A stretch of 54,726 nucleotides of DNA from assembly GCA_030167865.1 (NCBI GenBank), contig JALAGF010001124.1, positions 1 through 54,726 of the forward strand, read 5' to 3'. Positions within the stretch are counted from its first letter, which is position 1; every line of letters begins with the position of its first letter. Shown here one piece after another: positions 1 through 54,726 of this stretch. Below the pieces are notes generated by a model. That model was not told the origin of the DNA. It ran no database searches and saw nothing but the letters and a program-made list of their open reading frames with translations. The translations under genes and the position numbers were made by a program. This DNA is from Craspedostauros australis (taxonomy: Eukaryota).

Positions 1-219
1 GGGGGGGCGGTTGTATTTGCCCTTGTATGTCCATACACAAGCATATTCGTATGCGACCGAACCGCAACTCCAAGCCCGACATGTGTTTCGGGCTGTTCTG
101 AATCAACCTTGAGAGTACAAGAGACTTTACACATGCGTGCACCATGCTCACGTGCCATCTACTGTTTCTTGATCATCGCATTGATTACGATTGCTACCAC
201 CACCGATTGCCACCTCCAG

Positions 220-504
220 ATCTACGGCGAAAAGTTCCCAGACGAAAACTTCATCGTGAAGCACACCAAAGGAGGACAGCTATCCATGGCAAATGCTGGG
301 CCTGGCACGAACGGTTCTCAATTCTTCATCACAAGCCGCGATACGCCACACTTGGATGGCAAGCACGTCGTGTTCGGCCATGTCGTAGACGGTATGGACG
401 TCGTGAGAAAGATCGAAGATTGCGAATGCGGTGCGGGTGACAAGCCCGCGGTGGATATCATCATATCCGATTGTGGCGAGATGCCCAGCGATTACAAGCC
501 GTGA
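220..504 (+). CDS. Cyclophilin-type peptidyl-prolyl isomerase, terminal exon (5' part lies upstream of the window)
   Basis: Acceptor ctccag|ATC at 219/220. Reads [11 protein letters not shown]...[17 protein letters not shown]...[12 protein letters not shown], the cyclophilin signature. Stop at 502-504. The ORF-track portion 109-219 is intronic. Confidence 0.95.
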
Positions 505-1123
505 CGAAGGCCGTCGCAGCTGTAGAATCAGATATGGGAAGTCTTTCTGTGCGATCGGAAGGCGTGCACGTATTCTCTGTCCACCTCTCCATACTATCCG
601 TACCACGGCTTCATGTTGCAGTGCGGTTCTCGGCACGCGCGATATTGTGGCTAACAATTGTCATCCCTGCCGATGTCAACGTAGAACCTCGAGAGGAGCA
701 GGTAGAATTCGAACGTGTCACAGTCGGAGAATTAGAGTAGCTCGTAGTCATGTAGGCATCGTGTTTGTGTCGATCGCGACGAGCGCGACACCTTTGGAGA
801 ACTGTCGCACCGGACAGCGAGCGATGCTGACCATCGAGATTCGCAGGGGCGATGCCACTCACTTCGCTCTACTTGCCCAATGCTACTGAAAAGTACCGTA
901 GTACGAGCCAAAGTAGTCCTCTGTGCAGGTAGTCTTAATAGCAATGCATTGCAAGATCACGCTACTCTGGCTACTTCCGCATGCATGAATTCCAGGATGC
1001 TCTCCTCACGTAGACACACCGTCGCCTTGACTGTACACCAACTTGGGGCAGCATGGCATCACACTGGCACGCAGTCTCAGTAGGTCAGTTTCACCATCGC
1101 TGCAAGGATATGGTGCCAACATG

Positions 1124-2254
1124 TCAAAGAATCCCATCATCGCGAGTCACATGGAGCAACTCGCCCTCGGCTTTTATCAGCACGTGAGGTTCCATGTAGT
1201 GCTTCCATACCGATCTGCATGGTTCCGGCTCCATATTCATTCCCTTTCGCCAATGGTAGACAATCACATCGCCCGAAGAAAGCGGATTGCCCCAGTGAGT
1301 GGTGGATTTGGTCATGAGTAGCACCTCCACCAAGAAATGGCTCGCGCTACTTTGATCGAAGCGGGTTGGAAAAGTTCTGTCAAGCCTCGGGACTTGATTG
1401 TCTGTGAACAAGACGACCGTCAGATTGGACGGGTTGTGGACCTTCTTGTACTCCATGTCGCAAGCATCAAGTCTGACACCAAGCGTGCATGTTGACGTTG
1501 ACAGACACATGTCTTCGCAGATCGGCTCTCGGCAGGATGCCCACCGTTTGCATTTACCATCGAGGTTCCTCCGATGGACGGAGATGAAGTTGCGACCATG
1601 TGGCCAGGAATCGAGAATTCTTTCAGCTTCTTCTCGGTGTTGCTTCTTCGGCAGCAACGTCGGCAGGTATGGTGCGAAGGGGTTCTTCAAGAAGAAAACG
1701 TCCATCGACTCCATCCACACGTGACAATTCTTAGAATCGTGATTGTAAATGAATTCCTCTCGTTCATCGAATACGGATAAGAACCACTCCGTCCATGCTT
1801 CATCCAATGCGATTGGTCTGTTTTCCCCTTCGTCGTTTCGCAAAGACAGAAGTCTGGCCATGGAAATGATTCGGTTGCAATGTTGGCCGAAGAATGACCC
1901 AAAGCAGTACGGTTTCAACTGCGCCCCGGTGGGAGGGGCTGAGGCTGAGGCCAAAGTACCCGCATCCGCATCGCGCGTCGACGTAGACACCCGCTGGCCC
2001 CGCGGATCCAAGCCGGGGACGATCGAGAAGCTGGCGGGTACACTCGCCTTTCCCTGCACGTTGCTGATGCCGTCGGATCCCGCAGGACTGCTTTCGCTGT
2101 ACTGTGTGAATGAATTGAACGGATGCACGAGCCTCTGGTTGCAGGCGAACGAGAACGCCGAGATAAGCACGAGAGCAACAAGGCCCCGAACCGCAAATCT
2201 TTGTCCCTTCTTGCGCGCGTTTTTCTGCTTGTCTGTGGCTGCCCTTCGTGCCAT
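1124..2254 (-). CDS. Type II membrane fucosyltransferase-like protein (GT11/GT23/POFUT-superfamily-like), paralog 1
   Basis: ATG at 2254 (MARRAATDKQK), basic N-terminus, TM segment (VRGLVALVLISAFSFAC), stem. Then GQHCNRI, SVHRRNLD, VVLFTD and VEVLLMTKSTTHWGNPLSS, resembling motifs I-III of inverting fucosyltransferases. Intronless ORF. Confidence 0.6.
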   Translation of the reverse strand: MARRAATDKQKNARKKGQRFAVRGLVALVLISAFSFACNQRLVHPFNSFTQYSESSPAGSDGISNVQGKASVPASFSIVPGLDPRGQRVSTSTRDADAGTLASASAPPTGAQLKPYCFGSFFGQHCNRIISMARLLSLRNDEGENRPIALDEAWTEWFLSVFDEREEFIYNHDSKNCHVWMESMDVFFLKNPFAPYLPTLLPKKQHREEAERILDSWPHGRNFISVHRRNLDGKCKRWASCREPICEDMCLSTSTCTLGVRLDACDMEYKKVHNPSNLTVVLFTDNQVPRLDRTFPTRFDQSSASHFLVEVLLMTKSTTHWGNPLSSGDVIVYHWRKGMNMEPEPCRSVWKHYMEPHVLIKAEGELLHVTRDDGIL

Positions 2255-2892
2255 GGCGACGGATGTCAATTGGCCTTAGCTGTGTGTGTTGAGGACGAAG
2301 CAGTGTGGCTGGTGTATGCAGTCCGAGTTACTATGGTATCGCAGCCGACAGTGTATCGGATTGTGCGGGTGCGGGTACTCAAGGGAAGGAGGCATGGAGT
2401 ACGGAGCATGCAGAGTGGAGCGTGCAGCTCTGTGTGCCAAACAAACAAACCGAAGGAAGAAGGTCGTCGCCACAGCATTTGGTGGCATCAGCAACGCCCG
2501 CTCATTCGTTTCGCAACCATGATCGAATTCAGTCGTGGATGGCTGTTCGACGAAGATCGTGGTCGTGCGTGATGATGATGATGTGATGATCTTGTTGCAG
2601 TACAGGATCGGGGCCGAAGCCTTCATCTGCCTTGGGTGGTCGATTTTACGAACTATCAGTAGTATTCTATAATAGTATAGTAGATCTATTCTATGATATG
2701 GGCATGCTACTAGTTGCATATCTACTCGTACCTGCGTGCGAGTACGGTGAAGTATTCGCTCATACTCTTGGCATCACATTGAGGTACGATCAGGCCAGCA
2801 GTTGCCATCGCATCATCAAAGTGTCACTGTTGCTCGTTTGCCCCATGCAAAAGAATGACCCTCCCCTCTCCCTCTCCCAATTGCGATGGCTA

Positions 2893-4089
2893 TCAAATCG
2901 TTTTCAGCATCGACGGATCCATGTAGTTTTGCCACATGGATTGGCACTGCTGTGGTTGCGTCTTGACTCCCATCCGCCAGTGATGGACGAGAACATCGAC
3001 GGAGGACAACGGATTTCCCCAATGGGTTGTGGATTTGGTCATGATCAGCACTTCTACCAGGAAATCGCTCACTGAGCTCGCATTGAAATGGATTGGGAAG
3101 GTGCCATCGAGTTCTGGAACTTGCTTGTCGGTGAACAGGACCACATTCGAACCGGGAGGCTCATCGAGCATGCTGTACTCCATGTTGCAGGCATTAACCC
3201 TATCCGCAGCCGTGCAGGTCGATGTCGACAAGCACTTCCTTCCGACGATGCCGGCCTTGCATTTTGCCCAAGAAATGCAATTGCCATCGAGATTCCTCCG
3301 ATGAGCGGAAACGTAGTTGCGACCGTACACCCAGGCATCAACGTACGCATCAGCTTCTTCCCGGAACGCCTTTTTCGGGAGGAAGTCCGATAGGTACGGC
3401 GCAAAGTTCACCTTCAGGAAAAACGCATGCTTCCCCCACATCTTGACGTGACAACCTTCGTATGTGTGGTTGTAGATGAATTCGTCCCGTTCGTCGAATC
3501 GTTCGAGGTACCAGTCGGTCCATCTCTCATTCAACGCGATGGGCCGGCCCTTCCCCTCTCGGCCACGCCAAGCCAGCAGCTTGGCCAGAATCAGCACTCG
3601 GTTGCTGGTTTGACCAGCAAACCTCACCAGACAATATGGCCGCAGCGGTGCCGCGACAGCAGGGTCTGCGGTGTCCACATCATGCTTTGGTCCGGAAGGT
3701 TGGCGGATCTGCGCGATCGACGTTTCATCTTCGTTCTGCGCCACCGTTTCATCTTGTGGTGAATCATCGATGGAAGCATCGTGCGATGAAGCACCGCCAA
3801 GATCCATTGGCGGATCCTCGGCTCTGTGCGTGCCGTGGGTGAAACCATTCCCACCCTCATCCTCGTCCATGCCATCTGGGTTTCGAAGCGCATCGTCGCT
3901 GCCATCACTGCCATCGTGCGGTAGTTCAATGGAACGATGGGCAAGCTTCAGTTGGGAGATCAATGAAACCATTGCAAAGGCGCAGAAACCCAACGAGAGA
4001 CACGCGCGCTTCTTTCTGTGTCTCCAAACATCGTCTCGTTGTGTGTGACATGTTGGCATTTTCCCCTTCAATGCCCAAGCCAATGCCAT
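2893..4089 (-). CDS. Type II membrane fucosyltransferase-like protein, paralog 2 (tandem duplicate)
   Basis: Probable ATG at 4089 (MALAWALKGK). TM ACLSLGFCAFAMVSLI, acidic stem. Catalytic region colinear with paralog 1 (FDERDEFIYNH, SAHRRNLDGNC, CLSTSTCT, VVLFTDKQVP, FLVEVLIMTKSTTHWGNPLSS). Confidence 0.6.
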   Translation of the reverse strand: MALAWALKGKMPTCHTQRDDVWRHRKKRACLSLGFCAFAMVSLISQLKLAHRSIELPHDGSDGSDDALRNPDGMDEDEGGNGFTHGTHRAEDPPMDLGGASSHDASIDDSPQDETVAQNEDETSIAQIRQPSGPKHDVDTADPAVAAPLRPYCLVRFAGQTSNRVLILAKLLAWRGREGKGRPIALNERWTDWYLERFDERDEFIYNHTYEGCHVKMWGKHAFFLKVNFAPYLSDFLPKKAFREEADAYVDAWVYGRNYVSAHRRNLDGNCISWAKCKAGIVGRKCLSTSTCTAADRVNACNMEYSMLDEPPGSNVVLFTDKQVPELDGTFPIHFNASSVSDFLVEVLIMTKSTTHWGNPLSSVDVLVHHWRMGVKTQPQQCQSMWQNYMDPSMLKTI

Positions 4090-4712
4090 TGAAAATGACA
4101 ACGACAACGACAGCGGCAGTGGCAATAGCAAGGACGTTGGCCAGCAGAGTACTGATCGTCGTCCATCGTGAATGCGGTGAACCTGACGACGTGGATGGAG
4201 AGGGGGTTGTTGTTGTTCGCCGAGAGGGGCAAATGAGAATTTGATCGCTTGTTGTTCCTGGTTGCTCCTTGTTTGGTCACTGGAAGAAATCGTCCAATGA
4301 CCGAAAATCACGGCGCTTTCGACACAATGATCGTATCATTTTGAAGAATCAATCCGTTTCCTTCCAATTATGAAGCAATTTGAAAGTGACAATGACATAA
4401 AGAGAAGCAATTCAATTTTTCTCTCAGTATTTTGCCCAGTTTCCAATCCGAGGGTCCAGATGTCGTTCTTCGAGGTAACCGTGGTTACACACACCAGGGT
4501 ACACGCCACACACAAGAGAGGTGCCTTGGAAGCGTTGGAGGTTCTGATGGATGTGTACCAGAGTACGCTGCGAAGGTTGACCGGACAGCTACCAACAACA
4601 ACAGCAACGGCACTCAGACATCGCTGGACATGGTTGCGAGCTATGGATGACACTTGCTCCCACAAAAGGCCAATGCATCGCTGTTGGGGTGCTGATTTGA
4701 TCAAATATCCGG

Positions 4713-4740
4713 ACTCTCTCTCTCTCGAGAGAGAGAGAGT
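4713..4740. repeat. Perfect 28-bp palindrome built from CT/GA dinucleotide tracts
   Basis: actctctctctctc|gagagagagagagt. A second 12-bp palindrome atttgatcaaat lies at 4695-4706. Confidence 0.9.
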
Positions 4741-5309
4741 ATGAAGAGAGAATGCAACTGCGGTACAATGCTTGACAGTACTACTGCATATAATACTTTA
4801 CACGCTTCCATGGTCCTGTTGTGGTCTCATCCAACATATCCTGTAGACGAGTGCCGATGGTCTCTCTGTATATCTAGACTGATATCGTAGAACTCTCCAA
4901 AAAAGTTCCGCGCGAGGTCCACGAGGTCTTTCAACGCTCGGCTATGCACGACTCCCGTTCCGCCGCGTTGGCAACGCTGCGAAGACAACACAACGGAACA
5001 GAAGGCTGCCCAGATCCGTCACCCAGGCTTTCCACGTTGTCTTCCATGAATTTCATTGTTGTTTCTGCAGTTCTCACGAAGCACGCAGAACACAAGGGAC
5101 CGTATTGGACAACCAAGACACACAGGCAAGAAAGACGCAGAGAGAAAAAACACGCGTTGGGACCTCACCTGAGCTCCGTCTGCAACGACATCACAGAATC
5201 TTCGACAAAAGCGAAGTGTCGCAAACGGGGGTTGTGCAACCAACAGAGACAGCGAGAGGACAAGAACAACCACCACCAACACCACCACTACAATAGACGG
5301 CAAGACAAG

Positions 5310-8300
5310 ATGATCTCCACTAGCGCAGCGACGGCACTGGTGTTTCTGCTGTCCGGTGGACCGGCCGCAGTTGCGGCTGAGAGCGGCAGCAGCAGTTTGA
5401 CGAGCAACGGCCTCATTCGAAGGTGAGAAAGCGACTAGAGATTTATTGCATGTCCCTTCTGCTGTGTTTCGGGCGACGCCCTCTCGGCTCCGCACCGCCC
5501 AGCGACCAACGGTCAAGGAATGCAGCGCGGCGACACCATGGTGTTGTGCGGGTGTGAGCATGGGTGTGTCAGTGCTGCTGCAAGATGTCGGTCACCGGCG
5601 CTCAATGCCGCCAAGGTCACCATCTTGCGCGGTGGGCGAATCGCAGATAATCTCAACGCAGCCATGAGCCAACGCTGCGGAACGGCTTTCCCAGCACGAC
5701 TCACGCGAGCTGCGCCACGACGTTCGCCATTTCTCTCTGGCCACTCGCACACTCCTACATACACACACACACACACAGGCTCTGTTGTCGCTGCTCTGCT
5801 ATTGCTTTCGGTACCCGTTGCCTCCACCACTTGTCGCAACAACCAATCTATGCCACGACGTATTGCAATACCACTCACCGCATCATGCTCCTCTCTCCAC
5901 TCGTCTGCGCGGCGTGATGGGCTGTGCTCACTGATGTGACTATTTGATGTTTCGGTTGCACAGCCTCGCCCAAAACCCAAACGCAGTGCTTGCGGAGCGC
6001 AAGGCCCGCAATTTGGAGGAGATCGCGGCACCTCGCTTCTTGCATGAGGGCAGTGCCTTCCGCCAACTCCGCAGGGCGGCCGAGTCTTCTTCGTTGCAAA
6101 ACCAGGAAAAGGACCAGCTCATGTGCGACCAAGCGTTCACGGGCTGCGTCGACGAGATGGATTGCGTCGAGTGCTTCGTTTCTCTGGATGATTCCGACAT
6201 CGATTGGTCGTCGGTGACGCAGGATACGCCATGCTCGACTGTGGTCAGCGCGCTGACAAATAGCGGCTTCTGCAAGGCCCTCAACAGCAACACCAGGGCG
6301 AACGACGCATTCTGCAAGACCTTCGAGGCTTGCATCATCTTCAACGAGGACGCACACAAGGCTGACGACGACGAATACGTAGACTGCTCCAAGTTGACCT
6401 CCTGCGATTGGCCTGGCTTCCACCCCTCCTTCCTGGGTGATGGCATCTGCCACGACAACATCCATGGCTGTTACAACACGGCGATCTGTAACTGGGATGG
6501 CGGGGATTGCTGCAAGAGCACTTGCAAATCCAAGTCTGACTATGTCGAGTGTGGCCATGACGGATATTTCTGTCGCAACCCAGCAATCGACGACTGCGAC
6601 CCCCTGTTGACGTCGAAGTGCGAGAAGGACAGCGGCAGCTCCGCACAGAAGCCCAGTGACGTTACATGCGACGAGGACGAGATCAAGTACCGCCTCAATA
6701 TGTACGATTCATTCGGCGATGGTTGGGACTCAACCAAGCTCATCATCACAGACGATTCCACAGGGACCGGCAAAGAAGTCTTCAACGGGCAGCTCGTAAC
6801 CGGCGTCCAGGGGACCCAATACATCTGCCTCGCCGCACGGCCCACATGTTACGAGGCTGTCACCAACGGCGGCACGTGGGGAGTTGAAGTATCCTGGGAG
6901 ATCAAGCCGCTTGCTGATGGTTATTCCGCGAGTGAGTCTACACACTTTGCTGCATTTTCTTTGTGTTCCTGTGTCGGCAGCAACGGAAGCGTCATGTAGC
7001 GTGGCGATCTCGAGCGTCCCGTGGTGAAGGCAGGTACTTGATGAATGTCGCCGTCGTCGCCAGTCCGCTCTGCCGTGGAGTCCTATTGCACATTCTGTTG
7101 TTTTCCCTTTCTTTGCTGCAAATGAGACCTCACCATCATGTCGGACGCACGCGCAACATCTAACTCATTGGTTCTCATTGCCGTGCTATGACGCAAACAC
7201 CTCCATCAACGCAAACAAAAACCATGCCACACGTCATTCTTACTTTATCTTATTGTCCCAACCTCAGTCGCGGGAGGTGGAGCACCCATGGATTGCAAGT
7301 TCCCAGTTTCGGGTTCATCTTGTCAACGCACCTGTACAGGCACTCCTCACGGCCAAGACGGCTTCGACCCCACCAAGGACCCTGACTACGAGAGCATGAA
7401 GCAAATGAAGAAGTGCATTGAGGACAGATGCATGATTCAGCTGCGTCATTGCGAGGATGACGACTTGTGCAAGGTGTGCTTCGACGATGACGCACCAAGC
7501 TACTGTTTCAGTCTCCCCCCATTCAAGGCCCTCATCGACTGCGCCCTCTGTGGCTGCACTGAAAGAGAAGGGTCGCAGTACTGTGATTCTCAGGTTGCGC
7601 CTGGCATCCCGGAGCAATCATATGACGAGGACGAAAGCGACGATGGCTACCTGCGTCCATGTAGCGCCTCGGAGACCATCTCGGGTTCGAATGCGGTGAT
7701 CGACTTCAGCAAGTGCACCGACTTTGATGAACTCGCCATGATGGTTTCGGAATTTGACAATCACAACTTCGGACAGCTTGACACCTTTGAAACGTGCGCG
7801 CACTCGTACGCGCAAGGCGACAACCATGGCGGTCGCACTGCGCTGTCCTGCATGGCGGTGCTGAAATCTGCCATCCTGAACCCCACATCAAGTACGAGCA
7901 ATCCAGACGCTCCCAAAGATGCAATTTCGGCGTTGGCCGACAAGCTGTACAACGACGGTGAAAAGTTCTGCAACTGTGCCGCCAAGGCATCGAAGGACTG
8001 CCCGCTGTGCCCATCGTTCATGCAGTTCAAGACGCTCATGTATGAAGCCATCGATGCCTGCCATGCACTGGATGAGATTGATTGCGATGCATGGGAGGAG
8101 GTGAGTACACGAATGCTCTGTTGCAAGCGCAGGATATTGTGCTTGGCACGGACAGAATCGCCGGGTGGGCATTGACGTGTTGACAAGTTGGCACATCGCT
8201 CTTGGAGAAATGGAGTTGTGTTCATGCTATCACTGTCGTATCCCTGGCGTGTGCTCAGAACACGACAACGCTTCCGCTCACTTGCATAGCTCACTCTGTC

Positions 8301-9083
8301 CTCATCCAAACCACCGCAATGCGTGTATCCCCATATCTATGTATTTCTATCTCTCTACTTGATTGATATGCGTGTGGGTGTACCTTGTAAACTCAATGAC
8401 GTGGCTTCGCCGTACAGTTTTATTACCCATGCCAAATGAGACTGAAAGACGTGTATGGCGGCACGGACTTCAAAAAGAAAGATCAGTGCGACTTCGTTGC
8501 AGCCGGGTGTGATGGCGTTGGCGTCTTGCCGGCCTTCCGCCGGATGGATTGCGCTGACAGCATCTCTGATCCTGCCATCGACTTCTACCTTGCGTACGAA
8601 GACGGTTGCTTGGGTGGCAGCGGCGGTGGAGGTGGATTAACTCCCACCAACGCGCCAGATCTCACCACCGCACCGACCCAACGGACCCCACCCGTGGACC
8701 CGACACCCGCACCATCTCCGACATCGGAAGCAACTGAAGAGCCGTACACGCCACCTGAAGATGATGACGATAGCGGCAGCAGCGGCAGTGGATCTGGCAG
8801 CGGAAAGAAGCCGAAGAAGAAGAAGTCTCACTTCTTCCGCAACTTCATCATTCTCTGTCTGCTCGCCGGTGGCGTGTTTGTGTACTACAAGAAGCGCAAC
8901 GGCACCTTCAACTTCGACCTCAACCAGTATCGCCCAACCAGCACGTACGATTACGACGGAGGCATGTCAGGTAGCGAAATGATGTACGGGAATCTGAACA
9001 GCTCCACCAGTTTCCAACCTCCTTCGCTGCCTCCTCCACCCGCAGCCATGGGACCCAACAACCAGCCCATGTCCATGACCTAA
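5310..9083 (+). CDS. Cys-rich type I membrane protein with an LNR (Notch/Lin-12 repeat)-like module, ~859 aa, 4 exons
   Basis: Exons 5310-5422, 5964-6931, 7268-8100, 8418-9083, all GT-AG and phase-consistent (2580 nt). Signal peptide MISTSAATALVFLLSGG, LNR-like GDGICHDNIHGCYNTAICNWDGGDCC, DSFGDGW segment, many Cys clusters, P/T-rich stalk, TM FIILCLLAGGVFVYY, short cytosolic tail. Confidence 0.85.
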
Positions 9084-9773
9084 AGAGAGAGAGAGAGAAA
9101 CGCAGACAGGCGACGAAATGGCCACGCGGAACTTGCGCGCGGCATTTACAAGGCATGGCGTTGACAGTGTGGATCAAGCCCACTGTGCGAATGCATCATG
9201 AACCTCATCAGCATAAGCACAAACCAATACATATTATTACCATGCTCAATACTTCAGAAGGTGTATGATGATTCACTCCACCTCGTGAATGTTATGCGAT
9301 AGGACGGAGCATGGAGTGGCCTGTGAATCCATCTCACGTGTCCGTTTCGATATCTTCACGAGCACGAGTACCTATCTTCCTTGCTCGTGCTACGGGTTAC
9401 GAGCACGCGCGGTTGAGAGACATGACGTTTTGACAGCAATCAGGTGGTGGCCAACAGGTCAGCGCAAACCAAAAAACATGAGGGCGATCCGAATGGTAGG
9501 CGAAGGAAATCTTCAACACGGATCGAGAACGACCACGAGCGGCAAAAGAAGAGAACGCAGCGGAGCAACCAACCAAGGCAACCAAAGAAAAGGAACGGGA
9601 GATGGACCACTGATGCACACTCTCCGAGAACGAGCACGTCAAAGAACCAACCAAGTCAGCCACGCATTGCTGCAACTGCGATATTAGAGAATATAATATA
9701 ATACATTATAAACCACAACGATAACACAACCATCACACAACAACTATTCCAGGACAAGAAGAAGAAGAAGAAG

Positions 9774-11339
9774 ATGGCGATGATGACAGCTGCCAGAGCC
9801 GCAGCAATGAGCATGATCGAATCCATGGAAAGCTGGGAGGACTTTCTCGAATACGTGGCAATGTACGGCGCCCAGATTGCCTTGGTCACGTGCCTCAGCG
9901 CCGTGGCTGTGTACAGGAGAGAGATGAGCTGCAACCGAGTGTTCCACGAGGAACCCGAGCCTGCAGACGATGATCGCGACGCGGAGGATGAATCGGATCG
10001 AACACGCCAGCATCGTCGTCGCGGGCCAACGCACCTGCACGGGCATCACATATCACTCAGCGATGTGGGCGCGAGCGTGACTGTGCATGGGAAGGACCAG
10101 ATTCTGGATATCCTGAAGTCGTACTGCTCCAGCGCTCCGTTCATCAACTTCGCGCATGCGTGGTTGGAGCGATGGGATCATCTCAACCGTGAGCTGGACC
10201 GCAAAGCGGTGAGCATGGCCCGTGATGAGCGTCATACTCGCACTCATGATGGTGAGGATGGCGGTGGCTTCGTCAGGGCGAACCCATGGGATGATCTGTC
10301 ACCGGAGGAACTTCTCGACAGCGTTGGCAATTACTGCTCTGGCGAGCCGCTCCTCGCAGCAATCTCCTTGCTCTCCTCGTCGAAACGCGTCACCGCCTCC
10401 GCTGCACGACAAGCGCGGCGCAACAATGCGTGCAACAGACCGTGCCCATATTCGCGCAACTTGCCCAATGACGTGCATGGGCACATCGCATCGTTCTTGC
10501 ATCCGAGAGACGTCGTCAACTTGGCGTGCGTGTCGAGGTCGTATTGCAGCATCGTGGACGAAGGGGAAGTGTCCATGGCAATTTGGAGGACGTTGTGGCT
10601 GCGGGACTACGGCTGGATACTCAGCCGATGGGAGGTGGGGCAGCAGGCCGCCGAGCGTTCTGGTGCGTCGCCGGTATTCAGCAAGGCCTTCTACTTCCGC
10701 TTTGGACAGTCGTACATCGACTACGTGCTCGCTGGCCAGAACACGAACGAACGATGTCTGGTGGGTCTGCATTCGAACATCTACGATATCACGCCGTTTT
10801 TGCATTTGCATCCTGGATCCCCCGACACGCTCATGGTGCATGCGGGCAAGGATGCGACTCGTTTCTTTGAGGACATGGGGCACTCCCTCAGCGCGAGACG
10901 GATGGCAAGATCGCTGTGCGTCGTGGTGGATCGATCGGGCGAGCTGCACGAATGCGGGCTTCATCCAACCGTCCGTACAATGCAGCCACTGCAAGAGGCG
11001 CGTGAGAATCGCAGCAACAACACCCACTGCAAGAATATCCACAACGGCGACACCGACAGCGGTGCCGAGGACATCCGATTCCCTCCGCCCGTCGAGGACC
11101 ATCGACTCTGCAAGAATCGCAAAGGACAGAGAACGACAAAGTGTCACGGGACGTTAAGGGAAACTCGCAACGCCATGCAGCGTGAGCATGAAGTCGTCAC
11201 CTGCGCGGTCGAACGAAGGTATGCCGCGGATGCCAGCGTTTTGGGCGACGTTAACGTGTACTACGATCCCTTGGTCCAGAAGTGGCAGGCGTGGTACACA
11301 AACATTTCGCTGGAGACGGTCTTCGTCAAGGACATGTGA
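9774..11339 (+). CDS. F-box plus cytochrome b5-like heme-binding domain protein
   Basis: Intronless 521-aa ORF. F-box-like LPNDVHGHIASFLHPRDVVNLACVSRSY...IWRTLWLRDY. Cyt b5-like CLVGLHSNIYDITPFLHLHPGS...HAGKDATRFFEDMGHSLSARRM. N-terminal hydrophobic segment. Confidence 0.85.
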   Translation: MAMMTAARAAAMSMIESMESWEDFLEYVAMYGAQIALVTCLSAVAVYRREMSCNRVFHEEPEPADDDRDAEDESDRTRQHRRRGPTHLHGHHISLSDVGASVTVHGKDQILDILKSYCSSAPFINFAHAWLERWDHLNRELDRKAVSMARDERHTRTHDGEDGGGFVRANPWDDLSPEELLDSVGNYCSGEPLLAAISLLSSSKRVTASAARQARRNNACNRPCPYSRNLPNDVHGHIASFLHPRDVVNLACVSRSYCSIVDEGEVSMAIWRTLWLRDYGWILSRWEVGQQAAERSGASPVFSKAFYFRFGQSYIDYVLAGQNTNERCLVGLHSNIYDITPFLHLHPGSPDTLMVHAGKDATRFFEDMGHSLSARRMARSLCVVVDRSGELHECGLHPTVRTMQPLQEARENRSNNTHCKNIHNGDTDSGAEDIRFPPPVEDHRLCKNRKGQRTTKCHGTLRETRNAMQREHEVVTCAVERRYAADASVLGDVNVYYDPLVQKWQAWYTNISLETVFVKDM

Positions 11340-11756
11340 AAGCAACAAAGCCGATGATGGTTTCGACGGCGACAAGAGAGGCACAAGGGATACTCGACCA
11401 TACTCGACCATACTCTACTGATACATGAATCGATTTTCTGACAGATGCATGTTTTGTACAATACCATACAGAACTCTACAATACATACATAAAATACTCG
11501 TACGATTGGCACCATAAAAAGCTCCGCAACAGAGTAGGGTAGTCTTCATTGTTATCTCATATTGTACTGATGTCGCGCCTGATAATGCCGTTCTGTTCTC
11601 CAATGTTTGGACCCCAACGGTGGATGAAGAACTCCATCTGTCTGACTTGTCATCAACTTGGTGGCGTTCGGCCTCGTGTTGTCTCTCGCTGTTTGCACTG
11701 CGACCTTCCGAGTATGAATATGACTATTCTAGAGAGTAGAGTACGCCACAACCCCG

Positions 11757-12317
11757 TCACCCAAACAACCCCCAATCTTGCACTCTGAGCGAGTTGGCGA
11801 TACGCTGAGCACCCTCGGAAAGATTCGGTCCTTCCGATGATGGCTCGTTGGGATTTGCGATCGGCGTTGACACAGTGACGAGAAGATCTGTTTCCACGCT
11901 CGCCAGCCGGAAGACCACCAAATCGATCCGCACCCACTTGATCTCCTGCTCGCGCCGGTTGCCAGCGATGTCAACATCGCGTCCCATTGCGATCTTCTGA
12001 AAGCCCAAACCTGCGCAGATCCTGCTCTCGCGTGGCGGCGAGGACAGGGTCAGCGGTATGGCAGTGAAGGTCACGTCGGTGGATCCGTTGGACTCGGCCA
12101 AGTCCTGAAAGAAGAACTTGGATGCCTCGGCATCTCCAACCTCCTGCTTCTCCAGGATTTCAACCACCAGCAACGACCCGTCGATCTCCTGCCAGCATTC
12201 CTGATGATCTGGAACCTGCCGAATGTCCGACACGTCCTTCCATGCTGACGGGATGTCGCAGGATATGGCACCACCGAACAGAGGCCTCGACGCCCATCCT
12301 GCTGCGGCGGTGGCCAT
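11757..12317 (-). CDS. MOG1: Ran guanine nucleotide release factor Mog1
   Basis: RPLFGGAISCDIP...DVSDIRQVPDHQE...SLLVVEILE...FFQDLAESN...VFRLASVETDLLVTV...SLRVQDWGLFG, the typical Mog1 pattern. ATG at 12317. Confidence 0.9.
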   Translation of the reverse strand: MATAAAGWASRPLFGGAISCDIPSAWKDVSDIRQVPDHQECWQEIDGSLLVVEILEKQEVGDAEASKFFFQDLAESNGSTDVTFTAIPLTLSSPPRESRICAGLGFQKIAMGRDVDIAGNRREQEIKWVRIDLVVFRLASVETDLLVTVSTPIANPNEPSSEGPNLSEGAQRIANSLRVQDWGLFG

Positions 12318-12453
12318 GATCGTCAAGGCAGGCCTTGCCTAAGATGATGGTGAGAGTGCCTCGGGGGATGGCAGCTGCGCTGGTGCTGGCGCTGGTGCCG
12401 ACGGATTGTGGGAGATGAAGTGTGGCTGGACGATGGTGCGATGTGCAGCTGCA

Positions 12454-12635
12454 TCTCACGTGTCTCCATCCGTCTCTGCGCGCATTGGTATCTCCACATG
12501 TTCCCCCTTGGCTGGATGGCGCGGGTTTGCAGACATGGAGGTCTGTGTCTCACGTGTCTCCATCCGTCTGTGCGCATTGGTATCTCAACATGTTTCCCCC
12601 TTGGCTGAATGGCGCGGGTTTGCAGACATGGAGGT
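12454..12635. repeat. Two-copy tandem direct repeat (period ~94 bp) in a divergent intergenic region
   Basis: tctcacgtgtctccatccgtct...cattggtatctc.acatgtt.cccccttggctg.atggcgcgggtttgcagacatggaggt at 12454-12542 and 12548-12635, with few differences. Confidence 0.95.
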
Positions 12636-13129
12636 GCAAAGAAAGGCAGAGCACATCACAACCTGTCACAGACTGCAATTCGCTTGTCCGAACGTGGGGA
12701 CTTCTGGCGAACGAACCAACCTGCTTCGCATCGGCCACGCAGACAACAAAGCGACAAAAGAGAACTCGATTCCATCGGTTCTGCCGACGGACAGACACCA
12801 AAGAACAAACCCATCATCGGAAGATACCAACCAACAAGAACGATGATGTTCGCATCCGAAAGTCTCAACACGCACTGGGGTGGCGCGAGCAGAGGAGGGC
12901 TTGTCGCAGAAGGAAGGAGCAGCAGGCATCTCCCTCGATTCGACGAGAGAGATGCACGAGCTGAGGGAACACACATTCGCACATTCACAGCTGCTGGCCA
13001 ACAGCCATCGATTTCCTAGCCGACACAAACCCAGCCAAACAACAAGGAACAGACTCGATTTGTGGTTCGAGCAGCTTGGACAGGTAGCAACAGGAACAGC
13101 AACAACGGCTTCTATTGATGGGGCCCACC

Positions 13130-15700
13130 ATGAGATTTCTAACCCCATCCACCTCTGCTTTCGGCCTTCGTGGGCATCGTGAAGGACGGTACGCGGTGGG
13201 CCTTTTGCTCATGCTGGCCCATGCCGAAGTCAATTCCTTCGTTCTCATCTCACCATCATTGCGCACTGCACCGAACATGCTCAACCGCATCCTTCCTGCC
13301 GATGGTCCACCAACGCACAACACCCATCATGCCACCGCGAAATCCAGCGGCTGGGGCGTCGCCGACGATTGGGACGCGCTATCATCCGAGAATCCGGACA
13401 ACAAGGTGCAGGACTACGAGGTTCCTTTCGATAGCATTGCCGCTCACGCAGCACGTGAGATGGAACTGCAAAATCCCAACGCTTCCAATGAAATCGGAGA
13501 GGAAGATGGGTGGTTGACTTCCACGATCGACGAGATCCAAGCCCCTGTGATGCCCGATGACCCGCCCTTGTACGACACGGGCTTCGAATCCTACGTGACC
13601 TCCCAGTCCTTCATCGATGAAATGGGGAAGGAGATTTCCATGCTGGTCCGGTGCAACCAAAGTCCAGAACTCATGCTGATCGAAGGAGGCCGAGCGCTGC
13701 CAAAGCTAACCAAGGATGAACTCAACGATGTTGGACAACTCGTTGAATGCGACGGAGGGGACTGCCAAGCAACTGAGTTCCTGGCGTCCTCGGTGTCGGC
13801 CATGTTCCAGGAACATTCTGTGGAGCATGAAGCCACGGGCGAATCCATCCTGAACGCCGCTGGCGTCGCAGCATGGATGACCAAGGCTTTGCTCTCAGAG
13901 AAGAAGGGCAAGGTCGGCGCTCATGACAAGCGAGTGCTCTCCACTATTTCGAAATATGGTGTCTACGGAAGCGGATACATGCTTGAGCATCAGTTCCTGC
14001 AAATGTATCTTGAAACTGTTCTGGGCCATTCGAACGAATACCAGCACATCGCCAACATGGACGATGTCAGGCGACATGTGGAATTCCGAACTGACCTGGT
14101 CGAGGCCGTGTTCAGGGATATTCGAAATCACGGCATTCGAACCCCAACCCAAATCGAGCGCAGTCAAAGTGAAGCCGAGATGCGCACCACCTACGGCGCT
14201 GCCACCGCCGAAGAAACCAAGGAAAGATCTTCGGTGTATGACACCATGATGGATGAGTGCGAGATTCTGGACTGGGACAATCATCTGGAGGAGGCCAGAG
14301 AGGTCGCAAGTTCGGCTTCCAGCCAACGACTCGCCAGCGGAGCGAAAAGCAGCCACCGCCTGGTCCACAAGGTCCCAAATACGAATACACCAATCTACTT
14401 GAATGATGGGCAGTTCAGTGAGTTGATCGGGCGTTTGCATTGATGCTCGCACTCGAATTGGCACTGCATGCACAGCTTTCATCTTGTCGTTGGTCCTCGC
14501 TTCATTCTCTGCGCCGCATCGAGCCTCTTCGCTTGCTGCGGCCATGCCTTCTTGAGCCGCTGGCCTGCCCTGCCCGAAATCTACTAATCCACTCCGTTCG
14601 ACTCGTCTCGATTCAACTCCATTCTACCCCATTCTTTACTCAACGCTCTGCCTTTTAGTTTTCATTGACGAAGAATCATGTATTGGGTGCATGCAGGTAA
14701 GTACATGGCGTCTATCAATTAAATGTTGATGCGAAGACATGATGTGTGGGTGCTGGTGGAACAAGACTCCAGAAAAGACTTCTCCAAGGATGGTGCGAGA
14801 GTCTTCCAGAGCAGAGAGCTGGTCTATGTGGAGTGCACCTGTTGGTGGCATGGACGTGAAGCTACGCAACCATCGCAACCTCTTTCTTTCTCACGTCGCC
14901 AATTCTATCTGTACCGCATCTATCCATGCATTCATCTACTTTACTCTTTGCATCCAACCAACCAACCACACGTGCGCGCCTCCGCCTATCCCTCTCTCTT
15001 TGCTAGTGCGCGTCCGTCTCGCCAAATTCGTTCCTGATGCTCGAGAGCGGCAGAGCCCGGACGTTCCGCCAGCAGGCAACGCCGGACGTTGACCAAGCGA
15101 CTCAGAGCTGCCCAGTGAGTTGTATGCACCGCGTGAGCTACGACGAGCTGGTCGAGTTTGAAACAGCACGCGATGAAGGTGATGGAAGGTCCGATCATCG
15201 ACACCTGGGAAAGGCTCATATCCCCGTCCATGTCGCAATGCGTGATACTGACGCCAACCACCGCACCAGCTGGTACCATACCCTCAAACATCGATGTCTC
15301 AGTAAGTTGGTGAAATGCTTGCCTATGCCTGTGGGTGTCCGTGGTGTGTCGTGAAGTCACCATCTCCGTGATCAGATTGTGTTTGCGCGAAATGCAACAT
15401 CCGCACTCACCAGTTTTGAACCACACTTCTTCGGTTACTGCTACCGTGATGCCCGATGTATCCACATTGAACTCTTCCACCCTTTCACATTGCGAAATCA
15501 CATTATGTACGTTTACGCTGATGGCACGAATAGTGTCATCCAGCTGCCCACAGAAGGGTTGCTACGACTGTCCAAAGTACGAAAATCCGGGCGACAACCC
15601 ATTCTGGAAGCAGCGCAAACGAAAGAGCGACCACGTCAGAGCCCAGTACTTCATCGAGAATGGGCATGCTGACTTTGTGCGCAAGACTGCAGAATTGTGA
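13130..15700 (+). CDS. Probably plastid-targeted protein with degenerate EF-hand-like region and C-terminal 4Fe-4S ferredoxin-type domain, ~595 aa, 4 exons
   Basis: Exons 13130-14417, 14659-14696, 15007-15301, 15534-15700, phase-consistent (1788 nt). Splicing yields IFIDEESCIGCMQCASVSPNSF...ATQSCPVSCMHRV (CxxCxxC...CP). Leader ...LLLMLAHAEVNS|FVL resembles the diatom signal peptide plus ASAFAP-type cleavage. The start could alternatively be 13118. Confidence 0.85.
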
Positions 15701-15964
15701 GACCAAAGCTCCAGGGAACCCGGGTGCGGGTATCCGCGCTCCAGAGAGAAAGTCTGAAACGCCAGGCACGAGCTCAGCAGACGCACAGCCATAACCCTGA
15801 CCGACGAGCTGCACACCTACTAGTCGCATGTTGTTGAATTGGAGCGACTATTGCGTACTCATGTTATGTGTTCAAGATGAAAACTTCTGACTCATTCGTG
15901 GTATGTTGTGTTTAGAATTGAAGGATGCACAGTGACTGGCGGGTTGTGGAGACTTGGGCCCTCT

Positions 15965-16774
15965 TCAGCCCTCCATTGCCTTGTTTTCGTCGTCGTTTTG
16001 TGCTGCTTTGGGTACTGCCGCTGTTGCGGCGACTGCGTCCGTTACTTCTTCCTCCAATTCTGAGGCAATTGGCTTGGCGTCGAGTTCCACTTGGTCGGTG
16101 ACGGAAGGTGACCAATGACGAACATGCTCATTAGATGTGACCGGAATTTGGACGGACTTGAATGGTTGCTTGATCAGCCGGTCGGCCTTCAGCACAAGAA
16201 CCCCGTCGTTGAGGTTGGCTGTGATCGTGGCAGGATCCACATCGTCCAGGTCGACGGAATACTTCATCTTGCGTGTCTTGCTGGCCGCTGCGCCGCAGGT
16301 CTCGTCATTCGTTCCGGCGGATGAGAAGGGCTTTCGCACAGCCTCGATCATCACGCAATCGGACATGATCGTGACAGTGACATCGTCTGCGCGAACGCCT
16401 GGGAGGTCGAAGCTGACGAAGGCCTTACCGTTGCCTTCGTCAACGAATGACGATGGCGAACAGGAAGGCGTTGCCGCAACACGGCAACCAACGCGCGGGC
16501 GTCTTCCGTGATGGAACATCTTGTGGAAAAGCAGGCGGGAGATCATATCTGATTCGTCCCTCGCGTGCTTTCGAGATGCATGGCATGAAGCAAAGTGGGC
16601 ACCGCTGCTGCTGCCGCTGCTCACGTTGGCGCCAGCACCAGCGCCGGCACCAGCACCAGTATCTGCGGGAGATGCTGGCTTATCGGAATCACCGTCAAAC
16701 CAACTCGGGTGGTACCAGATATCGTCGATCTTGTACGGTTGCGCGGAACTGTGGTAGAACATTGTCTTGATCAT
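15965..16774 (-). CDS. Small heat-shock protein (HSP20/alpha-crystallin domain)
   Basis: FVSFDLPGVRADDVTVTI...VDPATITANLNDGVLVLKA followed by an IxI-like VQIPV motif. Confidence 0.88.
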   Translation of the reverse strand: MIKTMFYHSSAQPYKIDDIWYHPSWFDGDSDKPASPADTGAGAGAGAGANVSSGSSSGAHFASCHASRKHARDESDMISRLLFHKMFHHGRRPRVGCRVAATPSCSPSSFVDEGNGKAFVSFDLPGVRADDVTVTIMSDCVMIEAVRKPFSSAGTNDETCGAAASKTRKMKYSVDLDDVDPATITANLNDGVLVLKADRLIKQPFKSVQIPVTSNEHVRHWSPSVTDQVELDAKPIASELEEEVTDAVAATAAVPKAAQNDDENKAMEG

Positions 16775-17274
16775 GATGGAATGAGCTTTCGTTTCGAAGA
16801 TGTTATAGTTGCTGTTGTTGTTGACGCGTAGTGCTTGGGCGTGGCTTTTTAGAAGAAGCTTGTGTGATATATGAGAAGTGGAAGATGATGAGCACGAAGA
16901 TGGAGGTAGGTAGTGCGGATGTTGCGCATGAAGAGGTCGGAGGTGCTTCTCAGGGGAACGAGCTTCCTTTGTTTCAAGTCACCGATTCCATTCGATTCCA
17001 AAAGAAGTCCACCGAACTTTCGATGAACATCCTGGGCATTTTCAATCCCGTGATCGACCGATTCGAATCAAATCACGAATTGAAAGTGACTATTAATATA
17101 GTTTTATTAAATCCACCGCAACACCAACAATGTAGAGTGTCCGATTTCCCCACTTCCACAGATGTCACGATCCTTGATGTTCATGACAGATGATGTGCAA
17201 CAAAAATGAGATCTCTGCGTTGTCCACGACATTCCGATCACTCTCGCCAAACCACATCTGCTTCCTGGCCTCCA

Positions 17275-18897
17275 ATGGTGACCAGAAAGATCTTCGTCGA
17301 CGTCATCGTACCGGTGCACAATGCAGCAGATACGGTGGAACCGGCCGTCCGTTCTGCGATGCACCAATGCATGCCGAAGACGCTTGAATCCAGTTTCGAT
17401 GGGCATTCGATCCACGTCACGGTTTGCTGCTTCGATGATGGCTCCTGCGACGAGAGCTGGTCCGTGCTGAAACGATTGAAAGATGGATACCTGGAGCCTC
17501 GAAGTCCAACCAAGGATGATGATTCTGTCGCCATCCCATCAGATCTTTTGATAGGGAAGAGCAGCTGCAAGACGGGTCGGGGTGCTGGCTATGCAAGGAA
17601 TCAGGCCGTGCAACTCGGGGAGAGGCACAGGAAAGATTCTGGCGGCAGCTTGTGCACAGAGGAAAGTGCCCTCGTCTTTCTATGCCTTCTGGATAGCGAT
17701 GATGTGATGCACCCAAATCGGATTGCGGAGCAAGTATCGTGCTTGCTTAGCATGGACGACGAACAGCGACATCGGACGATTCTGGGTTGCAACTTCGATC
17801 GGGATCCGCCAGATTCGACTTGGCACTACGCGAAGTGGGCTAACGACTTGACAGACGAACGGATCATGCTGGAACGCTTTCGAGAAGTCACGATCCTGCA
17901 GCCCACATGGATGCTGTGCCACTCGCGATGGAAGCAGCTCGGTGGGTACATTGAAGCACCGCCGTGCGGTGACCAAATCAAAACGACGGGTGAGAACGAC
18001 AATAATCGCAATGCGGAAGAATCGACCGCTGAATCAGCAACCGATCCGCACCCGACGCAACGCAAGTCTACCTCATCCCACGTGTCACTGCAGCAACGAT
18101 TGATCCACCCCACTATCGACACGCCCCAGAGTTTGAAGCTGGCAGAAGACTTGCGATTTTATCACGAGCATCTGTTGGCGGATGGAGTTTGCAAGATTCA
18201 CAAAACGGAGATGCCTTTGGTGACGTATCGCCACACGGGAACATCTCAGAGCTTCCGCACCTCCCGCAAATTGCTGCTCGCCCTGCGTGTGCTAGCATTC
18301 GAACGGGCCGTGCTGCGGCGCGATTCCGTCTGGCAGCAATGCGGTGGATCGTTTGTGATCTGGGGAGCTGGACGGGATGGGAAGGACGTGTACAAAGCGC
18401 TGAGTGCAGAATCGCAACAACGTGTGTACTGCTTCGTCGATGTGGACGAGAAGAAGATCAATGAGGGTTACTACGTCAATCGCGCAGTCGGTGCGAAGGT
18501 CCCCATCGTCCACTTTTCGTTGATCAGCCGCGATGCAGCCATGTGCCAGCAACTGCGAGAAACATGGGAATCGGGATGTGACGACAATGCCATTTTTGGG
18601 AAAGTGAACAAAGGCAAGCCTGCCGCCGTTCTTCCCGTTTCTGATGAAAAGGGGGGCTGCGACATGAAGAGGCCAGCATCAACGCCAACGCCAACAGCGG
18701 CCAATGGAGGTAACAAGGGACCGCCGAAAAAGAAGCGCAAGACGCACACGACAAGACCATCCGACATCGACCTATCGCTGCTTCCCCGGCTGCCCGTTCT
18801 CGTTTGCGTTGCGATGTACCGGACGAATGGGGCGTTGGAAAAGAATGTACGAAACGTTGGCAGAATTGAAGGCAAGGATCTGTATCATTTCAGCTAG
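17275..18897 (+). CDS. B3GNTL1: GT2 glycosyltransferase, B3GNTL1/QTGAL (queuosine-tRNA galactosyltransferase)-like
   Basis: VIVPVHNA, DDGS, GAGYARNQAV, LCLLDSDDVMHPNR, RDPPDSTWHYAKWAN, QPTW, EDLRFYHEHL, FVIWGAGRDGK, FVDVDEKKI and C-terminal EGKDLYHFS follow the B3GNTL1 motif order as I recall it. Likely ATG 17275; the ORF is open from 17206. Confidence 0.8.
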   Translation: MVTRKIFVDVIVPVHNAADTVEPAVRSAMHQCMPKTLESSFDGHSIHVTVCCFDDGSCDESWSVLKRLKDGYLEPRSPTKDDDSVAIPSDLLIGKSSCKTGRGAGYARNQAVQLGERHRKDSGGSLCTEESALVFLCLLDSDDVMHPNRIAEQVSCLLSMDDEQRHRTILGCNFDRDPPDSTWHYAKWANDLTDERIMLERFREVTILQPTWMLCHSRWKQLGGYIEAPPCGDQIKTTGENDNNRNAEESTAESATDPHPTQRKSTSSHVSLQQRLIHPTIDTPQSLKLAEDLRFYHEHLLADGVCKIHKTEMPLVTYRHTGTSQSFRTSRKLLLALRVLAFERAVLRRDSVWQQCGGSFVIWGAGRDGKDVYKALSAESQQRVYCFVDVDEKKINEGYYVNRAVGAKVPIVHFSLISRDAAMCQQLRETWESGCDDNAIFGKVNKGKPAAVLPVSDEKGGCDMKRPASTPTPTAANGGNKGPPKKKRKTHTTRPSDIDLSLLPRLPVLVCVAMYRTNGALEKNVRNVGRIEGKDLYHFS

Positions 18898-19152
18898 AGA
18901 GTACTCTATCATGGTACGAGTACGAGTAGAGGATTCGTGGAGAGAACCAAGTACATGCTCATGGTGCCGCAGTACTCAGGGTAGTCGCGGGGATGGATCA
19001 GGAAGCAAGCAAGTATAGAGAACTGTCGATGGAAGTCACATGGTTGAACATAACACTCTGTGGACAAGTTGGAGAATGACAATACCATCATTGGCGTCTA
19101 TTGAAATTGTATTGCTTACGCGTATTGCGTGCGGTCTTTCTGGTATTTACAT

Positions 19153-22100
19153 TCACATGATCTCATCCGCCAACAATCTCTCCAATGGCGCTGCAAAGAA
19201 GGGCGCAAGCACGCCTGGACTGTCGCTGCCATCGAAGTCGATCTCCTTGTGTTTGCGGCGCAACCGGCAATGATATGCGCCTTGTTTGTTGTTCTTGCAC
19301 TTGGTGCATGGTTTAATCCCTGCGTGAGCCGCGAATGCCTTGGAGACGTCTGGATAGTACTCACCATTCAACCCCTTGAAGGTAAATCCGTGATTGCCGG
19401 TGCGGCTGGCGTGCACTGCCGCACGCATGATCCTTTGTTTCAGGTGGAGAGCATCCTTGCCACCGAGATCGATGATTTTGCGTAGTTGGCTCGATGTGGC
19501 CGTCGGAGCTTCGCCCTTGAACTTAGCACCCTTGACAGAAGTCTTCGGCTTTGCTTTTTCTGGCTTCTTGTTGCTGCTCGTCGTGGAGGATGACGACTTC
19601 TTCGCGGTGGAGGACTTGCTTGTGGTTGAATTTCCGCTTTTTTGCTTGCTAGATGTCGACGATGACGATGGTGTTCGTGACGTTGATGCTGAAGATGCCG
19701 TCTTATCTGGCTTAGCGATGCTCGCCGAGGATGCCGCAGTGAAGATGTGGCTGGAAATAGTGCTGCCACCTGCGGTGGACGTCGCCAACCCAGATCCGGA
19801 ACCAAGTCCGGCAACGCCAGGCGCATTTGCGCCGTAGAATTGGGGATCGATGATTGAATTGGAGTGAAGACCGAAGTAGCGACCCTGCGTGAGGTGGAAA
19901 CACGATTTGTCAAGGTGCGACACGTACTTCTCCTTTCCTTTCACCAAGTACAGCGGTTTTTGGTCTTCGAAGTCATCCAACTTCAGACCCTCGCACTCCT
20001 GCAACAACGGTGGATCGGGAGGCTTTGGTATGGGCGGTATCTTGATCGATGGTTTCGGAGGAATGTTCGGCTCTCCATCTGTCTTTGGTGGCGCTTCGTT
20101 GAGCTCATGCTCGATTTCAAGTCTCTCCTCTTCCTCCTGGTAGTCAACGATGGCCTTTTCCCTGTTGGAATCGAGGTTTGCAAATGAGCAAGAATAAATC
20201 GAAGACGAACGGAGAAATGAAGTTAGAGTAGAATCGTAGATCGGAATGCATCATTGCCGTCACACCAAGAGCTTGTCACTAGTTTGATGCCAATGTTCAC
20301 CTGGCCACCAGTCAGGTCCGTCAAACTGTGGTATTGGGGTCTGATTCATGTCGGTATAGGAACGCGTGGCATGCAGCAAAAACAAGCAGACAGCAACCAC
20401 GTACCTTGCTTCCACCTGGTTGATGTACTCCGATCTCTTCTTAATGTACTGCTCGGGGTACGAAATGTTCAATGACACAGGAATCATGTCCACGAACCGC
20501 ATGAAGGGTCGACCTTGTATCGTGCACGTGTGTTGGTTGCCGTTCTTGTTGCTATTCTGGCCTTCTCCGTCGTCTGACATAGCGCCGGTTGCCGTGGAGT
20601 CTAGCCGGTTGATCAAGTGTCGCAGCAAGGATATCTGTTGTGTAGGATCTTTGCCGCTGTCCTTGGGTTTGCCAGCGCCATTCTCCTTTGGCTCATCTTT
20701 GCTGTTGCTGCTGTCGCTGCTGCCGACCTGATCGGTTGAGTTATTCTCGCTGTTGTTGGCGGTCTTCGCGTGCGGGTCCACGGTCGCTAGGAGCAACTCC
20801 GTTGGGATGAGAGCCGAAGGTTGCAGCACGGTTTTCACATCCGTGTCGAACAAGTCCCCAACCTGGCGCTGCGTGCTGGAACCCCGATGCGGTGCGTTGG
20901 TTCTGGACTCGCGTGTGTATCCTGCCGTCTTCATGGCGTGATCGAACAGCGCCGATGGCTTGGACAGGCCATTCGAATCAACTGCCCCTCGGAACATCCC
21001 GGCAGATGTTGGCACCAACAGACCGGGTGATGATATGGCCGGCAGGGTCACAGTCTTGAACTGGCTGCTGGCTGGCAGCTTCCGCCGCGTGGATGATGGA
21101 GAGCTTTTGGGTGCCTTCGCGCTTCCTGCGAACTTTGGCATGGAGGTCGTGTACGGCGTTGATACCTGTCGAGCTCCGGATGGCAAAAGGGCTGACTTGC
21201 CCTTCTTGCTGCCATGAGTAGCACCAGCTTCGTGTTGGCCGTTGGCCCCCTCGGTCGACCCGTTCAATTTGTGTTTGTCGGGCGTTGGCTTGCTTTGCGT
21301 TGGCTTTCTTGGCGGTGTCTTGGTGGTGGTGGTGGCAGGAGCTGGAGAATCTTTCGCCGTCTTCTTCTTGAGCGGCAGATGAAGCTTCCTCCGCAACGCG
21401 GACGATGACACCACAGCATCCTCCTGCTTGTTGTCGGCCGCAGACTTGACCTTGAGCGTGGGCGCAACTTGGGCCGCCATGGATGATAGAGTGGGGCCCT
21501 TGGTGCCATTCTTCTTCGAAGGCAGGCCCATCTTGCGCCGCAGCGGAAGCGACATCTTGAGGCGTTTTCGAGCGGGAGACATGGGGAGTTTTGCAACTTT
21601 CCTGGTCTTGTTCTTCGTGCCGCTCATGTTGCTGTTCTTGGTGGGAGTGCTGTTGGCTGTGTTGGTTGTATTGGTTGTGTTGGCGCCGCCGCTCTTGCTC
21701 TTGTGGCCGGCTTCTGCGCGACGGATGGTGATCTTCATCTTGCGCTGTGTCGTATTGCCGTTGCCGTTGCTAGTGTTGCTGTGGTTACTGCTGCCTCCCA
21801 TGGCCTCCCCTGATGCAGGAGCCTCCATCCGCACAGTGCTGCCAACGCCGTTGATCGCGCCGTGTGCAGGTTTTTCGTCGTATTCGTCGCCCAAAGTACT
21901 GTCGGTATCATTCCCGTCACTTACCCCAGTCGCGTGATTGTGCCTTGAAGCAGACGATGGTCCTGGTGGTCCTGATGGTGGTGGTGGTGGTGGTGGCGAT
22001 TTGTCGGGTATCCTTGTGTGCGAGACTGGTGCAGCTCTGGACTGCGCGACAGACATCCGTGGTTGGGATGCGGCGCTGCGGACGGGGTCATCGTCATGGT

Positions 22101-22416
22101 CGTCGTGACCGTCATGGTCCATGGGGACGGCAGTGTCAAAGTCGGCCGCTGCGGCAGCGCTACTCGTGCTACCACCATTGTCGCTATCACGGTCATCAGC
22201 ATCACCAGCAACACCGCCATCAGCATCAGCATCACCACCATGCATAGTGTCAGCATCAACAGGGACAGGAGATGATGGAACTGGAACCAAGGCGCGGTGA
22301 TGCAAGGCTTCGCCGAACTCATTCTCCTGCGTGCTGTCGCTGCTGTTGGACGTGTCATCATCGTCGCTGTCGCTGTCCTGCGCCATCAGGAGACTTGCCT
22401 GTTCGGGAGTCGCCAT
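19153..22416 (-). CDS. Low-complexity, Lys/Ser-rich hypothetical (probably nuclear) protein with C-terminal Cys/His motif, ~1006 aa, 2 exons
   Basis: Exons 22416-20405 and 20161-19153 (AG|gtacgt ... aacag|G, phase 2). Acidic N-terminus, basic NLS-like runs, C-terminal KPCTKCKNNKQGAYHCRLRRKH. Confidence 0.75.
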
Positions 22417-23006
22417 GGTGCTGTCACCGCCGATCCGTGGCCATGTGTCAGTAGGTAGGACGCGTTCGGCGCTCCACGACGCTCAGTGCGTTCTCGTCGT
22501 GCTGCGGCTGCCGCTCGCGCCGCGAATCCTCCTTGCGTCATTGCGTCTCCTTCTCTCTGCGTTATTCGCACCAGTTACCACTCGCCGTACACACACTACG
22601 ACCGACGGCCCGTAGAAAACGACCCGCGGTCCCGTCACCATGGTGGGACGCACACTTCGATCCTGCCGCCAAAAACCGAAACACAAACCAAATTTTTGTT
22701 TCCATCGTGTTCGTACGTTGGACGGACGGACGAGCACATGTCCGTTGAGTCGATTTGGTCGGTTCTGAAACAACACGATGCGAGACTGGGAACTTGCGAA
22801 ACGTCCACGATCCTCTCTTCGTGTTTCACCATTTCTGGCGCGCAAACCAACAACGTTGCTATGGAGGCCCATGCTGGCAGAGTTGAGCGCAGAGTGGTGC
22901 ATTTGGACGACTAGCAGCACGCATGTATGCATGGGCAATGATACTCGAAAGTCAACATTCTGCTATCAACGTACGTTACCCAATATGCTCTGCTCTAGAT
23001 CCGAGT

Positions 23007-26000
23007 CTAGGCATCAAGTTGCCTCTGTGATCCGGTGCGTTTGCTCCATGAACCAACAACCCTGGGGGATGATCGCGACGATGCCGCCAGGCTGCGTCGG
23101 ATGCTGCCCTGGCCGTTTGTCAGAGTGGTGGAGCTGTTGAAGACGGCGCCTTCGTGGCTCCTGCTGCTGCTGCTGTTGGCCCGATGCTCGTACGACGGTT
23201 TGCGGGCGAGCTTGGCATCGAGCGTGCTGGGCGGCGGAGGCTGAGCAACGACAGGAGCTGCTTTGGTTGTACTTGTACTTGTAGCTGTCGTTGTCGTTTC
23301 TGCCGCCGCATCATGACCATCCTCATTCTGTCCATCCTTGCGTTTCATGGTGCTACGCCACGTCGCGAGCACCTGCTCATGATGACGGAACGAGTGTTCC
23401 ATCAATCCAACACTTCGGAACTTGTTGTGCATAGCCTCAAGCCTTGCTTCGTCATCCCCGTAGTTGCCTGGACGCTTCACCACACCTGGACGCATCTTGA
23501 AGGATCTGTGCTTCTTCGGCGCATCTTGCGTGGCCGGCTGTTTTGCTTGCTTCGTTGCTTGGACAGTTGGGACAGGATCGGAGGATGCCACGGATTGTTG
23601 CTTCGTGCTGATTGGCCGCTCGGCGTACTGTTCCAACACATCGTCGTCATCGTACGAATTCCTCAGGACTGCGGAACTCGCGGCGTACGCACCCAGGTTT
23701 TGCGGCGACACGGGGTGGTTCAGGCTTGTGGGCCTCGACGGCGTTGGAGTCTCCACCGTGGAAGACGCACGACGGTTTTTTTCATTGCTCATGATGCTGG
23801 AATTGACGTCAGCAACATTCACCTTGCGTGGTAGAGCATGCATCTGCTGTCTTCGCTTCGTCACCATCAGATCGGTCCCACTCTGCGTGATCCAGGTGTC
23901 GAAAATGTGACGAGTCACCCACCCTCGCACGTAGCTCTGCAACAGTGCAACGGCATGGTTTAGCTTGGATTCATCACTTTGAACTGTCGCAGAGGTTCCC
24001 TTTGGCTTTGCAGATTTGGAATTGGTTGCTGCTGTTGATTTGGTCGTCTGCTCTGCCTTCGCGCCAAAACTCAGGTGCCTACGCACGTTGTAGCCTCTGT
24101 AGTAGGTTTGGATAGCGACGACTGCTGCCATCATGCACGCGATGCCATCGTCGTCAACGCCTTGCAACGCTGCCATCTGCACAACCGCGTCATCCTGCAA
24201 CTGGCGCTGTCCCTGCTGTGCCGTAGGCATCCGCCGAGAACGATGCATCCTCCAAAGGGATTGGATCTTGGTCGCGCAGTAATGATCCACGACCAACGAG
24301 TCTCGCACCCACCAGCCACGGAAGGCCGCCTGAATTTGGATGGCGGCAACATCGAAGAGCTGGACGGAGAGAGTGTCGACTTCTTGGGCGAGTGATAGCT
24401 GAGCTTTTGCCTCCTTCTCTTGTCTCACCTGTCTTGCTCGTTGCTCTTGCGCTTCTGCGGCTCTCTTGAGTTTTTGCGCTTGTTCCTTTTCGAACTTCTC
24501 CTGTCGCTGCTTTTCAAACACCCTGTTGCGTTCTTCTTCTGCCATCCTTCTCTCGTTTTCTTCTCGCAGCACCCTCTTTTGCTCTTCTTCCTTCAACAAC
24601 CTGTCCTGCTCCTCCTCCAATCTGCGGACGAGCTCTTCCTCCTCTTTGAGTTTCCTTGCCTGCTCTGCTGCCTGCTGTTCTTGCAGATGTTGCATATGGG
24701 CGATTTCCTTGCGCAATTCCAGCTCCTTCTTGGCCAAGTACTGCCGCGCGGTGGTTTGCAGCACGACGGAGGCGACCGATTCAATGAACTCGCGTTCTGC
24801 GTCGGATGCAGGCACGTATGCAGCTTGGTTGGCGTTGGAGTTCATGTTGAGCATGGCTGCGTTTCGATCGCTAGCAGGTGTCGACGCGACATGGAAGTAG
24901 TCCTGTGGTTGATGTTGCTGCTGCATGAACACATTTGGGTCACCGCCGCGCATGGAGCTGTTGTGGCGTTCTGGACTATCAATGGTCTCGCTGTCGGTGA
25001 CGCTGGTGAGGTCTGTTTCCATGGATTCGGACGTGTTGCTCTGCGATTGCCGGATTGGCGACAATTCTTTGCCGAAGTTATCCTTGAAGCTAAGTGTGGG
25101 TGGCAGTTCGGAACTGAACCTTGCCTCCTCCTGGATGTTGGAAGAGATGCGAACGGTCTTGGAGGGCGATCTAAAATCTGTGTTCGCCCTGGATTGGACG
25201 TCCGACCCTGAGGAGTCGGAGATCATCCTTCCCTTGCGCAGAATGGACTTTGGCTTTGTGCTGCAGAGTTCATTTTGTGTTTGCTGCGCAGTCTCCTCCG
25301 AGCGTGGATTCTGCCTGCCTGGGTCCTTCAGGGCAATATCGGCAGAGTTCGCCGATGCTGGTGATGTCGTTTTTGGGAGAGACTGGACATTAGCGTTGGA
25401 AACCTGCTTCTTCCAATCATCCGCATACAAGTTGGCAGCGACCGAAGTGGGCGAGCCGTTGACACGAACAACTGGACCCGAGATGGCCTCCTTGAAGGAA
25501 CCGCTGGGAGTTGTGACTTCATCCGTTCGATTCTGCGGTTGCTTGACGGACGGTGCGAAACGCACCCTGACGGAGCGTTGTGGGGTCTCCATCGCTGAGT
25601 GGGTGTTCTGCGATGTCGTATGACGTGTGGAGGAAGTTCCAACCTCGCTGGACGAGTATCGCAGCCGGGTGGGTGAAAGATGATTGGCTTTGGGCGTTGC
25701 CGGTGCAAAGACTTCCGATGCCGTAGTGGAAAGGATTGGGAAGCTGTCATCGGTCTCCGTGAACGCAGAGGTGGATCTGTTGGGATACTTGGTATCGAGC
25801 TGCCTTGCTACTCTCGCTTTCTTCGTCTGCGCACGCACGAATTCTGATCTATCATCGTAGGTGTTCTCCCGCTGGCTAACGTGGATGGCAGCCTGCGCCA
25901 TGGATTGGTGCGGCGAGGTTGGTGTTGTGGATGAAGGTTGGGGCGAAGTTTCCATTGTATCGGGCGGTGATTGCGATGGGACGGGTGTTTCAATGAATTC

Positions 26001-27784
26001 GTCCACCGCGACCGGAATCGATTCTATTTTGTGCGTTGGTGTTGGTGCTGGTCCCGACGCAGGCGTCGATGGTAGCTGTCGCGATGCTGGCGATGGGGCA
26101 TTATACGAATACGATGAGACGGCAATGTCTGCTGTTGACACGGAAGTTTGAGTGGTGTTTTTGTCGTCAAGGTGAGGGCCACAAGCCAATCTGTTGGGTA
26201 CCAATCTATTGGATGGTGACTTGGATCGTGAGAATGAAGAAATCATGTTCCAAAACCTCCTGGGGCTCTTCCCACGACCCGTTCTGCCCCTCTCGCTCTT
26301 TCCAGGGCTCTTCTATGATTGCAAACGGGTTCAGATGGCAAGCAGTCGCAATGTGCAAGTGCATTGGCGGGTCCATGTGTGATAGTGATCGAATGAGTGT
26401 GTGAGTTTGAGTGAGTTTGAGAGAGCGAAATCCTCATGAAAGACAGATCGACATTGCGGCACTCCTTGTTGGTGGGACCATCACATCAATTTTGATTGGA
26501 ACTCACCGATCTTGACGAACTCCTGGATGATCTTTGTGGGGCAGTTGTGACGCGATCATTTGGTGTCGCTGGATTTTGCTCCACTTGATACGCATTCATG
26601 TTCGCAGCTGCATCGTTGTAGCTGGGAGCATCATGTTGATTCTGGTAGTTGTGCTGTGCCTGGTTCTCGGCACTCCCAAAGCTACCGCTTCCCTTCGTTC
26701 TGAGAATGGAGATGTTGAGGATGCGATCCTTCCTTTTCTTCTTTCCGTAGGTGTACTTCTTGTCCTTGCGTTGCCTCACATCCTGGTCGGTCTGCTGCTT
26801 TCGCAAAAGCTCTTGCTGTGACATGCCCGTGTGGATACTGCCCTGATCATTGTTGGCGCGGCCATTACCGTACATGATGAGGTTGTTTCTGACGCCCTCG
26901 TCTGCAGATGCTGATGCCGATGTTGGCATTGTGCTCATTTCATTATGATGGGAGGAACCAACGTCTGCGGAACTGGAGGCATGCGGCTGAGGTTGCATGG
27001 AGTGCAGGGGACGTCGTGGCGTGGTGGGTCCGTCGTTGGCGTGGTACGTCTGCTGCTTGGCTCTCTGAGTCTCGAGATAACGCAGCCGACGCCTTTGGTA
27101 ACCGGTAGAGTCGGTCGACTTCGTTTGACGCAACGTCGTTGAAGATGGCGAGCCAACATCTTGCGACTGCACAGAATTCAAGTAAGCTTGCGAACGTGTT
27201 TGCGAATGCAATCGATCTGGCGTTTGCGTCTTGACCAGCATTTGCATTTGTGAGCTGGTGTGTCTGCGCTGATATTGCTGATATTGTTGCTGCTGTTGCT
27301 GTTGTTGCTGCTGCTGATAACGTGGCTGAGCCGAGAACGCAGAAGCGCCCGATGAGACATATCGACGACCCTCCGTCGATGTGATGCGATTGGGCGAAGG
27401 GTTGATGACAGCACGTGCCTCGCTGTGCATTCCAAAGGACGATGTGGACGAACGATTGCGATACTGAGGCCTCGCATCCGCGCTATGCACCCTGGGATGT
27501 CTGAGAGAGCCGCTGCCGGAGATGCTGCCATCCATGCCGATGTGTCGGTACGATCCTTGTCGGCTCTGTCCCGGAGCAGGGCTGCTGCTGATACTGGCCA
27601 CGCCAGCGTGCATCTTGCGTTCACGAGATCTCCCCCTCTGCATTGCGCCGTTGCGCTGATCAGCAGCGGCAGCAGCAGCTTCGTTCCATCTTGGAGACGT
27701 TCGCGGATACATCGACATGGACGGTGGCATTGATGGTGACATGGAGGTTGGTGTCGATGATGATATCGAAGATGATGGCGTCAT
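23007..27784 (-). CDS. Large IQ-motif (calmodulin-binding) and coiled-coil protein, ~1527 aa, 2 exons
   Basis: Exons 27784-26507 and 26312-23007 (gtgagt...catag, phase 0). IQ-like motifs LQTTARQYLAK, IQAAFRGWWVR, IQSLWRMHRSR, IQTYYRGYNVR, LQSYVRGWVTR. E/K/R/Q-rich helix and polyQ tract. Confidence 0.82.
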
Positions 27785-28903
27785 GTTTGGGTCGAGCTCG
27801 GCCTCCCCTTCGCCTTCTGCCGCTCGACTTGTGCCTCTCCCAATCCGATCAATGTGCTATCTCCACTCCTGCACGATCGGGTTGTTGAGGTGATGAGTTG
27901 TTGGTGTGTTGGCGCTGCACGAGTATGAGTGTGTTGCTCCGACTCTCTCTGGTTGGTTGGGAACGGAGTGGAGTGGAGTGGGTCAGTCACACCTTGTTTG
28001 ATGGTTTGCTTGTCGGAGCGTTCTTTCTCCACAAAACGGGTTGACTGTCAATACAAGCGCGGGTATGGCAGGTGTTGCCCCTTGGTAGCCGTCTGCAAGG
28101 ACAGCCTGTTCGATCCACATGGACGAACAGCCTGGCGCTGAGGGAATACGACTACTCTCACCAAACCACTCCCGTCAAGGGCTGCCATTCGGCGCCAGTT
28201 GGATGCTTCCATGTGTCGGTGGTGTGCCTCCTCTCTCTCTCCTTTGATGCCGCGCAACGCCGCCCGCGACCCTGCCACTCTCATGGTTTTGATTTGGCAT
28301 TTGTATCCGACTTTGTGTGTCGTGCAACCCCTGTTCACATGATTGCTTTTTTGGCCATCTCTGTCAAATCGATCGGTCTTGGAGGCAAGCTACCATACAA
28401 AATATTGATTCTTGAATATACATATATCAATACAACATGGTGGGAACGTCACGTTGAAGTCGTGTGGGATCACGAATGACTCTTTGTGTAAGAACCGACA
28501 TCTTAAAATTGGACAATAAAACCTCTATTCAACTATCATATAACGCTCAAGCAACGTCGACATGCATTCAAAACCCAACAGCGCACTGTGGCCAATTGTG
28601 AGAGGTCGCCACCTCGACTCCGCCATCTCTTCGTCGCCAATTCATGGTGAATTCGTCACCATTTCATCATCGGCCACCTGTCAACTCATCGCCGACTCTC
28701 CAACACCTCTGGAAGGATGAGAGAACATTGGGAGTACATGCCATACTCTATTAGTATAATAATAGTAATCGCGGGTGTCAAGCATCTAAGTTCCTGACAA
28801 TGCTTTGGTATCGCATGCTTTCTCATATTATAGGGTGCATGCTCTGAGATGAAGTTCGATCACTACCAGAGCGTCATCGCCAACATTCTATTATTCAACG
28901 ACT

Positions 28904-29773
28904 TCACTTCGTGGCCCGGGTCGACATCCAGGTGAGGATGTCGGTCTTGATCTCATCGAACAACGGGGATGGTTCGCACATCAAGGCGTGCATGGCCTTG
29001 TAATGCTTCTTGGTCTTGTCCTTCGAGGGGCTCTGGGCGAACAGCTCCTCGCTGCCTTCGTTCTTCACGACGACGTCCTCATCGGCAACCAGCACCAGGA
29101 AGGGGCAGGTCACCTTCTCGAACACCTTGCGCAGGTTGACCGTGATGTCCACGCAGGTCAGGGCCGATCCCACGCGGATGTTGTTGCCGGAGATGGACAG
29201 CTCGTCGTTGTCGCATTCGGCGCGTTTCGTAGGGTCGCGGGCCTGCTTCTCCGACGACGTGGAGGAGCTGGGGATCAGCAACGCCGTCGGCAGGACGTAG
29301 GAGAGGCATCCCAGCAATCCATGCTCCAGGCCGGAGACGCCCAGCTTCAGCATGGGTGCCAGAAGGACCACGCCCGCGACGGACTCCTGACCGAGACGCT
29401 GCGACACGGACAGGGCGATGGCCCCGCCCATGCTGGATCCGACGAGGAAGAGGGGCAGGTCGCTGTTGTCTGGGAACAGTCCCTTGGCGAACTTGGCCAT
29501 CTCCACGCCAAGCTCGATCATCGAATCCGCGCTCTTCACGTACCCGCGCAGTCCGGAAGACTTGCCGTGGCCGGGAAAGTCAACGGCGACCACCGCGTAG
29601 TTCGCCTCGGCCAAGAATTCCGCCGCGTACCGAACGGTTGGGAAGTTGCCGTGCGCCAGGAAGCCATGGTAGATCACGGCCAGGGCAATGGGCTTGCCAT
29701 TGGCGCCATCCAAATTCCACGTCGTGGCGTGACAATCCTCGCCGCAGATCGTTGTTTTCGTTTCGGATCCCAT
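28904..29773 (-). CDS. Alpha/beta hydrolase, monoacylglycerol lipase/lysophospholipase-like
   Basis: YHGF, DFPGHGKSSG, nucleophile elbow GSSMGG, LLAPM, probable catalytic Asp (ADEDVVV) and His (AMHALMCEP). Confidence 0.9.
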   Translation of the reverse strand: MGSETKTTICGEDCHATTWNLDGANGKPIALAVIYHGFLAHGNFPTVRYAAEFLAEANYAVVAVDFPGHGKSSGLRGYVKSADSMIELGVEMAKFAKGLFPDNSDLPLFLVGSSMGGAIALSVSQRLGQESVAGVVLLAPMLKLGVSGLEHGLLGCLSYVLPTALLIPSSSTSSEKQARDPTKRAECDNDELSISGNNIRVGSALTCVDITVNLRKVFEKVTCPFLVLVADEDVVVKNEGSEELFAQSPSKDKTKKHYKAMHALMCEPSPLFDEIKTDILTWMSTRATK

Positions 29774-30307
29774 CGTGGAAGGTTGGCTTTTGGTAGAGCG
29801 TTGTGCTGTGCTGTAGAATGGAGGAGACTACAAGTTTGCAACTGCCTCTGCTGTGCTCTGTCGATGTCCTTGCGTATCTCGCTGTTCTCGAGTACGACTA
29901 TGGTGCGCAAGACCGCTCAACTTATCCTGCTCGGTTGCCTTGTTGCTTGTTTGTGTTCATGTTTGGGAACAATCTTCGCTTTGTGCCGAGGGCTCGTATC
30001 GTGTTCTCATCCGTCCACGATCCTCACTGTACTTGTTGTTCCACAAAGATGACACGCAGTTTCAGAACGCAAAAACAGACTTGTTCGCATCGATTCTCTT
30101 TGATTCAGACACGACTCTCGTGTCACGATCCAGTCTTGGATACGGTTTCACGCGTCCAACCACCAATCAACCAACGCCGACCAATCACCCATCAGTCACT
30201 CGTCACCACCTGACCAGACCAACAAAGAGACAGCAACCCGACTTCTTCCATTCATCCATCTATCACATCCATCACATCACATCACAATCCACTGCATTCG
30301 ACGAACG

Positions 30308-31906
30308 ATGAAGCCCATCTCTGGTGACGCAAGCAAACGAAGATGGCAACAGATCTTGCAGATTGACACCATCAGCACACAAGCATCAAGCCTGCCAACG
30401 AGCAGGAAGTCGAGCGACGATGATCCGTTTGATTGCAAGCCTTTTCGATACCGCAACACCACCGATCGCATCATCAGCCACATGGAGACGGCGGTAAAAG
30501 AATGGAAGAATCTAGATGAACGCAGGCTGGAGCGCCAATGGAAGCGCAAGAAATCCGGGCGTGTCAGGTTTGAGGCGACGCCCGCCGAAAGCGCTGGAAG
30601 TGCCGTCGCTGCTGCTGCAGGAGCCACCAGCGCGAGTACTGACATAGTCAACGCGGCGGCCCCGGCCACAACGCACGAAGCGACGGCGCCGACCGCACAA
30701 CGAACTTCACAGCAGGATCAAGCCGAACGAGAGTACATGCAGCGCAAGAGAGCGGAGCTGAAACGAAAGACGAGGAGCGTTCCGTACGGTTGGGGAGAGT
30801 ACTCGTCCGAGGAGCGATTGAAGTTGCCGCCAGGATTCGATTACCAGACCAAACGGGCAAGGCCACCCAGCGACCAGGAAGTAGAGGAGCTGTTGGATGG
30901 TCAATGCATCGATCGCGTGGTGGACCTCAACGACCCGACGGTGCAGCTGTCGTATCATCAGGAACTGTGGAAGATATTCCAAAGAATGCCGACCATGGAA
31001 GAGATCGAAGCGACTCACAAAGATCAATCTTTGATTTCCAATACGGAGGCCATGATCAAGGAGATGAATGAAGGCCTGGACGGCAACACCCGGTTGGATG
31101 GGCATGCTGTGTCGAGATTGCGATCGTCGGACCGACATGGCCTACCTCCCCCGCCTTCTAGCTCTCCGCGCATCAGCACCGTGAAGTTTGAGTTCCTGCG
31201 AAGGCAGCCAAAACGTGGAATCAATATCTCTCACAACCGAGCAGTCGTGGAATTCAGATGCGATCAGACCTTGCAGGATGTTCATGATTGTGTTGTCGAT
31301 ATGACTGATGACGATTTGTGGCTTCACGACCAGCACATGAAGTCAAGCGGCAGCACGCCCATGCAGTCGGATGGATTCTTCTTCATCGAGGACACGTTCT
31401 TCGTCACCGATGGGGTGGACTACTCCAAACCGATTCACCGGTGGATGGATGGCCTGAGCCCCACACCAATGTGCGCGCGACGCCTGTACCTTGGGATTTC
31501 GATGGACAAGACTCTCACCACCAAACCCATGAAGCATGCACGGCTTGGCGATCTCAAGCTTCGGTTTGGCATTCGGTATCATCACTGCCATCATGGAGAC
31601 TTGGAAACGACTATGTTCGTAATAGACATGCGCTACTCCCACAAGGCCGAAATTGCCTACCCCATCATCTACGATGCCTTCCGGCCCCTCGCTACGACCA
31701 TGGTATGTGGCGCTTGCAAACTCCTCCCGCCCACTCACATCACATCATCACATTGTGCCATCACCCACGGGCAGAAACAGCTCTGCCAAAGGTGCTGCGT
31801 CCAGCTCAAGCTCGACCCCAACGACAAGACGACAGTGCAGCGCATCAGTTCCTGGAGGAATCAAGCAGATCTGTCGTCTTACTCGAGTCGAGAAAAGCAC
31901 TTTTGA
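30308..31906 (+). CDS. SNAPC3: snRNA-activating protein complex subunit 3 (SNAP50)-like
   Basis: DQTLQDVHDCV, GFFFIEDTFF, RLGDLKLRFGIRYHHCHHGDLE, YPII, and CGAC...LCQRC zinc ligands match the SNAP50 C-terminal domain pattern. Confidence 0.78.
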   Translation: MKPISGDASKRRWQQILQIDTISTQASSLPTSRKSSDDDPFDCKPFRYRNTTDRIISHMETAVKEWKNLDERRLERQWKRKKSGRVRFEATPAESAGSAVAAAAGATSASTDIVNAAAPATTHEATAPTAQRTSQQDQAEREYMQRKRAELKRKTRSVPYGWGEYSSEERLKLPPGFDYQTKRARPPSDQEVEELLDGQCIDRVVDLNDPTVQLSYHQELWKIFQRMPTMEEIEATHKDQSLISNTEAMIKEMNEGLDGNTRLDGHAVSRLRSSDRHGLPPPPSSSPRISTVKFEFLRRQPKRGINISHNRAVVEFRCDQTLQDVHDCVVDMTDDDLWLHDQHMKSSGSTPMQSDGFFFIEDTFFVTDGVDYSKPIHRWMDGLSPTPMCARRLYLGISMDKTLTTKPMKHARLGDLKLRFGIRYHHCHHGDLETTMFVIDMRYSHKAEIAYPIIYDAFRPLATTMVCGACKLLPPTHITSSHCAITHGQKQLCQRCCVQLKLDPNDKTTVQRISSWRNQADLSSYSSREKHF

Positions 31907-32247
31907 TTTGGTTCTCCGGTGGCGCGATCTATCGTACACATATGTACACCGAATTGGAGCAGATCAGAATGGAGCAGAGCGCTTGAGTTTTTTCGTGGAG
32001 ATCTTCAAGTTGCAGAGACATAGTACAATGGCAGGCACAGTCGTCTGCGAAGGGCACGGTACATGAAGTTGTCGCAAGCAAACATGACTCTGCAACAGTT
32101 CACGAAGGTTGTATTTTGTGTCGTTATACTACTCTACAAAAGAGAATGCTCAGTTTCATGCACGGCTCTATTCGAGCAACACATGCGCTCGCCTCTACCC
32201 AGGCGAAATTCGTTTGTCGCAACCAGCTCTCTTGAGGCTGCCTGCGA

Positions 32248-34463
32248 CTACGCCTCAAATTCGTCTTGGAAACCCTGCAATTCGAAATGCAGGTTTGCCT
32301 CAGTTACGTCCATCTTGTGCTCGTCTTCTTCGAATTCGCTCCCTGATTGACAGCTGCCTCCATCGCCATCGTCGTCGTTGTGGTCATCGCTTTCGTCGCA
32401 ATCGTGATAATTGCCGACTGTTGTGGACCGCTTCGTCGCCGGCTTGCCTCGGAAAGCGTATATGACGGCCACGATTCCGATAACCGCACTGAAGACGTAA
32501 ACCATCGTTGTTCCAGATGATGCAATGCCCATCCGCTTCTTGCCCGATCCATCTTCAGTCAACATGCTATCAACGCACGGCCTCGCGTGTGCTTTGTACT
32601 CCCCGTGTTGCCACAAGCCACCCACATCGTCGCAAGAAACACCCATGCATGAGTAGGTGCGTTCCAGAGCATACTTCACGGTGCGGAAATCAAAAGACGA
32701 GTCACGTGCCTCATTCAGTCCCATGTTCTCCTCCAGCAAGGTGCCGGCAGTTGGATCGCAGGATGCGACGAATGGAAGTAGCGATGCTACGAAGGTGGCG
32801 CCACGGACCTGATCGTTTGCATTGCCTTCTGCGTCGGCGGCGGGGAAGTAGTACTTCAAATAGGCAACCTGCAAGGTGCCCTGGATGAGGGGGACCTTCA
32901 TCAGGTCGACGATCTTGTGCTTCGTGGCTCTTGCATCTTGGCAACGTCTGGCATCCAGTTGCTGCTTTGCCTGCGTGAATGCGTCCAAGATTTGCTGATT
33001 GGCGGACGACATTCCCACGGGCATGTCGCCTCCATCTCCGCATGTTCGAAAGAGCTTGCACATGGCATCGGCCAGATCGTACAGGAACACGCCTTCGCCT
33101 GAGTCTGTTCCCGATCGCAAGCTGCCAGCATACGCGGCCACCGCTTCATCCCAAGGCTCCACCGGTTGGGTGCAATCCGAATGACAGCGCAGCTCGCATC
33201 TGCCGATGGCTTGCTCCATCTTCATGACCACAAACATCCAGAGGTTCAGCACCTTGGTTCCCAATTGGAGTGCCACGGCCCTATTTTCTTTGTCGTATCC
33301 CACGAAATTGGCATTTCCGGCATCCAACTTTGTGATCCCACCTTCCATCGCGGACATGACCCAACGATCGGCGTAGTCAAAGGATCCGTAGTACAAGAGA
33401 AATCGTTCGAAGTCCTGGAAGGAGCATGTGAAACAATCATCGATCATACTCTGTGCGTTGGTGCTGGTGGATCGCAGCGTCAATTCGTTGAAGTTGTCGT
33501 GACGGGTGTCGTAGGAGTATTCGTATGTATGAGGCACGTCACCCTTGCCACCTGCTGGGTACACGAGCTGGACCGTTCCTTTCGATGCAAAGCCTTTTGT
33601 CGACGAATTGACATGGCGTAGATTGCACAGTGCATCGCAATGTGTACATGTGTCAATGTGTGGTGATGCAATGGTGAAGTCCGCAAAGGTGAGAGAACAA
33701 GTTGGAACATTGACTCGTACAATTGGAGGATTGCTGGCCGACGATGAATGAGACGACGATGGCGAGTGTCGTTCAATATAGAATTTCTGTTCTTGGCATT
33801 GTCGTGAAGGGCGGATACCCATAGCACGATACGAGTGCATGCAGTTCTTCCAATCTCGCTTGACTTCAACGTGGAAATAACAATCCGAGAGAAGATGACA
33901 CAAGTTGCGATGAGACGAACAAGAGCGCACTCACATCCTTGCCGATTCGCAGCGCTGATCTCAATCAAACCACCGACCTGACAGTTGACGTAGCTTGCCT
34001 GGTTGCCCGTCGTGTTGTATCGCACGATAATCCGTGGCGATTCGTCTTTCTCCTTGTGTTTCCAGTTCTCCAACCGAATGATCTCTCCTCGAACACCCAT
34101 CTCAGAATCCGCTGCGCCCAGAACCACCATACCTGGCCGTATCCGCGTGTAGTCTGCGCTCGACATGTTGTGCAAGGACAGCCGAGCCAAAGGCGATGCA
34201 TGTCCACCGTGCTTGTACAAGGTCTTGGCGCGCCCGAAGTGCATATGGCCCAGTTGGTCCTCCAACTCGACTTGATCCAAATCCAACGCCGCCACACCCG
34301 TGACAACCGACGTTGGTTCGTATCCTGCGATGGGATCATTGATCTTGGCAGAGCTATCATCCATCGCCTGCACCACATCATTCATCATGAAGTTCGCGAG
34401 CAGCACCATGGCTGCTGTGGCTACGGTGCATTCTCTGCGCCATGGTCGATGCTGCCGCCCCAT
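32248..34463 (-). CDS. FEA1/ISIP2a (phytotransferrin)-like membrane-anchored protein, paralog A, ~624 aa, 2 exons
   Basis: Exons 34463-33935 and 33593-32248 (GGA T|gtgagt...aaaag|GC, giving GCF). Motifs IAGYEPTS, LDLDQ, YYGSFDYADRW, WDEAVAAYAGS, PLIQGTL, GATFVASLLP, YSCMGVSCDDVGG. C-terminal TM and acidic tail. Confidence 0.75.
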
Positions 34464-35244
34464 CGTGGAAAGTACGATGTTCTCTGCTATTCGTACCAAC
34501 GGTAGTGTCCGCTCTCTCGGTCGATCGTCTCGACGTTGTGGGCTTCACCTCGTCGTTCAATTCTTTCGCCCACTTTTCGCGCAATGTCCATTCGTCCCAA
34601 CAATCAAATTGCCCTGCTGCCAGAAGAGATCTCTCCTTGCATGGTTGTTGAGCCATAGTCTCTCTGGAGCGCTAATGATGCCCGACCACAACCCAAAGGA
34701 ACAATTCCAGTCCAGAGGTGAGATGTCCCATTGTCCGCGTTCGTTTTGTGAGGAGGTTCGAATCGTGTGAGATGAAAATTTGGGTGCGTTGGGTCTTCTA
34801 TTTTCGGTACTGAGACAGTCCCTCACAATCCTCAGTGCGTTGTTCGTCCCGCGATCATGTCCACAGGTGGACGGAGTGAGAGTGCTCATACTGAGCCAGT
34901 CTCGGACGAGTCCATACTCGTACAAACGAGGACGCTTCTATGCGCATATGATCATTGGAGATGGAGGAGGCTTGTTGGCTGCGTGGCAGCATCAGCGACT
35001 TCTCTTTCACTTTCGTCCGGCGCAAAAGCAGTAACGCAGTGCGCAGTCATTGGTGAACAGCGCGGAATGCAGCGACCGACAACCATCGTAAATTGAATGC
35101 GAAGCTTGCTGTGAGATGCTTGTTGTTATACAGTATTGATCGACGACTGTCTATGTACTGGAGGCCGACCTGGAAATCACGAGGGCTCCCCCACTTCCAA
35201 TTCAAACAGGTTCGGCAGAGTAGAGGACAACGATTCCTCGTGTT

Positions 35245-37705
35245 TTAAGACATGACGCCATTCTCTTCCGGCGACAGCTCCAAGTCATTCTTCCGCGAGG
35301 AATCGGTCATCTCCGTTTCGATGGTGGATGATTTTGGTCTGCCAAAGTTGGTATTGACCACGATCATGACAATTGCCATCGCCAAACCGATGCCGACGAA
35401 TATAATGATGATCACTCGTGAAGTCTTCTTGTCAAGCCCTTTGCGCCCGCTGCTGTTGCTACCGCTGGTGCTGGCGTCTTTGCATGGCTCTGCTCCCTCT
35501 CGGTATTCCAACTTTGTCTCATCGAAAATGCCTCCAATGTCAGCGCACGTGAGACCCATGCATTCGTAGTTTCGTTCAAATGCCTGCTTCACTTTGCCGT
35601 AGTCCACCGTTGGGTAATCATCGCTTGCGCGCAAGGCATTGTGGATTTCAAAAGCATCGTCGATACTGCAATTGTGAATGACCGGAAGGATGGCGGCAGC
35701 GAAGGTGGCACCTTCGGCTTGATGCCTGGCAGTGTAGACTTCATCGTCTGCGTTGATGTGCGCATACCTCAGTGCCCCCTGGATGAGCGGGATGTACATG
35801 AGCTGGATGATTCGATTCTTGACATGCATGGCTGCATCACATCCTCTCTCGGAGAGCAGGTCGCGACCTTCATTGAAAAGCTTGAACATTTCGACGTTGA
35901 CATTGGAACTCCAGCTGGAACCACCTTCCAATGTTTGAGATGAACTTGCGCATGTATTGAACGATGCGCAACGGATATCTGCGAGGTAATACAGCATCGT
36001 GCTGTTCTCGTTGCTGACCTGCGAACCCGAGTAGTACGCCACCGCCTCGTCCCAGTAATGGGCAGGGTTGCCAGGGCCTGCAGTTCCGTACGTTATTGCA
36101 TCGGGCACGCATGTTTTGGGCGAGGCATATATTGACACGGAGCATGTAAGCATGCGAGTCGTCGCATGTCCCCGCAGGGTTGAACAGGAGTCACACGACG
36201 GAGGAGACGGTGTGAGTACGAGTACGTTGTGTGTGATGTCGGGAACATGTGAAGTGAATTTGAATCGCATTGTGACGACACGAGTAGCCCATTCTTTGGC
36301 ATGGCACTCGACCCTCTTTCTCCCTGAAATGCGAGTCCTCATCGCAAGTGCTCAAACCGCAAGGATATGCGAATGGCGCAATCGCGTCGTCGAGCCACCA
36401 CACAGATACTGAATTTGACTTACACACGAAAGAGTAGCACTGCAGACAAACCGCGATCGATTCCTCCATCTTCTGTATGACCTTCATCCAAACATGAAGA
36501 TAGACGAGTCCTTGTTCCACGACAAGCGAAAGACTTTCGCCGGCAAAACTTGTCCAGTCTGCATCGCCATGCGTGAAATCGGTCTCTCCCTCGTTGAGCG
36601 CTGCGATGAGCCAGCTGTTGGCGTACTCATAGTCGCCGTAGTACGTGACAAACTTGGTGTATTCCCTAAAAGGACAGCCCATGGTGCAATCTGCCATGTG
36701 CTGCTTGGCATCAAGGCTGAACCTCTGGATGCTGTCCGAGTTCTTGTTGTCAACTGTCTTGTTGTAGAAGTAATCGTACGTGCCATCAGTGGCGATGTAT
36801 ATGTCGGAATCTTCCCTCAAACCTGGCGTCGACAGCGATCAAAAGGGCGTAGCCGCATGGGCATGGGGAAGCGGTGTACGACGATGGCAGAGTACGTGGT
36901 GCACAATCGCAATTTCGTATTATATAATACAATACAACATATTACATGAAAGATGGATGGGCGAGACAGCAAGCGTTGATGGAGGGCATTTGATGAGTCG
37001 ATTGAATCGGTAAGCTGCAACGACAGTCCTCGTGGAGTCTGCAAGCATGCAACCAACAGTTGATTCAACCAAGAGGCCATCCTTTCCACAGAAAAGCATT
37101 CCAATCCATTCCATTCCATTCCGTTTCCGCATGTGCATGCATATGTTCATCGCCACGCGACAGAGGAATGCGCCAAGACACCACACCAATCACAGCCAGT
37201 GCCATGCCAACTTACATCCATCGAAGGAAGGATCCACAAGCCCTCCCACCTGGCACTTGCTTGCCTGGTGACTGTCGTCGTCATCGTAATCGTACGCCAA
37301 CTCCATCTGGTTGTCGCCGATCTTGTAGTCGTGCATGACCGTCATCTTGGCAGCTTGGGAATTGATGGAGGTCCCCAAGCACGTGGTTCCGGCCAGGATG
37401 GCCTTGGCCAAACCATTCTTGAGGTTGACGACCGCGTAAGGCTTCGAGTGGCCGCCCTTGCTGTAGATGGTCTCCGCGGTGACGAATCCCGTCAGACTCT
37501 CCCTGTCGAGCTGCTCGCTGATGGCCAACACGTCCAGATCGATGGCGAGCTCATCGTCCACGTTCGAATCCGGTTCGTACGCCGATATCTTTGCGCGGTC
37601 GAGGCGTCGGCGTTGGTTGGCGGTCCCAGCTCCGACCGCGGACGCCAGCGGCGGAAGCACCAGTCCCAGCACCAGCAACGGGAGGATGGATTTCATTTCG
37701 TGCAT
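35245..37705 (-). CDS. FEA1/ISIP2a (phytotransferrin)-like membrane-anchored protein, paralog B, ~573 aa, 3 exons
   Basis: Exons 37705-37216, 36822-36424, 36077-35245, phase-consistent. Signal peptide, ISAYEPDS, IDLD, YYGDYEYANSW, HYWDEAVAYYSGS, PLIQGALRYA, EGATFAAAILP, YECMGLTCADIGG, C-terminal TM. Confidence 0.8.
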
Positions 37706-38685
37706 CGCTCAATGTGCAATGCGCAATGCGCAATGGTCGACTGATTGGATATCGATAGTATTTGTTTGTGTATGTGTGTGTGTGTGCTCTGAGAGTCGGT
37801 GGAACTCGAGTATCGTCTTCTCTTGATGCTGCTCAACGGTAAATGACGACGAGGATGCTGACGGTAGGACTGGAATGTGGGCGGTTGCTCCTGTCGATCC
37901 CACCAAACTGCGAAGCTCGATTACAGGCGCGAGAACGGTTGCGAAGTTGGCGTCCTTGGTGTCGGTACAAGTCACTCGTTCGCGCAATGTTGCCTCTGCA
38001 GTCTTTGTTCACCTGGTTTGTGACCACCGCAGTTGTGGGAAGATGGAAGAAATGGCACGGTCTCCATCCTTTTTCGCCAAACTTTTGCGCCCAAACAGGA
38101 AACTGGTGAATTTCGGTGTCCGATTCGTGACTGTACATGTATTCGGGAATTAAATACTGGCTTAGACCCTTACTGACATGCTCTGACTTCTTTCTCCTTT
38201 GTTTTCACGAGTCGATCTGCGAGATACCTTGCGCGAACTCCACAACTCGGTTTCTGTCTTGAGGTTGTCCAACGCGCGCATCTTTTGGAGCAGTATTTCT
38301 GTTCCTCTCCTTGGCGTGTCCACGTTCCTCGCGTGGGTGTGTCTCTGTCGCTCCGGAGTATCTGGGGGCAGAACGGGTCCCAGAGAGAGTGGCCTCGCCT
38401 CCAACGACACATTCTCCATCGGTGTTGAGTGTCAGCTGGCCTCTCTGGTGGCTGACATCCTTTCTGCGCTTCAATGATCACGTTTCACGCAACAAATTGG
38501 AAGCGCACAGACAGAGCAAGCTCAAGCTATCGCTCCACTCCCCTCCATAATATTACAAGACTTGACTCTGAAGCAAGTCCAAGATCGGGCAGAGGAAGCA
38601 AGACCACGCCGCACAAGTGCCCACCGATACCCACAAAGTCTCCATCGCTACCGATCGACGTGATCACAATCCCAAGCCAAAGACG

Positions 38686-41111
38686 ATGATCACGATGATG
38701 GACATGATCGCAAATGCGAACACGATGGTGTCAGCCTGTCAATCAAAGGTGCTTGCCATCTCCATGCTTCTCTTCGCCACTGCAACATGCATCGATGCAA
38801 TCTACCTACCGGGGGTTGACCCTCACAGCTTCCGTGCGCACGATGTGTAAGTGACACAGCAACACATGCAGATTGCTTGCCCAATTGTATCATTGATCAT
38901 CATCCTGTATCATCGTTCGCCACGTGCCCACCAACGGCGCACTTCTTGTGTTCCCACCACACACATACACACACCCGCAATCCATCTTCCTCACAACGTA
39001 TTATTACATGTCATCATCGTACACTGCCATAACATCATAATATCTCGGATGGCTGCCTTGCCCTGCCCGACCCTTCCCACATGCGTGCAATGCGCACACC
39101 TATCACACATTCCCCCAAAAACAGGGTTCCATTGCACGTCGGCAAGCTGACATCCTCCGCAGCTCTCTTCCCGATGGACTACTACGGGCTGCCGTTTTGT
39201 CGGCCAGCTGCTGGCGTTCACCACCTAGATCAGAACTTTGGCCAGTTGCTGGCTGGTGATCGTACCTCTACTTCCCCATACGAACTCCGCATGCAACAGG
39301 AAGTGTACTGCCAGCAGCTCTGTTCCATGGACTTGGGGTCAGCTCAAAAGGATGGCACCGAGCCGAACACGATCGTGGCTGCCATCCAAAATGCGTACCA
39401 TCACCACTGGATTGTGGACAATTTGAACTCTGCCGCAGTCATGAAGCCCAAAAACAAAACCGCAACCAACTATTGGCAAGGATTCCCTGTTGGCTTCGTC
39501 TCCGCCAAGGATGGTTTGGCTTATGTCAACAACCACGTGAACATCATCGTCACCTTCCACTCAGAAGACTTTGAGCCTGATTCCCACCGCATCGTGAAGT
39601 TCGCCGTCGAGCCCCTTTCGATCAAGCATGATTTCGCCCCAGCCGAAACGAAGGGGGAAGAAGGCTTCGACGGCGTGATTCCGGATCAATTCGAAATTCT
39701 CAATCCACTCGAATCGTCCAAGAAGGACAGCCGTGAACATACGACGAGGCGTATGACCACCGCTAAAGGCCGCTCGGCACAGCTTGCATCCGGCCCCGTC
39801 CTTTTTACTTACGACGTCATCTGGATAGAAGATCCTTTCACACGATGGGCATCTCGCTGGGACATTTACATGTCCAACGATGACACGATTCCTTTCTCGA
39901 GGTGTTGGCAGCAATTGTTTCGGGGGCTTGTCGACATGATCGTCATGTTGATCATGATCACCGCCATTCTCTGCCACAATTTACAGAAGCAGCGTGAGCA
40001 ATACGGGCCAATTCTCACCCATGTGGCAACTGTGGAGGATTCCATATCACTCCCAGAAGATCAACACTGGAGGCTGGTATGCCGCGACGTCTTTCGGCCA
40101 CCCCCGCCAACTGCAGCCCTGTTGCTCAGTGCAGCGTGCGGGACAGGAGCGCAACTTTTTAGCACCTCGTCACTCGTGATCATCTTTGGAGCGCTGGGAT
40201 TCTTGAATCCAGCACGGCGTGGTTCCTTGATGATGGGATGGATACTTTTCTTCGTCCTATCGGGCACAGTCAACGGCTACGTCACAGCACGCCTGTACAA
40301 GACGTTGAGAGGGGGCGCATGGCGATGGGCAAAATTGACGGCCTGTTTCATGCTTCCAGTTCCTGCAGTGGTCGTCTTCGCCTTCATGGACCTGCTGTCC
40401 TGGAGAATGGGCTCAACACTTGCGGTGCCATTCATGTCGGCGTTGGCTGTCTGTGCGATCTTGCTCGCTTTCCACGTCATGTTCGTCTCTGCCGGGGCAC
40501 GTTTTGGATACTCTGCGTCTCCCGTCGAGTCTCCGATGCCGATATCTGACGTCCCGCAACAGATACCAAAGCAACCTCGATTCATGAATCCATTCATCAC
40601 CACGATAGCCTGTGGCATATTCCCATGCACTCTAATCTTCGCAGAGCTGACCTTGATATTGGCGAACTTGTGGAAGGGGTACACCAACTATGCCTTTGGC
40701 TACACCTTGATGGTCTTCATTCTCTTCGCAATCGAATGCGCCATGATCAGTATCCTCGTTGCATACCTTCAGTTGTGCAACAGGGACTATCACTGGTGGT
40801 GGCGCTCTTTCTGCACAGCTGGATCTCCGGTGATCTACATCTTCATCGTCGTCATCATTTTCGGCACCAGGCACCTGGGCATCTCCTCTGTCGAAGCGAT
40901 GATCTTGTACTATGGGTACATGGCGTTCTTCAGCCTGTGCGCCTTCGTCATGCTGGGTGCGGTCGGCTTTTTTGCAACCTTCTGGTTCACCCTGAAGCTC
41001 TACAGCACCATCGAAGATGCCGACGGTCACGAAACGTCTGGGAAAGAATCCGAGCTCACACTGGACAAAGGAAGCCTGCATGAGCGTCAGGCAGTCTTGG
41101 ACCAAGCATAG
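38686..41111 (+). CDS. Transmembrane 9 superfamily (nonaspanin/EMP70) protein, divergent, 2 exons
   Basis: Exons 38686-38846 and 39125-41111. IYLPGVDP, MDYYGLPFC, NFGQLLAGDR, WIVDNL, NNHVNI, FTYDVIW, RWASRWDIY, WRLVCRDVFRPP, GTGAQ, DYHWWWRSF, multiple TM helices. Start ATG uncertain (38686-38725). Confidence 0.92.
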
Positions 41112-41531
41112 CTCGTAGGGGGGATGGGCACTGCGTCACCTGCATCGACAAGGGGACAGGTCCACACAAGGAATAGTGCACTCCCACACTCTGCATGCGC
41201 AGAGTCATGATGTATTCGTAATTGTACGTACATGGAATAGGAAGTTGTTTACAGTAATTCCTTTCTCCCAATCTTGTGTGCTGCAGTGCTCCGTAACACT
41301 GTACATGAGGCGCTCGCCGATGTAATTGTGCACGCATGTATGTGTTGTAGTCGTCAACGACGGCGCTGTCCATCCGTCCCACTGTCAACGCAAATCCTTC
41401 GAATACTCCGAGACTGATTGATGCAGAGGCACCCATGGGTACGATCCGCAATAAGCGTTCAGTCCTACTGCATGGTGTAACATTATTCTACTATGAAATA
41501 ATATGTGTTCCACCAAGGGATCCGAGCCCAT

Positions 41532-42926
41532 CTACTTCTTTTTTGCGCCGTCCACCTCCTCCTCCTCCTCCTCTTCTTCAAGCTGCTGCATAAGCTCTTC
41601 CTTGTGCATCGCGCGAAGGTGCGGGTAGAAGGTGACGACGAGGCCGTCCTCCGTCCCACCCTCGAACAGCTTGACGATGCCATGGCTGGAGTGCTTACAC
41701 CGATGGTCCGTCACACGATCCTGAGGGAAGTTGTACGTCCGGATGCGTTCGCTGCGATCCCCACCACCCATCAACGCGCTCTTGTTGGCGCCGAGCTCAC
41801 GCTCCTTCTCGATGCGCTGCTGATCCCGCACACGCGCGGCGACAAGCTTGAGCGCCTTGTCCTTGTTCCTGTGCTGACTCCGTTCATCCTGGATGGCGGC
41901 GACGATGCCCGTGGGAATATGCGTCACGCGCACGGCGCTGTCCGTTGTGTTGACGCTTTGCCCGCCCGCTCCCGACGATCGCATGGTGTCAATGCGGAGC
42001 TCAGACATGGGCAGCAGCTCGTTGGACCCTTGCGAGCCTGTCTGCTTTTGGAGTGGCAGGGCAGCGACGGAGCATGCGCTGGTGTGGATCTTGCTGTCGT
42101 TGACGGGAACGCGCTGCACCCGATGCACGCCACTTTCGAACTTGAAGTAGCCGTAGGGACCGACCGTGGAGATGTGGTCATCGTCACCATCGATGCTGTT
42201 TTCATCGTCGCCAGCGAATCCATATGACCCTCCCCCACCTCCACCGCCCTTCGATGTGATGGAGATGACAGCATCCTTGATCCCACCCAGCTCAGTCCTG
42301 TTCTCGCTCATGATCTCCACATCGTACTTCTTGGCAGATGCGCTCTTTTGGTATGCATCCATCAACTCCGCTGCGAACAAGCATGCCTCGTCACCACCAG
42401 TTCCCGCTCGGATCTCCACGATGGTATCGCTGGTCATGTCATCTTCGTCCTTCGGCAGCACCGCCTGCAGGATGCGCTGGTCCAGCGCCTCGTTTTGTTC
42501 CGCCAACGCATCCAGCTCCACCCTGCACTCCTGCAGCAGCTCTTCGTCTTTGGCCTGCTGGGCCTCTTCCAGCAGATCCCGCAATGACGCGGTTTCTTCT
42601 TCGATGGATACCCGTCTTTCTTCCAGCACGGCCGCATGCGACAGCGATGCCAATTCTTTGCCGCCACGAAAACGATCCGAATCCTGCTGCATGTCCTGCA
42701 TCAGCTGGTCATGACGTTCCACCATGCGTTCGAACCGCCTTGTGATTGCTGACGACAGCGCGGTTCGCACCTGTTGGTATTGTGCGTCGTTCGTACAAGA
42801 ATGTGGTGTTGTGATGCTGGTGCATGGCGGCGACAGCCTCAGCTGATGTTGCTCTCCTGCGTGACATCGTACTCGTATCCGGCTGTTCACAGTCTGCTGT
42901 CGGACAATTCGAAATGACCGGATCAT
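41532..42926 (-). CDS. prfA: Organellar (probably mitochondrial) peptide chain release factor 1
   Basis: EIRAGTGGDEACLFA, KFESGVHRVQRVP, SSGAGGQSVNTTDSAVR (GGQ motif), QDERSQHRNK, DRSERIRTYNFPQDRVTDHR. Arg-rich N-terminal presequence. Confidence 0.93.
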   Translation of the reverse strand: MIRSFRIVRQQTVNSRIRVRCHAGEQHQLRLSPPCTSITTPHSCTNDAQYQQVRTALSSAITRRFERMVERHDQLMQDMQQDSDRFRGGKELASLSHAAVLEERRVSIEEETASLRDLLEEAQQAKDEELLQECRVELDALAEQNEALDQRILQAVLPKDEDDMTSDTIVEIRAGTGGDEACLFAAELMDAYQKSASAKKYDVEIMSENRTELGGIKDAVISITSKGGGGGGGSYGFAGDDENSIDGDDDHISTVGPYGYFKFESGVHRVQRVPVNDSKIHTSACSVAALPLQKQTGSQGSNELLPMSELRIDTMRSSGAGGQSVNTTDSAVRVTHIPTGIVAAIQDERSQHRNKDKALKLVAARVRDQQRIEKERELGANKSALMGGGDRSERIRTYNFPQDRVTDHRCKHSSHGIVKLFEGGTEDGLVVTFYPHLRAMHKEELMQQLEEEEEEEEVDGAKKK

Positions 42927-43493
42927 GATGTTTACCGGTGGAGAGGAGGAGAGAGCGAGAGAGATTGAAGACCGCCTCTATGAAGAGTGGATGTTGGATG
43001 ATGAGGTGCGAGTGGCGGATCACCCTTGAGATTGCCGATGAATGAGTTGCGCAATCGATGGCGATGGTGATCTTCTGAGCCATCATCTCTCGTCTGACGC
43101 AAGAATTGATGGCCTTGGTGCTTGTCGCGATGCCATGCCATCTTTCATGTCGACGCAAATTGTGACGGCGTTGGGCAGAATCGTCTGTCTGTCAGTGCGC
43201 TCTGGATATATTCGAGTTGGTCAAACGAGAATTGTTTCCCACCAAAAAATGAAGGACGAGATCTCCATCCTGCTCCACTATTTTGCAAGAAATCGCAGCG
43301 GCCCCACATGCGATGAAACACACGAAGATCTCAGCTGCCTTGTGACAAAACACGACATAGTACTCGTATCTGTATGCATTGTTACAATGGAAGACTTGAC
43401 CAGAGTATTGTGCGCGGAGTCTGTTCTATGTAACTTTGCAGCACGTGTGGCTCTGCCCACACGCATGTCGCCATTGGTTCGGCCTACTATACT

Positions 43494-45992
<2,499 letters not shown>

Positions 45993-46420
45993 TCATTTCA
46001 TGTTCAAGCGTACATATGGACAGACGGATCGGGAGAATCACGACGATCGACTCAGCGGAACAAATTAGGGACCTGACAGACCACATTGATTCAACCGACC
46101 GTGTGTTCTCCACGATGAATCTTGATCGTGACGCGATACGACAACAAGGCACGACAAAGAGTGACAACAAGAACAACACCAACAACGGCATCAGGGTCAA
46201 CGGTTTCTCGCTCTGCCCTTTCGCTCCTCTTCATTGTGGCCCAAGTGCTGTTTGTTGGGCATTGGCGGTTGGTGGCATTCTGTTCATTCCATCTTCGTTG
46301 TGTGCTTCATCATTGGACACGAGAGAGGAGAACGAGGACAACGACGGCAATCACCCACACATCGGCACTCTCATCTAAAGCAACAACAGCAACACTGGAA
46401 ACTGGGGCAGTACGCGCACG

Positions 46421-47875
46421 ATGGATCGCAGCTATGAACTTACCCCGCCGTCGCCATCAGATGAAGACTCTGACGATGGATTCGGCGAAGTGAATGGTCA
46501 GCCCAGCACCACGCCGCAGCCGTTGCGATTGATAAGCAGCAGGGTGAGGTCACAGAACCGATTCTTCATCGTGGCCATCACCCTCATGGTCATCGCGGTT
46601 GCAACCTACGGCGTCACGACCATCTACTTTGCCGATGAGACCGACTCTCTGGAGGCATACAATACGGAGACCGGTCTCCTCGGCGACGATTCCTCCCATC
46701 CCATCGTGGTGGAAGATAAGTACTCGTTGGATGGCAAGGTCGACGACAAGTACAAGGATCTCATCGACAAGCACGGCAAGCCGACCAGCACCATCGATGC
46801 TATCGAATCGAAGGTCAACCTCACGCAGAATGCACAGCAGGCTGCCGCTGCCAGATGGAATCGCACGCATCCCGGGGAGCCCATGCCGACCCCGTGCGAG
46901 CGAATCGTCCTCCGCCACAAGAACTGGATCCATCGCAACATCAGCAAAAAGGATGGTGTCAAGTACGACATTGTGGAGCAGCTTCCGCATGATGCAGGCG
47001 CATTCACGTGAGTTGCATTGGTCTTTGTACTGGTACCTACTCTGCTGGAATTGTGTGCGCAGTGATCGGCTGTCATTGCATTGAGATGCTGCGATGTGAA
47101 GTACTCTATGCTTGTATTCCAAATCCAATGACATGCTCCTCACGTTAAGCTTCATCTACTCCGTCTCTTCCAACTTCATTCATTGATTTCATGAATTCGT
47201 CGATGCCACTTCGATGGCCACAGACAAGGCGTAACGTACTATGAAGGAAAACTGTATGAATCGACGGGTCTGTACGGAGAATCAACGGTCCGAATACTCG
47301 ATGCAGCAACTGCCAAAGTGGAGAAGACAGTCGCCATGGACGAAGCGTTCTTCGGGGAAGGAATGGCGTTTCACAATGGCCTGCTGTATCAAATCACATG
47401 GAAGGAGAAGCAGGGCTTCGTTTACAACGCCACCGATCTCTCCCTCGTCAAATCGTTCGTGTACACAACGACTAAGCAGGAGGGATGGGGCATCACGCAC
47501 TACGGTTGCAAAGACGAATTCATCGTCACAGACGGCAGCAACTACCTGCACTTTTGGGACGACACTACCTTGAAGCAAAAGAGAAAGATCCCGGTCAAGC
47601 GGCTGAGCGGCAGGAGCGCGACGAAGCTCAATGAGATTGAATTATGGAGAGGGCGTGTGCTCGCGAATGTGTGGTTCGAGGATGTTATCCTCGTCATCGA
47701 TCCCGAGACCGGGAAGGTGGAGAAGGAGTACGACTTTTCCAATCTCTGGCCCAGGGCGGAGCGCAAGAAAGCGAAGGCCAACGTTCTGAATGGTATCTCC
47801 GTGTCGGAGGAAGAAGATACGCTCTATGTCACCGGGAAGCTGTGGGATCGCATCTTCAAAATCAAACTGCGCTGA
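46421..47875 (+). CDS. Glutamine cyclotransferase (plant/bacterial-type glutaminyl cyclase) with N-terminal membrane anchor, ~412 aa, 2 exons
   Basis: Exons 46421-47007 and 47224-47875. Splicing restores PHDAGAFTQG...YESTGLYG. Also FGEG, EGWG, TDGS, LNEIE, ANVW, VLNGI, VTGKLW. TM FFIVAITLMVIAVATYGV. Confidence 0.92.
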
Positions 47876-48024
47876 GCACAAATGTTCTGCCCCAGTGCGA
47901 TACCCCTCGAATACTCAACCATGCGAGTACACTCTCTGGTAGAGAGAGAAAACCACATATCATACTCGCACGTAGATTTCCATGCCACAACAGTAGTTCT
48001 TTGTGATTTTCGGACGGTGCCGTC

Positions 48025-51000
48025 TTAGTTTGGTCCGTCGTCCAGCAGCCTCCGATCTATCACGCAGTACGTCACATCGTTAAGGCTTCCGTATAGAGAT
48101 TCTCCATTCTCTTTTCGATGCGCTGAGGAAGACCCATCGGAGCTTGCATCCAGCTGTTGTTGCTGGTGATTTTGATGCTGATGCTGATGGTGGTGCTGAT
48201 TGTGGTGGTAAACAACTTCCGCATTGGCAATGTCCAATCGCTTGTAGCGCTGTCTCTTCGTCTGTCGTTGTAGACCCACCACCGTACACAATATTAGCCC
48301 AATCACCAACAGCACGGAGAAAGTGATGAGGCTGTTCGGAACATGCATCTTGGCTGTCCATGCAGAGAAGTGTGGTGCAGAGTTGAAGAAAGTGGAGTAG
48401 ATGGGTATTGCGGTGAGGATTGCAGACAATGAGGCCCTGCAATCGGTGGTGTGAGCCAAAGGGTGAATGTTTGCGTTGGTGCCGAAATTGCCGTGGCCGA
48501 ACATAGAAAAGTGAGGGCAGTCGGCGTACTCAGTGTATTCGTACGTCCTCCATTGTGCACGAACGCCATGTCGATACACATCCATTTTGTATGCTACTCA
48601 CATTCGGGCAATGTGTCACGGATGATGGTCGTGTTCCATTTCTTGAGGTAGGAACCATCGTGCGCCAAACAAGTGGGTCCAGTATGGCCTTCTTTACATT
48701 TGCAACGGCCATCAAGCAAGCATGATCCCATGGTGGTGCCGCCACAATCAGCGTCAGTGTTGCAGGAAGCGCCTCCTTTCTCCACGGGCAGCAGCGGGTA
48801 CTTCTGCTCCTTGGATTTGTATCGATCTTCGTGACCTTTGATGAAAAGCGCCGTCGGCCGTTTCTGCGGGGAGCACCCCTGGATGTGCTTGTCCTCCGTC
48901 ATGGCCTGATACACACGCACGTATTCGATGTCGAAGGATGCGGGAAGGTTATCGCAATATCCTTCCGGAAGACCGCACATGCAATCCAGATCGTCGCAGT
49001 TGAAACACGCGCAGTCGCAGCCCTCCGGACATGGCATGGGGAAGCCCCAGTTCTTCGAGACGGCAGTATTCATCAGAAGGTACATCGGCTCGCTGGGGAT
49101 TTCCGTTCCGGTGATATTCAGGTTTGCCCCGTCAATGCCGTAGATGAACACTTCATCCGTGTACCATTTGATGTACCCACCAGATCCGTCCTCCTCCGGC
49201 GGCTCCCATTCTACTCTGAATATGTGCTGCTCTTCGTAGAAGGTGCTAGTGAGTTGAAGATTGGCAGACAGCGCGTCCGCCTGGTAGGTATACCGCTTTG
49301 GTTCGTGGACCAATGTGACACCGTAAAAGAATGGATTCAATTCTGATCTCGAAGTGCTTCTGTTTGAGTATTGCATGCCCTCGTACCAGTGGCCCTGTCA
49401 GCGATGCGTCAACAATGGAGGTAATTGAGTGCAGTGTGGATGATGTGTGTGTGTGGCGTGTGCATGAATGATGCAAGGTGTCAATTCGCCATGGTCAGAC
49501 CACGTTCATGCTCGAAGTGCGTGCCAGTGGAGATAATCAACAAATTGTTGACCAGACACATATGAACTTGCACTTCAATTCAAGCATCGATCAACAAGCA
49601 AGGAAGCTAACGAGCAAACGAAGGCACTCACCTTTCGTGGTGGCTTTCCCAGAATCGGTCTGCCTCTCGGTACACCGGGAGCCAACTGCAGCCAGATTTC
49701 AATCAACCACGTCCAGGGTCAGCGACGCGTGAGTACAAACACGCCATTGATGAAAGTTGAGCAATCGTTAGAAAGCATGAGGAATGTGACAACTGTGCCC
49801 ATGTGAACTATGCACGCAGAGCGTGACATGAGATTCGCGGCATGGGGATATTGGCTGCCAGCCGCAAGCTTTTCGCTGCCCGCTGCTCTCGACTTTCATG
49901 CTCTATGTAAACATGCATCAACCTGTGATAAGAGGCAATGGGAAGCGACGTCTGACGTACCTGCAACGATGCTGATTGGTATGGCCGCGTGATGTTTGTG
50001 TTCGGAAGCTTCTCCTTATCCCCTTGCATGGCTTCGATGATGTCAATCTCAGGCGCACCCCTCCCTCTGTTCGATGTCAAGCCGAAATGGTTGACCTGAG
50101 AGCAGGCGCTGATTTCTTGGCTCACTCTCGTCTTCGGATCGCATTGATTGTAGCTGAACGGCCACATGTGATCCGATGAGCCGACGAACGTGGCTCGCGC
50201 AAGATTCCCCAAGAGCCACACTGCCATCCACCAGTACCACAGTTCAACATGCACGAGAGCCAAGGGTGTTTGTTTTTCCGTCGATCGAGATAGGTCGTAA
50301 TGTGAGAGACTGGATTTCTGTCATTGCACACAATGTTGGAGTTGAGTAGAGCACAATGGTTCCACCAAGCAACAGGAAGGGGAAGATGCGATCGCTTTTT
50401 CCCATCCCAATCCCAACAGCAACTCCAGCCAATGCAATTGGAATGCAACAGAACAACCGCGGTTTGACATCATTGACAACTCACACGCTGGCCACAATCC
50501 GCCATACCGAGGGTTACCGGGAAGCTTGGCCTTGAACTCGACGATGCCTCCCGTGAAGCAAAACTTGTTCCATCCCTGCAGCATGGCACTTTGTACATGT
50601 TTCGTGTCCCAATAGAATTTCTTCGTCTCTTCATTGAACGCTCTGTACTTGTTCTTCTTTTGGTTCGTGACGATCTTGAGCTTTCCATCTTTAGTCGAAG
50701 CATTGTCGTGGCTGTAGAAGTGCAACGCCTCGTTCGTGTCTTTCGTCGCAAATGATATGGTGGGGACGAAAGACGGAGCATTGAAAAGAAGAAGGAGAAT
50801 GAGCTGGATGCATGGCATCGACAGAACATGACGATGGGACTTTCTGCAGAATCATCTCAACGCTGTCGTCTTCGAGGTATCCCGCTTTCCATCACCATCT
50901 TCCAAACACACATGAGGGACTCACAATCATTCTTGTTCAAAGCCGTCCATCTCGGATCATTGCCGTCATGAAAGGTCCTGCCGTCCGTTTCGAATTCATC

Positions 51001-51494
51001 TGAAAATACCTGCACGAGAAAGAGATGCCATGAGTGGTCCGTCATATAATATAATAGTATGAAGCCGAATTGCGCGAGTGTGTTGCAAGAAACCAATTGA
51101 AATCGCAAAAGGAGAGCAGCGGAAGATGGAAGGTCAGGTATTTTTCGAAAACTGATGCTGTTGCCGCTGACGAGATCGCGGTCGCTCAATCCATCCGTTC
51201 GAAATCGACTGCGTCATCCCGATCCACCAGCGCGTCCACACACGTTGATGCAATGCTCTGCATTCCACCTCCTGGCTGCAAGACCAATCCATCATACGAC
51301 CTCCACGCAACCACCGTCGCGTGAAACGACGAGAGGAACGTCCTTACCAAGTGATAGAACCGATCATCGCCTTGCGTCAGTGGCTCCGTTCGCTTGCTGT
51401 GAATAGGCGTGTCCGGATCCACCCATGTCGCCGATGCCCGCACGCAGATGCAATGGACCGCCAACGCCCGCACCAGGATGAACCTCCGCGCCAT
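48025..51494 (-). CDS. KRE6/SKN1-like GH16 beta-1,6-transglycosylase, ~640 aa, 7 exons
   Basis: Exons 51494-51348, 51009-50925, 50739-50485, 50220-49961, 49685-49632, 49394-48602, 48353-48025, phase-consistent (1923 nt). WVDPDTP, LVFSDEF, SAMLQGWNKFCFTGG, GLWPALWLLGNLARAT, WPFSY, catalytic RGAPEIDIIE, EPMYLLMN, EYVRVYQ, EGF-like module, C-terminal TM. Confidence 0.9.
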
Positions 51495-52359
51495 GGCTTC
51501 GGAGATGTGCGATTGCGGCGCTGCGCCTCGTCCTCCAGCTCCGTCGTTGTGCCTCTTGTTAGCTGACCGTCAGGCTTGCGTTTGTGTACGCGTCTGCAAT
51601 GGTGTATGGCAATGTCTCTATCCTCGTATCTTTGAGTGCGCGTGTCTCCCCTTGGAGGCCGCCTCTCACGAGTTCGATTGCTCAGATGAAGGCGAAAGAC
51701 AAGACAAAGGAAGGGAGATGGAAGCAGTTTGCTCTCTGTGGAGGCGAATGGAAACACGATCTTGGGACCTCCCGCAACACGGTGTGCCCCAACGTGGAAA
51801 GTCGAATCAATTCCTCCTCCTCACACACGCAGAGAGCAACGAAAAAGACAAATTGGAGGTGCACAACCCGAAGCGATGCCTTGTGGGACGGTTGGCGCAC
51901 CGCGTTCGTGAAGGAATACGCAACGGGTCTCAGAAAGAGAGAAGGGTGACGTAACCACCATCACTGTCGTCGCTGTCGTCGCCTCCGTGTTTCTTGTGTG
52001 GATGAGAGAGGAGAATGGTGGAGGCAGAAGGAACACAAAAGAGAAAAGGAGAGAACGGAGAACGCAAAGATACAAAGATCGCAACAAACTCCATCTGCGC
52101 GGAAAGGACTGTTTCTGTCTCTTCGTCTTCTCCGCAAACGCATGGGAATTAGTGGATCGAGAATGATCGCTGACGCAACGTCAGAATCCAAATTTGCCAC
52201 ACATCAAAACCATCCAACACACTGCGCTGTAAAATGCAATGCAATGCGTTGTGATGCAATGAGGAACGATGGCAAATCGACCTGCCACCTTCCATCATTG
52301 GTCCTCACACATCCGCATCGTGTCAACAACAATAACAGCACTAGCCCAAAGATCACGTC

Positions 52360-53091
52360 ATGATGTCACAGCCCCACTCTCTGCTCTGCATCGTCTCGGT
52401 GCTGGCAATCGCCATCCAACCGATCGCAGCATGGAGCAACCTCTTCAACCGACAAACCAGCGCCATGGCACCATCGATCGCCAAGCAGAATCTGCTCGAC
52501 AGCCTGGAAGATCCGTTGGGCTTCAACGCCGCCACACAAGAGCGCACGCAGCTCGTCACAGGGCTGACGATGGAGAACCCCACGCCAATGGCGGGATCGA
52601 CCGAATCCTTCCAACCGTTCGCAGTGGGGACGTGGCGCATCGTTTATGCACCACACATTGACACCGGCGGCAAGCTGCTGACATTTGGCAAAGGTGGTTT
52701 CAGCCCGGTTCTATACGATCTGAAGCCCGATGGAATCATGGTCTCCCACGCGCGGTACAACAACATTCCGTTCTTCGGTTCGGGATGGTTGTCTGTCAGC
52801 GGCACGTACTCCAGCGAAGATGAGGATACCACATGCAGAGTGGACTTTGACAAGGCGTGGATTCGCAGAATTGACGATGAAGCCGACGACAAAACGCCGT
52901 ACAGTGCGTTGGAGGCAGTGCCAGAGTCTCTCGAAAAGAGCATCATCCAAAGCCTTGGCAAGTTCTTCTTCATCGATTCCGTTTCCGTCTTTCCGGTTTC
53001 CTATCTGGACAATGACACAATCGTCTTTGATTTCGAACTGTTGAGGACGAGGATATGCGCACGCAAGATCGATCCCGCAGAATTCCTCTGA
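52360..53091 (+). CDS. PAP/fibrillin-family plastid lipid-associated protein
   Basis: Signal peptide ending PIAA|W (aromatic +1, diatom plastid leader type). AKQNLL...LTMENPTP...GTWRIVYAP...CRVDFD...SYLDNDT fit the fibrillin pattern. Confidence 0.72.
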   Translation: MMSQPHSLLCIVSVLAIAIQPIAAWSNLFNRQTSAMAPSIAKQNLLDSLEDPLGFNAATQERTQLVTGLTMENPTPMAGSTESFQPFAVGTWRIVYAPHIDTGGKLLTFGKGGFSPVLYDLKPDGIMVSHARYNNIPFFGSGWLSVSGTYSSEDEDTTCRVDFDKAWIRRIDDEADDKTPYSALEAVPESLEKSIIQSLGKFFFIDSVSVFPVSYLDNDTIVFDFELLRTRICARKIDPAEFL

Positions 53092-53863
53092 GTGCATACT
53101 CATATTCACGTGGAACCATAAGCCCAAGGGAACTGCTATACCCTCGTCGAGCCCCCTTCGGCTCGCTCGATTGGGCAGGCCACGGCATGCATTGTGATGA
53201 TGCTAGGCATGGTTGCAATTGCTCTCTCTCTCTCTCTCTCTCTGATTTGGAAGAGGCAGCACGGACTTGTCATGCTGCCTGCAAACATCCTTTGTCGGTC
53301 AACATTGGTCTCAGTGCGGTTTCTTGAGGTGAGGCATTGCATTGCATTGCATTGAAGAGAAAACGCAAACAGTAGCTCTGGATGCATCACGAATGTTCGG
53401 CAGGCAGAATACGGATATGTACGACCGATTCCAGATCTCAATTTGAGCCGAGATTGGCAGAAGAGTGGAGACGAGAAGGAAATCCTCTCATAGCTTCAGA
53501 GGAATGGATTCAACAACCTCAAAGTCGGCCAAAGCGGCAGCGCTAATCGCATGACGGACAAAGCAGAGTAAAATCTTATACAGTAGCGCACATGAGCACC
53601 AAGGAGTTGTCGGAAAAGGAGAAAATCCAACTTTATCTGTCGGAATCGGCAAGACTAAAACGCAACAAAGAAGCTGAACAGTTTCTTGCACCCATCGTGC
53701 TGTTTTGCTACTACTGAATTATCGCTAATGAGGTACTTGATCAGCCCTCTCCTTGTTTGTTTCTGTTTCTGTTGTTTTCTCGTTGGTGGCACCATCTCTT
53801 CCAGGGAGAATGCAAAGCTCTCTGCGTTGTGGTTTGGGATGGTTGCTCCTCTCTTTGTGTTGT

Positions 53864-53960
53864 TGTTGTCGTGCTTCCTGTGTTGCTGTTGTTGTGCTTC
53901 CTGTGTTGCTGTTGTCGTGCTTTCTGTGATGTTGTTGCTGTTGTCGTGCTCTCTTGTGCT
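53864..53960. repeat. Degenerate ~23-bp minisatellite, about 4 copies
   Basis: Units tgttgtcgtgcttcctgtgttgc / tgttgttgtgcttcctgtgttgc / tgttgtcgtgctttctgtgatgttgttgc / tgttgtcgtgctctcttgtgc. Confidence 0.75.
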
Positions 53961-53993
53961 GACGCACCCAGGCTGGTGCGGTGTGCTCTCATT

Positions 53994-54726
53994 TTATGCG
54001 TGCTCTGTTCGCCCATCTGTGGACACCACGCTGCCACTCAATCCGCCAGTTCCACTGCCGCCTGCACCCAAATCGCCCACGCGGCTGCGGATCACATCAT
54101 CACGGCGTGGGGCATCTTCATCGTTGCGGGGGCGCACACTTCCAGTCAGGCCCACCATCTCCATCTCGATGGTGTGCGTGGCAACACTCTCCTGGCTGCT
54201 GGATTGGGAGGAACTGACGGCGGCATCGGGGATGCTCCCACTGGGAGACCGCAGGCCAAGATTGGCAGCTGCCATGGCCTCCAAGTTCCGAGCCGTGCGC
54301 AGCTGCTCCTCAAGCACCGCCATCCGCGAGTTGGCGCGAAACTCACGCGCAGCAACTTCGTTGCGCATTTGCGCAAACTTCGCCGTCGCTTCGCGCTCCA
54401 ACTGCGCCTTCGCTTGGGCGTCCATGTGAGAGCGCTCTTTTGCTTGACGCAGGAGAGCCTCACATTCGGCGCGGGTCTTCCGGGCTTCCTCTTGGGCCTG
54501 TGCGATGCGTGCTGCGGCCTCGCGTTCCATCTGCTGCCGCATGGCGTCCACCTGCCCAGCGAAGTGGTTGGTAGCAGGAGGAGTCGCGAAGGCGCCATGA
54601 TTGGGAGTCGGAGAGCCAAATGGAGCAGGCTGAGGACCACCGGCTGTACCACCATGAGGCCGAGGTGGCATTGGGCCACCAAATGGATGGGCAAAGCCTG
54701 CTGCTGGCACAGTTGCAGGCTTTGGA
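53994..54726 (-). CDS. 3' part of a hypothetical Pro/Gly-rich and coiled-coil protein, truncated by the window edge
   Basis: Frame is open to the window end. P/G-rich stretch, then A/E/R/Q-rich helix (MRQQMEREAAARIAQAQEEARK...), stop at 53994-53996. Confidence 0.55.
   Translation of the reverse strand, partial: PKPATVPAAGFAHPFGGPMPPRPHGGTAGGPQPAPFGSPTPNHGAFATPPATNHFAGQVDAMRQQMEREAAARIAQAQEEARKTRAECEALLRQAKERSHMDAQAKAQLEREATAKFAQMRNEVAAREFRANSRMAVLEEQLRTARNLEAMAAANLGLRSPSGSIPDAAVSSSQSSSQESVATHTIEMEMVGLTGSVRPRNDEDAPRRDDVIRSRVGDLGAGGSGTGGLSGSVVSTDGRTEHA

What the first reader, a model, noticed from the sequence alone, without database searches (positions are those of the whole stretch)
9774..11339. 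F-box fused to an intact cytochrome-b5 heme domain: candidate heme/redox-gated SCF adaptor
Seen: one intronless ORF carrying an N-terminal hydrophobic segment, an F-box-like motif and a cyt b5-like domain. Both axial His positions are present (HPGS in place of HPGG, and EDMGHS). Known: F-boxes recruit substrates to SKP1-CUL1, and the animal iron sensor FBXL5 couples an F-box to an iron-binding hemerythrin domain. Inference: this could be an independently built heme/iron/redox-sensing ubiquitin ligase adaptor in algae. I know of no characterised example.
Basis: partly seen in the sequence, partly recalled or inferred. Interest (0 to 1): 0.7.

Follow-up and report, generated by a model that had tools for sequence, protein, structure and literature searches.

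The report
Membrane-anchored F-box protein with heme domain
Diatoms and at least one brown alga share a conserved, unstudied membrane protein that joins a ubiquitin-ligase adaptor (F-box) to an intact cytochrome-b5 heme pocket, so it may tie protein destruction to heme supply or redox state, but no target or signal is known.

Summary
ORF 9774-11339 (+) encodes 521 aa: an N-terminal membrane segment (aa 28-46), an F-box (aa 229-263, above Pfam cut-offs) and a cytochrome-b5 domain (aa 321-383) with both axial His (H346, H370). It is one member of a conserved family. In 230 of 256 examined proteins that cover both domains, both His are invariant and the predicted SKP1-contact residues stay hydrophobic. 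Named members are centric and pennate diatoms and the brown alga Cladosiphon. The AlphaFold2 model matches b5 and F-box folds. A complex prediction docks diatom-type SKP1 on the F-box (0.83 against best control 0.04), though that may reflect likeness to solved pairs. It is not an FBXL5 or BRUTUS homologue. Six paper searches found no description. Best reading: a membrane-anchored (probably ER) SCF substrate receptor carrying a bis-His heme (about 0.8). That the heme gates ubiquitination is inference (about 0.4). No substrate, expression or binding data exist here.

The parts
9774..11339 (+). Gene for a 521-aa membrane-anchored F-box / cytochrome-b5 protein (P0001); one copy found in the own genome
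   Evidence: own-genome searches; contig C1124 is the only contig shared by the 26 Cyt-b5 matches and the 15 F-box-like matches; these counts are lower bounds
9855..9911 (+). Predicted single transmembrane helix, aa 28-46
   Evidence: KD 1.87; N-terminal window >=1.3 in 173 of 185 subfamily A and 15 of 18 subfamily B proteins, against 1 of 185 and 0 of 18 for their C-terminal parts
9912..9935 (+). Conserved basic motif after the membrane helix (YRRExSCN, aa 47-54); positive-inside, implying a cytosolic C-terminal part
   Evidence: motif in 169 of 230; mean K+R 2.6 on the C side against 0.27 on the N side (n=160)
10095..10139 (+). First, degenerate copy of a short repeated motif (family consensus LLxGAGxYCSGxP), aa 108-122; function unknown
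   Evidence: alignment: pattern once in 54 and twice in 33 of 230 proteins, 0 of 1150 shuffles; the strict pattern does not hit this copy
10305..10349 (+). Second copy of the repeated motif, aa 178-192
   Evidence: hit at aa 180
10458..10562 (+). F-box domain, aa 229-263
   Evidence: Pfam; fold matches to FBH1, FBXL17 and Cdc4; predicted SKP1 interface aa 224-258
10563..10733 (+). Conserved helical linker (W271, R277-D278, KxFYFxF, AGxN) running into the first b5 helix, aa 264-320
   Evidence: W271 100%, R277 99%, Y307 99%, F308 95%, A320 97%; pLDDT blocks 94-97; R277 and F308 in the predicted SKP1 interface
10734..10931 (+). Cytochrome-b5 heme-binding domain, aa 321-386; axial His H346 (10809-10811) and H370 (10881-10883)
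   Evidence: (rmsd 1.3 A over 65 columns to rat outer-membrane b5, 1awp)
11154..11327 (+). Conserved C-terminal module: one helix and a three-stranded sheet with YDPx4WxxWY, aa 461-518; no known family; candidate substrate-binding part
   Evidence: D498 98%, W504 96%, W507 99%, Y508 94%; folds alone, mean pLDDT 85.6; no clear fold match

Best explanation
A substrate receptor of an SCF (SKP1-cullin-F-box) ubiquitin ligase, anchored by one N-terminal helix in a membrane, probably the ER, with the rest facing the cytosol. The F-box binds SKP1. A conserved helical linker holds a bis-histidine b-type heme domain and an aromatic C-terminal module where WD40 or LRR domains sit in other F-box proteins. 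Most likely the heme is a gate: heme loading or oxidation state decides whether the receptor is stable or binds its target, so degradation follows heme supply or redox state. Shown here: domains, conservation, predicted folds, predicted SKP1 docking. Inferred: ER location, real heme binding, cullin assembly, gating. The targets are unknown.
For: Both modules are kept together and intact from radial centric diatoms to raphid pennates and a brown alga (profile match over F-box, linker and b5 to Cladosiphon P0279, probability 99.9). H346 and H370 are present in all 230 proteins that cover both domains; H370 in 239 of 239 and H346 in 254 of 255 covering each site, the exception being an unrelated multi-b5 protein. 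SKP1-contact positions 230, 238, 241, 242 and 250 are 99-100% hydrophobic. The only PDB sequence matches to the F-box region are SKP1-bound-type human FBXO4, weak at E 0.82. Complex prediction: 0.83 against best of 3 controls 0.04; runs agree in >=86% of contacts; partner pLDDT >=84. The mark was reached by 51 of 78 solved and 2 of 108 mismatched microbial pairs, and by 71 of 105 solved and 2 of 126 unrelated eukaryotic pairs. The genome holds SKP1 and cullin genes. No catalytic redox domain lies in cis, and the heme core lacks the acidic charge of microsomal b5 (family -1.1 +/- 1.75, n=229, against -7), which favours a regulatory over a classical donor role. Precedents: iron binding stabilises FBXL5 (PMC12022348, passages); heme triggers BACH1 degradation by CUL2-FEM1B (10.64898/2026.05.07.723605, abstract); the b5-like protein CYB5D1 acts as a redox switch (PMC13505981, abstract).
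Against: Nothing here tests sensing, and no substrate or iron/heme-dependent expression was found. The SKP1 pass concerns a textbook pair and may come from likeness to solved complexes. It was run without alignments, chain 1 had pLDDT 56-57, heme riding along lies outside the calibration, and the SKP1 was a stand-in from a metagenome contig (38 of 39 interface residues identical to the own SKP1). The charge argument is weak: 4 of 9 other b5 cores read in the own genome are also 0 to +3. Position 257, aromatic in many F-boxes (recalled), is variable (Y in 60 of 230). Fold Z-scores for the F-box (5.2-5.8) are in the range of unrelated helical rows. A six-coordinate b5 heme is usually tightly bound and binds no gas (recalled), which suits a structural or electron-carrier role as well. 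One paper states that BRUTUS-type iron-sensing ligases occur in diatoms (PMC12022348), so the niche may not be empty.
Confidence: 0.42

Rival explanations
1. SCF receptor in which the heme-loaded b5 domain is a constitutive docking surface. It mimics the cytochrome b5 that ER enzymes (desaturases, P450s, sterol enzymes, b5 reductase) bind, and so selects them for degradation. The heme is structural and senses nothing.
For: Same F-box and SKP1 evidence. Membrane anchor with cytosolic C-terminus. The b5 domain is closest to microsomal and outer-membrane b5 and lies directly behind the F-box linker, where substrate-binding domains lie (Cdc4 match over aa 223-312, rmsd 2.8 over 74). b5-like PGRMC1/Dap1 modulate P450s (search listing and abstract starts).
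Against: The acidic patch that b5 partners recognise (recalled) is largely lost: net charge about -1 against -7; position 355 is V/L/A and positions 375-376 are basic. No partner is identified.
Confidence: 0.23
2. The heme is a working electron carrier. The protein passes electrons to or from a bound enzyme or substrate at the membrane, and the F-box serves to tether SKP1 or to control the protein's own turnover.
For: All heme-pocket positions are conserved (F342 99%, G358 100%, F365 99%, A374 100%). Fused or atypical b5 domains in the same genome also have neutral cores. Heme ligands are essential in the b5-like regulator RLF (PMC12177306, passages).
Against: No reductase or oxidase domain in cis in 57 of 57 members. 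The F-box is about as conserved as the b5 domain (mean top-residue share 0.60 against 0.67), which a mere self-turnover tag would not obviously need.
Confidence: 0.17
3. The protein binds SKP1 but forms no active cullin ligase (a non-SCF F-box complex or an SKP1 sink), or the F-box-like helices are only a scaffold for the b5 and C-terminal module.
For: No recognised substrate-binding domain. F-box scores are below Pfam cut-off in many distant members, including T. pseudonana and S. robusta. The linker fuses F-box and b5 into one high-confidence block.
Against: SKP1-contact residues stay hydrophobic in 99-100% of 230 proteins. The predicted interface is confined to the F-box plus R277 and F308. 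P231 is kept in 195 of 229.
Confidence: 0.13
4. An artefact or accidental fusion of neighbouring genes, or a decaying b5 without heme.
For: None. Eleven shorter homologues end just after HPG, most likely gene calls cut at an intron (inferred; DNA not seen).
Against: One open frame; the same order in 230 of 256 proteins, with invariant His; transcript-derived members.
Confidence: 0.02

Closest known systems
FBXL5 (animal SCF receptor)
   Same: F-box joined to a metal-cofactor domain; cofactor binding stabilises the receptor (PMC12022348, passages). Best functional analogue.
   Different: FBXL5 uses a di-iron hemerythrin-like domain and LRRs, and is soluble (recalled). This protein has a b5 heme domain behind the F-box, a membrane anchor, and no hemerythrin or LRR. 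Not homologous outside the F-box.
BRUTUS/HRZ E3 ligases (plants, green algae)
   Same: Cofactor-binding domain fused to a ubiquitin-ligase module in photosynthetic organisms.
   Different: Three hemerythrin-like domains in 1200-1400 aa with a RING ligase (recalled); no F-box, no heme.
HERC2 (HECT E3 with a Cyt-b5-like domain)
   Same: The one E3 found in the searched papers that carries a Cyt-b5 domain (PMC3673628 and PMC8044464, passages).
   Different: Giant animal HECT ligase, no F-box, no membrane anchor. Whether its b5-like domain keeps both His was not checked here; I recall that it does not.
Heme-triggered BACH1 degradation (SCF-FBXO22, SCF-FBXL17, CUL2-FEM1B)
   Same: Heme controls cullin-RING ligase targeting (listing; abstract).
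   Different: There heme binds the substrate or glues the complex. Here a folded bis-His pocket is built into the receptor.
Microsomal / outer-membrane cytochrome b5
   Same: Fold (rmsd 1.3 A over 65 columns, 45% identity, 1awp) and both axial His.
   Different: HPGS for HPGG in 85%; near-neutral core; N-terminal anchor instead of a tail anchor; first strand and helix replaced by the F-box linker.
FBXO4 (human)
   Same: Closest PDB sequence to the F-box and its LWR..RD extension (E 0.82, weak).
   Different: Similarity limited to about 58 residues; not an orthologue on this evidence.

Membership tests
F-box proteins (SCF substrate receptors) | F-box profile match above curated cut-off | tested here: met
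   49 of 57 alignment members hit PF12937 at E<=0.01
F-box proteins (SCF substrate receptors) | F-box helical fold | tested here: met
   9xzj FBH1 Z 5.8, rmsd 1.7 over 40; 6w66 FBXL17 Z 5.5, rmsd 1.8 over 40; 1nex Cdc4 Z 5.2, rmsd 2.8 over 74. Z is middling; low rmsd and position agree with Pfam
F-box proteins (SCF substrate receptors) | Predicted SKP1 interface on the F-box with conserved contact residues | tested here: met
   0.83 against best control 0.04 (mark reached by 51 of 78 solved and 2 of 108 mismatched pairs; textbook pair, may be memory)
F-box proteins (SCF substrate receptors) | Physical SKP1/cullin binding and substrate ubiquitination | not testable with these tools
   needs pull-down and ubiquitination assays
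FBXW / FBXL subfamilies | WD40 or leucine-rich repeats behind the F-box | tested here: not met
   no such Pfam family in 57 of 57 members or 20 of 20 distant members
[quoted passage not shown] | PF00173 match and b5 fold | tested here: met
   57 of 57 members
[quoted passage not shown] | Two axial histidines at b5 spacing | tested here: met
   H346 and H370, invariant in 230 of 230; alignment to 2ibj, 1lj0, 3mus
[quoted passage not shown] | Bound b-type heme (spectrum) | not testable with these tools
   heme rode along but was not scored
Microsomal cytochrome b5 (electron donor) | HPGG turn, acidic heme-edge surface, C-terminal tail anchor | tested here: not met
   HPGS 85%; net core charge 0 in the query, family -1.1, own microsomal b5 -7; no hydrophobic C-terminal window in 184 of 185
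FBXL5 | N-terminal hemerythrin-like domain and LRRs | tested here: not met
BRUTUS/HRZ | Hemerythrin-like domains plus RING ligase domain | tested here: not met
Known folds for the C-terminal module (e.g. WW, OCRE; recalled leads) | Fold or profile match of aa 444-521 | tested here: inconclusive
   one member gave OCRE at E 0.19, below cut-off

The most novel reading that the evidence does not exclude
Ochrophyte algae evolved their own cofactor-gated ubiquitin ligase: a membrane-bound SCF receptor with a built-in cytochrome-b5 heme that switches degradation of heme-, iron- or lipid-redox-related proteins. It would be a third solution beside the hemerythrin ligases FBXL5 and BRUTUS, using a folded heme pocket in the receptor itself, and a candidate for how diatoms read their heme or iron status.
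Probability: 0.35. Interest if true: 0.8.

Novelty: new variant of a known kind. Interest (0 to 1): 0.57.

Why it matters
Diatoms live under iron limitation over much of the ocean (general knowledge), and how they adjust protein turnover to heme or iron is poorly known. This family gives one concrete gene, present in the model diatom Thalassiosira pseudonana (XP_002290032.1), with two His residues and an F-box that can be mutated separately. That makes the question directly testable. Even without sensing, a membrane-anchored F-box protein with a b5 domain and an unclassified C-terminal module at the substrate position is an architecture that the searched literature does not describe. Databases do already list the two domains (a JGI name).

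Tried and rejected
Literature: no paper describing an F-box/b5 protein among the listings (16 papers; 24 of 25 listed; 4; 25 of 254 listed). I judged these by title and abstract start and opened only PMC3673628. Six accession numbers gave 0 papers and five phrases for membrane-anchored F-box proteins gave 0. The library lacks most subscription papers, and no supplementary file was read; diatom iron transcriptome tables may hold this gene. The source cited for BRUTUS in diatoms (PMC10372677) has no 'BTS', 'BRUTUS' or 'hemerythrin' in its main text (figure and supplements not seen). In the own genome 2 of 5 scored candidates matched hemerythrin and neither looked BRUTUS-like by eye; this is a lower bound. 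Expression: no RNA holder was listed. One run guessed to be RNA has contigs over 11135-11456 at low depth and none over most of the ORF; not used as evidence. C-terminal module: best VIA Z 4.2 and no Foldseek match at E<=0.001; this shows neither a new fold nor a known one. ESM Atlas gave one unnamed Cyt-b5 cluster below 0.9. No relative in viral contigs or prokaryote genomes; both were narrow pattern scans. Shorter forms: 5 hits among 1264 candidates, all fragments of this family. Longer forms were not searched by words; the only long hit was an unrelated multi-b5 protein (P0226). A subfamily-B copy was not found in the own genome. Earlier scan findings: none. An 'Alexandrium' label sits on a sequence also filed as T. 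pseudonana and was treated as likely contamination.

Full report
Observation. The window encodes one open frame from ATG 9774 to stop 11339, 521 aa. Pfam gives Cyt-b5 at aa 321-383 (E 2e-14), F-box-like at aa 229-263 (E 5e-7) and F-box (E 2.9e-6), all above their cut-offs. They align with the ligands of solved b5 proteins. The hydrophobic segment is aa 28-46. The neighbours are unrelated: a convergent Mog1 gene and an HSP20 gene.

Family. A search with aa 222-400 gave 120 homologues among 237 candidates. A profile of 57 of them found 261 cluster representatives at E<=1e-30, of which I saw the best 150. A profile of 24 distant members added a few more. Of 256 proteins examined, 230 cover the F-box and both His regions; the 26 others do not, mostly being fragments or cut gene calls, one an unrelated multi-b5 protein. 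Names are diatoms: Nitzschia, Cylindrotheca, Amphora, Attheya and a 'Psemu1' model (Pseudo-nitzschia; expansion recalled). Of 30 proteins looked up by cluster, 7 gave an organism: Coscinodiscus, Thalassiosira pseudonana, Corethron, Seminavis, Proboscia, Stauroneis and the brown alga Cladosiphon okamuranus. The Cladosiphon protein matches over F-box, linker and b5 with probability 99.9 and has both Pfam domains above cut-off. So the fusion is probably at least as old as the split of diatoms and brown algae, unless it was transferred; one named non-diatom sequence cannot settle this. Most members are unnamed, so a wider range is neither shown nor excluded. A FastTree tree of 146 sequences and 186 columns shows a separate clade of 24 (subfamily B, support 1.0, with Corethron and Seminavis) and places the query beside Stauroneis (0.91) (the root on Cladosiphon is my choice). 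The own genome showed one copy.

Heme domain. H346, P347, G348, G358, H370 and A374 are invariant in the 230 proteins; F342 and F365 reach 99%. The searches favour proteins with these words, but the full-length profile would also have scored His-less members highly. The AlphaFold2 model has block pLDDT 89-97 over aa 231-410 and 95-98 over aa 461-520. Its top Foldseek hits are all cytochrome b5, rmsd 1.3 A over 65 columns. The first strand and helix of b5 are replaced by the linker helix aa 304-319, so F-box and b5 appear as one continuous block (inferred from confidence and secondary structure, coordinates not inspected). The core is nearly neutral: family net charge -1.1 +/- 1.75 (n=229), query 0, own microsomal b5 -7. 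But 4 of 9 other own-genome b5 cores are also 0 to +3, so this only argues against a classical microsomal donor.

F-box. The fold search returned FBH1 (Z 5.8, rmsd 1.7 over 40), FBXL17 (Z 5.5, rmsd 1.8 over 40), cyclin F and Cdc4 (Z 5.2, rmsd 2.8 over aa 223-312); these Z values are middling and tie with unrelated helices. The only PDB sequence matches are FBXO4, E 0.82. The genome has SKP1 and cullin genes. The own SKP1 gene has introns, so a metagenome SKP1 stood in; 38 of its 39 interface residues equal the own protein's. The complex of aa 222-521 with it scored 0.83 in three runs against a best control of 0.04. Runs agree in at least 86% of contacts, partner pLDDT is at least 84, and the interface is aa 224-258 plus R277 and F308. 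The mark was reached by 51 of 78 solved and 2 of 108 mismatched microbial pairs, and by 71 of 105 solved (39 of 65 without a like complex) and 2 of 126 unrelated eukaryotic pairs. F-box with SKP1 is a textbook pair, so the pass shows likeness, not binding. Alignments were not used, chain 1 had pLDDT 56-57, and heme was not scored. Contact positions 230, 238, 241, 242 and 250 are 99-100% hydrophobic in the family; position 257 is variable.

First, topology. An N-terminal hydrophobic window of at least 1.3 occurs in 173 of 185 subfamily A and 15 of 18 subfamily B proteins with a long enough N-terminus, against 1 and 0 in their C-terminal parts. Basic residues lie on the C side (2.6 against 0.27; n=160). 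By the positive-inside rule, F-box and heme face the cytosol; ER is the likeliest membrane but is inferred. Second, a short motif repeated once or twice between anchor and F-box (87 of 230 proteins, 0 of 1150 shuffles); subfamily B lacks this region. Third, a C-terminal helix and three-stranded sheet with nearly invariant aromatics that folds alone and has no clear fold match. In the brown-algal form it carries extra Cys and His that could bind zinc (by eye). No WD40, LRR or enzyme domain occurs in 57 of 57 members.

Mechanism. The anatomy is that of a membrane-bound SCF substrate receptor in which b5 plus the C-terminal module fill the substrate-binding position. I put SKP1-binding, heme-loaded receptor at about 0.8. 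For the heme's job I favour gating (0.42 overall). Apo-b5 loses order in its heme-binding helices (recalled), so heme supply during folding could set the receptor's stability or surface, as iron binding stabilises FBXL5 (PMC12022348, passages). Rivals are a constitutive docking surface for ER redox enzymes (0.23), an electron carrier (0.17) and a non-SCF complex (0.13). No result here separates these.

Comparison and novelty. It works, if the best reading holds, like FBXL5 and BRUTUS but is a member of neither. HERC2 shows that an E3 can carry a b5-like domain (PMC3673628, PMC8044464, passages). Heme-triggered cullin ligase action is known for BACH1 (listing; abstract). b5-like domains act as regulators in CYB5D1 (abstract) and RLF (passages). 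No paper on an F-box/b5 protein was found (limits under Tried and rejected). Against the idea of an empty niche, PMC12022348 says BRUTUS homologues respond to iron in diatoms, which I could not confirm in the cited paper's main text. Verdict: a real, conserved and undescribed variant of SCF substrate receptors with an untested but plausible heme switch; interest 0.57.

Noticed in passing
L093 (G000:C4801, minus strand, match at 58997-59413): Long ORF with many hydrophobic segments, resembling a TDT/SLAC1-type anion channel (recalled label, not tested), ending in a hemerythrin-like domain (PF01814, E 8.8e-4). Possibly an iron- or oxygen-gated transporter.
   Followed up: no
L092 (G000:C4359:17725-18036, minus strand): Stand-alone hemerythrin-like domain protein (E 1.5e-6).
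   Followed up: no
window 5935-9083 (+): Multi-exon Cys-rich protein with a C-terminal membrane helix and a stretch resembling an LNR/Notch repeat (by eye); no Pfam match for its three ORFs.
   Followed up: partly
window 11757-12335 (-) and 15965-16978 (-): Mog1 Ran-binding protein (PF04603, E 4e-30), convergent with the F-box gene; HSP20 family protein (E 5.6e-11).
   Followed up: partly
P0279, P0280, P0281 (C-terminal parts): The Cladosiphon protein and two unnamed fragments carry a CxxC...C/H...CC pattern in the C-terminal module that the diatom alignments lack; possible zinc site.
   Followed up: no
P0226: Unnamed 1252-aa membrane-anchored protein with about eleven tandem b5-like repeats.
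   Followed up: no
L005, L007, L008 (G000:C4821, C5615): Besides the canonical SKP1 on C585 the genome has at least three more SKP1-like matches, two in tandem on C5615; which one partners this F-box is open.
   Followed up: partly
G000:C4961: Five Cyt-b5 matches on one contig in separate long ORFs, suggesting a tandem gene array.
   Followed up: no
window 10755-10757 and 10917-10919 (C328, C382): Two Cys in the b5 sheet are 96% and 91% conserved; whether they are close enough to form a redox pair was not checked.
   Followed up: no
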